From: Candidatus Eiseniibacteriota bacterium
GTDB lineage: Bacteria; Eisenbacteria; RBG-16-71-46
Length of the DNA: 64,000 nt
NCBI GenBank assembly: GCA_016178725.1
Contig: JACOSV010000045.1
Span: 51-64,050 of the forward strand
Reading direction: 5' to 3'
This document shows, in pieces, positions 1 to 64,000 of the stretch. Every line of letters starts with the position of its first letter. Within the stretch, counting starts at the first letter, position 1. The position numbers and the translations under genes were made by a program. Below the pieces are notes generated by a model. That model had not been told where the DNA came from, ran no database searches, and saw nothing but the letters and a program-made list of their open reading frames with translations.

Positions 1-123
1 GAGGAGTGTGACCCGCTCCGTTACCACCCCAGGGTCGGTCGCACGAGGCGTCCGGAAACGAACGCCCCAGATGAATGATCACCACGGAGTGATCCGACAG
101 AATTCGGCTTACGGGAAACTCGG
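1..123 (+). ncRNA. rnpB: RNase P RNA, bacterial class A, 3' part (5' truncated by window)
   Basis: AGATGAATGA...GACAGAATTCGGCTTAC matches the conserved 3' end of bacterial RNase P RNA (E. coli AGATGAATGA...GACAGAACCCGGCTTAT). Confidence 0.88.
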
Positions 124-130
124 TGTTCGT

Positions 131-162
131 GCGCGCCCGGCGGTTCCACACGCCGGGCGCGC
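131..162 (+). terminator. 12-bp perfect GC hairpin after rnpB (no clear U-tract)
   Basis: GCGCGCCCGGCG-gttccaca-CGCCGGGCGCGC. Confidence 0.5.
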
Positions 163-229
163 GTCGTTGAGCGCGTGGCGATGAGCGTCGCGTCGCGCGC
201 ACGGCGGCCGCGGTCCGCGGTCCGCCGTC

Positions 230-258
230 TTGAACCGCATGGGGGCGCCTGATAGCGT
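230..258 (+). promoter_or_regulatory. putative sigma70 promoter of recJ
   Basis: TTGAAC-N17-TAGCGT. Confidence 0.45.
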
Positions 259-304
259 GCGATCGCGCCCGAACCAGGACCCCGGTTCGCGCCGCCCCGC
301 CGCC

Positions 305-2016
305 ATGACGCAGACCCTGCCCGTCCCATCGCCCTGGGTGATCCATCCGCGCTCGCAGCCCGCGCTCGCGCTGGATCTGGCGCGCTCGCTCGGGGCGCCG
401 CCCGCGATCGGCCACGTGCTCGTGAACCGGGGGCTCGCCGACCTCGCCGCGGTCGGCGAGTTCCTGCACCCGACGATCGACGCGCTCCACGATCCGTTCC
501 TGCTGCTCGATCTCGATCGCGCCGTCGAGCGGATTGAACGCGCGCTCGCGGGCGGGGAGCGCGTGCTCGTTCAGGGCGACTACGACGTCGACGGGATCAC
601 CTCGACGTACCTGCTGACGACGGCGCTCACCGAGCTCGGTGGACGGATCGAAACCCGCATTCCGCACCGCACGCGCGACGGGTACGGTCTGACCGTGGCG
701 GCCGTGGACGAGGCGGAGCGCCGCCGCTGCACGCTGATCGTCACGGTGGACTGCGGCATCATGGCGGTCGAGGCCGTGGCCGAGGCGCGCAGGCGCGGCA
801 TCGATACCGTGATCACCGACCATCACGAGCCCGCCGCGCGCCTGCCCGACGCCGCGGCGGTCGTCAACCCGCGCCGGCCCGGCTGCCCCTATCCGTTCAA
901 GTCGCTGGCCGGCGTCGGCGTCACGTTCAAGCTCGTCGAGGCGCTGTTCCTGCGCCGCGGCAACCGCGCGCGCACCGAGGGATTCCTCGAGATCGTGGCG
1001 CTCGGCACGATCGCCGACGTGGTGCCGCTCGTGCGCGAGAACCGAGTGCTCGCCGCCCTCGGACTCGATCGCCTGCACCGCACGCGCCATCTCGGACTCC
1101 GGGCGCTGCTCGAGCGCGACGGTCTGGCCGGACGCCGGCTCACGAGCGGACAGGTGGCGTTCGTGCTCGCGCCGCGCATCAACGCGGCGGGACGCATGGG
1201 CAATGCGGAGCAGGCGCTGCGCCTGCTCATGGCCCGCGACGAGGATGAGGCGCGCGCGTGCGCCGAGAGCCTCGAGGACGACAACGACCGGCGCCGCAGC
1301 TTCGACGAGCAGGCGGCCGCCGACGCCGCGGCCCGCGTCGAGGCCGAGCTCGACTGGCCGCGCTGCGCCTCGATTCTGATGTGGTCGGACACGTGGCACG
1401 CGGGCGTGCTCGGCATCGTCGCCTCGCGGCTGGTCGAGCGCTTCCAGCGTCCAACGATGCTCGTGGCGCTCGACGGCGACCGCGGACGCGGATCGGGCCG
1501 CAGCCTCGGCGGGCTCGACCTGACGCGCGTGCTCGACGGCTGCGCGGACCTGCTCGAAGCGTACGGCGGCCACGCGCTCGCGGCCGGGCTCACGGTGCAT
1601 CGCGACCGGCTGCCGGAGCTGCGCGAGCGCTTCGAGAAGCTGGTCGCGGAACGCGTCGACCTGGCGCAGCTCGCGCGTCCGCTCGAGATCGACGCCGATG
1701 TCGCCGTGGGCGACTGCGGCGACGCGCTCGTGGACTGGACCGAACGGCTCGCGCCGCACGGGCTCGACAATCCCGAGCCGGTGCTGCGCGTCGCGCGCGC
1801 CGAGGTGTTGAGCGTCGGCACCGCCGCGGGCGGCAAGCACCTGCGCCTCGTCGTGCGCGAGGGCACGGCGGTCGCCGAGGCGATCGGATTCGGCATGGGC
1901 GCCGAGATCGCGGGCGGGCGGCGCGCCCGCACCTGCGCGGTCGCGTTCGCGCCGATCCGCGACCGCTGGAACGGCGCGACCCGCATCCAGCTCAAGCTGA
2001 AGGGAGTGCGCTGGTC

Positions 2017-2020
<4 letters not shown>
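305..2020 (+). CDS. recJ: single-stranded-DNA-specific exonuclease RecJ
   Basis: GDYDVDG, TVDCG, TDHH, GTIADVV, PRINAAGR, GGH motifs of DHH/DHHA1. Confidence 0.96.
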
Positions 2021-4232
<2,212 letters not shown>

Positions 4233-4236
<4 letters not shown>

Positions 4237-4691
4237 GGGCGCTGGTCCAGCGCGTGGCGCGCGCGCGCGTCACGGTGGACGGCGCAGGGCGCGGCGCGAT
4301 CGAGCGCGGGCTGCTCGTGCTGCTCGGCGCGACGCACGCCGACGACGCGGCAGCGGCCGAGTGGCTGGCGCGAAGGGTCGCGGGGCTGCGCGTGTTCGCG
4401 GACGAGGCGGGCCACATGAACTTGGACCTCGCGGCGGCCGGCGGGCGCGCGCTGGTGGTCCCGCAGTTCACGCTCTACGGCGACGCACGGCGCGGCCGGC
4501 GCCCCGAGTTCACCGCCGCCGCCCCGCCGGAACAGGCCGAGCCGCTGTTCGAGCGCTTCTGCGCGGCGCTGGCGGGCGAGGGCGTCGCGGTCGAGCGCGG
4601 CGTGTTCCGCGCCCACATGCAGGTCGAGCTCGTGAACGACGGACCGGTGACGCTGATGATCGAGAGCCCCGCGCCGGGTGCTGCGCCGTGA
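4233..4691 (+). CDS. dtd: D-aminoacyl-tRNA deacylase
   Basis: MRALVQRV, PQFTL, NDGPVT. Confidence 0.96.
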
Positions 4692-5278
4692 AGCCGCGGC
4701 GGGCACTGTTCTGGAACGGGGCGGGCGCGCTGGTGCTGGCGTCCGCCTCGCCGCGGCGGGTCGCGCTGCTGCGGCAGGCGGGGGTGTCGTTCACGGTCGT
4801 GGATCCGGGGCCCGATCGCGACTGGCCCGGTGCGGCGGAGCCGCGCGTCGGCGTGCGCGCGCTCGCGCTCGAGAAGGCGCGCCGCGTCGCGGCGCGGCGC
4901 CCGGATCGGGTCGTGATCGGGGCCGACACCGTGGTCGTGCTGCGTGGCCAGCGGCTCGGCAAGCCGCACGACGCCGACGAGTCGGCCGCGATGCTGCAGC
5001 GCCTGCACGGCCGGACGCACGAGGTGTGGACGGGCATCGCGGTCGTGCGCGGCCACGAGACGCGCACCGCGTCCGAGATGACGCGGGTTCAGTTCGCGCG
5101 CATGAGCCCCGCGGAGATCGAGGCCTACGTGCGGAGCGGCGAGCCGCTCGACAAGGCCGGGGCGTACGGGATCCAGGGGCTCGCGGGCCAGTTCGTGCGC
5201 CGGATCGAGGGCGACTACGCGAACGTCGTCGGCCTGCCCGTCGCCCGCCTGCGCCAGATCCTGCGCGAGTTCGAGTGA
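4688..5278 (+). CDS. maf: Maf family nucleotide pyrophosphatase
   Basis: LASASPRR, ADTVV, DKAGAYGIQ, NVVGLP. Confidence 0.95.
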   Translation: MKPRRALFWNGAGALVLASASPRRVALLRQAGVSFTVVDPGPDRDWPGAAEPRVGVRALALEKARRVAARRPDRVVIGADTVVVLRGQRLGKPHDADESAAMLQRLHGRTHEVWTGIAVVRGHETRTASEMTRVQFARMSPAEIEAYVRSGEPLDKAGAYGIQGLAGQFVRRIEGDYANVVGLPVARLRQILREFE

Positions 5279-5369
5279 GCCGGATTGCCGGTGAGGGGCG
5301 GGGCTCTCGCGAGTTTCGGACGTTCCCTGCGGGGACATGTCCGTCCTCCCTGCACTCACGCCGGCCTTC

Positions 5370-5399
5370 TTGACGCCCTTCGCGGCTTCGTGCTAGCGT
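5370..5399 (+). promoter_or_regulatory. putative sigma70 promoter of the rplM operon
   Basis: TTGACG-N18-TAGCGT with extended TG. Confidence 0.6.
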
Positions 5400-5536
5400 G
5401 CCGCGTTTCTTGGGGATAGCAGCGGTATCGTGCGGCGCGCACGGGGGCCCGCGGCCCTCGCGCATCGGCGCCGTGTTTCGATGTGCCCGCCCGATCCGCG
5501 ACGATCGCAGGCGGGGTCCCGACGGATGGAGGATGC

Positions 5537-5965
5537 ATGAAGACGTATTCCGCGCGGCCCGATGACATCCGGCGCCAGTGGTTCGTGGTGGATGCCTCGG
5601 GCAAGACGCTCGGTCGCCTCGCGACCGGTGTCGCGACCGTGCTCAAGGGCAAGCACAAGCCGATCTTCACGCCGCACATGGACACCGGCGATCACGTGGT
5701 CGTGATCAACGCGGCGAAGATCGCGCTCACCGGGACCAAGGCGACCGACAAGCGCTATTTCCGGCACACACTCTATCCGGGCGGCGCGCACTGGATCAGC
5801 ATCCGCGAGCTGATGGAGAAGCATCCCGACCGCGTCCTGACGCAGGCGGTGCGCGGCATGATGCCCAAGACCAAGCTGGGACGGGCGATGATGAAGAAGC
5901 TCAAGGTGTACGGAGGCGCCGAGCATCCGCACGCGGCCCAGAGCCCGAGCCCCTGGCCCTACTGA
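5537..5965 (+). CDS. rplM: 50S ribosomal protein L13
   Basis: WFVVDA, LGRLA, GKHKP, DTGD; SD GGAGG. Confidence 0.98.
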
Positions 5966-5991
5966 AACCCGACGACGGAGATCCTCGCGAC

Positions 5992-6390
5992 ATGAACGTG
6001 ACGCAGACCGTGAAGCCGCGCACCGGCCGGCGCAAGGAGGCCGTGGCGCGCGTGCGACTCACGGCCGGCACCGGCAAGCTGACCGTCAACGACCGCACGC
6101 CGCTCGAGTACCTGTCGCGGGCGACCCTGGTTCAGCACGCGGTCCACGCGCTGACGGTGACCAACACCGCCGGCAAGTACGACGTGGTCGCGCGCGTGCA
6201 CGGGGGCGGCTTGAGCGGTCAGGCGGGCGCGCTGCGCATGGCGATCGCGCGCGCGCTGGTGGCCGAGGACGAGGCGCTGCGCGGGCTGCTCGGGCGCGAA
6301 GGCCTGCTCACGCGCGACGCGCGGATGAAGGAACGCAAGAAGTACGGACAGCCGGGCGCGCGCAAGCGCTTCCAGTTCAGCAAGCGGTAG
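5992..6390 (+). CDS. rpsI: 30S ribosomal protein S9
   Basis: [25 protein letters not shown]-terminus. Confidence 0.98.
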
Positions 6391-6424
6391 CCACGCAGGG
6401 TCGGCCGGTCCGGCGGCCCGCGAT

Positions 6425-6515
6425 CACACACGCCCCGTTCGGTGACGCCGGGGGTCCCGTCCGATTCGACGGGGAAGGCGTCGCGGCACGGCGAGGGCGG
6501 ACGACACAACCCCAG
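6425..6515 (+). promoter_or_regulatory. rpsB leader RNA (t44-like)
   Basis: CACACACG...CGCCGGGGT...AACCCC elements resembling t44, directly upstream of rpsB. Confidence 0.6.
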
Positions 6516-6529
6516 GGGGAGGCAACGCG

Positions 6530-7303
6530 GTGGCCGAGATCGGCATGAAGGATCTGCTCGAAGCGGGAGTGCACTTCGGGCATCAGACGCGGCGATGGAA
6601 TCCGCAGATGAAGCGCTTCATCTTCATGGAGCGCAATGGCATCTACATCATCGACCTGCAGAAGACGATCAAGTGCATCCAGGACGCGCGCGCCGCGATC
6701 GAGAAGGCCGTGCGCGGCGGCGGGCACCTCCTGTTCGTGGCCACCAAGAAGCAGGCCAAGCAGGTCGTGGCCGAGGAAGCGACGCGCTCGGGTATGTTCT
6801 ACGTCACCGAGCGCTGGCTCGGCGGCATGCTGACCAACTTCAAGACCATCCGCAGCAGCGTCAAGCGGCTCAAGGATCTCGACCGCATGGCGACCGACGG
6901 CACCTTCGAGAAGCTCGCGAAGAAAGAGGTCGCGCGGTTGTCGCGCGAGCGCGCGCGTCTCGAGTTCGCCTTCGCGGGCATCAAGGAGATGCCGGGCCTG
7001 CCGGCGCTGGTGTTCATTATCGACACCAAGAAGGAGAAGATCGCGGTCGCCGAGGCCAACCGGCTGGGCATCCCGATCGTGGGCGTCGTCGACACCAACT
7101 GCGACCCCAACGTCATCGACTTTCCGATCCCGGGCAACGACGACGCGATCCGTGCCCTGCGGCTGTTCGCGCGGCTGGTCGCCGACACGGTCGGCGAAGC
7201 GCGGGCGACGGCGCTCGAGGGGCGCGACCAGGAGACGGTCTCGTTCGGGGGCGAAGGGGTCGAGGGCGAGAGCGAGACGGCGCCGACCGCAACCGTTCGT
7301 TAG
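6530..7303 (+). CDS. rpsB: 30S ribosomal protein S2
   Basis: [30 protein letters not shown]. Confidence 0.98.
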
Positions 7304-7372
7304 GCCCGTTGGCCGTCCACCATCGCCCGTTCGCGCCCGGCGCGCGAGCGGGCGTTCCAACACGGGAGTGAG

Positions 7373-7969
7373 ATGCCGATCACCGCGGATCAGGTCAAGC
7401 AGCTCCGGGACATGACCGGGGCAGGGATGATGGAGTGCAAGAAGGCGCTCGCCGACACCGGCGGCGACCTCGAGAGGGCGGTGGACGCGCTGCGCAAGAG
7501 GGGCGCCGCCAATGCTGAGAAGCGCAGCGGCCGTGCGGCGCAGGAAGGCCGCGTCGACAGCTACATCCACCCCGGCAACCGCGTCGGCGTGCTGATCGAG
7601 ATCAACTGCGAGACCGACTTCGTCGCGCGCACCGACGAGTTCGGCGAGCTCGTGCGGAACATCGCCATGCAGGCCGCCGCCGCCGGCGCCGAGTACGTGC
7701 GCCGCGAAGAGGTGCCGGCCGAGCGCGTCGGCCGCGAGCGCGACGTCCTGGCGGGAGCGGCCGAGCTGAAGGGCAAGCCGGCCGCGATCCTCGACAAGAT
7801 CGTCACCGGCAAGCTCGACAAGTTCTTCGCCGGGGTGTGCCTGCTCGAGCAGGCGTACATCCGCGACGACAAGCGCACGGTTGCCGACATCGTCCAGGAA
7901 GCGGCGACGAAGACCGGCGAGAACATCGTCGTGCGGCGGTTCGTGCGCTTCCGGCTCGGCCAGGACTAG
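7373..7969 (+). CDS. tsf: elongation factor Ts (short type)
   Basis: [20 protein letters not shown]. Confidence 0.97.
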
Positions 7970-7971
7970 CC

Positions 7972-8694
7972 TTGGCGGCGCGCTACCAGCGCATTCTGCT
8001 CAAGCTCTCCGGCGAGATCCTCGCCGGGGAGGCGGGACACGGCATCGACGAGCCCGTGATCGACGGGCTCGCCGGCGAGATCCGCGACGTGCACGCGCTC
8101 GGCGTGCAGATCGGGATCGTGCTCGGCGGCGGCAACATCTTCCGCGGCCTCGCCGCGAGCGCACGCGGCATGGACCGCGTCGCCGCCGACTACATGGGCA
8201 TGATGGCGACGGTCATCAACAGCCTCGCGCTGCAGCACTTCCTCGAAAAGCGCGGCGTCTACACGCGCGTGATGTCTGCGATCGAAATGGCGCGGGTCTG
8301 CGAGCCGTACATCCGGCGGCGCGCAGTGCGCCATCTCGAGAAGAACCGCGTCGTGATCCTCGCCGCCGGCACCGGCAATCCCTACTTCACGACCGACACC
8401 GCCGCCGCGCTGCGGGCGATCGAGACCGGCGCCGACGTGATCCTCAAGGCGACGCGCGTCGACGGCATCTACAGCGGCGACCCGCTCAAGGACGCCTCGG
8501 CCACCTTCTTTCCACGGATCAGCTATCTGGATATCCTGAACCGCGGACTCAAGGTCATGGATTCGACCGCCATCTCGCTGTGCATGGACAACCGGCTGCC
8601 TCTGGTCGTGTTCAACGTCGGCGTCCGCGGCAATCTGCTCAAGGTCGTGCAGGGTGAGGCGGTGGGGACCCGCGTGGGAGAGGCCGAAGCATGA
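7972..8694 (+). CDS. pyrH: UMP kinase
   Basis: [21 protein letters not shown]; TTG start inferred. Confidence 0.97.
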
Positions 8695-9245
8695 ACAGGA
8701 TTCTGGTGGATGCCGAGGAGCGCATGAAGAAGGCGCTCGAGGGAACGCGCCGCGAGCTGTCGGGGCTGCGGACGGGCAAGGCGTCGCCGGCGCTGCTCGA
8801 CATCGTCAAGGTCGAGGCGTACGGGCAGATGATGTCGCTCAAGGAGCTCGGACAGGTGAGCGCGCCCGAACCGCGGCTGCTGGTCGTGCAGCCGTACGAC
8901 AAGGCCATGGTCAAGGCGGTCTCGCGCGGGATCGCCATGGCCGAGCTCGGGCTCAATCCCACCGACGACGGCACCGTCGTGCGGATTCCGATCCCCGCGC
9001 TCACCGAGGAGCGGCGCAAGGACATGGTGAAGCTGGTCGCCAAGTACACGGAAGAGGGCCGCGTCCACGTGCGCCAGGTGCGCCATGACGTCAACAAGGA
9101 CGTGAAGCACCAGCAGGACGCGGGCACCCTCGCCGAGGACGACGGCAAGCGCCTGATCGCCGACGTGCAGAAGCTCACCGACAAGTACATCGCGCTGCTC
9201 GACGAGCTCCTCAAGAAGAAGACCGCGGAAGTGATGGAGGTCTAG
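8691..9245 (+). CDS. frr: ribosome recycling factor
   Basis: [15 protein letters not shown]. Confidence 0.97.
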
Positions 9246-9261
9246 CTTCCCGGGAGGACGC

Positions 9262-9993
9262 TTGCCCACCCGAACATTCACGCCCGAGCAGCTCAAGGCG
9301 CGCGGGGTCATCCCGCGTCACGTCGCGATCATCATGGACGGCAACGGGCGCTGGGCGAAGGCGCGCGGCGTGCCGCGCCTGATGGGGCACCGCGCCGGCC
9401 GCGAGTCGGTGCGCGAGGCGGTGAAGGGCTGCGTCGCGCTGGGCGTCGAGGTGCTGACGCTCTACACGTTCTCGACCGAGAACTGGAACCGGCCCCGGCG
9501 CGAGATCGCGGCGCTCATGACGATCCTCCGCCAGACGCTGCGCGCCGAGCGCCGCGAGCTGCGCGAGAACAACGTGCGCCTCGCGGTCATCGGCCGCGCC
9601 GGCGATCTGCCGCCCGAGGTCGTGCGCGCGATCGCCGAGACGCAGGAATACCTGGCGGGCTGCGACGGCCTGCTGCTCAACCTCGCGCTCTCGTACAGCG
9701 GCCGCGCCGAACTCGTCGACGCCGTGCGCGCACTGATCGCCGAGGGCGTGGACGGCAATCCGCTCGACGAGGCGCGCGTGTCGGCACACCTCTACACCGC
9801 GGGCCTGCCGGACCCCGATCTCCTGATCCGCACCAGCGGTGAGATGCGCATCTCCAACTTCATGCTCTGGCAGCTCGCCTACACCGAACTCTGGATCACC
9901 GACACGCTGTGGCCCGATTTCCGGCGCCGGCACCTCTATCAGGCGGTCGCCGAATTCCAGGGCCGCGAGCGGCGCTTCGGGCGGGTGGATTGA
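9262..9993 (+). CDS. uppS: undecaprenyl diphosphate synthase
   Basis: HVAIIMDGNGRWA, FSTENW, RTSGEMRISNF. Confidence 0.97.
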   Translation: MPTRTFTPEQLKARGVIPRHVAIIMDGNGRWAKARGVPRLMGHRAGRESVREAVKGCVALGVEVLTLYTFSTENWNRPRREIAALMTILRQTLRAERRELRENNVRLAVIGRAGDLPPEVVRAIAETQEYLAGCDGLLLNLALSYSGRAELVDAVRALIAEGVDGNPLDEARVSAHLYTAGLPDPDLLIRTSGEMRISNFMLWQLAYTELWITDTLWPDFRRRHLYQAVAEFQGRERRFGRVD

Positions 9994-10850
9994 CGCCGGC
10001 CGCGGCGCGGCCCTCGGCGTGGGCGCTGCGGCTGCGCGTCGCGAGCGCGGTGCTCTTCCTGCCGGTGCTCGTGCTGCTCGCACGCGCGGGCGGGTTCGCG
10101 TTCTGGGCGTTCGTCGCGGTGCAGGTGACACTCGGACTGATCGAGTTCTACCGCATGATGCGCGGGATCGGTCTCCGTCCGTCCCGCCGGCTCGGCATCG
10201 TCGCGGCGCTCGGCCTGCTGTGGGTGTGCTGGCGGCCCGATACGCCGCACGTCGGCTTCCTCGCCACGTTCGCGCTGCTGCTGGTGCTCGCGCTCGAGCT
10301 GCGCCGGCCCGAAGCGCATCGCCGCGTCGAGGACATCGCCGTCACGTCGTTCGGCGTGCTCTACGTCGGCTGGCTCTCGGCGCACCTCGTGCTGCTGCGA
10401 GAGCTGCCGTGGCGGGCCGGGACCGCCTATGCGCAGGGCGCCGCGTTCGTGCTGCTCGCATTCTTCCTCGCCTGGAGCTGCGACAGCGCCGCGTATCTCG
10501 TGGGCCGCCTCATCGGGCGCACGCGTCCGTGGGCGCGGATCTCGCCCGGCAAGTCGCTCGAGGGCAACGTCGCCGGGCTGGCGGCCGCGGTGGCCGCGGC
10601 GTTCATCGCGCGCCGCTGGTTCGCGCCGTTCCTCGGCGTCGCGGATGCGGCGGCGCTGGGCGTGCTGGTCGGCCTCTTCGCGCAGGTGGGCGATCTCGTG
10701 GAATCGCTGCTCAAGCGCGACACCGCGCACGGCGTCTCGTCGGATCTGATCCCGGGCCACGGCGGCGTCCTCGACCGCTTCGACAGCCTCTACTTCGCCG
10801 CGCCGGTCGTCTACTACTACCTGGCGATCGTCGTGTTCCGGGTCCCGTGA
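9990..10850 (+). CDS. cdsA: phosphatidate cytidylyltransferase
   Basis: multi-TM; SPGKS, GDLVESLLKR, PGHGGVLDRFDS. Confidence 0.95.
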   Translation: MTPAAARPSAWALRLRVASAVLFLPVLVLLARAGGFAFWAFVAVQVTLGLIEFYRMMRGIGLRPSRRLGIVAALGLLWVCWRPDTPHVGFLATFALLLVLALELRRPEAHRRVEDIAVTSFGVLYVGWLSAHLVLLRELPWRAGTAYAQGAAFVLLAFFLAWSCDSAAYLVGRLIGRTRPWARISPGKSLEGNVAGLAAAVAAAFIARRWFAPFLGVADAAALGVLVGLFAQVGDLVESLLKRDTAHGVSSDLIPGHGGVLDRFDSLYFAAPVVYYYLAIVVFRVP

Positions 10851-10852
10851 CG

Positions 10853-12022
10853 ATGCGCACGGTGGCGGTGCTCGGCGCGACCGGGTCGATCGGCGGGCAG
10901 GCGCTCGAGGTCGCGGAGGCGCATCGCGACCGCCTGCGCGTCACGGCGCTCTCGGCCGGATCTCGGCTCGACGCGCTGGAGGCGCTGGTGCGCCGCGTCG
11001 CGCCCGAATGGACGGCGCTCGAGCGCGCGGACGACGCCGATGCGGCGCGGCGCCGGCTGGAGGACGCGGCTCGCGCCGCGGGCGTGCGGCAGCCACGCGT
11101 CCTGGTCGGCGTCGGCGCCGGCGCCCGGCTCGCCGCCGAGAGCGGCGCGGACATCGTGGTCAACGGCATCGTCGGTGCGGTGGGGCTCGAGGCCTCGCTC
11201 GCCACCCTCGCGCGCGGCGCGCGGCTCGCGCTCGCCAACAAGGAGTCGCTGGTGGTCGGCGGGCCTCTGGTGCGCGCGGCGCTCGCCCGGGGCGGGAGCC
11301 TCGTGCCGGTGGACAGCGAGCACAGCGCGGCGTGGCTCTGCCTCGGCGGCCGGCCCGCCGCCGAGGTCGCGCGGCTCACGCTCACCGCTTCGGGCGGGGC
11401 GCTGCGCGATCATCCCGACTGGCGGCGCGCGACGCGCGACGAGGTGCTCGCGCATCCGGTGTGGGCGATGGGGCAGCGGATCACGGTGGATTCGGCGCTG
11501 CTCTTCAACAAGGGTCTCGAGCTGATCGAGGCGCGCTGGCTGTTCGATCTCGACTGGCCGCGTCTCGAGGCGGTCGTGCACCGCGAGGCGCGCGTCCACG
11601 CGATCGCGGCGTTCACCGACGGCACGCTCATCGCCCAGGCGGCGCGTGCCGACATGCGCCTGCCGATCCAGCTCGCGCTGTCGTGGCCCGAGCACTGGCC
11701 GGGGCTCACGCCGGCGCTCGATCCGCGCGATCTCGCCGGGCTTTCGTTCGAGCCGATCCCGGCCGGCCGCCACCCGGCGTTCGACCTCGCGCTCGCCGCC
11801 GGCCGGGCCGGCGGCACGGCGCCGTGCGCGCTCAATGCCGCCGACGAGGTCGCGGTCGCCGCGTTCCTGGACGGGCGCGCGACGCTCGGCGAGGTGCCGC
11901 AGACGATCGCGCGCGTCATGGACGCGCATCGGCCGGAGCCGATCGAGTCGCTCGCGCAGCTGCGCGCCGTGGACGCCTGGGCGCGCGAGGCGGCGCGCGC
12001 GGCCGTGGCGCGGCGCGCATGA
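10853..12022 (+). CDS. dxr: 1-deoxy-D-xylulose 5-phosphate reductoisomerase
   Basis: LGATGSIG, LANKESL, PVDSEH, NKGLE. Confidence 0.95.
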   Translation: MRTVAVLGATGSIGGQALEVAEAHRDRLRVTALSAGSRLDALEALVRRVAPEWTALERADDADAARRRLEDAARAAGVRQPRVLVGVGAGARLAAESGADIVVNGIVGAVGLEASLATLARGARLALANKESLVVGGPLVRAALARGGSLVPVDSEHSAAWLCLGGRPAAEVARLTLTASGGALRDHPDWRRATRDEVLAHPVWAMGQRITVDSALLFNKGLELIEARWLFDLDWPRLEAVVHREARVHAIAAFTDGTLIAQAARADMRLPIQLALSWPEHWPGLTPALDPRDLAGLSFEPIPAGRHPAFDLALAAGRAGGTAPCALNAADEVAVAAFLDGRATLGEVPQTIARVMDAHRPEPIESLAQLRAVDAWAREAARAAVARRA

Positions 12023-12813
12023 TCCCGGCGGCGGTGATCGCGACGTTCGATCAGCCGCGCGCGCTCGACCTCGCGCTCGCGGCGTGGGCGCGGCAGCGGA
12101 CGATGCCGCGCGTCGTGATCGTCGCGGACGACGGGAGCGGAAACGAGACGGCCGAGGTCGTGCGGCGCCATGGCGCCGAGCACGTGCGGCTCGAGCGCGG
12201 CGCCGGCTTCGGCAAGTGCCGGACGGTGAACGCCGCAATCCTGAAGGCGCGGTCCCTCGGCGCGGACTGGCTGCTCTTCACCGACGGGGACTGCCTGCCG
12301 GCCGCGGATCTCCTCGCGCGCCACGCCGAGGAGAGCCGCCCGAATCGTTTCGTCGCGGGCGGCGTCATCCGGCTCGACCGCACGACGTCGGAAGCCCTCC
12401 GTCCCGACGACGTCGCGAGCGGCGCGTTCGAGAAGCTTGGCGGCAACAAGCCCCATTACGCATGGCCGCGCGCCGCGGGCCACGTGCTCGACCGCATCCA
12501 GTCGCGACGCGCGCCGTGGAAGGGCGGCAACAGCTCGGCATGGCTCGCCGACCTGCTGCGCGTCGGCGGCTACGACGAGCGCTTCGGCTGGGGCTGGGAG
12601 GACAAGGAGCTCGGCGTGCGCCTCGAGCACGCCGGCGCTCGCGGGCACTCGATCCGCTACACCGCGCCGGTCTATCACCTGTGGCACGAGCGCCCATGGG
12701 CGGATCTCGAGGTGCTGGCGCGCAACGAGCGGATGCTCGCCGAAACGCGCGCGAGTGGCGCCGACCGCACCGATTACGGCATCCATCAAGCCGGGACGCC
12801 CGGGGACCGATAG
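12019..12813 (+). CDS. GT-A fold glycosyltransferase (family 2)
   Basis: ADDGS, FTDGD, GGYDERFGWGWEDKE, YHLWH. Confidence 0.88.
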   Translation: MIPAAVIATFDQPRALDLALAAWARQRTMPRVVIVADDGSGNETAEVVRRHGAEHVRLERGAGFGKCRTVNAAILKARSLGADWLLFTDGDCLPAADLLARHAEESRPNRFVAGGVIRLDRTTSEALRPDDVASGAFEKLGGNKPHYAWPRAAGHVLDRIQSRRAPWKGGNSSAWLADLLRVGGYDERFGWGWEDKELGVRLEHAGARGHSIRYTAPVYHLWHERPWADLEVLARNERMLAETRASGADRTDYGIHQAGTPGDR

Positions 12814-12838
12814 AATGAGAGGTCGTCCCGGCGCGGTC

Positions 12839-12868
12839 TTGACGCTCTTCCGCGCCCCGGAGTAGGTT
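12839..12868 (+). promoter_or_regulatory. putative sigma70 promoter of rseP
   Basis: TTGACG-N18-TAGGTT. Confidence 0.5.
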
Positions 12869-12900
12869 CCGCAAGTGCTTGATCACCATAGGAGTTGCCT

Positions 12901-14271
12901 GTGATCGGGAACATGATCCTGCCGGGGCTGATCCTGCTCGGCATCGTGATCTTCGTCCATGAGCTGGGCCACTTCCTCATGGCCAAGTGGCGCGGCGTGC
13001 GCGTGCTCAAGTTCTCGCTCGGGTTCGGCCCGGCCCTGTTCCGCTTCACGTCGGGCGAGACCGAGTACCGGATCTCGTGGATCCCGCTCGGCGGCTACGT
13101 CTCGATGGCGGGCGACAGTCCGAACGAAGACGGCTCGATGCCCGAGGGCGACGACCAGTTCCTCTCGCATTCGTGGCAGGGGCGCGCGCTGATCGCGATC
13201 GCCGGCCCGCTGGCGAACCTGATCACCGCGTGCGTGATCATGATCGTGATCGGGCTCGTCGGCGTGACCTATCCCGACTATCCCAACGTGCTCGGCGCCG
13301 TGCCCGACACGACCGTCGCGGCGCACGCCGGGCTGCGCGCCGGGGACCGTCTCACCGCGGTCGCCGGCAGGCCGGTCTCGAGCTGGGTGGCGTTCTTCGT
13401 CGCCGAGAAGCTGGTGCCCGAGCGCCGTCCGCTCGACGTCGAGGTGACGCGCGGCGTGACGAAGTTCACCGCCCACGTCGCGGCCGCCGACCGCCGCGCG
13501 TTCCTCAACGGCCTCGACCGCCCGCCCGATCCGCCCGTGATCGGCACGGTGATGACCGGCATGCCCGCCTACAAGGCCGGGCTCAAGGACGGTGACAGCA
13601 TCCTCGCCGTCAACGGCCGGCCCGTGCGCGTGTGGGAGGACCTGCCGCGCGAGATCTCGAGCCAGACCGACCGCCCGGTCGTCATGCGCATCCAGCGCCA
13701 CGGCAAGGCGTTCGATCTCACCGTGACGCCGGTCGATCCCGGCGGCGTCGGCGGCTCGAATGCCGGCCGCATCGGCATCGAGGCCCGGCGCCTGGGCAAC
13801 TACGTCGAGCGCTATCCGCTGCTCCAGTCCATCCAGCTCGGATTCTTCGCAACCATCGACCTCGTCGGCAGCGTCTATCGTGGCATGTGGCTCACGGTGA
13901 CCCGGCCGCTCTACTATCGCGAGTACCTGGGCGGGCCGATGTTCATCGCGCAGGCGGCGAGCGAGCAGGCGCGGCGCGGACTCGACGCGTATCTGCAATT
14001 CCTGGCGATGATCAACGTCGCCATCATGGCGTTCAATCTGCTCCCCATTCCGGTGCTGGACGGCGGCCACATCGCGCTGGCGCTGTTCCAGGCGGTGCGC
14101 GGCCAGAGCGTCTCGTACCGGTCCTACGTCCGATTCCAGAAGGTCGGCCTCGTGGTGATCGGCACGCTCTTCATCCTCATCCTGGCGAACGACCCGTTGC
14201 GCTGGCTGCAGAGGCAGCGCGCGCTCGACAAAGCTCCCCAGGAGGGCGAGGTTGCCCCGAACCCGCCCTAG
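12901..14271 (+). CDS. rseP: RIP metalloprotease RseP (M50, two PDZ)
   Basis: HELGH, AGPLAN, NLLPIPVLDGG; SD AGGAG 6 nt before GTG. Confidence 0.95.
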   Translation: MIGNMILPGLILLGIVIFVHELGHFLMAKWRGVRVLKFSLGFGPALFRFTSGETEYRISWIPLGGYVSMAGDSPNEDGSMPEGDDQFLSHSWQGRALIAIAGPLANLITACVIMIVIGLVGVTYPDYPNVLGAVPDTTVAAHAGLRAGDRLTAVAGRPVSSWVAFFVAEKLVPERRPLDVEVTRGVTKFTAHVAAADRRAFLNGLDRPPDPPVIGTVMTGMPAYKAGLKDGDSILAVNGRPVRVWEDLPREISSQTDRPVVMRIQRHGKAFDLTVTPVDPGGVGGSNAGRIGIEARRLGNYVERYPLLQSIQLGFFATIDLVGSVYRGMWLTVTRPLYYREYLGGPMFIAQAASEQARRGLDAYLQFLAMINVAIMAFNLLPIPVLDGGHIALALFQAVRGQSVSYRSYVRFQKVGLVVIGTLFILILANDPLRWLQRQRALDKAPQEGEVAPNPP

Positions 14272-16231
14272 CGGCGAGCGTCGGACGTGGTGGTGGGGCC
14301 TCGCGCTGGTCGCCGCGCTGGTCGTGACGGCGAAGGCCGGCCGGGCCCAGGAAGATCTCTTGGGCGAGCTCAAGACCGTCGCCTCGGTGACGTTCGTCGG
14401 ACGGCACCATGTCCCCGCGCGCGAGCTGGGCACGGTGATGAAGACCCGGGCGCCCTCGCTGTGGCCGTGGCACGAGCGTCCGGTGCTACGGCCGGACTTC
14501 CTGCGCTCCGACACCCTCGCGATCCGCGACCGCTACCGGCTGCACGGCTTCCTCGACGCCGAGGTCGGCGCCACGGTCGCCGCCACCCACGACTCGAACG
14601 CCGTCGCCGTGACGTTCCTGATCCGCGAGGGGCACCAGTCGCGGGTCGCGAGCGTCGCGTTCCACGGCGTCGAGCACTATCCGGTGGACGACATCCGCCG
14701 CAAGCTGCAGACGCGACGCGGCGTGCCGTTCGATCCCTACGTCCTGCAACTCGACACGCTCAAGATCTCCGAGCTCTATCAGGAGCGCGGCTACCGGCCG
14801 TCGATCAGCGCGGTCGCGCGGCGCGGCGAAGGCAACGACTCGCTGCGAGTGCAGGTGGACTTCGAGGTCGTCGAGGGCACGCGCTACCGCGTCGGCCGCG
14901 TGTCGGTCGAGATCCAGGGCGACCGGCCCGTCGCGCCGTGGCTCGCGCGCCGCGAGGTGATGCTCAAGCCCGGTGACTGGTACCGGCGTTCGTTCCTGGT
15001 GCGGTCGTGGGAGCGGCTCTACGACACCGGGCTCTTCAGCTCGGTCCAGATGACGCCGACCGTGGATTCGACCCGCGACAGCATCGACATCGACGTCACG
15101 GCGCTGCCGCGCAAGCCGCGCTGGATCGACGCCGGCGTCGGGAGCGGCACCGCCGAGCGCTTCCGCGTCACCGGCGAGTGGGGTTACCGCAATCTCATGG
15201 GCCGCGGCATCCAGGGCGCGCTCGACTCGCGCATTGCGTTCAACGGGCAGGGCAAGTTCCTGCTCGCGCACACCGAGGGCTCGCTGCTCGCGCCGTGGAT
15301 GTTCGGCAAGCGCATCCGCGGCGTGGTGACGCCCTACTACGAAAACAGCCACGACCGCGCCGACCCGCGTTGGCTGGTGGTGCAGGACCTGCGCGGCGTG
15401 CGCTTCGAGCTGCGCCGCGACATCGACCGATTCAGCAGCATCGCGCTGTCGCAGGACAACGTCTGGGGGCATCAGGCGCTCACGCTCTTCACCGACACGC
15501 TCGCCGCGGCGACGCGCGACTCGCTCCAGCGCTCGGTGGTCTCGAGTTACAGCACCCACAGTCTCTCGCTCGGCGCGCAGTGGGACTACCGCGACAATCC
15601 ATTCAGCGCGACGCGCGGATCGTTCCACGTCGCGAACCTGGAGCTGGCGGGCGGTCCGCTCAAGGGCACGAGCAGCTTCCGCAAGTTCGCGGTGACGTCC
15701 TCGTGGTACACGCCGTTCCGCAACGGCTGGGTGCTGGCCACGCGCGTCGAGGCCGGCGCGATCGAGCCGATCGGCATCGCCCCGGCATTCTCGCTCGAGC
15801 CGAGCGTCGATCCGACGGTCGCCCGGGTGCCGCTCCCGGACCGCTTCCGCCTCGGCGGCGTCAACTCGATCCGCGGCTTCAGCGAGAACCAGGTGCCGCC
15901 CTCGGGCGGGCTCGCCATGCTGCTCGCCAACGTCGAGATGCGCATCCCGCTGGTCGGGCCGTTCGGGCTCGAGGTCTACGCCGACGCCGGGAATGTCTGG
16001 GCGCGGCCGCAGTACATCAAAGGGCACGACTTCCCGCTGCGGCTGAACCACACGGTGCTGGGCCCCGGCGACGTGCGCTACGTGGTCGGGATCGGACCGC
16101 GGCTCAACCTGCCGATCGGGCCGCTGCGGTTCGATCTCACGTGGAGCTTGAGGCCGGTGCCGGATCCCGTGACCGGACAGGCCGTGTGGCTGATCCGCAA
16201 GGCCCAATTCGCGATCGGACCCTCGTTCTGA
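14252..16231 (+). CDS. Omp85 family outer membrane protein, TamA-like (POTRA domains + barrel)
   Basis: signal peptide, POTRA-like repeats (YxxxGF/Y, LYDTGLF), GGVNSIRGF lid motif, C-terminal F; upstream of TamB-like gene. Confidence 0.85.
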   Translation: MPRTRPSGERRTWWWGLALVAALVVTAKAGRAQEDLLGELKTVASVTFVGRHHVPARELGTVMKTRAPSLWPWHERPVLRPDFLRSDTLAIRDRYRLHGFLDAEVGATVAATHDSNAVAVTFLIREGHQSRVASVAFHGVEHYPVDDIRRKLQTRRGVPFDPYVLQLDTLKISELYQERGYRPSISAVARRGEGNDSLRVQVDFEVVEGTRYRVGRVSVEIQGDRPVAPWLARREVMLKPGDWYRRSFLVRSWERLYDTGLFSSVQMTPTVDSTRDSIDIDVTALPRKPRWIDAGVGSGTAERFRVTGEWGYRNLMGRGIQGALDSRIAFNGQGKFLLAHTEGSLLAPWMFGKRIRGVVTPYYENSHDRADPRWLVVQDLRGVRFELRRDIDRFSSIALSQDNVWGHQALTLFTDTLAAATRDSLQRSVVSSYSTHSLSLGAQWDYRDNPFSATRGSFHVANLELAGGPLKGTSSFRKFAVTSSWYTPFRNGWVLATRVEAGAIEPIGIAPAFSLEPSVDPTVARVPLPDRFRLGGVNSIRGFSENQVPPSGGLAMLLANVEMRIPLVGPFGLEVYADAGNVWARPQYIKGHDFPLRLNHTVLGPGDVRYVVGIGPRLNLPIGPLRFDLTWSLRPVPDPVTGQAVWLIRKAQFAIGPSF

Positions 16232-16241
16232 CGGTGGAGAA

Positions 16242-19200
16242 ATGACCGAGCCCCCGGATCACGAACCGCGCGACCCCGAATCGGGCGAGACGCCGCACGG
16301 CCTCGGCGAGGAGATCCGGCACGAGATCGCCGAGGTCCGCCACGAGATCGAGGAGGCGGTCGAGCACGTCCCGAAGCCGATCCGCTGGACGGTCGGCAAG
16401 CTGGTGCGGCTCGCCGTGCTCTCGGTCTTCGCGCTGCTGGCGATCGCGGTGGTGACCGCGATCCTCTACGTCGCGAACCGCACCCAGTGGGCGGCGCAGG
16501 AGCTGGCGCTGGTGGTGAACCAGACGCTCGCGGCGCGCACCGACGTGATGCTCGAGATCGGCGACCTCAAGGGGAATCCGCTGACGGGCGTGCGCATCCT
16601 CCGGCCGCGGGTGCGTTTCCGCGAGGGCAACGCGCCGCCGCTGCTCGAGGCGCCGTCGCTGACGCTGCGCTATTCGGCGTGGGCGCTCGCGACCGGCGGT
16701 CGCGGACCGATCGAGGTCGATATCGACCACCCGCGCTTCCAGCTCGGGCGCAAGCCGGACGGCTCGCTGCGGCTGCCGCTATGGCGGTCGGAGGGTCCGG
16801 GCCGCATCGGCGTCCACGCGCCCACGCGCGACTTCGTCGTGCGCATCCACGATGGATCGCTCCTGACGCCGGACACGACGCTGCGCATCGCCGATCTCGA
16901 CCTCGACGCGCTGGCGTCGGTGGGCGGGCCGACGCACGTCGAGGTGCGCTCCCTGCGCTGGCGCGCGGGGCCGTTCGGCAGCCGGCTCGAAGGCCTGCGC
17001 GCCGAGCTCGCGGGCGGCGACAGCACGCGACTCACCGTGCGCGAGGTCGCGACCCGCGATCTGCACCTGAGCGGGCGGGCGGCATGGAAGGAGGGCGCCG
17101 CCGACGCGAGCGTGCATGTGGATATCCAGCGCGTGCGCTGGCGCTGGCTGGCGCGCGTGTTCACCAACGACACGTTCGAGGTCCCGGGCGAGGGGAAGGT
17201 CGCGATCGACGCGCGCGGCTGGACGCGCTGGGCGGGGCGCTTCGCGATCACCGCCGACTGGGACAGCCTGCCGGTCGACGCACACGGCGGGCTCGCGTGG
17301 GACGGCGCACGCCTCAAGCTCGATCCGATGATTGGACACTCGTCGGCGGGCGATCTCGACGGCGTGGTGCAGTGGAGCAAGCAGGGCTGGGAGGTGGGCG
17401 GCCTCGCGCGCCACGCCGATCCCTCGCGCTGGTTCGTGTTCGGACTCCACGACTGGCCGGCGGGCGACCTCAACGGTCGTTTCCGGTACTGGGTGGACAC
17501 GCGCGGCGTCTCGCATCCGCGGCTCGCCGCGCGGATCGTCGCGACCGAGTGGGCGCGCTGGCGCGCCGACAGCGGATCGGTGGCGATCGACTTCACGCCG
17601 GTCGGGCCCGACACGTTCCTCGTCCGCACGTTCCGGCGCGGCGGCGAGATGACGCTGAAGGCCGCGACCCAGGCCAAGGGCTGGCGCGGTGACTACACGC
17701 TCTCGCGTTATCCGCTCGACGAGTGGCCGGACGGCCGCGCGAGCGGACTCAAGGGCACACTCGCGACCGGGCGCGGCACGGCCGAGGACGGGCCGGGCGG
17801 GCTGCGCGTCACCGGCGCGCTCGACGGCACGGTCACCGACTGGCTCGGCATCCACGCCGCGCGCTGGCGGCTCACCGATCTCGACGGCACGCTGCTGCCG
17901 GTCCCGAACCTCACCGCGAACGCGCGGCTCTCCGATCTCTTCTTCCTCGGCGTCCACTGGGACAGCGCCGGCGTCGCATTCCACCTCGGCGACGGCACGG
18001 TGTCGCTGCCGCGCCTGCGCGCGACCGCCGCCGACACGGTGATGAGCCTCGACGGGCGCGTGGACTGGGGCAAGGAGGGCTGGCGCCTCGCAGCCGACAG
18101 CGCAGCGTTCGAGAGCAGCCGCTTCCACTGGACGGCGTCGTCGCCGCTGCGGCTCACGGGCGAGAGCGGCGGCGTGCGCTTCGACCGACTGGTCGCGTCC
18201 GACGGCGACGCGCGGCTCACGATGGAAGGGATGTGGGCGGTGCCGGGCGGGCATTACGACTGGACCGGCCGCGTCGAGCGTCTCGATCTCGCGCGCCTCG
18301 GCCTGCCGATGGACTGGGGGCTCGCCGGCACGGCCGACGTCGTGCTGCACGTGAGCGGCGTCCCGGGCGACGCGCGCTGGACGCTGGAAGGCGCCGCGCG
18401 CGCGCCGGGCGTCCGCGGCCACCGCATGGATTCGCTCCGCGTCGCGGTCGGCGGCGGCCCGTCGCGCGTCGAGTTCTCGGACGTGACCGCGATGCTCGAC
18501 GGCGGCCGGTTGAACGCGCACGGCGAGGTCTCGGCGATGCCCCGTGCCTGGCCCGACACGCTGACCGGCGAAGGCATCACCCGCTGGATCGCCGAGGCGG
18601 CGCGCTGGGACGGCGCGCTGCGCGCGGATCGCGTGCCGATCGACCGCCTCGAGCGGATGGCGCCGGCGGCCAAGGACTGGAAGGGCCGCGTGAGCGGAAC
18701 GATGGACGTTCACGGCAGCCCGCGTGCGCCGGACCTTGCCTGGAACGTGAGCGCTCAGCCGCTCACGTGGGGCGATTACCGACTCGACGCGGCGAGTGGC
18801 CACGGGCTCTACCACGACCGCCGGCTCGAGGTGCCCGAGCTCAGGATGACGCGCGGCGACGTGGTCTCGACCATCAGCGGCGCGATGCCGCTCGTGCTCG
18901 CGCTGGGCGAGGTCCCGACCGTGCCCGACACGCCGATGGAGTGGCGCATCGATCTGCCGAGCGGTGACCTCGCGGTGCTGCCGGTGTTCGTGCCGCAGAT
19001 CGGCTCGGCCTCGGGCCGCCTCGACATGAACGCACGTCTCTCCGGCACGCCGCGGAGGCCGGATCTCTCGGGCCACGTGCGGATCCGCGACGGCAAGGTG
19101 CGCATGGCCGGCCGCGACGAGGTGATCGAGCAGGTGAGGGCCGATCTCACCCTCAACCGCAGCCGCATCACGCTCGACAGCCTTTCGGGGCGCCAGATGG

Positions 19201-20339
19201 CGCGCAAGGGGGCGACCGGACGCGTCACCGCCACGGGCGCGATCGATCTCGACGGTCTCGCGCTCAAGGGTTACGCGTTCACGGTGGACATGCGGGACTT
19301 CACCGCGATCGAGACCGGCGTCTACGTCGCGGTGTTCGACGGGCGCTTCCGCGTCACCAATGGCCCGAAGGTCGGAGGGGCGTCGCTGCCGTTCGTCGAG
19401 TCGCTCGACAACGGTGTCGAGCTGCAGCGCGCGGTCGTGCTCTTCGACTTCGCCAACCAGAGCGAGGTGGATCAGGTCGCGGCGGCGACGCAGCCGCCCT
19501 ACTGGACGTACCGCATCCACCTCAATGCCACCGACAAGCTCTACTGGCAGCCGCAGGACGCCAACATGGAATTCAGCGCCGACCTGCGCATCGAGCAGAC
19601 GCGCGACGAGCTGATCATCTTCGGCGACATGGCCTCGCTGCGCGGCACCTACTACTACCTGAGCAACAAGTTCGACGTGAACCGGGCCAACCTGACGTTC
19701 GACAACGTCGGCGGGCTCGATCCGAAGCTCGACATTGAGGCGGTGACGCAGGTGGCACGCGGGCGCGGGCCCGAGAACACCGCCACCGCGAGCAGCGGCA
19801 ACGAGGGAATCACGGTCACGGTGTCGGGCCGGGCCAAGGAGCCGGCGATCACGTTCGCCACCGACCCCGATTCGTGGGACCAGTCGGCCGTGCTGCGCGC
19901 GCTCACCACCGGGCAGGACCCCGGCGTGGGGGCGAGCAAGTACGCCGACAGCTACTTCACGCGCGCCATCAACCGGCAGCTCTCGTCCGACCTGTCGCGC
20001 GCGTTCCAGGGCTACATCAGCGAGCTCGAGCTGGCGCGCGAGTCGGGCGGCCTGCTGCAGGGGGAGGGCGGCGTGATCGTGCGCGTCGGCGTGCCCGTGA
20101 GCCGGAACGTGAGCCTGCGCTACGGCCAGCGTCTGCCGGGCACCTCGCGGGCGACCGGTCCGGGCACGACCACCACGATCACCAATCCGCTCGAGCGTGA
20201 CGTCGAGGCCGAGTACCGGATCAACCGGTTCTTCTACTTCACGACGGCGCTCACGCAGCGCCGCGCCGGCACGACCCCGGGCGCGGCGGTGACGCCGCCG
20301 GAGTTCAACGTGAACCTCAAGGCGCGGTGGGAATACTGA
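16242..20339 (+). CDS. TamB/AsmA-like translocation and assembly module protein
   Basis: N-terminal TM, 1365 aa beta-rich repeats, C-terminal DUF490-like region (DPKLDIEA, VSGRAKEP). Confidence 0.8.
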   Translation: MTEPPDHEPRDPESGETPHGLGEEIRHEIAEVRHEIEEAVEHVPKPIRWTVGKLVRLAVLSVFALLAIAVVTAILYVANRTQWAAQELALVVNQTLAARTDVMLEIGDLKGNPLTGVRILRPRVRFREGNAPPLLEAPSLTLRYSAWALATGGRGPIEVDIDHPRFQLGRKPDGSLRLPLWRSEGPGRIGVHAPTRDFVVRIHDGSLLTPDTTLRIADLDLDALASVGGPTHVEVRSLRWRAGPFGSRLEGLRAELAGGDSTRLTVREVATRDLHLSGRAAWKEGAADASVHVDIQRVRWRWLARVFTNDTFEVPGEGKVAIDARGWTRWAGRFAITADWDSLPVDAHGGLAWDGARLKLDPMIGHSSAGDLDGVVQWSKQGWEVGGLARHADPSRWFVFGLHDWPAGDLNGRFRYWVDTRGVSHPRLAARIVATEWARWRADSGSVAIDFTPVGPDTFLVRTFRRGGEMTLKAATQAKGWRGDYTLSRYPLDEWPDGRASGLKGTLATGRGTAEDGPGGLRVTGALDGTVTDWLGIHAARWRLTDLDGTLLPVPNLTANARLSDLFFLGVHWDSAGVAFHLGDGTVSLPRLRATAADTVMSLDGRVDWGKEGWRLAADSAAFESSRFHWTASSPLRLTGESGGVRFDRLVASDGDARLTMEGMWAVPGGHYDWTGRVERLDLARLGLPMDWGLAGTADVVLHVSGVPGDARWTLEGAARAPGVRGHRMDSLRVAVGGGPSRVEFSDVTAMLDGGRLNAHGEVSAMPRAWPDTLTGEGITRWIAEAARWDGALRADRVPIDRLERMAPAAKDWKGRVSGTMDVHGSPRAPDLAWNVSAQPLTWGDYRLDAASGHGLYHDRRLEVPELRMTRGDVVSTISGAMPLVLALGEVPTVPDTPMEWRIDLPSGDLAVLPVFVPQIGSASGRLDMNARLSGTPRRPDLSGHVRIRDGKVRMAGRDEVIEQVRADLTLNRSRITLDSLSGRQMARKGATGRVTATGAIDLDGLALKGYAFTVDMRDFTAIETGVYVAVFDGRFRVTNGPKVGGASLPFVESLDNGVELQRAVVLFDFANQSEVDQVAAATQPPYWTYRIHLNATDKLYWQPQDANMEFSADLRIEQTRDELIIFGDMASLRGTYYYLSNKFDVNRANLTFDNVGGLDPKLDIEAVTQVARGRGPENTATASSGNEGITVTVSGRAKEPAITFATDPDSWDQSAVLRALTTGQDPGVGASKYADSYFTRAINRQLSSDLSRAFQGYISELELARESGGLLQGEGGVIVRVGVPVSRNVSLRYGQRLPGTSRATGPGTTTTITNPLERDVEAEYRINRFFYFTTALTQRRAGTTPGAAVTPPEFNVNLKARWEY

Positions 20340-20470
20340 CGCGCCCGCGGGCGGCTGCGCTAGAATGCGCGAACCGCAGGCGACCGGCGGGCGTAGATTC
20401 CGGCGAAGAGGCGTCCTCCCACCCCTTCGGTGTCGCCGCACACGATCGGCCGAACGAAAGGGTGTTCCGC

Positions 20471-23400
20471 ATGCGCAGGAGTCCCCTCGCCTGGATGGCG
20501 CTCGGATGCGTGCTCCTCGCGTTCATGCCCCGGCCGGCCGCCGCGCAGTTCTTCGGCCAGAACAAGGTCCAGTACCGCCGGTACCACTGGCAGTCGATCA
20601 CGTCGGACCATTTCGACGTCTACTACTCGACCGGCCTCGACAGCCTCGCGCGCCGCGTCCTCGACCTCGCCGAGAAGACCAACGCCTACCTGTCGGCGCG
20701 CATGGGGCATCAGCTGCGCCGCCGCGTCCCGATCATCGTCTACGGCTCGCACAACGATTTCTCGCAGACCAACGTCACGCCCGAGATGATCGACGCCGGG
20801 ACCGGCGGCTTCACCGAGGTGCTGCGCAACCGCGTCGTGATCCCGTTCATGGGCTCGTACGACGACCTGCGTCACGTCGTGGTCCACGAGCTCACCCACG
20901 CGTTCATGTTCGACATGGTGTACGGGAACTCCGCGGCGTCGCTGATCGCCCGCGGCAGCTTCTTCCAGATCCCGCTGTGGTTCGCCGAAGGGCTCGCCGA
21001 GTACTACTCGCTCGGCGCCGACACCGAAGAGGAGATGGTGCTGCGCGACGGGGCGATCGCCGGCTACCTGCCGCCGCTCATGTACGCGGGCGGCTTCGGC
21101 GTCTACAAGGAGGGCCAGTCGGCGCTCGCGTATCTCGTCGCGCGTCACGGCGAGGACCGGCTGCGCTCGATCTTCCAGCGCATCCGCTCGATGCGGACCT
21201 TCGACCGCGCGTTCCAGCGCAGCCTCGGCGTCTCGGTCGAGCGCTTCGACGAGCAGTGGCGCGAGGAGCAGCGCCGGACCTACTGGCCGACGGTCGCGAC
21301 CAAGCAGAACCCCGAGGACTTCGCGCGACGGCTCACCGACCACCGCCGCGACGAGAGCAACCTCAACACGTCGCCGGCGGTGTCGCCCCAGGGCGATCGC
21401 GTCGCGTTCTTCTCTGACCGCAAGCAGTACACGGACGTCTATCTCATGTCGGCGATCGACGGGAAGGTGCTGCGCCGGGTGATCCGCGGCGAACGCAGCG
21501 TCCGGTTCGAGACGGTGCCCTCGTTCCGCAGCGCGATCGCGTGGTCGCCCGACGGCCGCGAGCTCGCGATCACGCCCAAGTCGGGTGGCCACGACGTGCT
21601 GACCATCGTCTCGGCGCTCGACGGCTCGGTGCGCAAGCGCATCGATCTCCACCTGGACGCGATGGCGTATCCGGCGTGGTCGCCGGTGTCGGACTCGATC
21701 GTCGTGGCGGGCTTGAAGGACGGGCGCTCCGATCTCTACCTCGTGGACGTGAAGAGCGGCGCCGCGAGCCGGCTCACGGACGACACGTGGGACGAGAAGG
21801 AGCCGGCGTGGAGCCCGGACGGCCGGCGCATCACGTTCACCTGCGACCGCGCGGCGCCGATGGTGCTGCAGCCGGTGCGCCGCGAACGCGGATTCGGGGG
21901 CTACGGGCTCTACGACCTCGATCTCGCGACCCGCGAGGTGATCCCGCTGCTCGACACGCACGGCGACGACCACTCGCCGGCGTGGTCGCCCGACGGTCGC
22001 CGTGTGGCGTTCATCTCCGATCGCAACGGGGCGGCGAACATCTATCTGTACGATCCGGCCGACCGGTCGGTGACGCAGCTGACCGACGTGCTCGGCGGCG
22101 TGATCAGCCTTTCGTGGTCGCGCACCAATGACCGGCTCGTGTTCTCGGCGTTCAACCGGGGTGGCTTCGACATCTTCGCGGTCAAGGAGCCGCTCTCGCT
22201 CGACGCGGTGGTCGCGCGGCTCCGCCGCCAGGCGCCGCAGTCCGTGTTGAGCGTCGAGCGGGCCGGCAGCGCCGCGCCCTCCGATTCGGGCGCGCGCGCG
22301 CCGTCGCGCGGCGCGCTCGCCGGAGCGTGGCCGGACACGCTGACCGCGGCGCCGGACACGATGCGCTCGGAGCCGCGCGAGGTCGAGCCGGCGCTCACGG
22401 CGGGCGGGCACAGTGACACCACGCGCGTCGCGGGCGGCCGCCGGCTCGAGCCGCCGGCGTGGACGCAGGGGGCGCACCCCTATCCGGGTCCCGCGCCCGA
22501 CACGGTCGCGCGCCTCCCGAACCGGACGCCGCTCTTCGAGCGCGGCGGCCCGTTCGCGCTCGCGGATTCGGTGCTGGCGCAGGCGCCGGCGCCGTACAAG
22601 GCGCACCTCGCGCCCGACTACGCGGGCGGAGGTTTCTACGCCGCCTCGAGCTTCGGATTCATCGGCAGCACGCAATTCCTGTTGAGCGATTTCCTCGGCG
22701 ACCACAGTCTGTACATCGCGACCGACGTCTTCAGCACGTCGCTCGAGGAGACCAACGCGCTGGTGCTCTACAACTATCTGCCGCGACGCTGGGACTTCTC
22801 GGGCGGGTTCTTCCACTTCAAGAACTACTACTCGTCGGCGGTCACCACGCTCGGCGACGCGCTCGGCAGCCCGCGGCTCTTCTCGGAGCGCAACTTCGGC
22901 GCGCTGGTCAACGCGTCCTACCCGTTCGACCGCTTCCGCCGCGTGGAGTTCGGCTTCACGCAGCTCTTCGCCGAGATCCGCTTCTTCGACCTGAACTTCG
23001 GCACGCTGGTCGGGCGCAAGTACCAGTCGGTCACCTCGCCGTCCGTTTCGCTGGTCGGGGACAACGCGCTGTTCGGCTACTACGGTCCGGTCAACGGCCA
23101 CCGCTACAACCTGACCTACAGCCCGTCGCTCGCGCTATTCGACAACGGCCTCTCGTACCACACGATCACCGCCGACGTGCGTCACTACTGGGATCTGACC
23201 CACGGCTACACGCTCGCGCTGCGCGGGCTCGGCGCATACAGCACCGGCCGCGATCCGCGCTCGTTCTTCGTCGGCGGCTTCTCGACGCTGCGCGGCTACG
23301 CCGACTACTCGCTCGAGGGCCAACGGGTCGCGATCGGCACCGTGGAGCTGCGCTTTCCGTTCATCGAGCAGCTCGGGCTCGTCGGCCCGGTGCCGCTCGG

Positions 23401-23647
23401 CGTGTTCAACCTGCGCGGTGCGCTGTTCACGGACTTCGGCACCGTGTGGGACGAGGGCGGATCGCCGCGGCTCTGGACGCAACCCGGCAACGGACCACGC
23501 CGGCTCGAGGACCTGCGTCTCTCGTTCGGCACGGGGATCCGCACCGCCGTCTATTTCCTGCTCATCAAGGTCGACGCCGCGTGGCGCACGGATCTCGTCT
23601 CGACGAGCAAGCCGCGCTGGCATTTCAGCATCGGCCCCGAGTTCTAG
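20471..23647 (+). CDS. secreted gluzincin-like peptidase + TolB/PD40 beta-propeller + Omp85 barrel hybrid
   Basis: signal peptide AQFFGQNKVQY, HELTH...WFAEGLAEY, repeated PAWSPDG, GGFSTLRGY, terminal FSIGPEF. Confidence 0.85.
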   Translation: MRRSPLAWMALGCVLLAFMPRPAAAQFFGQNKVQYRRYHWQSITSDHFDVYYSTGLDSLARRVLDLAEKTNAYLSARMGHQLRRRVPIIVYGSHNDFSQTNVTPEMIDAGTGGFTEVLRNRVVIPFMGSYDDLRHVVVHELTHAFMFDMVYGNSAASLIARGSFFQIPLWFAEGLAEYYSLGADTEEEMVLRDGAIAGYLPPLMYAGGFGVYKEGQSALAYLVARHGEDRLRSIFQRIRSMRTFDRAFQRSLGVSVERFDEQWREEQRRTYWPTVATKQNPEDFARRLTDHRRDESNLNTSPAVSPQGDRVAFFSDRKQYTDVYLMSAIDGKVLRRVIRGERSVRFETVPSFRSAIAWSPDGRELAITPKSGGHDVLTIVSALDGSVRKRIDLHLDAMAYPAWSPVSDSIVVAGLKDGRSDLYLVDVKSGAASRLTDDTWDEKEPAWSPDGRRITFTCDRAAPMVLQPVRRERGFGGYGLYDLDLATREVIPLLDTHGDDHSPAWSPDGRRVAFISDRNGAANIYLYDPADRSVTQLTDVLGGVISLSWSRTNDRLVFSAFNRGGFDIFAVKEPLSLDAVVARLRRQAPQSVLSVERAGSAAPSDSGARAPSRGALAGAWPDTLTAAPDTMRSEPREVEPALTAGGHSDTTRVAGGRRLEPPAWTQGAHPYPGPAPDTVARLPNRTPLFERGGPFALADSVLAQAPAPYKAHLAPDYAGGGFYAASSFGFIGSTQFLLSDFLGDHSLYIATDVFSTSLEETNALVLYNYLPRRWDFSGGFFHFKNYYSSAVTTLGDALGSPRLFSERNFGALVNASYPFDRFRRVEFGFTQLFAEIRFFDLNFGTLVGRKYQSVTSPSVSLVGDNALFGYYGPVNGHRYNLTYSPSLALFDNGLSYHTITADVRHYWDLTHGYTLALRGLGAYSTGRDPRSFFVGGFSTLRGYADYSLEGQRVAIGTVELRFPFIEQLGLVGPVPLGVFNLRGALFTDFGTVWDEGGSPRLWTQPGNGPRRLEDLRLSFGTGIRTAVYFLLIKVDAAWRTDLVSTSKPRWHFSIGPEF

Positions 23648-23775
23648 CGCGCGACCGTCCCTCGTGCGGGCGGGCGATGGACGGGCCGCTGATCGACTCG
23701 AATGGCGGCGCCCCCGGACTTTCGGATAGATTGCGCGCGACCCCCGCAACGATCCGCCACCGGAAAGCGAGTACC

Positions 23776-25980
23776 GTGTCCAGCCTGCCCGATCTCAACG
23801 AGGCGCAGCGCGCGGCCGTCGAGCACGGCGCGGGCCCGGCGCTGGTCATCGCCGGGGCGGGGAGCGGCAAGACCCGCGTCCTGACCGCGCGGGTCGCGCA
23901 TCTGCTGGCGCGCGGGATCGCACCCGAGGCGATCCTCGCGTTCACGTTCACGAACCGCGCCGCGCGCGAGATGCGGGCGCGCATCGAGCGCACGGTGGGC
24001 GAGGCCGCGCGGCGGCTGTGGGTCGGCACCTTTCACGCGACCGGCGTGCGCATTCTGCGCCGCGAGGCGCGCGGGGGAGCGCTCCCCGGGATCGGCCCCG
24101 ACTTCGTCATCTACGACCGCGAAGATCAGGAGACGGTGGTCGCGGCCGCGATCGCGGCGCTCGAGCTCCCCGAGGGGACGCTTCGCACGGGCGAGGTACT
24201 GCGCCGCATCTCCGACGCCAAGAACGCGCTGGTCTCGGTCGAGGCGTTCGAGCGCGCCGCGGTGAGTCCGCACGAGCGGCGGATCGCCGCGTGCTATCGG
24301 CGTTATCGCGACACGCTGCGCGGCCAGTCGGCGCTCGACTTCGACGACCTGATCGGCGACGTCGTGACGCTGCTGCGCGACCGACCCGAGATCGCCGAGC
24401 GCTATCGCCGCCGCTTCGTCCACGTGCTGGTGGACGAGTACCAGGACACGAACCACGCCCAGTTCCGGCTCGTCGAAGCGCTCGCCGCCGGACACGGCAA
24501 CCTGTTCGTGGTCGGCGACGACGATCAGAGCATCTACCGGTTCCGCGGCGCCGACCTGACGAACGTGCTCGAATTCGAACGAGCGTTTCCCGGCGCCGCG
24601 GTGATCCGGCTCGAGCAGAACTACCGCTCGACCGCCAACATCCTGCGGGCGGCGAACGCGGTCATCGCCCACAACCGCGACCGCAAGGGTAAGACGCTGT
24701 GGTGCGACCGCGAGGACGGCGCGCGGCTGCGCTTCGTGCTCGCCGCCGACGAAGCCGACGAGGCGCGCTGCGTGCGCGCGCGGCTCGAAGAGCACCGCCG
24801 GCGCGGCGGCCGGCTCGACGAGTGCGCGATCCTGTACCGCACCAACGCGCAGTCGCGCGCGCTCGAATCGGAGCTGCGCCTCCACGGCATCCGCTACGAG
24901 ATGGTCGGAGGCGTCTCGTTCTTCGCCCGGCGCGAGGTGAAGGACCTGCTCGCGTATCTGCGCCTGGCGCTGAATCCCGCCGATCGCGTCGCGTTCTGGC
25001 GCGTCTGGAACACGCCGCGGCGCGGCCTCGGCGACGCGGTGCGGGCGCGCATCGAAGCGCTTGGGGACGCGCCGCCGCTCGAGGCATTGCGGTCGCTCGC
25101 GGGCGAAGGCCTGCGCGGCGCGGCGCGCGGCGGCGCCGAATCGTTCATCACGCTCATCGACGAGCTGCGTGCGGGGCTGAACGCACCGCCCGCCGAGCTG
25201 CTGCGCCTCGTGCTCGAGCGCACCGACTATCTCCGCATGCTCGACGACGAGCGTGACGGGACGTCGGCCGATCGCCGCGCCAACATCGAGGAGCTGCTGG
25301 TCGCGGCGTCCGACCACGCGAGCGCGCCGGCGGACGATGGGAGCGGGGACGTGGCGGGATTCCTCGCCGAGGCGACGCTCGTGACGGACGCCGACCGCGT
25401 GGAAGAAGGCGCGGATCGCGTGCTCATGCTGACCGCGCACACCGCGAAGGGCCTCGAGTTCCCGGTGGTGATCGTGGCCGGCCTCGAGGAGGGTCTGTTT
25501 CCGCACGGCTCGTCGCTCGACGAGCCGGGGCAGCTCGAGGAGGAGCGCCGGCTGTTCTACGTCGCCGTGACGCGCGCCCGGAACGAGGTGCTCCTGACGG
25601 CGGCCGCGTATCGGCGGCGGTTCACGGCCGAAGGCGTGTTCGCGGCGCGGGGCGGGGCGGTGTCGCGGTTCGTCGACGAGATCCCGGCGGAGCTGGTCGA
25701 CCGCGAGGAGACGCTCCAGCCGGCCGTTCGATTCCCGGCATGGGCGTCCCGCCGGCGAGCGGGAGCCGCGGGACCGGCCCAGAGCGACGGCCCGGCGTAC
25801 CGTACGAGGGGCCCGCTCGCGCGCGTCGTCGGTAAGGAGGTCTATCACGAGACGTTCGGGCGCGGCGTCGTCGTGATGGCGGAGGGCGCCGGGCCCGACG
25901 CGCGCTACACCGTGCGCTTCGGCACCCAGCTCAAGAAGGTGATGGGGCGATTCCTGACCGGAGGCGTGGATGTCGATTGA
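23776..25980 (+). CDS. pcrA: UvrD/PcrA ATP-dependent DNA helicase
   Basis: AGAGSGKT, VDEYQD, QNYRST, KGLEF, EERRLFYVAVTRA, C-terminal Tudor-like HETFGRG. Confidence 0.94.
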   Translation: MSSLPDLNEAQRAAVEHGAGPALVIAGAGSGKTRVLTARVAHLLARGIAPEAILAFTFTNRAAREMRARIERTVGEAARRLWVGTFHATGVRILRREARGGALPGIGPDFVIYDREDQETVVAAAIAALELPEGTLRTGEVLRRISDAKNALVSVEAFERAAVSPHERRIAACYRRYRDTLRGQSALDFDDLIGDVVTLLRDRPEIAERYRRRFVHVLVDEYQDTNHAQFRLVEALAAGHGNLFVVGDDDQSIYRFRGADLTNVLEFERAFPGAAVIRLEQNYRSTANILRAANAVIAHNRDRKGKTLWCDREDGARLRFVLAADEADEARCVRARLEEHRRRGGRLDECAILYRTNAQSRALESELRLHGIRYEMVGGVSFFARREVKDLLAYLRLALNPADRVAFWRVWNTPRRGLGDAVRARIEALGDAPPLEALRSLAGEGLRGAARGGAESFITLIDELRAGLNAPPAELLRLVLERTDYLRMLDDERDGTSADRRANIEELLVAASDHASAPADDGSGDVAGFLAEATLVTDADRVEEGADRVLMLTAHTAKGLEFPVVIVAGLEEGLFPHGSSLDEPGQLEEERRLFYVAVTRARNEVLLTAAAYRRRFTAEGVFAARGGAVSRFVDEIPAELVDREETLQPAVRFPAWASRRRAGAAGPAQSDGPAYRTRGPLARVVGKEVYHETFGRGVVVMAEGAGPDARYTVRFGTQLKKVMGRFLTGGVDVD

Positions 25981-26284
25981 CCGCGAGGACGTGAAGCGGA
26001 TCGCCGAGCTCGCGCGGCTCGAGATCCCCGAAGACCGGATCGAGCGCACGGCGCGCGAGCTCTCGGCGGTGCTCGACTACGCCGCGGCGCTGCGGCGCCT
26101 CGACCTCGAGGGCTGCGAGCCGACCGTGTTCGCCGGGCTCGGCGCGGCCGGGCCGGCGCCGCTGCGCGCCGACGCGCTCGACGACGTGCGGCGGCTCACG
26201 CCCGAGACCGCGCTCGCCGCCGCGCCCGAGCACGAGGACGACGCGTTCCTCGTGCCGCCGGTGGTGGAGAACCTGAACCCGTGA
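25970..26284 (+). CDS. gatC: Asp/Glu-tRNA amidotransferase subunit C
   Basis: VKRIAELARL, FLVP; precedes gatA. Confidence 0.92.
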   Translation: MSIDREDVKRIAELARLEIPEDRIERTARELSAVLDYAAALRRLDLEGCEPTVFAGLGAAGPAPLRADALDDVRRLTPETALAAAPEHEDDAFLVPPVVENLNP

Positions 26285-27780
26285 GCGGCGCCGACGTCTG
26301 GAGGCTCTCGGCCACCGCGCTGGCGGCGCGCGTGCGCGCGGGCGATCTCGCGGTGGCCGACGCCGTGGAATCGGGCTGGCGCGGGCCGGCCGCGGCGTGG
26401 GAGGCGGACGTGCACGCCGTCGCGCACACCGATCCCGGCGCTCGCGCCGCCGCGTCGTCCGCCGCCGCGCGCGACCGGCGCACCGCGCCGCTCGCCGGAG
26501 TGCCGGTGCTGGTCAAGGACAACCTCTGCACGACCGACTACCCGACCACGTGCGGATCGCGCATCCTCGCCGGCTACCGGCCGCCGTACGACGCGACCGT
26601 GATCGGGCGGCTGCGCGATCACGGAGCGGTCGTGATCGGCAAGGGCAACATGGACGAGTTCGCGATGGGCTCGTCCACCGAGTTCAGCGCCTACGGTCCG
26701 ACACGCAACCCCTACGATCTCGGGCGCGTCCCGGGCGGATCGAGCGGCGGGCCGGCGGCGGCCGTGGCGTACGGCCTGTGCCCCGTCGGCCTCGGCTCGG
26801 ACACCGGCGGTTCGGTGCGGCAGCCCGCCGCGTTCTGCGGCGTGTTCGGCCTCAAGCCGACGTACGGACGTCTCTCGCGCTACGGGCTGGTCGCGTTCGG
26901 GTCGTCGCTCGATCAGGTCGGGATCTTCGCGCGCCATGCGGGCGACGTCGCCGCGACCTACGCGGCGCTCGCCGGCCCCGATCCCCACGACGCGACCACG
27001 CGGCAGACGCCGGCGCCGGATGTGTCGCGCTGGGATCGCGGCGTCGCGGGGCTCACGTTCGGATGGCCGGCCAATCTGTGGCGCGAGGGCGTCGAGCCCG
27101 ACGTCGTCGAAGGACTCGAGATCGCGGCGGTCGCGCTCGAGCGCGCCGGCGCGCGGCGCGTGGCATTCGACTTCATGCCCGGCGAGTACGCCGTCGCCAC
27201 CTACTACCTCGTCGCCACCGCCGAGGCGAGCTCGAACCTCGCGCGCTTCGACGGCGTGCGCTACGGCTTCCGCCACGACGACGCGCCGGACGTGCGCGCG
27301 CTCTACACGCGCACGCGCAGCGCCGGCTTCGGGCCCGAGGTGCAGCGCCGCATCCTCCTCGGCACGTACGCGCTTTCGGCCGGCTACTACGACGCCTACT
27401 ACCTCACGGCCCAGCGCGCGCGCACGCGCATCCGCCGCGAATACGAGGCGGCGTTCGCGCGCTGCGACTGCATGCTGATGCCGGCGTCGCCGACGCTGCC
27501 GTTCCGGCTCGGCGAGAAGACCGACGATCCGCTGGCGATGTACCTGAGCGACATCTTCACGATCGGCGCCAACCTCGCCGGCATCCCGGGGCTCACGGTC
27601 CCGGTCGGGCTGACAGGGGCGAACGGCCGGCCGCCGCTGCCGCGCGCGGTGCAGGTGCTCGGGCCCGAAGACGCGGAGCCGGTGCTGCTCGCCGCGGGGC
27701 GCGCCCTCGAGGTCGGCGGCGACACGATCCGGCTCGGCGCCGCCCACGACACGGAGTTCGCGTGGCCTACGAAGCGGTAA
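26281..27780 (+). CDS. gatA: Asp/Glu-tRNA amidotransferase subunit A
   Basis: KDN, NMDEFAMGSS, GGSSGG, SDTGGSVRQP. Confidence 0.97.
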   Translation: MSGADVWRLSATALAARVRAGDLAVADAVESGWRGPAAAWEADVHAVAHTDPGARAAASSAAARDRRTAPLAGVPVLVKDNLCTTDYPTTCGSRILAGYRPPYDATVIGRLRDHGAVVIGKGNMDEFAMGSSTEFSAYGPTRNPYDLGRVPGGSSGGPAAAVAYGLCPVGLGSDTGGSVRQPAAFCGVFGLKPTYGRLSRYGLVAFGSSLDQVGIFARHAGDVAATYAALAGPDPHDATTRQTPAPDVSRWDRGVAGLTFGWPANLWREGVEPDVVEGLEIAAVALERAGARRVAFDFMPGEYAVATYYLVATAEASSNLARFDGVRYGFRHDDAPDVRALYTRTRSAGFGPEVQRRILLGTYALSAGYYDAYYLTAQRARTRIRREYEAAFARCDCMLMPASPTLPFRLGEKTDDPLAMYLSDIFTIGANLAGIPGLTVPVGLTGANGRPPLPRAVQVLGPEDAEPVLLAAGRALEVGGDTIRLGAAHDTEFAWPTKR

Positions 27781-29219
27781 TCGGCCTCGAGTGCCACATC
27801 CAGCTCGCCACGGTGAGCAAGATGTTCTGCGGCTGCCCGGCCGAGTTCGGCGCGCGCCCGAACAGCAACGTCTGCCCCGTGTGTCTCGGGCTCCCCGGCG
27901 CGCTGCCGGTCACGAACCGCGAGGCGATCGACGCCGCGATCCGGCTCGGCCTCGCGCTGGGCTCGACGATCCGGGACGTGAGCGTCTTCGCGCGCAAGCA
28001 CTACTTCTATCCCGACATGCCCAAGAACTATCAGATCACCCAGTACGACCGGCCGCTGTGCGAGGGCGGCGCGCTGCCGGTACGGATCGGCGACGCGACA
28101 CGGTCGTTCGCGCTGATCCGCGTGCACGCCGAGGAGGACACCGGCAAGTCGTTTCATCCCGAGCGCCACGGCGACCGCCAGGTTTCGCGCGTGGACTTCA
28201 ACCGCGCCGGCGTGCCGCTGCTCGAGCTCGTGACGCAGCCGGTGTTCCGCGAGCCGGCCGAGTGCGCGGCGTTCCTCACCGCGCTGCGCCGACTGGTGCG
28301 CTGGCTCGGCATCTCGGAAGGCGACATGGAGAAGGGGCACCTGCGCTGCGACGCCAACGTCAGCATCCGCCCGGCGGGCACGCAGGCGCTCGGCACCAAG
28401 TCCGAGCTCAAGAACCTGAACTCGATCAAGGGCGTCGAGAAGGGCATCACCGCCGAGATCGCGCGGCAGGAGCGCGTGCTCGCTTCGGGCGGGACGATCG
28501 AGCAGGCGACGCTGCTCTACGACGCCGACCACGACAAGCTCGCCGTCATGCGCTCCAAGGAGCACGCCCACGACTACCGCTATTTCCCCGAGCCCGACCT
28601 GCCTCAGCTCGCGGTAGACGCGGCGTGGCTCGCCGCGGCGCGCGAACGGCTCGCCGAGCTGCCGTGGACGCGCGCGGAGCGATTCGCGGCCGAGTACGGC
28701 CTACCCGCCTACGACGCCGGCGTCCTGTGCGATCAGCGCGAGCTCGCCGACTATTTTGAGGAGGTCGTCAAGGAAGCAGATCCGAAGAAGGTCAGTAACT
28801 GGATCATGACGGAGATGCTCAGACACCTTAAGGCCACGCAGCGTGGGGTATCCGACTGGGCGCGAAATGTTCCACCCCACCACTTCGCATTCATCATAAG
28901 GAGCGTTGAAACCGCCCAGGCAACGGCGACGAGTGCCAAGAGCGTTCTCGATGAGGTGTTCGCCAATGGCGGAGACCCGGCCTCGATATACGCTGAGCGC
29001 GGCATAAGAGCCCGGTCGTCTTCCGATGAGCTGCTCCCGCTGGTGCGCGCGGCGATCGAGGAGAACCCGGGACCGGTGGCGCAGTACCTCGGCGGCAAGA
29101 CGGCGACGCTCGGCTTCCTCGTCGGTCAGGTGATGAAGAAGAGCGGCGGGCAGGCGGTGCCGCAGACGGTGAAGGACCTGCTCGAGGCCGAACTCGCACG
29201 GCGCGCGGCTGCGCGGTAG
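27762..29219 (+). CDS. gatB: Asp/Glu-tRNA amidotransferase subunit B
   Basis: VIGLECH, YFYPDMPK, LRCDANVS, YRYFPEPDL. Confidence 0.97.
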   Translation: MAYEAVIGLECHIQLATVSKMFCGCPAEFGARPNSNVCPVCLGLPGALPVTNREAIDAAIRLGLALGSTIRDVSVFARKHYFYPDMPKNYQITQYDRPLCEGGALPVRIGDATRSFALIRVHAEEDTGKSFHPERHGDRQVSRVDFNRAGVPLLELVTQPVFREPAECAAFLTALRRLVRWLGISEGDMEKGHLRCDANVSIRPAGTQALGTKSELKNLNSIKGVEKGITAEIARQERVLASGGTIEQATLLYDADHDKLAVMRSKEHAHDYRYFPEPDLPQLAVDAAWLAAARERLAELPWTRAERFAAEYGLPAYDAGVLCDQRELADYFEEVVKEADPKKVSNWIMTEMLRHLKATQRGVSDWARNVPPHHFAFIIRSVETAQATATSAKSVLDEVFANGGDPASIYAERGIRARSSSDELLPLVRAAIEENPGPVAQYLGGKTATLGFLVGQVMKKSGGQAVPQTVKDLLEAELARRAAAR

Positions 29220-29229
29220 AGTCCAGAGC

Positions 29230-30570
29230 GTGCATCGCATCCTCGTCATCGGAAGCGGCGGGCGTGAGCACGCGCTCGCGTGGCGCCTCGCACGCGATCC
29301 ATCCGTCGAGCGCGTGCTGGTCGCCCCCGGCAACGACGGAATCGCCGGCGCCGCGACGTGCATCCCGGCGGATGAGCGCGACGCCCCGGCGATCGCCGCG
29401 ATCGCGCGCCGCGAGCGCGTGACGCTGGTCGTCGTCGGGCCCGAGGGTCCGCTCGCCGCCGGCCTGGCCAACGCGCTCCGCGCCGAAGGGATCGCGGTCT
29501 TCGGCCCCGACCGCGCCGCGGCGGCGCTCGAGACCAGCAAGTGGGCCGCCAAACAGATCATGACCGAGGCCGGCATCCCCACCGCGCGCGGCCGCGCCGC
29601 CGGCACGGTCGCAGAGGCGATCGCCGCACTCGATGCGTTCCCGGCACCGTGGGTGGTGAAGGCCGACGGCCTCGCTGCTGGGAAGGTCGTGCTCGTTTCG
29701 TCCGTGCGGGCCGAGGCGGAGGCGTTCATCCGCGCGTGCCTCGAACACGGGCGCTTCGGCGTCGCCGGCGGCCGGGTCGTGATCGAGGAACACCTCGCGG
29801 GCGAAGAGGCGTCGGTGATGGCGGTGACGGACGGCGAGCGATTCGCGCTGTTGCCGCCGGCCCGCGACTACAAGCGCGCGCGGGACGGCGATCACGGCGC
29901 CAACACGGGCGGCATGGGAGCATACGCGCCGAGCGAGGCGGTGACGCAGGCGCTCGAGGACGAGGTCGCGCGCGCGATCGTCGCGCCGACGCTCGCCGCG
30001 ATGCGGCGCCGCGGGACGCCGTTCCGCGGCACGCTGTACGCGGGCCTGATGCTCACCGCGGCCGGCGCGAAGGTGATCGAGTTCAACGTGCGCTTCGGCG
30101 ATCCGGAGACCGAGGCGGTGATGCCGCTGGTCGAGGGCGCGTTCGCCGATCTGCTCGCCGGCGCCGCCGCGGGGAGGCTCGATCCGGGCGCGGTCGCGCG
30201 CGGCCGCGGCGCGGCCGTCTCGGTCGCGATCGTCGCCGAGGGCTATCCGGAATCGCCCGGCGGCGGCGGCGTGATCGTGGGGTTGGAGGCGCTCGCGGCG
30301 GACGAGGATCTCGCGGTGTTCCACGCCGGCACGGCGCGCGAGAACGGTCGCTGGGTCGTGCGCGGCGGTCGTGCGGCGCACATCGTCGCGCGCGGCGCCA
30401 CGCGCGAAGCGGCGCGGCGGCGGGCGTACCAGGCGATCGCCTCGCTCGGCGGATCGGGCTGGCGCGTGCGCGGCGACATCGCCGTGCCGGCGGCGGGACC
30501 CGGCGCGGGCGGTGCGTCGCGCGGCGGCGCCGCGGCCGCGACCGCGACGGGAGGCGGATCGTGGAGGTGA
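29230..30570 (+). CDS. purD: phosphoribosylamine-glycine ligase
   Basis: GSGGREHA, GPEGPL, KADGLAAGK, NTGGMG, RFGDPE. Confidence 0.95.
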   Translation: MHRILVIGSGGREHALAWRLARDPSVERVLVAPGNDGIAGAATCIPADERDAPAIAAIARRERVTLVVVGPEGPLAAGLANALRAEGIAVFGPDRAAAALETSKWAAKQIMTEAGIPTARGRAAGTVAEAIAALDAFPAPWVVKADGLAAGKVVLVSSVRAEAEAFIRACLEHGRFGVAGGRVVIEEHLAGEEASVMAVTDGERFALLPPARDYKRARDGDHGANTGGMGAYAPSEAVTQALEDEVARAIVAPTLAAMRRRGTPFRGTLYAGLMLTAAGAKVIEFNVRFGDPETEAVMPLVEGAFADLLAGAAAGRLDPGAVARGRGAAVSVAIVAEGYPESPGGGGVIVGLEALAADEDLAVFHAGTARENGRWVVRGGRAAHIVARGATREAARRRAYQAIASLGGSGWRVRGDIAVPAAGPGAGGASRGGAAAATATGGGSWR

Positions 30571-31211
30571 TGAAGGTCGATCCGGCGAACCCGGATCCCG
30601 AGGTGTTGCTGGCCGCCGCGGAGGCGGTGCTGCGGGGCGGCATCATCGCGTTCCCGACCGATACGCTCTACGGCCTCGGCTGCTCGCTGTTCGACGTCTC
30701 GGCGGTCGAGATGGTGGCGCGGATCAAGCGCCGCGATCCCTCGCTGGCGGTGATCTCGCTGATCCCCGAGCCGCGCCAGGTGCACGGCCTCGCGCAGGAG
30801 GTCGGCGACGTCGCCGAGCGCCTCATGGCGCGGCACTGGCCCGGTCCGCTCTCGCTCATCTTCCTCGCCGCGCCGATCGTCCCTGCGCGCGTCCGCGGCG
30901 CCGGCGGCACCGTCGCGCTGCGCTGTCCGAAGGACACGCTGTGCGAGCGCCTGCTCGACCGGATCGGCGGCCCGGTGGTCTCGAGCAGCGCCAACCTCTC
31001 GGGCCGGCCGCCGGCCGAGACCGCCGACGAGGTTGTGCGCATCTTCGGCAATCAGCTCGATCTGGTGATCGACGGCGGGCCGCGCCACGGCGGGCTGCCG
31101 AGCACGCTCGTGGACGTGAGCGGGCCGCGCCCGCGGCTCCTGCGCCGCGGCGTGATCGACGTGGGCGCCGACCTCGGCGACTTCGAGGATGCGACCGCGG
31201 GCGACGATTGA
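30570..31211 (+). CDS. tsaC: L-threonylcarbamoyladenylate synthase (TsaC/Sua5/YwlC)
   Basis: FPTDTLYGL, WPGPL, SSANLSG. Confidence 0.93.
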   Translation: MKVDPANPDPEVLLAAAEAVLRGGIIAFPTDTLYGLGCSLFDVSAVEMVARIKRRDPSLAVISLIPEPRQVHGLAQEVGDVAERLMARHWPGPLSLIFLAAPIVPARVRGAGGTVALRCPKDTLCERLLDRIGGPVVSSSANLSGRPPAETADEVVRIFGNQLDLVIDGGPRHGGLPSTLVDVSGPRPRLLRRGVIDVGADLGDFEDATAGDD

Positions 31212-31264
31212 GCGCGGCGTGGTGCAGCGCGCACGACGCGGACGGCCGCGACCCGGCGGCGCGA

Positions 31265-31294
31265 TTGACGGGCGGTGGGACGCCCCTCTATCCT
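31265..31294 (+). promoter_or_regulatory. putative sigma70 promoter
   Basis: TTGACG-N18-TATCCT just before the phosphatase gene. Confidence 0.5.
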
Positions 31295-31302
31295 TGACCG
31301 GC

Positions 31303-31806
31303 ATGGCATCGAGCGATCCGTCCTTCCGCGTGCTCGTCGTGTGCACGGGGAATACCTGCCGGAGCCCCATGGCGGCGGCGGCGATGACCGCTGCGCTGGG
31401 TCCTGACGGTGAACGTATTGTCGTCGAGTCGGCCGGAACGGCGGCGTGGGAGGGTCAGCCCGCGACGCCGCACGCCGTCGAGGTCGCCGCGGCCGCGGGA
31501 ATCGATCTCACCGCCCACCGCTCGCGCCGCGTCACACCCGCAATGGTCCGGGCGGCGGACGTCGTGCTGGTCATGGAGCGCGGGCACCTCGCCGCGGTCC
31601 GCACGCTGGGCGCCGACCCCGACCGCACGCACGTGCTCGGCGAGTGGCGCGCCGGCGGCGCGTCGGCGGGTGGATCGGGGCTCGAGGTCAGCGACCCTTT
31701 CGGCGCTTCGCGTGAGGCCTACGAGGAGTGCTGGCGCCGCATTCAACACCATCTGGAACGCGTGCTCCCGGTGATCCGCGAGGCGTCACGCGCACGTTCG
31801 GCCTAG
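31303..31806 (+). CDS. low-molecular-weight protein phosphatase, YwlE-like (possible arginine phosphatase)
   Basis: VCTGNTCRS P-loop, SAGT, DPFG. Confidence 0.88.
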   Translation: MASSDPSFRVLVVCTGNTCRSPMAAAAMTAALGPDGERIVVESAGTAAWEGQPATPHAVEVAAAAGIDLTAHRSRRVTPAMVRAADVVLVMERGHLAAVRTLGADPDRTHVLGEWRAGGASAGGSGLEVSDPFGASREAYEECWRRIQHHLERVLPVIREASRARSA

Positions 31807-31833
31807 CCCGGAAGTCCAACCGCAGCGAGGTGG

Positions 31834-32820
31834 ATGATGGCTCTCACCAAAGTCAGCAAGATCTGGATGAACGGGAAGTGGGTCGCGTGGGACGACGCAC
31901 GAATCCACGTCCTCTCGCACGTGGCGCACTACGCCTCGAGCGTGTTCGAGGGGATCCGCTGCTACGACACGCGCCGCGGCCCGGCGATCTTCCGCCTCGA
32001 CGAGCACATCGAGCGGCTGATGAACTCGGCGCGCATCTATCGCATGGAGCTGCCGTTCACGCGTGAGCAGATCCGGCAGGCGTGCATCGACATCGTCGCG
32101 GTGAACGACCTCAAGGCGTGCTACCTGCGCCCGCTCATCTACCGCGGATACGAGAACCTCGGCGTCAATCCGTTCGGCTCGCCGGTCGAGGTGGCGGTGG
32201 CGGCGTTTCCCTGGGGCAAGTACCTCGGCGATGACGCGCTGACCAAGGGCGTCGCGGTCAAGATCAGCTCGTGGTGGCGCATGGCGCCCAACACCCTCCC
32301 GGCGATGGCCAAGGCGTCGGCCAACTACATGAACTCGCAGCTCATGAAGATGGAGGCGCTCGTCGACGGCTACGACGAGGCGGTGGCGCTCGACGTGAAC
32401 GGCTTCGTGAGCGAGGGCAGCGGACAGAACCTGTTCGCCGTGGTGAAGGGCGAGCTCGTGACGCCGCCGCTCCACAACAGCATCCTCGCCGGGATCACGC
32501 GCTCATCGGTCATGACGCTGGCGCGCGAGATGGACGTCCCGGTGCGCGAAGAGATCCTGCCGCGCGAGATGCTCTATGTGTGCGACGAAGTGTTCCTGGC
32601 CGGCACCGCGGTCGAGGTGACGCCGGTCCACTCGGTGGACCGCATCCCCGTCGGCGACGGCAAGCCGGGCCCGATCACGCGCCGCATCCAGGAGGCGTTC
32701 TTCGCTCTCGTCAAGGGCGATCAGGCGGACCATCACCGCTGGCTCACGGCGGTGCCGCAGCCCGTCGTCGCGGCGAAGGGCGCGCCGACCGCCGCCGGCG
32801 CGGCCGCCCGGCGGCCGTAA
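31834..32820 (+). CDS. ilvE: branched-chain amino acid aminotransferase
   Basis: HYASSVFEG, AKASANY, SEGSGQN, LAGITR, GTAVEV. Confidence 0.95.
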   Translation: MMALTKVSKIWMNGKWVAWDDARIHVLSHVAHYASSVFEGIRCYDTRRGPAIFRLDEHIERLMNSARIYRMELPFTREQIRQACIDIVAVNDLKACYLRPLIYRGYENLGVNPFGSPVEVAVAAFPWGKYLGDDALTKGVAVKISSWWRMAPNTLPAMAKASANYMNSQLMKMEALVDGYDEAVALDVNGFVSEGSGQNLFAVVKGELVTPPLHNSILAGITRSSVMTLAREMDVPVREEILPREMLYVCDEVFLAGTAVEVTPVHSVDRIPVGDGKPGPITRRIQEAFFALVKGDQADHHRWLTAVPQPVVAAKGAPTAAGAAARRP

Positions 32821-32833
32821 CCGCGCGGGAGCG

Positions 32834-33292
32834 ATGCGCGTCGCCCTCGGCAGCGATCACGCGGGCTACCCACTCAAGCAGCGGTTGATCGCCGAGCTCG
32901 AGCGCCTCGGCCACGCGGTCGAGGATCTCGGCACGTTCGCGGCGGAGCCGCCGGTGGACTATCCCGATTTCTGCTTCCCCGTGGCCGAGCGCGTGGCGGG
33001 CGGCCGCGCCGACCGCGGCATCGTCCTCGGCGGCAGCGGCATCGGCGAGGCGATCGCCGCGAACAAGGTCAAGGGGATCCGCGCGTCGGTCGTGACCAGC
33101 GACGAGACCGCGCGGCTCACGCGCCTCCACAACGATTCGAACGTGCTCGCCCTCGGCGCGCGCACGAACGCGCACGAGGATGCGGTACGCTGGCTCGGCA
33201 TCTGGCTCGCGACGCCGTTCGAAGGCGGACGCCACGTCGCCCGCCTGCAGAAGATCGCCGCGTACGAGTCCTCCCACTTCCTGCGAAAGTAG
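32834..33292 (+). CDS. rpiB: ribose-5-phosphate isomerase B
   Basis: GSDHAG, DYPDF, GGSGIG, ANKVKG, HND, FEGGRH. Confidence 0.93.
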
Positions 33293-33299
33293 AGCCGGC

Positions 33300-34553
33300 A
33301 TGTCCGAGCTGCGCGACCGTGACCCCGTGATCTTCGACGCCATCGCCTCCGAGCGGCGCCGTCAGCTCGCGACGCTGGAGCTGATCGCGTCGGAGAACTT
33401 CGCGAGCGACGCCGTGCTCGAGGCGCTCGGCTCGGTGATGAACAACAAGTACGCCGAGGGGCTGCCGCGCAAGCGCTACTACGGCGGCTGCGAGTTCGTC
33501 GACGTCGCCGAGGATGCGGCGCTCGAGCGCGTCGGCCGGCTGTTCGGCGCCGAGCACGCGAACGTGCAGGCGCACTCGGGCGCCACGGCGAACATGGCGG
33601 CGTACTTCGCCGTCGCCGACGCCGGAGCGACGCTGCTCGGCATGAGCCTCGCCCACGGCGGCCACCTCACGCACGGCCACGCGGTGTCGTTCTCGGGTCG
33701 GCTGTTCAAGGCGGTGCAATACGGCGTGCGGTCCGAGGACGGGCGTATCGACTACGAGCAGATGGAAGCGCTGGCGCGCGAGCACCGGCCGCGCATCATC
33801 GTCGCCGGCGCGAGCGCGTATCCGCGGGTCATCGACTTCGAGCGCTTCGGCCGGATCGCGCGCGAGGTGGGCGCCGCGCTGGTGGTGGACATGGCGCACA
33901 TCGCCGGGCTGGTCGCCGCCGGGCTACACCCGAGCCCGGTGCCGCATGCCGATCTCGTCACCAGCACGACGCACAAGACGCTGCGCGGTCCGCGCGGCGG
34001 GTTCGTGCTGTGCCGGAAGGCGCACGCCGAGAAGCTCGACAAGACGGTGTTCCCGATGCTGCAGGGCGGGCCGTTGATGCACGCGATCGCCGCCAAGGCG
34101 GTGTGCTTCGGCGAGGCGCTGACCGACGGCTTCCGCGCCTATCAGGGACGCGTGGTCGACAACGCGCGCGCGCTGGCGGCCTCGCTCGAGCAGCACGGCT
34201 TCGATCTGGTCTCGGGCGGCACCGACAATCATCTCGTGCTCGTCGATCTCACGCGTCGCTCGCTCACCGGCAAGGTCGCCGAGGAGGCGCTCCACCGGGC
34301 GCGCATCCCGGTCAACAAGAACGCCGTGCCCAACGATCCGCAGAAACCGTGGGTGACGAGCGGCATCCGCGTCGGCACGCCGGCGCTCACGACGCGCGGA
34401 TTCGGCGTCGAGGAGATGCGCCTGATCGCGGGCTGGATCGCGCGCGTCCTCGACCGCCCGGACGACACCGACACCGCACGCGCCGTCGAGCGCGAGGTCT
34501 CGGAGGTGGCGTCGAAGTTCCCCCTGTTCGCCTGGGAGCCGGCCCTGCGCTAG
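33300..34553 (+). CDS. glyA: serine hydroxymethyltransferase
   Basis: [26 protein letters not shown]. Confidence 0.98.
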
Positions 34554-34687
34554 GCGGTCGTGCGCCCTGCCGAGGGGCGCAGCGAAAGTTGCACGGCGAC
34601 CGCCGCGCGGGGCTCGAAACCACGTTCGCCGGCCGCCCCGGGTCGCTGCCGCGCAACCACTTGGGCGGGGACCCGAGCACCCTGCCG

Positions 34688-34703
34688 TGGCACCGAATCT
34701 GCA
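34688..34703 (+). promoter_or_regulatory. putative sigma54 (-24/-12) promoter
   Basis: TGGCACCGAATCTGCA vs consensus TGGCAC-N5-TTGCW. Confidence 0.6.
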
Positions 34704-34749
34704 CTCCCGCGCCACGGCTTCTCTTTCGTTCCGACCCGAGGCGACCTCC

Positions 34750-35163
34750 ATGCTCGACACCCGCATCGTGTGCTGGATCGCCGGGCGCGTCCCCGGCGTG
34801 GTCCCGGGAACGCTGCTCCACCGCGCCGCGCTGCGCGCGATGCACGCCGGGGCGTACCCGCTCGCCGATGCGTTGTTCGAGCGCGCCGCCGATCGTTACC
34901 GGCTCGACCTCGAGGTCGAGCGCCTCGCGCGGCTGCGCGTCCATCAGTCCATGGCGCGCGCGCTCGCGACCGGCGATCCGACGCGCGATCCCGCCGCCTG
35001 CCTCGAGATCGAGCAGCGCCTCGCACGGCTCCAGAGCATCGAGTCGCTGGAGCCGCCGTTCGACGTGCTGCCCGCGAGCCGCCTGCTCGCGACCTGGATC
35101 GCCGGCACGCACCGCGCCGAGCCCGCCGCGGGCGTCGCGGTTCCGGAGCACGCCGCGGCCTGA
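34750..35163 (+). CDS. hypothetical alpha-helical protein
   Basis: GC3-biased ORF, GAGG SD; no recognisable family. Confidence 0.7.
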   Translation: MLDTRIVCWIAGRVPGVVPGTLLHRAALRAMHAGAYPLADALFERAADRYRLDLEVERLARLRVHQSMARALATGDPTRDPAACLEIEQRLARLQSIESLEPPFDVLPASRLLATWIAGTHRAEPAAGVAVPEHAAA

Positions 35164-35235
35164 ACCGGCGCCGCGCGCCGGTCCCAAGGCACGCCGAATC
35201 GCCGCATCGCGGCCCCCGTGCGCCGCTCGTCTTCG

Positions 35236-35264
35236 TTGGCCGGTCCGTTGCGCTTGGTTATACT
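35236..35264 (+). promoter_or_regulatory. putative sigma70 promoter of the moxR/bat operon
   Basis: TTGGCC-N17-TATACT. Confidence 0.5.
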
Positions 35265-35359
35265 CCGCCGGTTCCGCGCCGCACACAGGCGCGCCCATCG
35301 CGATCCGGCACGGGAACGCGAGGCCGCCGCGATCGATCGAGCGATGAGGCAGGGAGCCC

Positions 35360-36346
35360 ATGACCGTCGAGACCAAGGAAGCCGCGCGTCGGATCGAACA
35401 GGTCAGCGCCGTCCTCACCCGGGTGCGCACCGAGGTCGCGCGCGTCATCGTCGGCCAGCACGCCATGGTCGACCGCCTGCTGGTCGGTCTCCTCACCGGC
35501 GGCCATGTGCTGCTCGAGGGCGTTCCCGGGCTCGCGAAGACGCTCGCGGTCAGCAGCCTCGCCCAGGCGCTCGCGCTCAAGTTCCGCCGCATCCAGTTCA
35601 CGCCCGACCTGCTGCCCGCCGACCTCACCGGCACGCTGATCTACAACCCGCGCGACGGTTCGTTCAGCACCAAGCGTGGACCGGTGTTCGCGCACCTCGT
35701 GCTCGCCGACGAGATCAACCGCGCGCCGGCCAAGGTGCAGTCGGCACTGCTCGAGGCCATGCAGGAGAAGCAGGTGACGCTCGGCGACGACAGCCACGCG
35801 CTCTAGGAACCGTTCCTCGTCCTCGCCACGCAGAATCCGATCGAGCAGGAGGGGACATATCCGCTCCCCGAGGCGCAGAGCGACCGTTTCATGCTCAAGG
35901 TGAAGGTCGGCTACCCCGAGCGCGCCGAGGAGAAGACCATCCTCCAGCGCGTCGGGCTCGCCACGCCGCCCGCGCTCACGCCGCAGGCATCGCGCGCCGA
36001 GGTGCTCGAGGCGCGGGCCGCGCTCGCGAGCGTCTACGTCGACGACAAGATCCAGGAGTACGTGCTCGATCTGGTGACGGCGACGCGCCGGCCGCGCGAC
36101 TACGGCCTGCCGCTCGACTCGCTGGTCGCCTACGGCGCCTCGCCTCGCGCGACGCTGTTCCTCGTCCGCGGCGCGCAGGCGCTGGCGGTCATCGAGGGCC
36201 GCCCGTACGTGCTGCCCGAGGACGTGAAGCAGATCGCCCCCGACGTGCTGCGCCACCGCATCCACGTGTCGTACGAGGCCGAGGCGGAAGGCGTGGACGG
36301 CGAAGAGGTGGCGAAGCGGATTCTCGAGCAGGTGCGCGTGCCCTGA
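35360..36346 (+). pseudogene. MoxR family AAA+ ATPase interrupted by in-frame TAG at 35804-35806
   Basis: GVPGLAKT, FTPDLLP, LADEINR, then [27 protein letters not shown] continuing in the same frame. Confidence 0.85.
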
Positions 36347-36395
36347 TGCCGGTGCGCGTGGCCGGCCACCCCGGAGTCGGATTCAGGACGGAACC

Positions 36396-37733
36396 ATGAG
36401 CCCATCCGGAGCGACGACCGAGCTTCCCGACCGCCTGACCGTCGACGAGCTGCGCGACACATGGTCGCTGCTCTCGCCCGAGGACCGCCTCCTCGCGTTC
36501 AAGATGGTCCCGTACGAGGACGCCGAAGAGTTCTTCCTCTCGCTCTCGGCCCGGGATCAGGCCAATCTGCTCGAGGCCCTGCCGCCGACCGAGCGGCGCG
36601 GCTGGGTACGGCTGCTGCCGCCCGATGACGCCGCCGACGCCGTGCAGGAGACCGGCCCCGATCTGCGCGAGGAGCTGGTGCACCTCCTCGACGACGCGAC
36701 GCGCAAGGAAGTGGTGGCGCTCCTGGCGTACAAGGAGGATCAGGCCGGCGGGCTCATGGACCCGCGCTTCGCGCGCGTGCGTCCCGACATGTCCGTGGAC
36801 GAGGGGATCGGTTACCTGCGCAAGCAGGCGCGCGAGTACGTCGGCACGCTGCGCTATCTCTACGTGCTCGACGACCATCAGCACCTGCTCGGCGTCGTCA
36901 CGCTGCGCGGCCTGTTTTCCTCGCCGCCCGAGAAGCGCGTGCAGGACATCATGCGCACCGACGTGGTCACCGCGACGGCCGACATGGACCAGGAGGCGTT
37001 GAGCCGGCTCTTCGCCCAGCACAGCCTGAACGCGATCCCGATCGTGGACGGCGAGGGCCGCATGCAGGGCATCGTCACCGTGGACGACATCGTCGACGTC
37101 GTCCAGGAAGAGGCCACCGAGGACATCCAGAAGCTGGGCGGCATGGAAGCGCTCGACGCGCCCTACATGCAGGTCGGCTTCCTGAGCATGGTGCGCAAGC
37201 GCGGCAGCTGGCTCTCGGCGCTGTTCCTCGGCGAGATGCTCACCGCGACCGCGATGGGCTACTTCCAGGATGAGATCGCGCGCGCCGTCGTGCTCGCGTT
37301 GTTCGTGCCGCTCATCATCAGCAGCGGCGGCAACTCGGGCTCGCAGGCGACGACGCTCGTCATCCGCGCGATGGCGCTGGGCGAGGTCACGCTGCGCGAC
37401 TGGTTTCGCGTCATCCGCCGCGAGCTCATGGCCGGCCTCGCGCTCGGGACGCTGCTCGGCACGATCGGCTTCCTGCGCATCGAGATCTGGCAGGCGTTCA
37501 GTCCGATCTACGGGCCGCACGCGATCCTGATCGCCTGGACGGTCTTCGTGAGCCTGATCGGCGTGGTCACGTTCGGAACGCTCGCCGGCTCGCTGCTGCC
37601 GTTCGTCCTGCGCCGGCTCAGGCTCGATCCCGCGAGCGCGTCGGCCCCGTTCGTCGCGACGCTCGTGGACGTGACCGGGCTCGTGATCTACTTCACGGTC
37701 GCGAGCATGGTCCTGCGCGGCCGGCTGCTGTGA
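36396..37733 (+). CDS. mgtE: magnesium transporter MgtE
   Basis: N-domain, CBS pair, GGNSGSQ, DPASASAPF, VDVTG. Confidence 0.95.
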   Translation: MSPSGATTELPDRLTVDELRDTWSLLSPEDRLLAFKMVPYEDAEEFFLSLSARDQANLLEALPPTERRGWVRLLPPDDAADAVQETGPDLREELVHLLDDATRKEVVALLAYKEDQAGGLMDPRFARVRPDMSVDEGIGYLRKQAREYVGTLRYLYVLDDHQHLLGVVTLRGLFSSPPEKRVQDIMRTDVVTATADMDQEALSRLFAQHSLNAIPIVDGEGRMQGIVTVDDIVDVVQEEATEDIQKLGGMEALDAPYMQVGFLSMVRKRGSWLSALFLGEMLTATAMGYFQDEIARAVVLALFVPLIISSGGNSGSQATTLVIRAMALGEVTLRDWFRVIRRELMAGLALGTLLGTIGFLRIEIWQAFSPIYGPHAILIAWTVFVSLIGVVTFGTLAGSLLPFVLRRLRLDPASASAPFVATLVDVTGLVIYFTVASMVLRGRLL

Positions 37734-38617
37734 TGCAGACGTCGGATCTCCTCCGCAGGGTCCGCCGCCTCGAGATCCGCAGCCGCCATCTCGTCGAGGA
37801 CCTGTTCGCGGGGCAGGCCGAGAGCGTCTTCAAGGGCCGCGGGATGGAGTTCGAAGAGGTGCGTCCCTACGTACCCGGCGACGAGGTGCGCGACATCGAC
37901 TGGAACGTCACCGCGCGGCTCGGCCACCCGTACGTCAAGCGCTTCGTCGAGGAGCGCGAGCTCACGGTGCTGCTCGTGCTCGACGTCTCGCGCTCGATGC
38001 GCTTCGGCACGGCGGGGCCAGAGAAGCGCGAGCTCGCGGCCGAGCTGTGCGCGGTCCTCGGCTTCGCGGCGCTGCGCAACGACGATCGCGTCGGCCTCGT
38101 GCTCGCCGCCGGCCGCGTCGAGCATTTCGTGCCGCCCGCGCGTGGACGGAGCCACGTACTGCGGCTGCTGCGCGACGTGCTCGACGCGGAGCCGCGCTCG
38201 AGCGGCACGCGGCTGGGCGAGGCGGCGCGGTTCGTCCTGCGCACCGCGCACCGCCGCAGCGTCGTGTTCTGGATCTCGGACTTCGAGGACGCGATCGAGC
38301 CGCGCGACTGGCGCGTGGTGGCGCGGCGCCACGATCTGACCGCGCTCGTGACGCGCGATCCGCGCGACGAGGCGCTGCCGTCGGTGGGCTGGGTCGAGCT
38401 CGAGGATCTCGAATCCGGCGCGCGGCGCCTCGTGAACACGGGGAGCCGGCGCGCCCGCGAGCGCTACGGCGTCGAGGCGCGCGAGCGCCGCCGGCGCGTC
38501 GAGCAGGCGCTGCGCCGCGCGCGCATCGCGATGGTCGAGGTGCGCACGGACCGGTCGTACCTGCCGGTGCTCATGCGTTACTTCTCGGCGCGGCGCCGCG
38601 GGCGGACGCAGGTGTGA
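37730..38617 (+). CDS. DUF58 family protein (MoxR-associated)
   Basis: GMEFEEVRPYVPGD, IDWNVTAR, DVSRS, ISDF. Confidence 0.92.
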   Translation: MMQTSDLLRRVRRLEIRSRHLVEDLFAGQAESVFKGRGMEFEEVRPYVPGDEVRDIDWNVTARLGHPYVKRFVEERELTVLLVLDVSRSMRFGTAGPEKRELAAELCAVLGFAALRNDDRVGLVLAAGRVEHFVPPARGRSHVLRLLRDVLDAEPRSSGTRLGEAARFVLRTAHRRSVVFWISDFEDAIEPRDWRVVARRHDLTALVTRDPRDEALPSVGWVELEDLESGARRLVNTGSRRARERYGVEARERRRRVEQALRRARIAMVEVRTDRSYLPVLMRYFSARRRGRTQV

Positions 38618-39612
38618 AGACGGGCGCCCGCGCCGCGCGCGGCATCGCCGTCGTGCTCGCCGGGATTGCGTGCGCCTCCGGGCGGGCCGCGTCCGCGGAC
38701 GCGCCGCTCGCCGGTTCCAATCGCTATGCGCTCGACGTGATCGAGAGCCGGGCGAGCGTCGAGCCCGGCGTCGTTCACCTCGGCGAGCGCGCGGTCTATC
38801 GCGGCGCCGTCGTCGTCCGCGCCGGCGCCGACGTGCGCTGGCTCGCGCCGGAGGCGAACGATGCGCTCACGTGGGGCGAGCGCCGGGCGCGGCGCTCGTC
38901 GCAGTTTGGCGGGTACGCGAGCCATTCGCGAATCGCCGACACCGTCTCGGTGGAGATCCCGGTGCAGGCGTTCCAGCTTGGTCGGATCGTGGTGCCGGGG
39001 CTGGGCGTGGCCATCGCAGGCGCGAACGGCGCGCGGACGGCGAATCTCCCGGCAGCCCCGATCACGGTCGTTCCGGCGATCGCCGCCGACGACACCGCCG
39101 CCGACTTCCGCGCCGTGCACGGCCCGCTCGCGGCGCCGTGGTGGGGGCGGGTGCCGTGGACGTGGGTGATCGCGGCGCTCCTCACGATCGCGGCGATCGT
39201 GGCGTTCATGCGACGGCGGCGGCGGATGCCCGCGCCGGCCGCGGCGCCCGCGGCACTCGATCCGCTCGCCGAGGCGCTCGCTGCGGTGGCGGCACTGCGC
39301 GCGCTCCGCCTGCCCGAGCACGGACGGTTCGCCGAGCACGCGTTCCGACTCGGCCAGATCCTGCGCCGCTACCTCGAGGCCGCGACGCACGCGACGCGCC
39401 CCGGCGACACGACGCCCGAGCTGGTCCGCCATCTCGGCGAGGCGGGGCTCGGGGTCGACGATCTCGGCCGGCTCGCGGGGTTGCTGCGCGTCTGGGACCG
39501 GGTCAAGTTCGCCCGCGAGCCGTTCACGCTCGACGAGGCTGTGCGCGCCGAGCAGGCGGTCGAAGCGTTCCTGCGCCGGCCGCAGCCGGCCGCCGAACGG
39601 CGGGTGGCCTGA
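38614..39612 (+). CDS. Bat-operon membrane protein (signal peptide, Ig-like region, TM, helical tail)
   Basis: position between DUF58 and batA; ILRRYLE, TTPEL, DRVKFAR. Confidence 0.75.
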   Translation: MKTGARAARGIAVVLAGIACASGRAASADAPLAGSNRYALDVIESRASVEPGVVHLGERAVYRGAVVVRAGADVRWLAPEANDALTWGERRARRSSQFGGYASHSRIADTVSVEIPVQAFQLGRIVVPGLGVAIAGANGARTANLPAAPITVVPAIAADDTAADFRAVHGPLAAPWWGRVPWTWVIAALLTIAAIVAFMRRRRRMPAPAAAPAALDPLAEALAAVAALRALRLPEHGRFAEHAFRLGQILRRYLEAATHATRPGDTTPELVRHLGEAGLGVDDLGRLAGLLRVWDRVKFAREPFTLDEAVRAEQAVEAFLRRPQPAAERRVA

Positions 39613-40592
39613 TGCGCTGGGACGCGCCCTGGGCGCTGGCGGCGGTCCTCGTCCTGCCGCTGCTGGCCGCGCGCGCGCGCCGCCCGCTCGCGCGGCGCGC
39701 AGCCGTGCTGTGGGTGCGTGTCGGCGGCCCGTGGTCGCGGAGTCGCATGGCGGTCGCGCTCAAGACCGTCGGTCTCCTGCCGTGGCTGGCCCTCGCGCTT
39801 GCGCTGCTGGCGCTGGCACGCCCGCAGCAGGGGCTGCGCCAGAGCGAGACCGAGACGCGCGGCGTCGACATCGTGCTCGCGCTCGACATCTCGCCCAGCA
39901 TGCGCGCCGAGGACTTCGTGCCGCGCAACAGGCTCTTCGTCGCGAAGGAGACCGCGCGCGAGTTCATCCGCCAGCGCCCGCACGACCGGATCGGGCTCGT
40001 GGCGTTCGCGGCGACCGCGTTCACGCAGTGCCCGCTCACGCTCGATCACGGCGTGCTGATCGAGCTGCTCGACGGGATCGAGTTCGGCATGGCCGAAGAC
40101 GGCACGGCGATCGGCATGGGTCTCGCGACCGCGGTGGCGCGGCTCAAGGAGAGCCGCACGCCGAGCAAGGTGGTCGTGCTCCTCACCGACGGCGAGAACA
40201 ACCGTGGCGAGATCGATCCGCTCACCGGCGCCGAGCTCGCGCGCACGATGGGGGTGAAGGTGTACACGGTGCTGGTCGGGCGCGGCGGGATGGTGCCGGT
40301 GCCGGTGGACGATCCGATCTACGGCCGCCGCGTTCAGATGGAGCGCATGGACGTGGACGAGGGCGCCCTGCGCGAGATCGCCGCGCGAACCGGCGGCCGC
40401 TACTTCCGCGCCGTCGACAGCGACGCGCTGGCCGGCATCTACGCCGAGATCGACCGTCTCGAGCGCGCCCCGATCCGTTCGATCGAGTACCGCGAATACG
40501 ACGACCTCGGCCCGCTGCTGCTCGGCGCCGCGGCGCTGCTGCTCGCGCTGCACGCGCTCTCGGGCGCCACCTGGGCGTTCCGCCTGCCATGA
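39612..40592 (+). CDS. BatA-like VWA domain membrane protein
   Basis: LARPQ, MIDAS DISPS, GTAIG, LLTDGENN. Confidence 0.9.
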   Translation: MRWDAPWALAAVLVLPLLAARARRPLARRAAVLWVRVGGPWSRSRMAVALKTVGLLPWLALALALLALARPQQGLRQSETETRGVDIVLALDISPSMRAEDFVPRNRLFVAKETAREFIRQRPHDRIGLVAFAATAFTQCPLTLDHGVLIELLDGIEFGMAEDGTAIGMGLATAVARLKESRTPSKVVVLLTDGENNRGEIDPLTGAELARTMGVKVYTVLVGRGGMVPVPVDDPIYGRRVQMERMDVDEGALREIAARTGGRYFRAVDSDALAGIYAEIDRLERAPIRSIEYREYDDLGPLLLGAAALLLALHALSGATWAFRLP

Positions 40593-42403
40593 GCTTCGCC
40601 GCCGCGCACTGGCTGCGGCTGCTGCTCGCCATTCCGCCGCTGCTTCTGCTGGAGTGGCGCGCGCGGCGGCGGGCCGACGCGGCGCTGCGCCGGCTGGTGG
40701 GCGAGCGCGCCGAGCATGCGCTCTTGAGCGAGCGGAGGCCGGGCCAGCACCGGCTCGGGCTGCTGCTGCGGACGGGCGCGCTCGCGGCGCTGATCGTCGG
40801 CGCGTCGGGACCCGAGTGGGGCCGCGAGGTCGTGATGCGCACGGCGAGCGGGTCGGACGTCGTGTTCCTGATGGACGTCTCGGCGAGCATGGACGCGCGC
40901 GACGTGCCGCCGAGCCGGCTCGAGGAAGCGCGGCGCGAGGCGCTCGCGGTGCTCGACCGGCTCGCAGGGAGCCGCGTCGGCATCGTGGCGTTCGCGGGCG
41001 ACGCGGTGCGGCTCTGTCCGCTGACACTCGACCGCGGCGCGGCGCGGCTGGTGCTCGAGTCCATCACCACCGCGTCGGTGAGCGAGCCCGGGACCGATCT
41101 CGGCCGCGGGCTGCGCACGGCGATGAACGTGCTCCCGGGCGGCCGCCGCACCGAGCAGGTGATCGTGCTGTGGACCGACGGCGAGGATCTCGAGCACGGG
41201 GCGGGCGGCGGTGTGGACGCGCTCGCGCGCGGAGGATTCCACGTGCTCGCGGTCGGCGTGGGCACGCCCGCCGGCGACGTGATCCCGGTGCTCGACGACC
41301 AGGGCCGCGCGGTGGACGTGAAGCGCGACGAATCGGGCAGCGCGGTGCACAGCCGGCTCGACGAGGGTCTGCTGCGGACCCTGGCGCGGCGCACCCGCGG
41401 CGCGTATTTCGCGGCCTCGCGCCCGGGCGGTGAGCTGCCGCGCCTGCTCGGTGCGCTCGGCGGCGTCGCGCGCAGCGCGCGCGGCTCGCGGCTGACCGAG
41501 CAGCCGGTGCCGCGCTTTCCGTGGTTCGCGGCGCTCGCGGCGCTGCTGCTCGCGATTGAGCTCGCGCGCGCTCACCGGCGCGCCGGGATCGCGGGCGTGC
41601 GCGACGCCGCGCGGGAGTCGGGCGCGGACGAGGCCGGGTCGCCGGGCGCCGCGGGCGCGGCGCCGGCCGATGGGCGCGTGGCGCGCGGGCGGAGGACGGC
41701 GCGCGCGGCATCGGCCGCGGCGGTCGTGCTCGCGCTCGGCGTGTGCGACAGGGCGGCGATCGCCGAGAGCGACTGGGCGCGCGGCGATCGCGCGTTCCGT
41801 GGTGGACGCTACGCTGCAGCGGAATCCCTCTACGCGCGGCGCGCGGCGCGCGGATCGCCCGCCGCGGTGCGCGTCAATCATGCGACGGCGCGCGCGCTCG
41901 CCGGTCGCGGCGCGGACGCCGAGAGCCTGCTCGCCTCGCTCGGGTCCGAGAAGGGCGCCGCGGGCCACACGGCGGCCTACAACCTCGGGACGCTCGAGGC
42001 CAGGCGCGCGGACTGGGACGATGCGGTCAAGACGCTGCGCAAGGCGCTCGAGTCCGACGCCGACGATCGTGACGCCCGCTACAACTACGAGCTGGCGCTG
42101 CGCCGACAGCGGCAGCAGCGCGGCGGCGGAACCCCACCGCCTTCGCCGTCGCCGAGCCGGCCGTCGCCGCACGCCGCCGGGGCGAATCCGAACCCCGGCG
42201 CGACCTCGCCGAATCCGCCGCCGCAGGTGCCGCCCGCGCCGCAGGCGAACACGCCCGAGGCGCAACCGGCGCCGAGTCCGGGCACGATGGACCGCCGCAC
42301 CGCCGAGCAGCTGCTCGGCAGCCTGTCCGAGCTCGAGCGCATCGAGCAGCAGCGCCTCCACAAGGTGCGCGTCGTGCGCGAGCGCCGCGGGAGGGACTGG
42401 TGA
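40589..42403 (+). CDS. BatB/BatC-like VWA-TPR fusion
   Basis: DVSAS, TDGED, YNLG, DARYNYELAL, Pro-rich linker, terminal RDW. Confidence 0.85.
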   Translation: MSFAAAHWLRLLLAIPPLLLLEWRARRRADAALRRLVGERAEHALLSERRPGQHRLGLLLRTGALAALIVGASGPEWGREVVMRTASGSDVVFLMDVSASMDARDVPPSRLEEARREALAVLDRLAGSRVGIVAFAGDAVRLCPLTLDRGAARLVLESITTASVSEPGTDLGRGLRTAMNVLPGGRRTEQVIVLWTDGEDLEHGAGGGVDALARGGFHVLAVGVGTPAGDVIPVLDDQGRAVDVKRDESGSAVHSRLDEGLLRTLARRTRGAYFAASRPGGELPRLLGALGGVARSARGSRLTEQPVPRFPWFAALAALLLAIELARAHRRAGIAGVRDAARESGADEAGSPGAAGAAPADGRVARGRRTARAASAAAVVLALGVCDRAAIAESDWARGDRAFRGGRYAAAESLYARRAARGSPAAVRVNHATARALAGRGADAESLLASLGSEKGAAGHTAAYNLGTLEARRADWDDAVKTLRKALESDADDRDARYNYELALRRQRQQRGGGTPPPSPSPSRPSPHAAGANPNPGATSPNPPPQVPPAPQANTPEAQPAPSPGTMDRRTAEQLLGSLSELERIEQQRLHKVRVVRERRGRDW

Positions 42404-44593
42404 GGCGCGGCCTCGCGGCGTGCGGCGCGCTCGGGCTGCTCGCGTGCGCATTCGGCGCGTCGCTCGCGGCGCCGGTCACGGTGGACGCGACGCTCGACCG
42501 CCGCAGCGTCACCGTCGGCGAAGCGGCGACGCTGCAGGTCATCGTGCGCGGCGCGCCGATCGGCGTGGACGCGCCGACGCTCGACCTTCCCTCGGGGCTC
42601 GACGTGCTCAGCACCGGGCGCGCGAACAACTTCACGTTCGTCGACGGGAAGAGCGCGGTCGAGGCGATCTTCCGCTATCAGATCGCCGCGAATGCCGCCG
42701 GGCGCTACGGCATCGGTCCGATCGCCGTGCACGTCGGGAAGGAGACGTTCCGCAGCCTCCTGGTGCATCTCGACGCGTCGGCGGCTCCCTCGCACCTGGG
42801 CGCGGAGCCCGCGAGCGCGGGCACGGCGGCGGCGCTGTTCGTCGACGTCGCCCCGGCGCGTCCGTGGGTGGGGCAGCCGTGCGTGATGCGCGTGCGGCTG
42901 GTCCAGCGCGCGCCGCTCGCCGAGGACCCGCAGTACACGCCGCCCGCGACACCGGGATTCTGGTCCGATCCTACCGGCGCGCCCGAGTCGTACTACGCCG
43001 ACGAGCACGGGCGCCGCGTGCTCGTCACCGAAACGCGCGCACGTCTCTACCCGCTGGCTCCGGGTCCGGCGACGATCGGCGAGGCGTCCGCGACGCTCGT
43101 GCTGGCGGTCGGACCGCGCGATCCGACGCCCTGGACATCGGCGCGCGCGCCGCGGCACGAGGTGGCGGTGCGCAGCGCTCCGGTCGCGGTGGACGTGCGG
43201 GCGCTGCCGCCCGGCGCGCCGCGGGGATTCAACGGCGCGGTCGGCGACTTCACGCCGGGCTGGACCGCTGATCGCGCGCGCACGTCGCTCGACGTTCCGG
43301 TGACCGTTCGCCTCGATGTGCGCGGACACGGCAACCTGCCGCTCCTGCGTCCGCCGGAGCTTGCGGCGCCGGACGCCGAGGTCTTCGCCGGCACGATGGA
43401 CGACAGCCTCGCGAGCCCGGGCGGCGACGGCGTCGGCCGCAAGCGATTCCAGTGGTCGGCGCTCGCGCGTGGCGTGGGACGGCTCGCGGTCCCCGCGCCG
43501 CGCTTCGCGTGGTTCGATCCCGGGGCGGGCGCCTACCGCGTCGCGGATCTCCCCGCGGTCGCGATCGACGTCGGCCCGGCGCTGTTCGCGGGCGCCGCGG
43601 GCGGTCCCGGACTTCCTGCGGCGTTCGCCGCGGGGACGGATCCGGGAGCGCGCGCGCCGGCGCCGTGGGCTTGGGCCCTCGGTGGTCTGCTGATCGGCGC
43701 CGCGTTGGTGGTCGCGCGCGGCGGCGCGGATCCGCGCGCGGCGGTCGCGGCGCGCGCCCGGCCGCTCGAGTGGCTGCGCGCCGTGGGCCGGACGAACGGT
43801 CCGGACTTCTGGCGCGCCGCCGAGGACGCGAGCGCGTGGCTCGCGACCGGCGGACACGACGCCGAGTCGGTGCGCCGCGACATCGCCGCGGCGCGCTTCG
43901 GCGGCACCGGAATCGACGTCGAGCGCGTGCGCCGCGAGCTCGTGGAAGCGATCTCGGCGGCGCTTCCCCCGCGGCGGCGATCGGCGGCGCGACGCGCGAC
44001 GGCGGTCGTGCTCGTGCTCGCGGCGGCCGCGGTGATGACGGCGTTCGCTCCGCGCGCCGGCGACGCGCCGCTCGCCGCGCGGATGCGTGCGGCCGACGGG
44101 GCCGCGGCAGGCGGCGATCTGGGCGCCGCGCGCCGGGGGTGGGCGTCGCTCTGGAGCGACGGCGCGCGCGCGCCGGGCATCGCGGCGCGGCTCGCGTGGG
44201 CCGAGGTGCAGAGCGGCGCGATCGGGCCCGCCGCGGCCTGGGTCGTGCGCGCGGCGCTGGCCGATCCGGCCGCTCGAGTGGGCGATCGCCGCCGCGCTGC
44301 TGGGCGCGGCGGCGGGGAGCGTGTGGCCGCGACGGCGCTGGACGGTCCTGCTCGCGCTCGGCGCGGCGCTCGCCGGCGGGGCCGATCCGATCCAGTCGGC
44401 AATCGCAGCCCGCATCCCGCGCGCAGTCGTGCGCGAGAGCGTGGCGATCGAGGGCGCGGGTCTCGATCTCCAGCCGGGTCAGGTGGTGCGCGTGATCGAA
44501 CACGCCGGCCCGCGCGCGCACGTGGCCGCAGGCGGCGGCGTCACGGGCTGGGTGCCGGCCGCGAGCCTCGACTCGGTGAACGCCGCACCGTGA
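42400..44593 (+). pseudogene. BatD/BatE-like protein, frameshifted near 44250
   Basis: BatD-like repeats (FNGAVG, GHGNL, WFDP); the TM + SH3-like C-terminus (GQVVRV...TGWVP) lies in the +1 frame ending at 44593. Confidence 0.7.
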
Positions 44594-45201
44594 TCGCGAC
44601 GCACGGACGGGCGCCGGAGCGGCTGCTGGTCGGCGTCGCGATGGTGCTCTCGCTCCTCGGGTCGATCGACGCGTTCGATCGCGACGTCGCGCACGCGGTC
44701 CAGGCCTCGCGCATGCCCGCGGCCGAAGGCTGGATGCGCGGCGCGAGCGGTCTCGGCACACCGGCCCTCGTGCTCGGCGGCGTGCTCGCGATCGCGATCT
44801 TCGCCGGGCCGGCCGGCGTCCCGACCGCGCGGGCGATGATCGCGGTGCTCGCTCCGGTCAACGCCGTGGTCGAGCTCACCAAATTCGCGTGCGGCCGCGT
44901 GCGACCGGATGGAACCCGCGATCGCGCCAACTCGTCGTTTCCATCCAGCCATGCGGCCAACGCCGCGGCCATCGCCCTGCTGCTCGCACGGCGCTGGCCC
45001 AGGGGGATCCCGGTCTATGTCGCCCTGGCGTCGGCCGTCGCCTACTCCCGGATGTACCTCAACCGCCACTTTCTGAGCGACGTCGTATGCGGTGTCGCCA
45101 TTGGACTTGTCATGGCCGTCCTGGTGCTGAACCGGATTCGCGGGACGGCGTGGTCATGGGAGCGCAGCTTGGGCGTTGGCGGGTCGGGCACCCTCTGCTA
45201 G
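44590..45201 (+). CDS. PAP2 family phosphatase
   Basis: K-X6-RP, PSSH, SR-X5-H-X3-D; GTG overlaps the 44593 stop. Confidence 0.88.
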   Translation: MIATHGRAPERLLVGVAMVLSLLGSIDAFDRDVAHAVQASRMPAAEGWMRGASGLGTPALVLGGVLAIAIFAGPAGVPTARAMIAVLAPVNAVVELTKFACGRVRPDGTRDRANSSFPSSHAANAAAIALLLARRWPRGIPVYVALASAVAYSRMYLNRHFLSDVVCGVAIGLVMAVLVLNRIRGTAWSWERSLGVGGSGTLC

Positions 45202-45204
45202 GCT
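45176..45204 (+). promoter_or_regulatory. putative sigma70 promoter
   Basis: TTGGCG-N17-TAGGCT with extended TG. Confidence 0.4.
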
Positions 45205-45233
45205 TCGTGCGGTTGCGGAGGTGCCTCAACACG

Positions 45234-45701
45234 ATGACCCTCGGGACGACGCTCTCGGTTCTCGACCCCTCGCTCTACATCCCGGACCTCAAGGCGCGAA
45301 AACGTGACGCGGCCCTCGCCGAGCTGGCGGAACTCGCGCAGCGGCAGGGCGTGGTGCGCGGCGCTTCGCTGCTGCTCGACCTCCTCCTCTTGCGCGAGCG
45401 TCTCGGCACCACCGCGGTCGGCAAGGGCGTCGCGCTTCCCGCCGCCCGCTCGCTGACGGTCGAGCGTCCGCAGCTCGTGATCGCGCGCTCGCGCCGCGGC
45501 ATCGACTGGTCGGCGTTCGACGGCGAGCCCGTGTCGCTCGTGCTGCTCGCATTGAGCCCGGCGGAATCGAGCGACGCCGCACACCACGCGTTCGTCGCCC
45601 GCGGCGCCGCGGTGGCGCGGCTGCAGCGCAACCGGCAGAAGCTGCTCGAGGCGCCCAACGTCGAGACGGTGATGACCGTGCTGCGCGAGGTGACGGCGTG
45701 A
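45234..45701 (+). CDS. PTS EIIA (Fru/Ntr type)-like protein lacking the phospho-His
   Basis: RERLGTTAVGKGVALPAAR, GIDWSAFDGEPV. Confidence 0.85.
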   Translation: MTLGTTLSVLDPSLYIPDLKARKRDAALAELAELAQRQGVVRGASLLLDLLLLRERLGTTAVGKGVALPAARSLTVERPQLVIARSRRGIDWSAFDGEPVSLVLLALSPAESSDAAHHAFVARGAAVARLQRNRQKLLEAPNVETVMTVLREVTA

Positions 45702-46039
45702 GCGGCGCGGCGCGGCTGGTGCACCTCACCGATCTCGATCTGCTGATCGGCGAGGCGTCGGACCGCGACGGACGCGCGCGCCTCGGCAAGCTCGGCTTCG
45801 ACCTCGCCGGGCTCGCGCGGCTCGAGGCGGCGCGGGCGCGACTGGCCGCCCAGATCGAGCACCGCTGGATCGTCCTCTATGATCGCGCGCGCCGGCGCTA
45901 TGGCCGCGGCATGACGGCGGTGCGTGACCGGGTCTGCCAGGGCTGTTTCGTCACGCTCCCCACGTCGGCCGGCTCGCGGCCCGAGGCGGACGCGCTCGCG
46001 CTCTGCGCCTCCTGCGGCCGTCTCCTCTACAAGGGCTGA
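45698..46039 (+). CDS. C4-type zinc ribbon protein (short DUF164/CT398-like)
   Basis: YDR...CQGCFVTLP...CASCGRLLY. Confidence 0.82.
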   Translation: MSGAARLVHLTDLDLLIGEASDRDGRARLGKLGFDLAGLARLEAARARLAAQIEHRWIVLYDRARRRYGRGMTAVRDRVCQGCFVTLPTSAGSRPEADALALCASCGRLLYKG

Positions 46040-46107
46040 GCCGGCCCCGCGCGCGCCGCGGCGCGCTGCGGTATGCTCGTCCCTGCCGCCGGGCGGAAGG
46101 GAGTTCC

Positions 46108-46527
46108 ATGATCACAGCGCATCGGGTCGTTCGGGCAGGCCTGGCCATGGTGCTGCTCACGACCGGCGGATGCACGTCGCTCCGCGAGATCCCGCGCGGG
46201 GAGTACGCCGCACGCGGCGAGCGCAAGAACGTCGCGGTCGACACGCGCGAGGGTCTTCACTACGAGTTCGAGCTCGTGCGCGTCAGCGGCGACACGCTGA
46301 CCGGCTACCACCGCCGCGACACCGAGGGCTCGTTCGAGGAGTTCGACGCGGTGGCGCTGCCGCTCGACGGCATCACGAAGTTCTCGGGGCGACACGTCGA
46401 CTGGTACCGCACCAGCCTCGTCGGCGGCGGCGCGCTCGGTGCGGCGGTCCTCGGCGCGATCGCCCGTCATCACGGCTCGGCCGGCACCACCAGCGACACC
46501 GGCGGCGGGCTCAAGGGCGGCCCCTAG
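46108..46527 (+). CDS. hypothetical lipoprotein
   Basis: SD AAGGGAG, lipobox-like LTTGGC, C-terminal hydrophobic helix. Confidence 0.7.
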   Translation: MITAHRVVRAGLAMVLLTTGGCTSLREIPRGEYAARGERKNVAVDTREGLHYEFELVRVSGDTLTGYHRRDTEGSFEEFDAVALPLDGITKFSGRHVDWYRTSLVGGGALGAAVLGAIARHHGSAGTTSDTGGGLKGGP

Positions 46528-46583
46528 GCGTAGCCCCGCGCCGCGCCGGCCGGGGCGGGCGCCGCGACCGCCGGGGCGATGCG

Positions 46584-48038
46584 ATGAGTCCTCCGTTTCG
46601 ACACCTGTGGCAGAACTGGACGCTGGGCGCCGCCGAGGCGGCCGCGCGCCGCGCGAGCGATCGGCTGCGCGCACACGCGTGGCCCGCGCCGCTGCCCGAG
46701 GTGCTCGCCCGACTGCGCGAAGGCGGGCACGCGGCGTTGATCGTCGGCGGCTCCGTGCGCGACGCGCTCCTCGGCCGGTCGCCCAAGGGACTCGCGGACG
46801 TGGCGACCGATCTCCATCCCGATGCGGTCGCCACGCGCTTCTCGCACGTCGCGCCCACCGGGCTCCGGCACGGCACGGTGACGATCATCACGGATGTCGG
46901 TGCGATCGAGTGCACGACGTTCCGCCGCGAGGGCGCCTACTCGGACGCGCGCCGGCCCGATCGCGTCGAGTTCACGGCCGACCCGCTCGAAGACCTGGCG
47001 CGGCGCGACCTCACCGTGAACGCCATGGCCTGGGATCCCGATCTCGGCACGCTGCTCGATCCGTTCGACGGCGCCCTCGATCTCGAGCAGAGGACGCTGC
47101 GAGCGGTCGGCGAGCCGCTCGACCGGTTCCGCGAGGACGCGCTGCGCCCGCTGCGCGTCGCGCGCTTCACGGCGACGCTGGCGATGGAGCCGGACGCGGC
47201 GCTGCGCGCGGCGCTCGCCTCGCTCGCCGTCGAGGGGAGCGGCTATGCCGCCGAGGCGGTCGCGGTGGAACGCGTCTTCGCCGAGATCGCGGCGCTGCTC
47301 ACCGCGCGCGAGCCCTCGCGCGGCTTCGAGGTGTTGCGTGAAGCGCGGCTGCTCGAACGCTGGCTGCCGGAGCTCGCGCGCTGCCGTGGCGTGCCGCAGA
47401 ATCGTTTCCACGCCTACGACGTCTACTTCCACAGCCTCTACACCTGCGACGCGGCGCCGGCGGAGAAACCCGCCGTACGCTGGGCGGCGCTGCTCCACGA
47501 CGTCGGCAAGCCCGACACGCGGGTCGAGAAGCACGGCGAAGGGACGTTCTACAACCATCAGTTCGTCGGCGCCGCGATGGCGGGCCGTCTGCTCGATCGG
47601 CTGCGCGCGCCGGCCGCGCTGCGGGACGACGTCGTGCACCTCGTGCGCGAGCACATGTTCGACTACCGGCGGGAGTGGAGCGACGCCGCGCTGCGGCGCT
47701 GGCTGCGCCGCGTCGGTCCCGAGCACGTCGCCGATCTCTTCGATCTGCGCATCGCCGACATGCTCGGCAACGGGCTGAAGCAGGGATTCCCGGCCTACCT
47801 CGACGCGATGCGCCGGCGCATCGACGCGCTGCTCGCCGCCGAGCACGCGCTCGAGGTGACGGATCTCGCGGTGGACGGGCGCGACGTGATGCGCGAGCTC
47901 GCGATCCCGCCCGGGCCCGCCGTGCGCGAGGCGCTCGAGGCGCTGCTCGAAGAGGTGCTCGACGATCCCGTGCGCAATCGGCGCGAACACCTGCTCGAAC
48001 GCCTGCGCACTCGCGCGGCGCCGGCCTCCGGCGCTTGA
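46584..48038 (+). CDS. cca: tRNA nucleotidyltransferase (class II, CCA-adding type) with HD domain
   Basis: VGGSVRD, HGTV, DLARRDLTVNA, EDALR, LLHDVGK. Confidence 0.88.
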   Translation: MSPPFRHLWQNWTLGAAEAAARRASDRLRAHAWPAPLPEVLARLREGGHAALIVGGSVRDALLGRSPKGLADVATDLHPDAVATRFSHVAPTGLRHGTVTIITDVGAIECTTFRREGAYSDARRPDRVEFTADPLEDLARRDLTVNAMAWDPDLGTLLDPFDGALDLEQRTLRAVGEPLDRFREDALRPLRVARFTATLAMEPDAALRAALASLAVEGSGYAAEAVAVERVFAEIAALLTAREPSRGFEVLREARLLERWLPELARCRGVPQNRFHAYDVYFHSLYTCDAAPAEKPAVRWAALLHDVGKPDTRVEKHGEGTFYNHQFVGAAMAGRLLDRLRAPAALRDDVVHLVREHMFDYRREWSDAALRRWLRRVGPEHVADLFDLRIADMLGNGLKQGFPAYLDAMRRRIDALLAAEHALEVTDLAVDGRDVMRELAIPPGPAVREALEALLEEVLDDPVRNRREHLLERLRTRAAPASGA

Positions 48039-48064
48039 CACCCTTCGTCACCGGAACCTATTCT
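48035..48064 (+). promoter_or_regulatory. putative sigma70 promoter
   Basis: TTGACA-N18-TATTCT. Confidence 0.6.
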
Positions 48065-48116
48065 GCGCCGCGCAAAGGAGAAGGGGCTCTCCCTTCCGGC
48101 CCCGCATGAATCCCGG

Positions 48117-49097
48117 ATGACGATGTCCGCGGTCCAGAAACCGGTGCGGCGCGAGCTGGAGCGGGTGCAAACCCATCTCCGGGAACTCTTTCACACCCCG
48201 ATTCCGATCCTGAATCAGGTCGGCGGACACGTTCTCGCCACCCGCGGCAAGCGATTCCGGCCGACGCTGCTGCTGCTCACCGCGCGGCTGCGCGGCAATC
48301 TCGGCCGCGAAGCGGTTCTGTGCGCGACCGTGGTCGAGATGGTGCACGCCGCGGCGCTTATCCACGACGACTCGGTGGACAAGAGCGACCTCCGCCGCGG
48401 GCTGCCGACCGTCAACGGCCTGTGGACCGACGAGATGGCGATCATCATGGGCGACTATCTCTATGCGCAGGCCATGTCCACGCTGGTCCAGCACAAGCTG
48501 GACACGCCGATGTCGATCCTGGCGCGCGTCGTGACCGAGATGTCGTGCGGGGAGGCGTTGGAGTTCCAGTACGCCTACGACCTCGATGTCACCGAGGCGC
48601 AGTACGAGGAGCTGATCCGCGCCAAGACCGGTTCGCTGATCGGCGCCGCGACCGAGATCGGCGCCGGGCTGAACGGGGGCGCCAAGGACCGGCGCCGGCG
48701 CGCGCGCTACCGCGAGTTCGGCGAAACGGTCGGGCTGGCGTTCCAGATCGTGGACGATCTCTTCGACTACCTCGCCGATCCCGACGTGACGGGCAAGCCG
48801 GTCGGCTCCGACCTCGCCGACGGCAAGGTCACGCTCCCGTTGATCGCAGCCCTCCGGCTGGCGGGCCCGGCCGATCGTGAGCGGCTCAAGCGGCTCGCGC
48901 TGCGCAAACGCTGGACGCCGTCGCAATGGCGGCAGCTGGTCGCCCTGATCGAGCGCTGCGGCGGGTTCGAGTACGCGCGCGAGCGGGCGCGGGTCCACGC
49001 CGCCGCGGCGCGGCGCCTGCTCGGCGGCGAGCCCGACAACGCCGCGCGGCAGGCGCTCGACCGCGCCATCGACTACGCGGTCCGGCGCGATCACTAG
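48117..49097 (+). CDS. polyprenyl diphosphate synthase (IspB/HepT-like)
   Basis: GKRFRP, HDDSVD...RRG, KT, FQIVDD. Confidence 0.93.
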   Translation: MTMSAVQKPVRRELERVQTHLRELFHTPIPILNQVGGHVLATRGKRFRPTLLLLTARLRGNLGREAVLCATVVEMVHAAALIHDDSVDKSDLRRGLPTVNGLWTDEMAIIMGDYLYAQAMSTLVQHKLDTPMSILARVVTEMSCGEALEFQYAYDLDVTEAQYEELIRAKTGSLIGAATEIGAGLNGGAKDRRRRARYREFGETVGLAFQIVDDLFDYLADPDVTGKPVGSDLADGKVTLPLIAALRLAGPADRERLKRLALRKRWTPSQWRQLVALIERCGGFEYARERARVHAAAARRLLGGEPDNAARQALDRAIDYAVRRDH

Positions 49098-49139
49098 GTC
49101 GTGCCGACCGGCGCCGACCGCATCCATCCCGATCCCGCA

Positions 49140-49526
49140 TTGACCAGCCGCCACCGCGCGACGCCGCGCCCCGAAGCCCACGGCCTGCTGCTCGCCGCCG
49201 CCGCCGCTGCGGTGGGCAAGAAGGCGATCGACCCCATCGCCCTCGACCTGCGCAGCGTCGCCGGTGTCGCCGATTACTTCCTCATCTGCTCCGGCTCGAG
49301 CGAAGTCCAGGTCAAGGCGATCGCGGAGGCGATCGAGGAAGAGCTGGGCGGGCAGTCGGTGCGGCCGTGGCACGTCGAGGGCATGGAGGGCCGGCGCTGG
49401 GTGCTGCTCGACTACGTGGAGTTCGTCGTGCACGTGTTCCACGAGAAGACGCGCGAGTACTACCTGCTCGAACGCCTCTGGGGCGACGCCTCGCGGGTGG
49501 ATCTTGGTCTGGCCGACGCTGACTAG
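49140..49526 (+). CDS. rsfS: ribosome silencing factor
   Basis: DYFLICS, WVLLDY, YLLERLW; start uncertain (49101 or 49140). Confidence 0.93.
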   Translation: MTSRHRATPRPEAHGLLLAAAAAAVGKKAIDPIALDLRSVAGVADYFLICSGSSEVQVKAIAEAIEEELGGQSVRPWHVEGMEGRRWVLLDYVEFVVHVFHEKTREYYLLERLWGDASRVDLGLADAD

Positions 49527-51225
49527 GGGGCTCGCCGAGGCGCTGCGCGCCGCGGGCATCGACGTCGCGGACCGGGTGGAGCGGATCGAGCTCCAGATCC
49601 CGCGCGAGCCCGATCATGGTGACTGGACCACCAACGTCGCGCTGACGCTGGCGCGCGAGGCGAAACGGCCGCCGCGTGCGATCGCCGAGGCGGTGGCGAA
49701 GGCGTTCCCGCTCGCGGGCGGGCCGTTCGCGGCGGTCGAGGTCGCGGGCCCCGGGTTCCTCAACTTCCGCTACGGCGACGCGTTCCTCGCCGCCCTGCCG
49801 GCCCGGATCGCGTCCGACGGCACGACGTTCGGGCGCTCGGAGTTCGGCCGCGGCACCGCGTGTCTCGTCGAGTACGTGAGCGCCAATCCCACTGGCCCGC
49901 TCAACGTCGTCAACGCGCGCGCGGCCGCGGTCGGCTCGACGCTGGTGCGTCTGCTCGAGGCGATCGGCCACCGCGCCGAGGGCGAGTTCTACGTCAACGA
50001 CGCCGGCCGGCAGGTGGATCTGCTCGGCGCCTCGCTCGCGGCGCGGTTCGCCGAGCGCGCCGGGATCGCCCGCGCATTCCCGGAAGACGGTTACCAGGGC
50101 GCCTACCTCCGCGATCTCGCCGCGGCGCTGCCCGAGGCGGAAGCACGCGCGGCGCTCGCGCGGCCGGACGGCACGGCGTGGTTCCGCGACGCGGCGCTCG
50201 AGCGCGTCATCGAGTGGCAGCGCCGCGACCTCGAGGCGTACGGCGTCACGTTCGCGCGCTGGTTCCGCGAGTCGTCGCTGCACGCGTCGGGTGCCGTGGA
50301 CGAGACGCTGCGCGCGCTCGAGGCGCGCGATGTCGTCTACCGCGCGGCGCGGCCCGAGGTCGGCGGCGACGAGGACGAGCCCGAGGCGGCGCAGGGCGAG
50401 GCGACGTGGCTGCGCACCTCGCGCTTCGGCGACGAGAAGGACCGCGTGCTGGTCCGCGCCAACGGCGTGCCGACCTACCTGCTGCCCGACATCGCCTACC
50501 ACCGCGACAAGCGCGCGCGCGGGTTCCGCCACGGGATCGACATCTGGGGGCCCGACCATCACGGCCACATCACGCGCATGCAGGCGGCACTCGCGGCGCT
50601 CGGCGCGGAGCCCGACTTCCTCGAGATCCTGATCGCCCAGCAGGTGAATCTCCTGTCGGGCGGCCAGCCGGTGAAGATGAGCAAGCGGGCCGGCGAGTTC
50701 ATCACGCTGCGCGATCTGATGGACGACGTCGGCGCCGACTGCGCGAAGTTCTTCTTCCTCATGCGCTCGACCAGCGCGCACCTCGATTTCGATCTTGACC
50801 TCGCCAAGCGCCAGAACGACGAGAACCCGGCGTTCTACGTGCAGTACGCGCACGCGCGCATCGCCTCGGTGTTGCGCTACGCGGCCGAGCGCGGCCTCGC
50901 CGCCTCCGGCGAGGCGACGCCCTCGGCCGAGCTCGAGATCCCGGAGGCGCGGGCGCTGATCCGCAAGCTCGCCACCTTTCCCGAGCTCGTGCGCGGCGCC
51001 GCGGTCATGCGCGAGCCGCATCGCGTGCCGACGTATCTCGTCGAGACCGCGGCGGCCTTCCACCGCTTCTATCACGCGTGCCGCGTCGTGACCGACGACG
51101 CCGCCCGCTCGCGCGCGCGCCTCGCGATCGCCGCGGCGGCGCGGCAGGTGATCGCGAACGGCCTCGCGCTGATGGGCGTCTCGGCGCCGGAGCGGATGGA
51201 GCGGGCCGCGGAGGCCGCGACGTGA
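49504..51225 (+). CDS. argS: arginine-tRNA ligase
   Basis: HGD, AGPGFLN, SANPTGP, KMSKRAG, YVQYAHAR, terminal APERM. Confidence 0.95.
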   Translation: MVWPTLTRGLAEALRAAGIDVADRVERIELQIPREPDHGDWTTNVALTLAREAKRPPRAIAEAVAKAFPLAGGPFAAVEVAGPGFLNFRYGDAFLAALPARIASDGTTFGRSEFGRGTACLVEYVSANPTGPLNVVNARAAAVGSTLVRLLEAIGHRAEGEFYVNDAGRQVDLLGASLAARFAERAGIARAFPEDGYQGAYLRDLAAALPEAEARAALARPDGTAWFRDAALERVIEWQRRDLEAYGVTFARWFRESSLHASGAVDETLRALEARDVVYRAARPEVGGDEDEPEAAQGEATWLRTSRFGDEKDRVLVRANGVPTYLLPDIAYHRDKRARGFRHGIDIWGPDHHGHITRMQAALAALGAEPDFLEILIAQQVNLLSGGQPVKMSKRAGEFITLRDLMDDVGADCAKFFFLMRSTSAHLDFDLDLAKRQNDENPAFYVQYAHARIASVLRYAAERGLAASGEATPSAELEIPEARALIRKLATFPELVRGAAVMREPHRVPTYLVETAAAFHRFYHACRVVTDDAARSRARLAIAAAARQVIANGLALMGVSAPERMERAAEAAT

Positions 51226-52247
51226 CGGCGCACCGGCCGGCGCGGGGCCGGCCCGCGTCGGGAGCGAAGCCGCGCCCGGGGCGCGCGGCCGCGCCGCACC
51301 GCCCAGCGCCCGCGGACATCCTGGTCGTCGGCTCGGTGGCGCTGGATTCGGTGCGCACGCCCTACGGCGAGGCCGAGGAGGCGCTCGGCGGCTCGGCGTC
51401 GTACTTCGCCTTCTCGGCGAGCCACTTCGCGCCCGTCAAGGTCGTGGCGGTGGTGGGCGAGGACTTCCCGGACACGCACCGCCGGCGCTTCACCGCACGC
51501 GGCGTGGACCTCACCGGCCTCGAGACCGCGGCCGGCCGCACGTTCCGCTGGCGCGGCGAGTACATGGCCGAGCTCGGCCACGCCCACACGCTCGAGACGC
51601 AGCTCAACGTGTTCTCGACGTTCCACCCGCGCCTCGACGCGCGGCATACCGGCTGCCCGTTCGTGTTCCTCGCCAACATCGATCCCGATCTCCAACTCGA
51701 GGTGCTGGGGCAGATGCGCGCGCCAAAGCTGGTCTTGAGCGACACGATGAACTACTGGATCGCGCGCAAGCCGGAACGCGTCGTGGACGTGCTGCGACGC
51801 GTCGACGTCGCGCTGCTCAACGAAGAGGAGGCCCGCGCGCTCTCGGGCGAGACGCAGCTCGCCGCGGCGGCGGACCGGCTCATCGAGGTCGGCGGCCGCG
51901 CGGTGATCATCAAGAAGGGCGAGCACGGCGCGCTCTTCCGCTCGCGCGAGGAGCTCGCGATCACGCCGGCGTTCCCGCTCGAGCGGCTGCGCGATCCGAC
52001 CGGCGCCGGCGATTCGTTCGCGGGTGGGTTCCTCGGCTGGCTCGCGCGCTGCGGCCGCATGGACCGCGAGGCGGTGCGCCAGGGGCTCGCCTGCGGCGCG
52101 GCGATGGCGTCGCTGGCGATCGAGGCGTTCAGTCCCGAGCGGCTGATCACGACGACACCGGAGGAGATCGCGCGGCGCGTGCGGGCGCTGCACGGAATGG
52201 TTTCGTTCGGTCTCGAGCCGCTATTCGACGATCGGAGCGGGGGATAG
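51222..52247 (+). CDS. PfkB family sugar kinase
   Basis: VGSVALD, LGGSA, DPTGAGDSFAGG. Confidence 0.92.
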   Translation: MTAHRPARGRPASGAKPRPGRAAAPHRPAPADILVVGSVALDSVRTPYGEAEEALGGSASYFAFSASHFAPVKVVAVVGEDFPDTHRRRFTARGVDLTGLETAAGRTFRWRGEYMAELGHAHTLETQLNVFSTFHPRLDARHTGCPFVFLANIDPDLQLEVLGQMRAPKLVLSDTMNYWIARKPERVVDVLRRVDVALLNEEEARALSGETQLAAAADRLIEVGGRAVIIKKGEHGALFRSREELAITPAFPLERLRDPTGAGDSFAGGFLGWLARCGRMDREAVRQGLACGAAMASLAIEAFSPERLITTTPEEIARRVRALHGMVSFGLEPLFDDRSGG

Positions 52248-52309
52248 CCGGGTCCGCGAGGGGTGTGCTAGTCTGCCGACGTATCGCCCCCAGTCAAGGA
52301 GGTGCGGCC

Positions 52310-53092
52310 CTGACCCTCGATACCTCGCGCATGTCATGGACGACCCGGGCGGAGGCCGCGATCCGCGCCCTCCGCGACGTCGACGGAGCCACGATCCAGC
52401 TCGAAGGGGACGAGATCCGCGAGATCCACGTCCTGACCCATTCGAAGCGCCCGGCGAAGCAGATCGTCCGCGATGTCCAGACCGTGCTCATGACGCTGTT
52501 CAACCGCTCATTCGATTACCGCGTCGTCTCGGTCGCCTACACGAAGAGCGGTGAGGGCGGATCGGACCGCGCGCCCACCCCGGGCGGTGCGGCCGCTGCG
52601 AGTGACGCGCGCGTGATGGACCAACCGCGCGAGGCGCGCGGCGACTCCGACTTCGAAACCGAGTCCGCCGAGCGCATCCGCTTCGCCAGCGTCAATCTGT
52701 TCGTCTCCGGGCCGCGCACGCAGGCGCAGGTCGAGCTCCGCTGGAAGGGGCTCGCGCGCATGGGCAGCGCCTCCGGATGGAGCTCGCGCGACGGCGCCCA
52801 CCCGCTGATCGCGCAGGCGACGCTCGCCGCGGTCCAGGAGTTCCTCGCCGGTGAGACCGCGTTCAACGTGCAGGCGGTCGAGTTCGTGCGCATGGGCAGG
52901 CGCCGGGTGGCGCTGGTCGCGCTCGCGCTGCTCGCCGGCCGCGAAGAGCGTCCGCTCTTCGGCAGCTGCGCCGTGGAGCAGGACGCGCAGCAGGCCGTGG
53001 TGCTGGCGACGCTCGCGGCACTCAACCGCGTGATCGGCGGTCTGCCGACGCGCGAGCCGACCGAATACGTGTTGAGACCGACATCCAACTAG
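52310..53092 (+). CDS. hypothetical protein (C-terminal halves reminiscent of LeuA allosteric domain)
   Basis: SD AAGGAGGTG 5 nt before in-frame CTG 52310 (alternative ATG 52331); EIHVL..KQIVRDVQ; QATLAAV and LATLAALNR. Confidence 0.8.
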   Translation: MTLDTSRMSWTTRAEAAIRALRDVDGATIQLEGDEIREIHVLTHSKRPAKQIVRDVQTVLMTLFNRSFDYRVVSVAYTKSGEGGSDRAPTPGGAAAASDARVMDQPREARGDSDFETESAERIRFASVNLFVSGPRTQAQVELRWKGLARMGSASGWSSRDGAHPLIAQATLAAVQEFLAGETAFNVQAVEFVRMGRRRVALVALALLAGREERPLFGSCAVEQDAQQAVVLATLAALNRVIGGLPTREPTEYVLRPTSN

Positions 53093-53193
53093 GAGGAAGC
53101 GGAGCGAGCCATCCCATCCATTGATGCGAAGCGGACCCACCTGCAGGAGTCATACGTTTCCCAGCAGAATCCGTGAAGAAGGAGGTGGGCTCT

Positions 53194-53247
53194 GTGGACG
53201 ATCTCATCATCGAGATCATCAACTTCCTGGGAAAGGCCGGCTGGTAA
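53194..53247 (+). CDS. 17-aa micropeptide MDDLIIEIINFLGKAGW
   Basis: SD AAGGAGGTG 6 nt upstream of GTG; mostly C/G-ending codons; TAA stop. Confidence 0.7.
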   Translation: MDDLIIEIINFLGKAGW

Positions 53248-53355
53248 TCAGGCCACCCTCGGAATGATGCGTTAGGGATCAGGCTCCAAGATGGGTGTCG
53301 GTCTCGTTTCTCTTTCCGAATCGTCCCTTCCGATCCTTCCAGGCGACAGGAGCTC

Positions 53356-54684
53356 GTGAGCGCATCGCTCGCCCCCCGCCACCCGCGCCTCTTCCGCGTC
53401 TACTACGCCGCGGTCGTCGCGGCCGCGGTGGTCGCCTTCGTCGCCTTCACGCCGTCCGCCGGTCGCGTGCCGCCGGCGACCGCGATCGTCGTCCTCCTGC
53501 TCATGGGGTTCAGCGAGGCCACCGCCGTGCCGCTGCCGGGCGGCGGCTATGTCTCGGTCGGCGCCGTGCTCGACCTCGCGTGCCTCATCATCCTCGGCCC
53601 GGTCGTCACCGCGTGGCTCAACGTCGTCGCGACGCTGCTCACGCAGCTCGTCGTGCTGCGGAAGCCGCTGGTCAAGGTCGTCCACAACATGGCCATCTTC
53701 GGCCTCACGGCTTTCGCGGCCGGGTTCGCGTTCATCGCCGCCGGGGGCCGGCCGGGATCGCTCGATCTGCGCCGCGACCTGCCGGCGCTGCTGGCCTGCG
53801 GCGCCGTCTACTTCCTCTGCAACTCGGTGTTCGTCTCGACGGTCATCGGCCTCACGACCGGCCCGAGCATCTGGCGCTCGTGGCAGCGCACGTTCCTGAA
53901 CGGGCTGCTGCACCACCTTTCGTTCATCGCGCTCGGCACGCTGATCGCCGTCGTCTATCTGGGCGCCGGGCCGGTCGCCCTCGTGCTGTTCGCGATCCCG
54001 TTCCTCGTCGCCCGCCACTCGTTCCAGCTCTACGTCGAGATCCGCACCGACCTCAAGGACTTCGTCCGCGCGCTGGCCGAGGTGCTCGAGGAGGTCGATC
54101 CCTACACGCGCCAGCACTCGGTGCGCGTCTCGGTCTACGCCGTGCGCATCGCGCGCGGGCTGCGCATGAGCGAACGCGAGGTGGACGAGGTCGAGTACGC
54201 GGCGCTGGTGCACGATCTCGGCAAGATCGGCCCGCATCACCAGCACATTCTTCAGAAGCCGGGGTCGTTGTCGCACGAGGAGCAGCGCACGCTGCGCGGC
54301 CACCCGGCGGCGGGCGCCGAGATCGTGTCGCGCGTGCGGGCGCTGCGGCGCCCGGCCGAGATCGTGCGCAGCCACCATGAGCGCCCGGACGGGCGCGGTT
54401 ATCCGTTCGGTCTCATGAGCCGCGACGTGCCGCTCGGCGCCCGCATCCTGAACGTCGCCGACGCGTTCGACGCGATGACGTCGGACCGTCCGTACCGCCG
54501 CGCGCTCTCGGTGGACTCGGCGCTGCGCGAGCTGAAGCAGGGGGCGGGCACGCAGTTCGACCGCGATGTGGTCGAGTGCGTGCTGCGGCTCCAGGCCGCG
54601 GGACAGTTCCCGCTCGTCCCGAGCCCGAGCAGCGAGGAGTTGCGGCTGCTGCGGCTCCACCCGCGCAAGGCGCAGCGCGCCTGA
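53356..54684 (+). CDS. membrane-anchored HD-GYP domain phosphodiesterase
   Basis: about 6-7 N-terminal TM segments; DPYTRQHS, HDLGKIG, HHERPDGRGYP, VADAFDAMTSDRPYR, GTQFD. Confidence 0.92.
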   Translation: MSASLAPRHPRLFRVYYAAVVAAAVVAFVAFTPSAGRVPPATAIVVLLLMGFSEATAVPLPGGGYVSVGAVLDLACLIILGPVVTAWLNVVATLLTQLVVLRKPLVKVVHNMAIFGLTAFAAGFAFIAAGGRPGSLDLRRDLPALLACGAVYFLCNSVFVSTVIGLTTGPSIWRSWQRTFLNGLLHHLSFIALGTLIAVVYLGAGPVALVLFAIPFLVARHSFQLYVEIRTDLKDFVRALAEVLEEVDPYTRQHSVRVSVYAVRIARGLRMSEREVDEVEYAALVHDLGKIGPHHQHILQKPGSLSHEEQRTLRGHPAAGAEIVSRVRALRRPAEIVRSHHERPDGRGYPFGLMSRDVPLGARILNVADAFDAMTSDRPYRRALSVDSALRELKQGAGTQFDRDVVECVLRLQAAGQFPLVPSPSSEELRLLRLHPRKAQRA

Positions 54685-55709
54685 TGCGCTACCGCGACGC
54701 CGGCGTCGACGTGGCGCGCGCCGACCGGCTGAAGCGGGGGATCGGCGCGGCGATCCGCGCCACCTGGGGGCCCGGGGTACGGCCGATCCCGGGTGGCTTC
54801 GCCGGCGTGACGACCTGGCCCGCGGCCGACGGCGCGCTGCTCGCCGCGACGATGGACGGCGTCGGCACCAAGCTCCACGTCGCGATGGCGGCGGGCCGCG
54901 TCGGCGACGCGGCGGCGGACCTCGTCTACCACTGCGCGAACGATCTTCTCGTCCACGGCGCCCGTCCGCTCGCGTTTCTCGACTACGTCGCGCAGGCGCG
55001 GCTCGAGCCCGGAGTGATCGAAGCGGTCGTGGCCGGGCTCGCCCGAGCGTGCGGCGACGTCGGGGCGGCGCTCCTCGGCGGCGAGACGGCGGAGATGCCG
55101 GACACCTACGTCGCCGGCGTCGTCGACGTCGCCGGCTGCATGATCGGCGTCGCCGATCCGCGTCGATTGCTCGACGGAAGCGCCGTGCGCCCCGGCGACG
55201 CGCTGCTCGGGCTCGCGTCGGCGGGCCTCCACACCAACGGGTTCTCGCTGGCCCGCCGCGTGCTGGAGACGTCGGGCCTGACGCTCGACAGCCCGCTCCC
55301 GGGCGGCGCGGGCGAGACCGTAGGCGAGGCCCTGCTCGCGCCGCATCGCTGGTACGGCCCGGCGCTCACGCCCGTGATCGCGGCGGGGCGCGTGCACGCG
55401 CTCGCGCACGTCACCGGCGGCGGCATCGCCGGCAACGTCGTGCGCATCCTCCCCGAAGGCTGCCACGCGCGTGTCGTCGCGCGCGCATGGGCGAGGCCCG
55501 CGCTCGTGCGCTGGATCGTCGAGGCGGGCGCCGTGCCCGAGGACGACGCGCGCGAGGCGCTGAATCTCGGCATCGGCATGGTGCTGGTGTCGGCTCGCGA
55601 AGGGAAGGACGCGCTCACGCGCGACCTCGAGCGCGCCGGCGAGCGCGTGTTCGCGATCGGCGAGGTCGTGAGCGGCGCGCGCGGCGTGACGTGGACGGAG
55701 GGGGCATGA
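54684..55709 (+). CDS. purM: phosphoribosylformylglycinamidine cyclo-ligase
   Basis: YRDAGVD, DGVGTK, GGETAEMP, GLHTNG, HVTGGG. Confidence 0.95.
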   Translation: MRYRDAGVDVARADRLKRGIGAAIRATWGPGVRPIPGGFAGVTTWPAADGALLAATMDGVGTKLHVAMAAGRVGDAAADLVYHCANDLLVHGARPLAFLDYVAQARLEPGVIEAVVAGLARACGDVGAALLGGETAEMPDTYVAGVVDVAGCMIGVADPRRLLDGSAVRPGDALLGLASAGLHTNGFSLARRVLETSGLTLDSPLPGGAGETVGEALLAPHRWYGPALTPVIAAGRVHALAHVTGGGIAGNVVRILPEGCHARVVARAWARPALVRWIVEAGAVPEDDAREALNLGIGMVLVSAREGKDALTRDLERAGERVFAIGEVVSGARGVTWTEGA

Positions 55710-55727
55710 GCCCCGGAGGACGACGCG

Positions 55728-56762
<1,035 letters not shown>

Positions 56763-56793
56763 ACTGCGCCGCCGACCCCATCAGGGAGGACGC

Positions 56794-57807
56794 GTGGCGC
56801 GAAAGAATCTGCGCATCGGTCTCGTCGGCGTGGGCGCCGCCGCCCAGATCAGTCACATCCCGGCACTGCAGAAGACCGAAGGGGTGGAGCTGGTCGCCCT
56901 CTGCGACCGCGATCCCGAGAAGGCGGCGCGCGTCGCGCAGAAGTTCCAGGTGCCGCGCGCCGTGTCGCGCATCGACGAGCTGCTCGGCGACGATTCGATC
57001 GACGCCGTCGACATCTGCACCCCCAACTTCCTGCACGCGCCGATGGCGGTCGCCGCGCTCGAGGCCGGCAAGCACGTGCTGTGCGAGCGGCCGCTCGCCC
57101 GCAGCGCCGTCGAGGCGGCGCAGATGGTGAAGGCGGCGCGCAAGGCCGACCGTACGCTCGCCTGCGCGGTGCAGCACCGCTTCCGCGCCGACGCGCAGCT
57201 GCTGCGCACGTTCGTCGCCAAGGGCGAGCTGGGCGAGATCTTCTACGCCAAGGCCGGGTGGCTGCGGCTGCGCACGGAGTGGGACTCCGAGGAGTGGCGC
57301 CGGCAGAAGCGCGAGGCGGGCGGCGGCGTGGTGCTCGACCTCGGCTTCCAGATGCTCGACCTCTCGCTATGGGTGATGCAGGGCGTGAAGGTCGAATCGG
57401 TGAGCGCGAGCGTCCACCGGCCGCGGAAGGGCGACGTCGAGGACAGCGCGACGGCGCTGCTGCGGCTCGACAACGGCGCGACCCTGACGCTCGAGCTCAC
57501 GTGGGGCCTGCTCATGGAGAAGGACTTCGCCTACCTCAACCTGTTCGGGTCGGGCGGGGCCGCGCTGCTCAATCCCTTCCGCGTCCACAAGGGCATGCAC
57601 GGGACGCTGGTCAACGTGACGCCGGAGCTGGACACGCAGCGCAACCAGTACAAGGCGGCGCAGGAGGCGCAGGTCGCGCACTTCGTCGAGTCGCTGCGCA
57701 AGGGCACGCGCCCCTGGGGCGACGCCGAAGAGATCGTGCCGGTGATGGAGCTGATGGACGCGATCTACCGCTCCGCCGAGCAGGGCGGCGAGGTGAAGCT
57801 CGGTTAG
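56794..57807 (+). CDS. Gfo/Idh/MocA family oxidoreductase
   Basis: GLVGVG, CTPNFLH, GKHVLCERP, GGGVVLDLG. Confidence 0.92.
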   Translation: MARKNLRIGLVGVGAAAQISHIPALQKTEGVELVALCDRDPEKAARVAQKFQVPRAVSRIDELLGDDSIDAVDICTPNFLHAPMAVAALEAGKHVLCERPLARSAVEAAQMVKAARKADRTLACAVQHRFRADAQLLRTFVAKGELGEIFYAKAGWLRLRTEWDSEEWRRQKREAGGGVVLDLGFQMLDLSLWVMQGVKVESVSASVHRPRKGDVEDSATALLRLDNGATLTLELTWGLLMEKDFAYLNLFGSGGAALLNPFRVHKGMHGTLVNVTPELDTQRNQYKAAQEAQVAHFVESLRKGTRPWGDAEEIVPVMELMDAIYRSAEQGGEVKLG

Positions 57808-57844
57808 CCGTCCCCGCGCCGCGCCGCTGGCTGCCCTTTCGGGC

Positions 57845-59359
57845 GTGCTCCTCGGCCTCGCGTTCTTTCCGCTGCCGCTCGGCTTCCTCGCCTGGTTCGG
57901 GTTCATCCCCCTGCTCGCGGCGCTCGATCGCAAGCTGCGTGACGGCGAGCCGCTCGGCGCGATCTTCGGCCTCGGCTACACGTTCGGTTTCGTCTTCTAT
58001 CTCATCGGCACGCACTGGATCGCGCTGCTCTCGGACGTCGCGATCACCGTGCCGTGGCTCAAGTATCCGGCGTGGGTCGCGGCGGCCGCGTACCTCGCGC
58101 TCTACGCGGGGCTGACCACGACGCTCGCGGGCTGGCTCGCGCGCCGCGCCCGTGTGCCGCTCGCGCTCACGTTCCCCCTCGCGCTGATCGCCGTCGAGGA
58201 GCTGCGCGCCTCGGGCGAGATGGGCTTCCCGTGGTTCCAGCCCGGCTACACGCAGCACGCGTACGCGCCGATCCTCCAGCTCGCGAGCCTCGGCAGTGTG
58301 AGCCTCGTGACCCTGTGGATCGCCGCGCTCAACGTGCTCGCGTGGCGTGCGCTCACGGGCGGGGCGCGGCTGCGCGCGGCGCTCGGCGCGGCGCTGCTGC
58401 TCGCGCTCCCCTGGGCGTGGGGGACGCGCGTGCTCGACGCGGCGCCGAAGCGGCCTGGCCCGGTCGTTGCGCTCATCCAGGGCAACGTCGCCGGCGAGAT
58501 CAAGTGGTCGGGGCACCATCAGAAGGAGATCCTCGACACGTTCGTCCTGCTCTCGGAGCAGGCGGCCGGGCACGTGCCGCGGCCGGCGATCACGATCTGG
58601 CCCGAGACCGCCACCGGCAGCTATCTGCGCAAGCAGCTCGATCAGGCGCTGACCGTCGCCGCGCTCGCCTCGCGCACGAGGATCCCGGTGTTCAGCGGCT
58701 TCGCCGACTACGCGTACGACGCCGCCGGGCACGCGCATCCGCTCAACGCCGCGGGACTGTTCGCGCCCGACGGCGCAATGGGCGAGGTCTACGCCAAGCG
58801 CCATCTCGTCCCGTTCGGGGAGCGCATGCCGTTCGAGTCGCTGTTCCCGGGCCTCGCGAAGATCGAGCTCGGTCAGGCGGAGTGGACGGCGGGCGCGGGG
58901 CCGGTGCTGTTCCCGAGTGCCGCCGGGCCGTTCACGTGCCTCATCTGCTTCGAGTCCATCTTTCCCGACCTCGCGCGCGAGGACGTGCGGCGTGGCGCGC
59001 GCTGGCTGGTCAACATCACCAACGACGAATGGTTCGGCGACGGCGCCGCGCTCTACCAGCACGCGGCGATGGCGCCGTTCCGCGCCGTCGAGAACCACGT
59101 GCCGCTCGCACGCTGCGCCAATACCGGACTCACGCTGATCGCCGACGCGAACGGTCGCGTGACGCAGCGCATCGCCGTGTGGCGGCCGGGCGTACTGATC
59201 GCGGCGCTCGGCTCGCCCGGGATTCCGACGTTCTACACCCGCTTCGGCGACTGGCCGGGCATGGGCTGCATGATCGCGGTCGCGGCGCTCGCGCTATGGA
59301 GCTTCATTGGCGGCCGTCGCGGCACGCGCGACGCGGCGGCGGCGACCGCGGCGCGTTGA
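57845..59359 (+). CDS. lnt: apolipoprotein N-acyltransferase
   Basis: GFPW, QGN, WPE, KRHLVPFGE, ICFE, TNDEW, ANTG. Confidence 0.95.
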   Translation: MLLGLAFFPLPLGFLAWFGFIPLLAALDRKLRDGEPLGAIFGLGYTFGFVFYLIGTHWIALLSDVAITVPWLKYPAWVAAAAYLALYAGLTTTLAGWLARRARVPLALTFPLALIAVEELRASGEMGFPWFQPGYTQHAYAPILQLASLGSVSLVTLWIAALNVLAWRALTGGARLRAALGAALLLALPWAWGTRVLDAAPKRPGPVVALIQGNVAGEIKWSGHHQKEILDTFVLLSEQAAGHVPRPAITIWPETATGSYLRKQLDQALTVAALASRTRIPVFSGFADYAYDAAGHAHPLNAAGLFAPDGAMGEVYAKRHLVPFGERMPFESLFPGLAKIELGQAEWTAGAGPVLFPSAAGPFTCLICFESIFPDLAREDVRRGARWLVNITNDEWFGDGAALYQHAAMAPFRAVENHVPLARCANTGLTLIADANGRVTQRIAVWRPGVLIAALGSPGIPTFYTRFGDWPGMGCMIAVAALALWSFIGGRRGTRDAAAATAAR

Positions 59360-59385
59360 CAGTGCTCGCGGGCCGCCCGTAGGAT
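59356..59385 (+). promoter_or_regulatory. putative sigma70 promoter of asd
   Basis: TTGACA-N18-TAGGAT. Confidence 0.6.
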
Positions 59386-59443
59386 GCGGCCGAGGTCCTT
59401 CCCCCATCATCGCGTGGAGACTCGGAGCGGTGTCCCGCCTCCC

Positions 59444-60502
59444 ATGAGCACGAGCCTCATCGTTCTCGGCGCCACGGGCCTGGTGGGCCGCACCATGCTC
59501 CGCGTCCTCGAGGAGCGCCAGGTCCCGGTCGGCGACCTGCGCCTGCTCGCGGGCGAGAGTGCCGCCCTGCGCACGATCGAGTTCCGCGGCCGCGCGATCC
59601 CCGTGCGGCCGGTCGCCGCCGAGGCCTTCGCGGGTGCCGACCTCGCGCTTTTCGCCTGCAAGAATCCGGTCGCCCAGCGCTGGGCGCCGGTCGCGCGCGC
59701 CGCCGGCGTCACGGTGGTCGACGCCAGCAGCGCCTTTCGCTACGACGACGCCGTGCCTCTGGTCGTTCCGGAGGTCAACGGCCTGCTGCTCGCGGATCAC
59801 CCGCCGCTGGTCGCGAATCCCAACTGCTCGACGATCGCGATCGCGGCCGTGCTCGCGCCGCTCGCGCGCGCCGCCGGGCTCGAGCGCGTCGTGGTCTCGA
59901 CCTACCAGTCGGTCTCGGGGGCGGGGCGCGAAGCGCTCGAGGAGCTCGAGCGCGGCATCCGCGGCGGCCTCGACGGGCCGCCGCCCGCGCGGCGCGACGG
60001 CGGGCCGCCGTTCGCGTTCAACGTCATCCCGCACATCGACCGCTTCGAGGCGAACGGCTACAGCCGCGAGGAGATGAAGGTGGTGTGGGAGACGCGCAAG
60101 ATCCTCGGCCTGCCGACGCTCGCGATCACCGCCACGGCCGTGCGCGTGCCGGTGCGGGTCGGCCATACCGCCGCGATCAACGTGATCCTCGACCGCGCGA
60201 TGGATCCCGACGAGGCGCGCGCGCTGTGGGCCGCGACGCCGGGGATCACCGTCGTGGACGATCCTGAGAGCGGACGCTACCCGACGACGCTCGCCGCGGC
60301 CGGGCGCGACGACGTGCTCGTGGGACGGGCGCGCCGCGACGTGTCGCATCCGCGTGGGCTCGAGTGCTTCGTCGCTTCGGACAATCTGCGCAAGGGCGCC
60401 GCGACGAACGCCGTGCAGATCGTCGAGGCGCTGCTCGCCGTCCCGGGAGGATTGCGGCGGGCGGGCCCGCCGCCGGCCGGCGCAGCGGCGGGCTCGCGAT
60501 GA
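59444..60502 (+). CDS. asd: aspartate-semialdehyde dehydrogenase
   Basis: GATGLVG, NPNCST, QSVSGAG, DNLRKGAA. Confidence 0.96.
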   Translation: MSTSLIVLGATGLVGRTMLRVLEERQVPVGDLRLLAGESAALRTIEFRGRAIPVRPVAAEAFAGADLALFACKNPVAQRWAPVARAAGVTVVDASSAFRYDDAVPLVVPEVNGLLLADHPPLVANPNCSTIAIAAVLAPLARAAGLERVVVSTYQSVSGAGREALEELERGIRGGLDGPPPARRDGGPPFAFNVIPHIDRFEANGYSREEMKVVWETRKILGLPTLAITATAVRVPVRVGHTAAINVILDRAMDPDEARALWAATPGITVVDDPESGRYPTTLAAAGRDDVLVGRARRDVSHPRGLECFVASDNLRKGAATNAVQIVEALLAVPGGLRRAGPPPAGAAAGSR

Positions 60503-61251
60503 GCCGCGAGGTGCGAGTCCGGCCCTCGCACCTCGGCCCGCTGCTGGTCGGCGCGCTGCTCGGCGCCATGATCGCCGGCCGGATCGAGACCGCGGCGGCG
60601 TGCCTCGCGATCGCGCTCGTCGCCGCGGCGGTCGCCGGCGCGCGCGCGCCCGGACCGCGATGGTTCGCGATGCTCGCGGTGGGGATCGCGCTCGCCTGGG
60701 CGCTCAACATCTATCTCACGCCGGGACGGCCGCTGCCCGCACCGTGGCCGCGCCTCCTTGGCCGCAGCCCGACACGCGAGGGGCTCGCGCACGGTCTGCT
60801 GCTCACGCTGCGGATGGCCGGCGCGCTGGCGGCACTCCAGGGCCTGCGCTCGGCGTGGCCGGGCGAAGTCGCGGCGGACGTCGCGGCGCGCGCCCTCGCG
60901 CCGCTCCAGCGCCTGCGCGTCCCGATTCTCGAGACACGCGCGATGATCGGCCTCTCACTGCGCTTCATGCCGCTGCTGGAATCCGAAGCACGGCGCATCG
61001 CGCGGGTGCAGGATCTGCGCGCGGGGCGAGCGCCGCGCGGCCTCGCCGAGCGCCTGCGGCGCCGGCGCGCGGCGATCGTGCCCGCGCTGGTCGGGGCGCT
61101 CGAGCGTGCCGAGCGCGTGGCGATGGCGCTCGAAGCACGTCACCACGGCCTGCGCCCGATCGCGCCGCCGGCGGACGCGGCGCGCACGCCGCGTGCCTGG
61201 GCGGTCGCCGGCGCGGGCACGGCGCTGGTCTCGGCGCTGTGGCGGTCGTGA
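60499..61251 (+). CDS. ECF transporter transmembrane component T (EcfT/CbiQ family)
   Basis: TM helices, LSLRFMP, QDLRAG, MALEARH coupling motifs. Confidence 0.82.
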   Translation: MSREVRVRPSHLGPLLVGALLGAMIAGRIETAAACLAIALVAAAVAGARAPGPRWFAMLAVGIALAWALNIYLTPGRPLPAPWPRLLGRSPTREGLAHGLLLTLRMAGALAALQGLRSAWPGEVAADVAARALAPLQRLRVPILETRAMIGLSLRFMPLLESEARRIARVQDLRAGRAPRGLAERLRRRRAAIVPALVGALERAERVAMALEARHHGLRPIAPPADAARTPRAWAVAGAGTALVSALWRS

Positions 61252-61252
61252 G

Positions 61253-61996
61253 GTGCGCACCGTGAAGCTCACGGTCGCCTACGACGGCACGGCGTTCCAT
61301 GGCTGGCAGCGCCAGCCCGACCGGCGCACTGTGCAGGGCGTGCTCGAAGAGAGCCTCGCCGCGATTCTCGGCGAATCGATCGGGATCACCGGCGCCGGCC
61401 GCACCGACGCCGGATGCCACGCCCGCGGCCAGGTGGCCAGCTTCGTCACCGGCTCACGGCTGCCGGTGTACGCGCTGCCGCCGACGCTCAACCGGGCGCT
61501 TCCGGGCGACGTGCGCGTGCGCGCGGCCGAGGAGGCGGGTGAAGGCTTCAACGCGCGGCGCTCGGCGATCGCGCGCCGCTATGCGTACCGACTCCTGAAC
61601 GAGGACGATCTCCTCCACGAGCGCTACGCCTGGCATCCGCGCCGCGCGGTCCGGCCCGACGCGCTCGAGCGCGCGACGCGCGTGCTCGAGGGCGAGCACG
61701 ACTTCTCGGTGTTCCGCGCCACCGGGAGCACGCCGGCCGAGCCGCGCTGCGCCGTGAGTCGCGCGACGTGGCGCGCGTGGGAGGGCGGCGTCCAGCTCGA
61801 CATCGTCGCCGACCACTTCCTCTACCACATGGTGCGCGGCATCGTCGGCACCGCGCTCGCCGTCCAGGACGAGCGCGATCCCGCCGCGGCGATGCGCGAG
61901 CGGGTCGCCTCGCGCGACCGCGCGCGATCGGGCGCGACGGCGCCGCCGCAGGGGCTGACGCTGGAAGAGGTCTTCTATCCCGAGGAGGCGCGATGA
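61253..61996 (+). CDS. truA: tRNA pseudouridine(38-40) synthase
   Basis: YDGTAFHGWQ, AGRTDAG, FLYHMVR, APPQGL. Confidence 0.96.
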   Translation: MRTVKLTVAYDGTAFHGWQRQPDRRTVQGVLEESLAAILGESIGITGAGRTDAGCHARGQVASFVTGSRLPVYALPPTLNRALPGDVRVRAAEEAGEGFNARRSAIARRYAYRLLNEDDLLHERYAWHPRRAVRPDALERATRVLEGEHDFSVFRATGSTPAEPRCAVSRATWRAWEGGVQLDIVADHFLYHMVRGIVGTALAVQDERDPAAAMRERVASRDRARSGATAPPQGLTLEEVFYPEEAR

Positions 61997-63138
61997 GGAA
62001 ACGCATCCTGCGCCGCGCCGCCGCGGCCTTCGTGGCGATGATCGGTCTGGCGGTCTGCGGCGGCGCGACGTCCGCCGCGAGCGCGCCCGCGAGCGCCCCG
62101 GCGATCAGCGCCTCGCGCCGGACCGCGATCGTCACCGCCGCCGAGCGCGTGAGCCCGGCCGTGGTGTCGGTGAGCGTGGTCGCGACCCGCACCGTGCGCG
62201 CCGATCCGTTCCCGGGGATGTTCCGCGACGAGTTCTTCCAGCGCTTCTTCCCGCCGACCGAGTACCAGGAGAAGGGGCCGGGTCTCGGCTCGGGCGTGAT
62301 CGTGGACCGCTCGGGCCTCGTGCTCACCAACGAGCACGTCGTGCGAGACGCCGACGAGATCGCGGTGACGCTGCCCGACGGACGGCAGATCCCGGCGAAG
62401 GTGCTGGGCTCCTCCGCGCCGTACGACCTCGCGGTGATCAAGATCACGGGCGAGAGCCTGCCGGTCGCGCCGCTCGGCGACAGCGACCGCCTCGTCGTCG
62501 GCGAGTGGGCGATCGCGATCGGCAACCCGTTCGGCTACCTGCTCAACGATCCCCAGCCGTCGGTGACGGCGGGCGTGATCAGCGCCACGCATCGCGACGT
62601 GAAGTCCGAGGCGTCGAGCGGCGGCGGCGTGTACAAGAACATGATCCAGACCGACGCCGCCATCAATCCCGGCAACAGCGGCGGGCCGCTGGTGAATGGC
62701 GACGGCGAGGTGATCGGCATCAACACGTTCATCTTCACGCAGAGCGGCGGCTCGATCGGCCTCGGCTTCGCGATCCCGATCAACCTCGCGAAGAAGATCC
62801 TCGACGAGACGCAGCGCTACGGCCGCGTGCGCGCGGCGTGGCCCGGCATGGCGGTGCAGCCGGTGACGCCGTATCTCGCCCAGCGGCTCGGATACACCGA
62901 CCTCGGCGGCCTCATCGTGACCGAGGTCGTGCCGGGCGGGCCCGCGGCGAAGGCGGGACTCAAGGTCGGCGACAGGATCCGCAAGGTGAACGGGCAGGCG
63001 ATCCATTCGCTCGAGGACGCGCGGCGCGGGATCTACGGCGCCGGCGTCGGTGACCGCATGGCGCTCGGCATCGAGCGCGACGGCCGGCCGCTCGAGGTGG
63101 CGTTCATCCTGATCGAAGCGCCGCGGGGCGCACAGTGA
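61993..63138 (+). CDS. HtrA/DegP-like serine protease (one PDZ)
   Basis: signal peptide, TNEH, DLAV, INPGNSGG. Confidence 0.93.
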   Translation: MRKRILRRAAAAFVAMIGLAVCGGATSAASAPASAPAISASRRTAIVTAAERVSPAVVSVSVVATRTVRADPFPGMFRDEFFQRFFPPTEYQEKGPGLGSGVIVDRSGLVLTNEHVVRDADEIAVTLPDGRQIPAKVLGSSAPYDLAVIKITGESLPVAPLGDSDRLVVGEWAIAIGNPFGYLLNDPQPSVTAGVISATHRDVKSEASSGGGVYKNMIQTDAAINPGNSGGPLVNGDGEVIGINTFIFTQSGGSIGLGFAIPINLAKKILDETQRYGRVRAAWPGMAVQPVTPYLAQRLGYTDLGGLIVTEVVPGGPAAKAGLKVGDRIRKVNGQAIHSLEDARRGIYGAGVGDRMALGIERDGRPLEVAFILIEAPRGAQ

Positions 63139-64000
63139 TCGAGCGCTACGCGCGGCCGGCGATGCTGCGCGTGTGGAGCGATGCGCACCGGCTCGAGCGC
63201 TGGCTCGACGTCGAGCTGGCGGTGACCGCGGCGCGCGAACGGCGCGGCGACGTGCCGGCAGGCGTGACGCGGCGGCTGCGCGCCGGGGCGCGGATCGATC
63301 CCGCGCGGATGGCGGCCATCGAGGCCGAGGTCGGCCACGACGTGATCGCGTTCCTCTCCATGCTCGCGGAGAGCGCAGGCGACGACGCGCGCCACGTGCA
63401 CGCCGGGCTCACGTCGTCGGACGTGGTGGACACGGCGCTCGCGCTTCAGATAGGCGAGGCGGGGGTGGTGCTCGGCGCGACGGTCGCGGACCTGCGCCGC
63501 GCGGTGTGGACGCAGGCCGAGCGTCACCGCGCGACGCCGATGGTCGGCCGCACCCACGGGATTCACGCCGAGCCCATCACGTTCGGCCTGAAGTGCCTGA
63601 CGTGGAGCGAGGAGCTGGGCAGCGACTCGCGCCGGCTGGACGCGGCGCTCGCCGACTGCGCGGTGGGGAAGACGTCGGGCGCGGTCGGGACGCTCGCCCA
63701 TCTCGATCCCGCGATCGAGATCGAATCGCTCGCGGCGCTCGGGCTCGTCCCCGAGCCGGTGGCCTCGCAGGTCGTGCAGCGCGACCGCCACGCCGCGCTG
63801 CTCGCGGCGCTCGCGGTGCTCGGCGGCACGCTCGAGCGAATCGCGGTCGAGGTGCGCCACCTGCAGCGCAGCGAAGTGCGCGAGGCCGAGGAGCCGTTCG
63901 GCGGCAGGCAGAAGGGATCGTCGGCAATGCCGCACAAGCGCAACCCGGTGCGCAGCGAGCGGGTGAGCGGCCTCGCGCGGCTGCTGCGCGGCTACGCCCT
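63135..64000 (+). CDS. purB: adenylosuccinate lyase (3' truncated)
   Basis: MIERY, HDV, GLTSSD, GRTHG, GSSAMPHKRNP. Confidence 0.95.
   Translation, partial: MIERYARPAMLRVWSDAHRLERWLDVELAVTAARERRGDVPAGVTRRLRAGARIDPARMAAIEAEVGHDVIAFLSMLAESAGDDARHVHAGLTSSDVVDTALALQIGEAGVVLGATVADLRRAVWTQAERHRATPMVGRTHGIHAEPITFGLKCLTWSEELGSDSRRLDAALADCAVGKTSGAVGTLAHLDPAIEIESLAALGLVPEPVASQVVQRDRHAALLAALAVLGGTLERIAVEVRHLQRSEVREAEEPFGGRQKGSSAMPHKRNPVRSERVSGLARLLRGYA

Follow-up and report, generated by a model that had tools for sequence, protein, structure and literature searches.

A conserved three-part signalling module, previously unannotated as such, is encoded at positions 52310-54684 (+) of the window, by which we mean the whole 64,000-nucleotide stretch of Candidatus Eiseniibacteriota DNA that was analyzed. 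It comprises an uncharacterized protein (here P1), a 17-codon open reading frame (ORF), and a MASE9-HD-GYP phosphodiesterase, all co-oriented (Table 1). An earlier note, made from the letters of this DNA, had singled out three co-oriented genes as a module; all three are present on reading the sequence, and the proposal is borne out by their linkage within the phylum and across three phyla. The module was not found in Rfam, Pfam, NCBIfam, or the literature searched, in line with the note's view that it is not a characterized system. The reading favored here, which we hold with about even confidence, is that the micropeptide, its translation gated, works with the membrane phosphodiesterase or acts on it, P1 being the cytoplasmic sensor or regulator.

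Table 1. Features of the P1/small ORF/HD-GYP locus, in window coordinates (SD, Shine-Dalgarno sequence).
Feature	Position	Strand	Remarks
P1 SD AAGGAGGTG	52296..52304	+	Read from sequence; 5 nt before CTG 52310
P1	52310..53092	+	Two-domain, cytoplasmic, uncharacterized; length 260 aa (CTG 52310 start) or 253 aa (ATG 52331 start)
Structured leader RNA enclosing the small ORF	53074..53305	+	Consensus fold; ~230 nt
Closing helix, 5' strand GAGACCGAC	53074..53082	+	Pairs with 53297-53305; inside the last codons of P1
First GCGRAGC motif	53099..53105	+	Paired with the second copy by RNAalifold
Second GCGRAGC motif	53126..53132	+	GGA-followed version also in Clostridial and Acidimicrobiial leaders
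Anti-SD strand GGACCCACCT	53133..53142	+	Directly 3' of the second GCGRAGC; pairs with small-ORF SD and spacer
Small-ORF SD	53179..53189	+	AAGGAGGTG at 53179-53187 plus GG; 3' strand of the SD-sequestering helix
Small ORF	53194..53247	+	GTG 53194 to TAA 53247; 17 codons plus stop; peptide MDDLIIEIINFLGKAGW, ending G-K-A-G-W
Closing helix, 3' strand GTCGGTCTC	53297..53305	+	Pairs with 53074-53082; ~50 nt before the HD-GYP start
MASE9-HD-GYP membrane phosphodiesterase	53356..54684	+	442 aa; own SD AGGAG at 53348-53352
purM	54684..55709	+	ATG overlaps the HD-GYP stop (TGATG, 54682-54686) by one base

The order pfkB, P1, small ORF, HD-GYP, purM is the ancestral synteny in Eisenbacteria and involves no insertion, so the earlier description of these genes as interrupting a housekeeping run does not hold. 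The extended -10 element suggested near position 52266 also found no support: a simple scan of positions 51900-54900 returned zero sigma-70-like sites and zero terminators, though a promoter may still exist. The identical strong SD reported ahead of the first two genes is indeed there in both places. Because the purM start overlaps the HD-GYP stop, the two genes are probably in one transcription and translation unit, and the same one-base overlap is found in another locus of the phylum (L025). The neighboring genes in the window that were scanned against Pfam are pfkB, purM, and a sigma-54 activator. Public sequencing runs listed for this material comprise four DNA runs from one groundwater study and no RNA run.

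P1 has no family match in Pfam (none at E <= 0.1, including LeuA_dimer) or NCBIfam and no transmembrane-like window, which agrees with its earlier description as a cytoplasmic protein of unknown function. Its frame is open from 52265 to 53092, with the first ATG at 52331; CTG 52310 is a sensible start, because homologues in other Eisenbacteria have CTG, GTG, or TTG at this position, each 5-9 nt 3' of an SD. The AF2 model of P1 has a pLDDT of 79.7, with residues 74-112 disordered. Its N-terminal domain adopts a small alpha/beta fold, for which a good model was obtained (pLDDT 94.6); fold matches to it were weak and generic, namely PrgK (ring-building motif) and MamM (C-terminal domain), at E >= 4e-3. 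No RNA-binding signal was found in P1. The C-terminal domain resembles the regulatory domains of LeuA and citramalate synthase (Foldseek E 4e-6 to 1e-4; PDB 1sr9, 3fig, 3f6g), with which it has the duplicated beta-beta-beta-alpha fold in common, a likeness of fold only at 14-21% sequence identity. Unlike those enzymes, P1 lacks a catalytic barrel; it stands alone, with ~250 residues, and its N-terminal domain differs from theirs. It has one Cys and belongs to no recognizable catalytic family. In solved relatives, the LeuA-type regulatory fold binds an amino acid (leucine/isoleucine), and P1, which has a fold of this small-molecule-binding kind and always accompanies the leader and small ORF, is the best candidate for a cytoplasmic sensor. 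P1-like proteins form 4118 representative clusters at E <= 1e-3.

The third gene encodes a predicted membrane-embedded hydrolase of c-di-GMP (or cGAMP). Pfam recognizes both HD_5 (E 1.6e-35) and MASE9 (31.0 bits, above the gathering cut-off of 24.3), and a profile search of the genome likewise gave this protein 33 bits for MASE9. Its N-terminal region is polytopic, with six transmembrane-like windows within residues 12-214, and the HD-type metal site (HD at 286) and the HHExxDGxGYP motif (HHE at 340, GYP at 348) are intact, much as the note had it in describing some six to seven helices fused to an intact HD-GYP domain. Fellow members of the MASE9-HD-GYP group are TM1467 of Thermotoga maritima and HdgA of Streptomyces venezuelae (bioRxiv 10.1101/2021.11.05.467447). 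In the accessible part of that preprint, MASE9 is suggested to bind a ligand within the membrane and is given as having no known ligand, and HdgA, as the sole studied member, is described as poorly expressed. The same part makes no mention of a micropeptide upstream, of a leader RNA, or of a partner like P1, and the word "peptide" occurs zero times in the main text (bioRxiv 10.1101/2021.11.05.467447).

The case for the small ORF as a gene comes from its codons. Among 78 distinct ORFs, entropy in the last five codons is 0-0.84 bit at the first two codon positions; at the third it is 1.04-1.62 bit in the four that are degenerate (G, K/R, A, G), and the closing TGG is invariant (0 bit at all three positions). 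All three stop codons occur. Lysine is written AAG or AAA and arginine CGN or AGA, and exchanges between them need several base changes. With variation in the G-[KR]-A-G-W codons confined almost entirely to third positions, the 17-residue ORF proposed earlier is, by its substitution pattern, a genuine coding gene that is translated. This coding pattern was found once in the genome, making the peptide gene single-copy. In the window's genus, the peptide has 16-17 residues, comprising a hydrophobic and acidic helix (2-3 acidic residues) and the G-[KR]-A-G-W end, and across the window's family it is the five codons before the stop that are best conserved. The peptides of deeper Eisenbacteria, Clostridia, and Acidimicrobiia have 20-31 residues and resemble a single-pass membrane helix with a Gly-rich tail that is also aromatic and basic. 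Overall, the ORF spans anything from 8 to 50 codons with the GKAGW-type end kept, including forms of 12-13 codons and one of just 8 that retains the GKAGW end alone (G020, locus L036); in some lineages the GK[AG]GW motif is doubled or tripled within one peptide, and in some, one to five extra residues follow the Trp. Neither a leader sequence nor a cleavage motif (including double-glycine) was found in the peptide. A complex prediction pairing the 49-residue variant of locus L025 with its own MASE9 domain scored 0.00, the predictor giving no answer.

The small ORF lies in a ~230-nt structured RNA, and comparison across lineages indicates that its SD is sequestered there in a conserved helix. 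The segment 53071-53308 has a minimum free energy of -96.7 kcal/mol (z -3.58), and 0/200 shuffles were equally stable. The helix that closes the element is paired in 97.5% of cells across 49 sequences, against 29-48% in slid controls, and contains 27 cells in which both bases have changed, where shuffles gave 8.0 +/- 5.1 (0/500), a comparison to be read with the relatedness of the sequences in mind. For the anti-SD/SD duplex, cognate pairs from 27 leaders averaged -14.39 kcal/mol and non-cognate pairs -10.5 kcal/mol; 0/5000 permutations were as low, although permutation counts for this RNA overstate significance because the sequences are related. As in a generic translational RNA switch, this SD-pairing helix is conserved, with covariation between deep lineages and phyla; most of that support comes from the deeper lineages and Clostridia, because the helix is nearly invariant within Eisenbacteria. 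In Acidimicrobiia, the anti-SD lies 5' of the motif and changes together with the SD.

Two GCGRAGC copies are present in 56/56 leaders of 205-275 nt. Their pairing with each other is a suggestion from the consensus fold, for which covariation gives no evidence because every predicted pair is invariant; in the whole-leader alignment (MAFFT and RNAalifold), only the ends and anchors aligned well, leaving the variable hairpins unresolved. Searching the genome of the window (G000) for two GCGRAGCG copies 8-32 nt apart gave 13 matches, compared with 24 for the reversed control, and five other genomes behaved similarly. The pattern is therefore uninformative about leaders elsewhere in P1-only genomes, being unspecific in GC-rich genomes. 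At E <= 1, Rfam gave no match to the leader and no c-di-GMP-I, c-di-GMP-II, or other riboswitch in positions 51800-55200; the sole two matches there were to miRNA and snoRNA models, outside the leader and far below the gathering score. Rfam also gave no match for the leaders of 7 Clostridial and Acidimicrobiial loci. The structured RNA around the small-ORF SD had been overlooked in the earlier note.

P1 is widespread in the phylum, occurring in 39/41 relatives and in 116/151 genomes of the phylum sample. In 58 loci from 58 genomes (L001-L058), an HD-GYP gene follows P1 in 48, and inspection of the DNA between these homologues, as had been suggested as a check, revealed an SD-led small ORF in 46 of those 48, well beyond what chance would give; the two exceptions (L034 and L046) have P1 and the adjacent HD-GYP gene but show no small ORF. 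Family f10 keeps the HD-GYP gene and jointly lacks P1 (0/32), leader, and small ORF (6 loci read), families f13 and f15 have P1 alone, and one genome (G068, locus L049) keeps P1, leader, and small ORF, with no MASE9-HD-GYP found in the genome by the query used. The leader and small ORF were never observed without P1.

Beyond the phylum, Clostridia and Acidimicrobiia also combine P1 with the leader motif, a hydrophobic small ORF, and a TM-HD-GYP gene. A P1 homologue is present in 8/151 Clostridia genomes, and the complete Clostridial loci have leader, small ORF, and TM-HD-GYP in 7/7 cases; the TM domain of the Clostridial HD-GYP protein was found in 5/151 genomes, every one of them P1-positive. 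The Acidimicrobiial P1 gene lies divergent to a pair made up of small ORF and HD-GYP, which carries the same motif. Across phyla, just P1 and the HD-GYP gene are conserved alongside the small ORF. Three Pfam-less ORFs upstream in the Flavonifractor locus were considered as further parts of the module and set aside, as the remaining Clostridial loci do not share them.

In the mechanism that we propose, the MASE9-HD-GYP protein would be the output of the module, and the peptide would associate with the membrane as a small partner of MASE9, tuning the activity or stability of the phosphodiesterase in the way that small proteins modulate membrane sensors. Because the small-ORF SD sits in an SD-sequestering helix, synthesis of the peptide itself would be gated: the anti-SD strand would hold the SD and spacer, the long-range helix would close the element, and opening of the leader structure, possibly triggered by ribosomes finishing P1, by a bound factor, or by a ligand, would switch translation on. 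P1 may act on the leader RNA, where the two GCGRAGC copies would suit a P1 dimer, or else on the peptide-enzyme pair. The data establish which genes are present and conserved, that the ORF is coding, the RNA helices, and the fold of P1; who binds whom, the ligand, and the regulatory direction of the module are all inferred. A tentative and, on balance, doubtful extension is that the leader represents a novel RNA-switch class, sensing a small molecule (e.g., a cyclic dinucleotide) or GCGRAGC-bound P1, and gating a micropeptide that supplies MASE9 with the intramembrane ligand or subunit it has been missing, the whole forming one ancient circuit in at least three phyla.

The same features could be read as those of a regulatory leader peptide (uORF), a serious if rather unlikely alternative in which translation of the small ORF, perhaps with pausing on G-[KR]-A-G-W, remodels the leader and sets expression of HD-GYP and purM, and the released peptide is functionless. 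Conservation that clusters in the last five codons at the stop in the window's family, and an end that is kept as ORF length varies from 8 to 50 codons, would fit such a role. The short forms (8, 12-13, and 16-17 codons) also fit a leader peptide better than a structural subunit; 16-17 residues with 2-3 acidic ones are too short to span a membrane. Furthermore, the ORF lies inside the long-range helix, whose 3' strand is close to the HD-GYP start; the HD-GYP stop overlaps the start of purM; and the near-terminal [KR]-A-G resembles the arrest sequence of SecM, which ends R-A-G-P. Arrest, however, needs neither the one to five residues that follow the Trp in other lineages, nor the hydrophobic helix that is conserved in Clostridia and Acidimicrobiia, where the C-terminus differs; the occurrence of the motif two or three times per peptide in some lineages also speaks against it. 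Sensor uORFs are normally translated constitutively, and an ORF whose own SD is sequestered would be unusual among them. The HD-GYP gene has its own SD as well, and no conserved pairing was found that links the small ORF to the HD-GYP ribosome-binding site.

Two further readings are less likely still. P1 and the peptide could form a functional pair, in which P1 binds, chaperones, or modifies the peptide and HD-GYP is a frequent neighbor or one target among several. This would account for a leader and small ORF that never occur without P1 and once occur without any MASE9-HD-GYP, and for the persistence of P1 alone in two families; a free C-terminal residue could also mimic the amino-acid ligand of the LeuA-regulatory fold. 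It is improbable nonetheless, given that the Acidimicrobiial small ORF is co-transcribed with HD-GYP and divergent from P1, that P1 and TM-HD-GYP co-occur strictly in the Clostridial order sample (8/8 vs 0/143 with the queries used), and that P1 has one Cys and no recognizable catalytic family. The earlier note had likened the locus to agr and com, and the corresponding reading, in which the peptide is an exported signal or RiPP precursor sensed externally by the HD-GYP receptor and P1 is a maturation enzyme, is very improbable. A small peptide gene does adjoin the gene of a membrane sensor, as in agr/com, and the K-x-G-W spacing recalls the cross-linked Lys-Trp motif of streptide-type RiPPs. 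Unlike those systems, this locus has no AgrB-like or ABC-peptidase gene, histidine kinase, response regulator, or leader peptide: only P1 and HD-GYP are kept with the small ORF, and a Pfam scan of the conserved neighborhood found no conserved exporter, peptidase, kinase, or RiPP maturation enzyme (radical SAM, YcaO, LanM, and the like). The peptide gene is also single-copy, its product lacks a double-glycine cleavage site, and in two phyla (Clostridia and Acidimicrobiia) the peptide has the look of a membrane-retained helix with N-terminal basic residues, unlike a secreted pheromone.

The favored reading, a gated micropeptide working with or on the phosphodiesterase, has partial precedents. 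MgrB and SafA, which act with PhoQ, and KdpF are small proteins of the membrane that modulate sensors or enzymes there; as with them, the hydrophobic helical peptide, with fewer than 35 residues, has its gene next to that of a polytopic membrane signalling protein. There is no sequence relation to these proteins, however, and the partner here is neither kinase nor pump but a c-di-GMP phosphodiesterase, with the peptide gene placed in a structured, SD-sequestering RNA and linked to a third conserved protein. With SecM, TnaC, and MifM, the locus has in common a short ORF 5' of a regulated gene whose C-terminal residues at the stop are best conserved, but neither secretion nor tryptophan logic is apparent, the hydrophobic helix is conserved between phyla, and the C-terminal motif is repeated in some lineages. 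The CD1980.2 family of Clostridioides difficile (PMC13724677) also consists of small membrane-associated proteins of c-di-GMP signalling gated by a structured leader RNA. According to the accessible part of that source, these 58-residue proteins are encoded in multiple copies and lack homologues in organisms other than C. difficile, and their leader is a c-di-GMP-I riboswitch acting by transcription termination (PMC13724677). The leader described here, in contrast, has no Rfam match, and its visible mechanism is SD sequestration.

To our knowledge, Eisenbacteria have no cultured members, but the module is experimentally reachable because cultured gut Clostridia (Flavonifractor and Intestinimonas) carry it. 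Several of its parts had escaped annotation: a gene of 16-31 codons conserved across three phyla, an RNA structure absent from Rfam 15, and, in P1, a family with no Pfam model despite thousands of member clusters. For MASE9, which has no known ligand according to the accessible part of the preprint cited above, the conserved upstream micropeptide is a concrete candidate for what the domain senses or needs. If the gating model is true, the locus would be a further case of an RNA switch that controls a signalling enzyme indirectly, via a micropeptide.

Between a pfkB-family kinase gene (ending at 52247) and purM, the window carries three co-oriented genes, which encode P1, a micropeptide (the small ORF), and a membrane protein with an N-terminal MASE9 domain and a C-terminal HD-GYP domain (see the table of features). 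The HD-GYP protein matches the Pfam families HD_5 (E 1.6e-35) and MASE9 (31.0 bits, cut-off 24.3), shows six TM-like windows between residues 12 and 214, and retains the HD, HHE and GYP motifs intact. The earlier note's observation of these three genes, including the intact motifs, is confirmed; the enzyme itself is a typical representative of a family already described. The ATG of purM shares one base with the HD-GYP stop codon (TGATG, 54682-54686; likewise in locus L025, 6536), and translation of purM is probably coupled to that of the phosphodiesterase gene. Because of this overlap, the longest purM ORF (from 54576) is probably too long.

Features of the P1, small ORF and HD-GYP region of the window
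Feature	Position	Strand	Details
P1 frame	open 52265-53092	+	CTG 52310; earliest ATG 52331
P1 Shine-Dalgarno (SD) AAGGAGGTG	52296-52304	+	CTG 52310 five bases downstream
Closing helix	GAGACCGAC 53074-53082 x GTCGGTCTC 53297-53305	+	paired strands
GCGRAGC motifs	53099-53105; 53126-53132	+	both copies in 56/56 leaders of typical length
Anti-SD strand GGACCCACCT	directly 3' of second GCGRAGC motif	+	complementary to small-ORF SD and spacer
SD of small ORF	53179-53187	+	nine bases identical to P1 SD AAGGAGGTG
Small ORF	GTG 53194 to TAA 53247	+	product MDDLIIEIINFLGKAGW
HD-GYP gene	53356-54684	+	442 aa

Of 41 relatives, 39 have P1, and a phylum-wide sample of 151 genomes has it in 116; one Eisenbacteria family, f10, has it in none of its 32 genomes. 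The genomic context was surveyed at 58 loci, one from each of 58 genomes (L001-L058), two of which (L024 and L054) are cut short by the end of the contig. At 48 of these loci P1 is followed, on the same strand, by the HD-GYP gene, and an SD-led small ORF lies between the two genes in 46 of the 48; it is absent from L034 and from L046, where an extra gene is inserted. The remaining arrangement, with no adjacent HD-GYP gene, occurs at eight loci, where purM is directly next in seven and other DNA in L051, and where only L049 has the small ORF. The co-occurrence that the earlier note anticipated downstream of P1 homologs is thus borne out, while its description of the genes as interrupting a housekeeping run is not, since the arrangement is an old synteny in the phylum and no insertion. 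All genomes are metagenome bins, except for a few from Clostridia, and an unpublished genome (G026) was counted in search tallies only, with no claim based on it.

In the window's family, the small ORF has 16-18 codons and a C-terminal G-[KR]-A-G-W, and the GKAGW-stop coding pattern occurs once in the window's genome. Across 78 distinct small-ORF sequences, codon positions 1 and 2 of the last five codons have an entropy of 0-0.84 bit, the four codons that are degenerate (G, K/R, A, G) have 1.04-1.62 bit at position 3, and the final TGG is invariant (entropy 0 at all three positions). Alanine is encoded by GCC (28), GCT (22), GCG (20) and GCA (1), lysine by AAG (55) and AAA (2), and the alternating arginine by CGC (12), CGG (5), CGT (3) and AGA (1), followed by TAA (55), TAG (17) or TGA (6) as the stop. 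This variation, mainly at position 3, marks selection on the protein rather than on the RNA. In deeper Eisenbacteria lineages the hydrophobic helix persists, as does a Gly-rich end with aromatic residues, while details vary: some peptides have 1-5 residues after the Trp, some are 20-25 residues long and mostly hydrophobic, and in some the GK[AG]GW unit occurs two or three times. One clade (L021, L022, L025 4920-5069, and L027) has 45-50 codons with three GK[AG]GW units with acidic linkers between them, and the L056 small ORF has three GGHAWW units. The shortest versions, of 8 codons in genome G020 (L036, ~4840-4866) and 12-13 codons elsewhere (L015, L085), retain the SD and the G-[KR]-A-G-W end.

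Between the last P1 codons and a point ~50 nt upstream of the HD-GYP start, conservation exceeds what coding explains, and this region corresponds to a structured leader RNA of ~230 nt that encloses the small ORF (single-sequence fold in the window -96.7 kcal/mol, z = -3.58). Its closing helix is 97.5% paired in a 49-sequence alignment, with 27 cells in which both sides are changed, compared to 8.0 +/- 5.1 in column shuffles (0/500), and sliding the partner strand reduces pairing to 29-48%. The 5' strand of this helix falls within the codons for the last residues of P1, …LRPTS (window 53071-53092). This C-terminus is conserved where the helix strand is coding and differs in a clade whose P1 stop codon precedes the strand (e.g., L090, L103), so RNA constraint seems to shape the end of P1. 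RNAalifold pairs the two GCGRAGC copies with each other, with every pair invariant; since the copies never vary, this pairing stands as an unproven prediction. The pairing of the SD was assessed in 34 leaders from Eisenbacteria, Clostridia and Acidimicrobiia, of which 27 were scored and seven had no candidate anti-SD under automatic rules. Cognate anti-SD/SD duplexes averaged -14.39 kcal/mol versus -10.5 kcal/mol for non-cognate ones, with 0/5000 permutations as low, a result that overstates independence given that the leader sequences are related. Still, spacer bases and their anti-SD partners covary in deep lineages and between phyla. No Rfam 15 family matched the leader at E<=1, in the window or in seven loci of other phyla. 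The identical strong SD reported for P1 and the small ORF is real; the copy before the small ORF lies within structured, SD-pairing RNA, which had gone unnoticed.

P1 matched no Pfam or NCBIfam family and has no TM-like stretch. An AlphaFold2 model (15-sequence alignment; pLDDT 79.7) shows two domains of high confidence with a disordered linker between them. The C-terminal domain resembles the leucine-/isoleucine-binding regulatory domains of LeuA and citramalate synthase (E 4e-6 to 1e-4, identity 14-21%), and the N-terminal domain (pLDDT 94.6) matches generic alpha/beta folds only. P1 belongs to a large family that has no name: a word-indexed search returned 1464 proteins at E<=1e-5 among 8000 candidates scored, and a full scan returned 4118 representative clusters at E<=1e-3, 2933 at 1e-10, and 739 at 1e-30. 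Among the 120 matches listed, none has a Pfam domain and the named ones are nearly all "hypothetical protein." The apparent P1 start in the window (52296-52312) is a CTG 5 nt beyond a strong SD. CTG also occupies this position in at least 18 other loci, with GTG or TTG elsewhere (L002-L032), and in several CTG-start loci the conserved N-terminus is preceded by no ATG, GTG or TTG in frame. Conservation of a CTG start is unusual, and such a start would fit P1 being held at a low level.

Relatives of P1 at 30-36% identity occur in Clostridia and Acidimicrobiia. In Flavonifractor hominis, the motif and then a hairpin lie downstream of the P1 homologue, ahead of an SD paired with an anti-SD, a 27-codon ORF (basic residues, then a hydrophobic helix), and a TM-HD_5 protein of 440 residues. 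P1 was found in 8 of 151 genomes sampled from a Clostridial order; all seven complete loci have the leader, an ORF of 26-31 codons and the TM-HD-GYP gene, and the eighth is cut at a contig end. The TM domain of the Clostridial HD-GYP protein occurs in five of the 151 genomes, every one among the eight with P1. Other neighbours are unconserved except that three close relatives share a DUF5317 gene, which encodes a membrane protein and follows the HD-GYP gene (L138 5143-5673, L130, and L132); the other fetched Clostridial loci stop inside the HD-GYP gene. One Clostridial locus has an upstream ZMP/ZTP riboswitch (RF01750, 65.5 bits, E 1.2e-8; L183 971-1057, minus strand), unrelated to the module. 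In Acidimicrobiia, P1 and the HD-GYP gene are divergent; upstream of the latter, and on the strand of that gene, lie a hydrophobic ORF of 29 codons belonging to it and the same motif, with an anti-SD 5' of the motif that covaries with the SD. This divergent arrangement places the leader and small ORF in the HD-GYP transcription unit, with P1 linked in either orientation. Both Acidimicrobiia loci scanned have a gamma-glutamyltranspeptidase gene after P1 (L129 3575-5167; L133 3582-5132), and the TM-HD-GYP gene is followed in tandem by a second HD-type gene (L129 3-554 and 1240-1800).

Losses within Eisenbacteria are instructive. All 13 of 13 f10 genomes have a MASE9-HD-GYP orthologue between pfkB and purM, and P1, the motif and the small ORF are all absent from the six f10 loci read (L140, L141, L142, L144, L146, and L147). 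Each of these six has TGGCA[CT]-N5-[GT]TGC upstream of the HD-GYP gene, which we take to fit the sigma-54 promoter consensus. In the window, a sigma-54 activator gene (Sigma54_activat and HTH_8; 55728-56762) lies just after purM. Five genomes with P1 and no adjacent HD-GYP gene gave matches to the catalytic domain only and none to the MASE9 part; one of them, G068 (locus L049), retains the small ORF and two motif copies along with P1. No locus was seen to have the leader and small ORF but not P1, one has them but not the enzyme, and others have the enzyme but neither P1 nor the leader and small ORF. That P1 and the peptide form a functional pair independent of the HD-GYP enzyme nevertheless seems improbable to us.

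A gated micropeptide gene, a membrane hydrolase of predicted c-di-GMP-type activity, and a protein with a ligand-binding fold are inherited together. In the reading we favor, to which we give an even chance, the folded leader would hold the small ORF untranslated until ribosomes that terminate on P1 unwind the closing helix at its 5' strand; a factor or ligand bound at the GCGRAGC motifs could open the leader as well. The peptide would then be synthesized and act at the MASE9 domain, with P1 the likely sensor. The authors who defined MASE9 suggest that the domain takes up its ligand within the membrane (bioRxiv 10.1101/2021.11.05.467447). The main rival, which we consider possible but rather unlikely, is that the small ORF serves mainly as a leader peptide, so that the act of translation matters and the product does not. 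The shrinkage to 8-13 codons bears on this choice, as the existence of such short versions favors a leader peptide, and so does the concentration of conservation near the stop. However, the hydrophobic helix is conserved in three phyla, the C-terminal motif repeats in some peptides, and the small-ORF SD is sequestered, all of which argue against this rival. Both could also be true at once. A secreted-signal or RiPP model, along the lines of the agr/com comparison in the earlier note, is, in our judgment, very improbable.

The literature searched held no match for HD-GYP in Eisenbacteria, nor for HD-GYP with a small protein, uORF, RNA motif or micropeptide, and the main text of the MASE9 preprint (bioRxiv 10.1101/2021.11.05.467447) does not contain the word "peptide." Apart from the enzyme, the module is therefore undescribed in that literature, in agreement with the earlier view that this is not a characterized system. 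The closest concept in the literature read is the riboswitch-controlled small membrane proteins of C. difficile (PMC13724677), which are unrelated to the present module in sequence, RNA, and mechanism. The module may combine two known kinds of element, a small-protein modulator of a membrane sensor and an SD-sequestering leader; what is new here is a candidate RNA family, together with a protein family.

Follow-up and report, generated by a model that had tools for sequence, protein, structure and literature searches.

Very small proteins accompany several bacterial membrane sensors and membrane complexes. MgrB (with PhoQ), SafA, KdpF and CydX each have fewer than 50 residues, consist of one hydrophobic helix, and either neighbour their membrane sensor or complex in the genome or share its regulation. 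A second set of described systems consists of short, strongly initiated ORFs that lie in folded RNA ahead of the gene they regulate and have a conserved C-terminal residue adjoining the stop codon. To it belong the ermC/ermB, cat/cmlA, secM–secA and mifM–yidC2 leaders, whose translation frees a downstream ribosome-binding site from a helix, and the peptides TnaC and, reportedly, PepNL, which stall termination. The 17-codon micro-ORF described here resembles both sets. It has no sequence relation to the MgrB-type proteins, its helix has too few residues to cross a membrane, and its partner would be a MASE9 c-di-GMP phosphodiesterase, a type of enzyme for which we know of no described small-protein partner. 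Unlike the leader ORFs, it is associated with no evident antibiotic or secretion logic, its RNA fold leaves the downstream ribosome-binding site free, and its end module is repeated in some of the peptides and also occurs on unrelated proteins. Our best reading, to which we give a probability of roughly 40%, is that the locus encodes a micro-protein that is riboregulated, associates with the membrane and has the MASE9 sensor as its target. No published description of the module was found in the literature outside subscription journals.

The window (the whole stretch of DNA that was analysed, 64,000 nt) comes from a Candidatus Eisenbacteria MAG, for which a search for sequencing runs gave 4 DNA runs from one groundwater study and no RNA run. 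A Shine–Dalgarno (SD) word, a spacer, a GTG start and 17 codons had been proposed from the letters of the window, and all are present at 53179–53247 (Table 1). In particular, AAGGAGGTG occupies 53179–53187 and is separated from the GTG by a 6-nt spacer, into which the conserved SD word runs on as GGG to 53189. The predicted product is an acidic, amphipathic helix with a G-K-A-G-W end, and the micro-ORF is the single GKAGW-stop site in the genome of this MAG; the 24-residue open frame matched 0 NCBIfam families (E up to 10). The HD-GYP gene begins 108 nt past the end of the micro-ORF, on the same strand; this placement of the micro-ORF is kept in relatives, and the micro-ORF lies in a 263-nt intergenic spacer. 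The GC content of this spacer (0.52–0.61) is indeed low compared with that of the flanking genes (~0.65–0.80), as had been claimed, but the spacer is not featureless, being instead a conserved structured RNA. This RNA fold around the micro-ORF, and its tie to the neighbouring genes, had been missed in the original prediction.

Table 1. Positions in the window of the micro-ORF, the elements of its leader RNA and the neighbouring genes.
Feature	Position	Strand	Remarks
PfkB-family kinase gene, first of conserved cluster	51078..52247	+	Pfam PfkB E 8.8e-26
up275, unnamed protein	52265..53092	+	N-terminal alpha/beta domain and C-terminal LeuA/citramalate-synthase regulatory-like domain
P1 5' arm GAGACCGACATC	53074..53085	+	Within last up275 codons; pairs with 53294–53305
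P1b 5' side GGAG	53092..53095	+	Overlaps up275 stop codon; partner CUCC
First AGCGRAGCG word (P2 5' side)	53098..53106	+	Invariant in 52/52 sequences
Second GCGRAGCG word (P2 3' side)	53126..53133	+	Invariant in 52/52 sequences
Anti-SD CCCACCT	53136..53142	+	Complementary to AGGTGGG at 53183–53189
Shine–Dalgarno word of micro-ORF AAGGAGGTGGG	53179..53189	+	Read directly in sequence
Micro-ORF	53194..53247	+	GTG start 53194–53196, 17 residues, TAA stop 53245–53247
P1b 3' side CUCC	53284..53287	+	Partner GGAG at 53092–53095
P1 3' arm GGTGTCGGTCTC	53294..53305	+	Pairs with 53074–53085
Pyrimidine/T-rich tract 3' of P1	53306..53317	+	T content
MASE9/HD-GYP (HD_5) gene	53356..54684	+	Pfam HD_5 1.6e-35, MASE9 2.9e-07

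The original prediction had staked its claim of an unannotated protein-coding micro-ORF on conservation of the frame, start and SD in relatives, and these were kept: tblastn recovered the 24-residue open frame in 20/20 family-level loci, and a GGAGGTG SD followed by a spacer of 5–11 nt, an ATG or GTG, and an ORF ending in W-stop was found at 55 loci comprising 42 distinct DNAs, well beyond what chance would give. It had also pointed to synonymous-biased substitution and a terminal GW as signs to look for. Among 29 ORFs of 16–19 codons, mean entropy over the last 13 codons was 0.83, 0.34 and 1.06 at the first, second and third codon positions, respectively, and was thus highest at the third; pooled pN/pS was 0.51 in frame, while reading the codons out of frame gave 1.03 and 2.67. 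At hydrophobic positions the second codon base is invariant, and in the last five codons G-K/R-A-G-W is kept while third bases vary, with four Gly and four Ala codons in use; indels are in frame, and ORF length ranges from 8 to 50 codons. The claim of a conserved coding sequence is borne out by the 55 loci, the codon-position pattern and the in-frame pN/pS, and we conclude from sequence comparison that the 17-codon ORF is a genuine, conserved gene under protein-sequence selection. At 17 codons, below the annotation threshold, the gene is still clearly selected at the protein level. It is extremely improbable that the RNA fold alone is functional and the open frame a by-product. Such an account would be in keeping with a region that is a conserved structured RNA, in which the SD-like word itself forms part of a helix, but not with third positions that vary while amino acids and the second bases of hydrophobic positions are fixed, with indels and module repeats that stay in frame, with the constant spacing of SD and start codon at 55 loci, or with a stop directly after or near the W throughout.

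The genes around the micro-ORF are conserved with it. The PfkB gene lies upstream in 19/20 family loci, the remaining locus being cut by a contig end, and wherever the module occurs the micro-ORF follows up275, which holds for nine or more Eisenbacteria families as well as for Gemmatimonadota. The start codon of up275 is uncertain (public records begin ~22 codons later), and its product matched nothing in Pfam or NCBIfam and nothing significantly among PDB sequences; its AlphaFold model (pLDDT 78) gave Foldseek matches to LeuA (3fig) and LiCMS (3f6h) at E ~1e-5, such that up275 looks, by its modelled fold, like a ligand-binding regulatory domain rather than an enzyme. (Foldseek also returned dsRNA-binding domains, at an rmsd of 12–18 Å and a TM below 0.2; these matches are unusable, and up275 as a dsRNA-binding protein was dropped.) The gene directly after the micro-ORF is a MASE9/HD-GYP gene in 20/20 family loci and in 9/10 further order-level loci, and the same holds in families f2, f4, f5, f15, f16 and f17. 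Its MASE9 part, scored alone, reaches 32.5 bits, and its predicted product is a membrane sensor fused to a c-di-GMP phosphodiesterase. In the excerpted text of the paper that defined MASE9, ligand binding is argued to occur within the membrane, and no ligand or partner is named (bioRxiv 10.1101/2021.11.05.467447). MASE9 is an orphan membrane sensor domain, and the micro-protein would be a testable candidate for the control of such phosphodiesterases.

The leader RNA is closed by P1, a 12-bp long-range helix that is 95% paired over 52 sequences and carries two-sided changes in 5/12 pairs; for example, one pair is AU in 25 sequences, GU in 13, GC in 11 and UA in 3, and another is AU in 38 and GC in 9. 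Inside it, P1b has 77% of cells paired and some double changes in 4/4 pairs, in a part where the alignment is loose. The GGAGGTG of the SD is unchanged in 52/52 aligned sequences, and its anti-SD complement is likewise present in 52/52. The anti-SD:SD duplex has a median of -14.6 kcal/mol over these sequences and is better than 95% of shuffles in 27/52; paired changes can be seen by eye in single loci, and in alignment A3 79% of cells are paired with no double change scored. The minimum free energy fold of the whole element recovers P1 (z -2.8), with inner pairs unlike the conserved ones. A cmscan search of 52000–54500 (E up to 10) gave no Rfam match within 53093–53355 and four weak matches elsewhere. 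Together, the covariation in P1 and the presence of the anti-SD complement in every sequence support riboregulation of the micro-ORF.

The gene order of up275 homologue, leader, W-ending micro-ORF and MASE9/HD-GYP gene also occurs in 2/2 Gemmatimonadota genomes, with the up275 homologue 30% identical and at the equivalent position in both loci. Among 30 further Gemmatimonadota loci, 22 carry a small hydrophobic ORF that has an SD and lies no more than 330 nt ahead of the MASE9 gene; 13 of these ORFs end in W, 7 in W+1 and 1 in W+2, and 1 is without W. The peptide sequences of the two phyla are strongly divergent, and the window differs from the Gemmatimonadota loci in that its P1 5' arm lies within the coding end of up275 and its peptide is acidic and GKAGW-ended. 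On these sequences, the micro-ORF is classed as the Eisenbacteria form of a micro-protein family present in at least two phyla, in whose predicted peptides a helix, hydrophobic or amphipathic, leads into a basic, small-residue and Trp end.

In both Gemmatimonadota leaders a long-range helix of 15–16 bp has a 3' arm that contains the HD-GYP SD and begins a few nucleotides past the micro-ORF stop. This arrangement is no less compatible with a leader acting purely in cis than with a micro-protein acting on MASE9. In such a leader it would be translation itself that matters, perhaps with a nascent-chain pause near the C-terminal Trp, and the peptide would be a by-product; by reshaping the long-range helix, ribosomes on the micro-ORF would govern termination or initiation at the HD-GYP gene. 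We regard this, the main rival to our best reading, as possible, if somewhat doubtful. The micro-ORF is enclosed by a covarying helix and its SD is masked by the anti-SD, T makes up, on average over 52 sequences, a fraction of 0.37 of the 12 nt 3' of the P1 arm versus 0.19 of the remaining element, and Trp stands at the end or at most two residues from it in 21/22 Gemmatimonadota ORFs. In the window, however, 50 nt separate the end of P1 from the HD-GYP start, the P1 3' arm does not cover the HD-GYP SD, the region from the micro-ORF stop to just inside the HD-GYP gene (53248–53385) folds no better than shuffles (z +0.82), and a simple scan found no canonical terminator in the leader. The 46 nt between the micro-ORF stop and the P1 3' arm, moreover, lie beyond the reach of a terminating ribosome. 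Nor is the Trp always terminal, since f15 forms end in W+1, one f2 form ends in W+5, and 8/22 Gemmatimonadota forms have one or two residues after the W. A mere leader would not be expected to show end modules in triplicate, helices of a transmembrane-like kind or a motif shared with lipoprotein C-termini, and the hydrophobic part of peptides this short is still inside the ribosome tunnel at release.

Two narrower ideas about the C-terminus fared less well. The SecM arrest motif ends in ...RAGP, and a SecM-like arrest motif was dropped given that the W does not end every form and that internal copies of the module exist; the same two observations weaken a PDZ-type recognition of a free W-COOH.

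The peptides themselves bear on what the product might do. Those of family f1 have a mean hydrophobicity of 0.57 and a hydrophobic moment of 0.48, in agreement with the amphipathic helix that had been proposed, and other families have 18–20-residue hydrophobic helices that are transmembrane-like. The peptide of the window contains only ~11 hydrophobic residues, and three of its residues are acidic; its shortness and its charge speak against a bilayer-spanning helix. Across the loci the end module is near-invariant as G-[KR]-x-G-W, and it has been multiplied independently in two families, to three D-G-K-x-G-W units in the f3 micro-ORF and to two or three S-G-G-H-x-W-W units in that of f17. A module that is near-invariant and independently multiplied argues for selection on the peptide beyond that on a mere open frame.

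Repeated modules are also what would be expected of a small-peptide precursor, either a RiPP or an unmodified signal or cofactor, in which G-[KR]-x-G-W is the core and the N-terminal helix a leader. Multi-core RiPP precursors and streptide likewise have a leader-like N-terminus, repeated C-terminal units and a Lys near a Trp. One closed genome has a micro-ORF of only 8 codons, essentially the end module alone, f18 has tandem gene copies (see below), and lipoproteins that carry the module after H-F-S, a putative autoproteolytic motif, might release short GKAGW-ended peptides. Against this, none of the contexts examined has a radical-SAM, YcaO, lanthipeptide, P450, ATP-grasp, peptidase or transporter gene as a neighbour: by Pfam and NCBIfam the neighbours are PfkB, up275 and HD-GYP genes, histidine kinase and Lon genes in f18, and diverse genes beside the lipoproteins. 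In addition, up275 would appear from its model to be a regulatory domain and not an enzyme. Streptide-type peptides are defined by a K-x-x-x-W spacing and a radical-SAM/SPASM partner, whereas here K and W are two residues apart (K-x-x-W) and no radical-SAM gene is nearby. The suggestion of a RiPP precursor whose Trp is modified or cyclised thus finds no maturase-type gene to go with it, and that of a C-terminal core is kept weakly alive by the repeats in f3 and f17; overall, we consider a precursor unlikely.

Small hydrophobic peptides behind a sequestered SD and a 5'–3' long-range closing helix recall the type I toxin mRNAs hok and aapA1, and the micro-ORF could encode a membrane-active toxic peptide silenced by its mRNA fold, in the style of a type I toxin, a leaderless bacteriocin or a PSM. 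The tandem f18 copies, each with its own SD, would suit such a peptide. However, the locus is single-copy in its genome, operon-like and strictly syntenic across two phyla, whereas toxin loci are mobile, patchy and often multi-copy. No antisense partner is seen, and a simple scan found no sigma-70-like promoter site on either strand, which is weak evidence in an uncultured phylum whose consensus may differ. Class IIa bacteriocins are defined by an N-terminal YGNGV box and a double-glycine leader, both absent from all micro-ORF peptides listed, and the peptide of the window is also without their disulfide and without immunity or transport genes; it is, moreover, acidic and has only 17 residues. 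The sole literature match for GKAGW is the class IIa tail of enterocin HF, which ends in ...GGKAGWK (PMC5041338). Class IIa tails share a Gly-rich hinge, a Lys and a Trp that end a membrane-inserting helix. This likeness extends over five residues and could be a product of convergence or of chance, and we consider a toxic function distinctly improbable.

The original prediction had also suggested that paralogs might be found near other sensor genes, and two such settings exist in the phylum. In family f18, tandem GKAGW micro-ORFs, each with its own SD, lie between a histidine kinase (HAMP) gene and lon, with a strong hairpin–T run upstream of lon that would suit a cis-acting leader. The f18 HD-GYP orthologue is present in 5/5 genomes, with no GKAGW micro-ORF within 1.5 kb of it in any of them, which argues against MASE9 as the partner. 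The up275 profile, which matches 152/206 Eisenbacteria genomes, matches 0/41 in f18, and the same family thereby also speaks against the peptide working with up275, as ligand, chaperoned partner or regulator, rather than with MASE9. The constant position of the micro-ORF after up275, the physical tie that P1 makes between its RNA and the coding end of up275, and the Foldseek match of the up275 model to the LeuA regulatory fold, a fold that binds hydrophobic amino acids, would all be accommodated by such a partnership, which we nonetheless hold to be improbable.

The second setting is that of ZU5/GAIN-like lipoproteins elsewhere in the phylum, which have a GKAGW C-terminus. In genus g80, genes for GKAGW-ended lipoproteins directly flank the gene for a MASE9 protein that stands alone (27% identity to the MASE9 of the window, E 3e-9; Pfam 28.6 bits). 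This adjacency is a second, unrelated linkage of GKAGW to MASE9; it is weakened by being one evolutionary event that was not seen in genus g81. The C-domain model of the lipoproteins matches ZU5 (3f59) and GAIN (4dlo, 9mqr) folds at a TM of ~0.5, with nothing significant among PDB sequences, and H-F-S, which we take to be a motif of the autoproteolytic cleavage type, stands directly before the last strand and the GKAGW tail. The likeness to the GAIN/ZU5 autoproteolytic domains of adhesion GPCRs, PIDD and UNC5 thus belongs to the GKAGW lipoproteins and not to the micro-ORF, and differs in that the hosts are bacterial lipoproteins in which cleavage is putative. One query did not find the lipoprotein family in the window's own genome, which is 89% complete. 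The G-K-A-G-W motif joins micro-ORFs, putatively autoproteolytic lipoproteins and MASE9 proteins, a relation not known before.

Returning to a micro-protein that acts on MASE9, we envisage that the leader RNA keeps the very strong SD of the micro-ORF closed through P1 and the anti-SD:SD helix, and that opening of the RNA would lead to synthesis of the peptide. The peptide would then settle at the membrane interface and bind the intramembrane MASE9 domain of the adjoining enzyme, tuning c-di-GMP hydrolysis by the logic of a small-protein regulator or subunit, as with MgrB and PhoQ. We infer in vivo translation, membrane association, MASE9 binding and an effect on the enzyme from the conserved linkage to MASE9/HD-GYP in two phyla, which supports MASE9 as the partner, and from the hydrophobicity and moment of the peptides and the hydrophobic helices of relatives, which make action at the membrane physically plausible. 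The option of a small membrane-associated regulator, one of those originally put forward, is accordingly worded here as the favoured one among readings of the sequence, given the amphipathic helix, the transmembrane-like relatives and the adjoining MASE9 gene. That the short, charged peptide of the window cannot span a bilayer, and that the peptides diverge strongly between the two phyla, both argue against a MASE9 partner. If the cis-acting leader were true instead, the locus would stand for a leader-ORF riboregulator of a new class, one that serves second-messenger enzymes.

It is also conceivable, although quite unlikely, that GKAGW-ended peptides in general are intramembrane or tethered-agonist-like ligands of MASE9, with the micro-ORF product acting from inside and H-F-S-autoproteolysed lipoproteins from outside. 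The tails of the lipoproteins are expected to be periplasmic and the micro-ORF product is without a signal peptide, which makes a common site on MASE9 topologically awkward and counts against the micro-protein acting on MASE9 as well. Were it true, it would amount to a bacterial analogue of adhesion-GPCR tethered-agonist signalling, combined with a micropeptide switch, that sets c-di-GMP turnover.

A further element of the leader is P2, in which RNAalifold pairs the GC dinucleotides of both purine-rich words around a 3x3 purine loop. The pairs of P2 never vary, so that covariation is uninformative about them either way. Words like GCGRAGCG also occur in the Gemmatimonadota leaders.

Each element of the original prediction (a Shine-Dalgarno (SD) word, a 6-nt spacer, a GTG start and a 17-codon frame) is present at positions 53179-53247 of the window, and frame, start and SD proved to be conserved in relatives. 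DNA from 52900-53500 matched 38 of 41 related genomes, with many family-level matches ending exactly at the stop codon of the micro-ORF. (This tally, the 42 distinct DNAs below and both tallies over 206 genomes include the unpublished genome G026; no claim is based on G026 or on G264, also unpublished.) All genomes compared are metagenome-assembled genomes (MAGs) of uncultured organisms. Using tblastn we recovered the micro-ORF frame in 20 of 20 loci, all of which contained the AGGAGGTG word, a 5-9-nt spacer, a GTG or ATG start, and a 12-19-codon ORF ending in G/T/S-K/R-A/G-G-W-stop. A larger fetched set contained such an ORF in 55 loci (42 distinct DNAs), although these ORF and locus counts take in related genomes and, because kin are not independent, overstate the number of events. 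Among 29 ORFs of 16-19 codons, entropy by codon position was 0.83/0.34/1.06, pooled pN/pS was 0.51 in frame (shifted frames: 1.03 and 2.67), and the second base was an invariant T at five hydrophobic positions; the last five codons kept their amino acids while varying synonymously, with up to four codons used. Every length difference among micro-ORFs was in frame. This recurrence, together with the in-frame pN/pS, the synonymous variation and the in-frame lengths, demonstrates that the micro-ORF frame is under protein-level selection.

Positions of the micro-ORF, its leader and associated genes
Feature	Position	Strand	Remark
SD word AAGGAGGTG	53179-53187	+	read from the window sequence
Micro-ORF	GTG 53194; TAA 53245-53247	+	16 further sense codons; 6-nt spacer after AAGGAGGTG
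up275 (275-codon ORF)	52265-53092	+	no Pfam or NCBIfam match
MASE9 + HD_5 gene (442-codon ORF)	53356-54684	+	Pfam/NCBIfam domains
P1 5' arm GAGACCGACATC	53074-53085	+	last up275 codons; complementary to 53294-53305
P1 3' arm GGTGTCGGTCTC	53294-53305	+	complementary to 53074-53085
Two invariant AGCGRAGCG words	53098-53106, 53126-53133	+	inside P1; paired by RNAalifold around a 3x3 purine loop
Anti-SD CCCACCT	53136-53142	+	complementary to the AGGTGGG portion of the SD word
Standalone MASE9 genes, genus g80	L136:2470-3240; G170:C118; G172:C304; L193:858-1610		between or right after GKAGW lipoprotein genes

The micro-ORF is located in a 263-nt spacer (GC 0.52-0.61 versus ~0.65-0.80 in the flanks) that separates up275, an unnamed upstream gene, from a gene whose MASE9 and HD_5 domains predict an HD-GYP c-di-GMP phosphodiesterase; upstream of up275, one gene encodes a PfkB-family kinase and another arginyl-tRNA synthetase. 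All 20 family loci keep the arrangement PfkB, up275, micro-ORF, HD-GYP, except that PfkB is absent from one, at a contig edge. At the order level, the micro-ORF stood immediately 3' of an up275 homologue in all 10 readable loci, with the HD-GYP gene next in nine and present also in the tenth, L025. Across the phylum, an up275 profile matched 152 of 206 genomes, covering every family but f18 (0 of 41). An SD-led small ORF of this type was present in 11 of the 20 loci fetched just 3' of up275 in other families (f2, f5, f11, f13, f15, f17), and a pattern search found one further locus, in f16, with GKAGW-stop at the expected place; with the filters applied, none was seen in the f4, f7 and f10 loci. 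The MASE9/HD-GYP gene came next in f2, f4, f5, f15, f16 and f17 loci. That the peptide partners up275 is quite unlikely, given that f18 retains peptides without up275. The C-terminal half of up275, whose last codons form one arm of an RNA helix, has a LeuA/citramalate-synthase regulatory (amino-acid-binding) fold in structural comparison, and up275 may therefore sense a small molecule.

Peptides of the window's own family, f1, are acidic amphipathic helices, and those of f2, f11, f13 and f16 have transmembrane-like helices; that they are silenced membrane toxins we consider distinctly improbable. Forms from f3 contain three D-G-K-x-G-W units and those from f17 two or three S-G-G-H-x-W-W units, one residue follows the W in f15 forms and five in one f2 form, and the shortest, in one closed genome, has 8 codons. 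The part that stays constant across these forms is thus a helix with, after it, one basic residue, some small residues and, at or close to the end, a Trp.

The micro-ORF is enclosed by P1, a 12-bp long-range helix that was 95% paired over 52 aligned sequences, with both-sided changes at 5 of 12 pairs (for example AU 25/GU 13/GC 11/UA 3, and AU 38/GC 9). For the whole tested structure, 89.4% of cells were paired, compared with 39-50% when the 3' partners were slid by 1-3 columns, and its covariation score was reached by none of 500 shuffles; RNAalifold also recovered P1. Because its G-U pairs arise only in the sense orientation, the helix P1 belongs to + strand RNA. It encloses a short GGAG/CUCC extension and the AGCGRAGCG words, which lack covariation evidence because they are invariant; these words could form an internal loop rich in purines or serve proteins as a repeated binding site. 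(Some relatives have three or more GCGAA pentamers, and similar words occur in Gemmatimonadota leaders.) The anti-SD duplex had a median energy of -14.6 kcal/mol, its complement was present in 52 of 52 sequences, and 27 of 52 scored better than 95% of shuffles matched for composition; no double changes in this pairing were scored in alignment A3, and we regard the helix as likely, not proven. The T fraction in the 12 nt 3' of P1 was 0.37 versus 0.19 elsewhere in the element, no canonical terminator was found after P1, and no Rfam family matches the leader. Such a fold would gate synthesis of the micro-protein; that the locus acts as RNA only is extremely improbable.

Scanning one genome per species across all prokaryotes for an SD plus the terminal pattern gave 72 loci: 41 syntenic modules, 10 micro-ORFs in other contexts, and 21 that we took as chance matches because they lacked an ORF and came from unrelated taxa. 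Two Gemmatimonadota genomes reached via such chance-hit loci each contain one MASE9/HD-GYP homologue, preceded by an up275 homologue (30% identical), a leader with GCGAAG/AGCGGAGC words similar to those of the window and a strong SD, a 22-23-codon hydrophobic ORF with a W-stop end, and a long-range helix of 15-16 bp, with the HD-GYP SD inside its 3' arm. MASE9 matched in 42 of 81 sampled Gemmatimonadota genomes and, among the matches listed, 22 of 30 loci had, no more than 330 nt upstream, a small hydrophobic ORF led by an SD and ending in W (13), W+1 (7), W+2 (1) or no W (1). The module (up275, leader, micro-ORF, MASE9/HD-GYP) is thus at least two phyla old, with GKAGW as the Eisenbacteria version of the ending. 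The Gemmatimonadota geometry fits well with a purely cis-acting leader ORF, the main rival explanation and a possible, if doubtful, one. In the window, however, P1 ends 50 nt before the HD-GYP start, 46 nt separate the micro-ORF stop from the P1 3' arm, and no local fold occurs between that stop and the HD-GYP start; such a leader also leaves unexplained the repeated end modules and the motif on other proteins.

A degenerate G-K-A/G-G-W-stop pattern occurs in 104 of 206 Eisenbacteria genomes, at up to 6 sites per genome (reversed-pattern control, up to 2), the single site in the window's genome being the micro-ORF itself. The 10 other-context ORFs encode hydrophobic peptides of 19-22 residues, often in tandem pairs with an SD each; conserved hairpins come next, along with one that resembles a terminator. 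Of 6 loci examined, 5 have these ORFs flanked by a HAMP histidine kinase gene on one side and lon on the other. (Tandem pairs occur near position 1500 in L082, L086, L089, L091, L100, L115, L121, L127 and L130; the hairpin 3' of them has a GGGCGAACCCC apex, with a terminator-like hairpin also following.) A precursor role, yielding a small peptide product, is unlikely: no maturase appeared in any context examined, which goes against the original suggestion of a precursor with a C-terminal core, possibly Trp-modified or cyclised.

The 20 further pattern sites that were fetched gave 18 C-termini of long frames, spread over 16 loci, most encoding proteins with a lipobox signal peptide; H-F-S-x-Y lies a few residues before the GKAGW/GKGGW end in 16 of 18, the end itself being invariant by construction because loci were chosen by motif. 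This predicted lipoprotein family (L135-L154, ~160-230 residues, for example L136:1764-2450 and the gene ending at L136:3890) ends in H-F-S-x-Y, 2-8 residues and GKAGW-stop. ZU5 and GAIN folds are known for autoproteolysis at H-F/L-S/T. The C-domain model (pLDDT 84) resembles both (TM ~0.5), which suggests an autoproteolytic ZU5/GAIN-like beta-sandwich domain plus a short conserved tail. Gene neighbours are diverse except in genus g80 (family f18), where the gene for a standalone MASE9 protein of 256 residues lies immediately beside GKAGW-tailed lipoprotein genes (4 genomes, one event); the linkage was not seen in genus g81.

We favor, at a probability of roughly 0.4, a reading in which the micro-ORF is translated and the micro-protein, with its end module as recognition element, would act on the neighboring MASE9 sensor. 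MASE9 is favored because its linkage is the one feature that the module in the window has in common with both its Gemmatimonadota counterparts and the g80 cluster of lipoprotein genes, because the peptides are computed to be membrane-seeking, and because a preprint argues for intramembrane ligand binding by MASE9 (bioRxiv 10.1101/2021.11.05.467447). This action and that of a cis-acting leader are not mutually exclusive. No published description of the module was found in the literature searched, whose coverage excludes subscription journals.

L075, L096 and L101 carry an Eisenbacteria-type module or peptide in MAGs labeled Saccharimonadaceae, Thermoanaerobaculia and Acidiferrales, likely through mis-binning or mislabeling. 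A third lipoprotein in L136 has a GKPGW end. In the window, a 413-codon ORF (54566-55807) that matches nothing in Pfam or NCBIfam begins within the last part of the HD-GYP gene and reaches into the first part of a sigma-54 activator gene (55728-56762); it may be a spurious high-GC frame.
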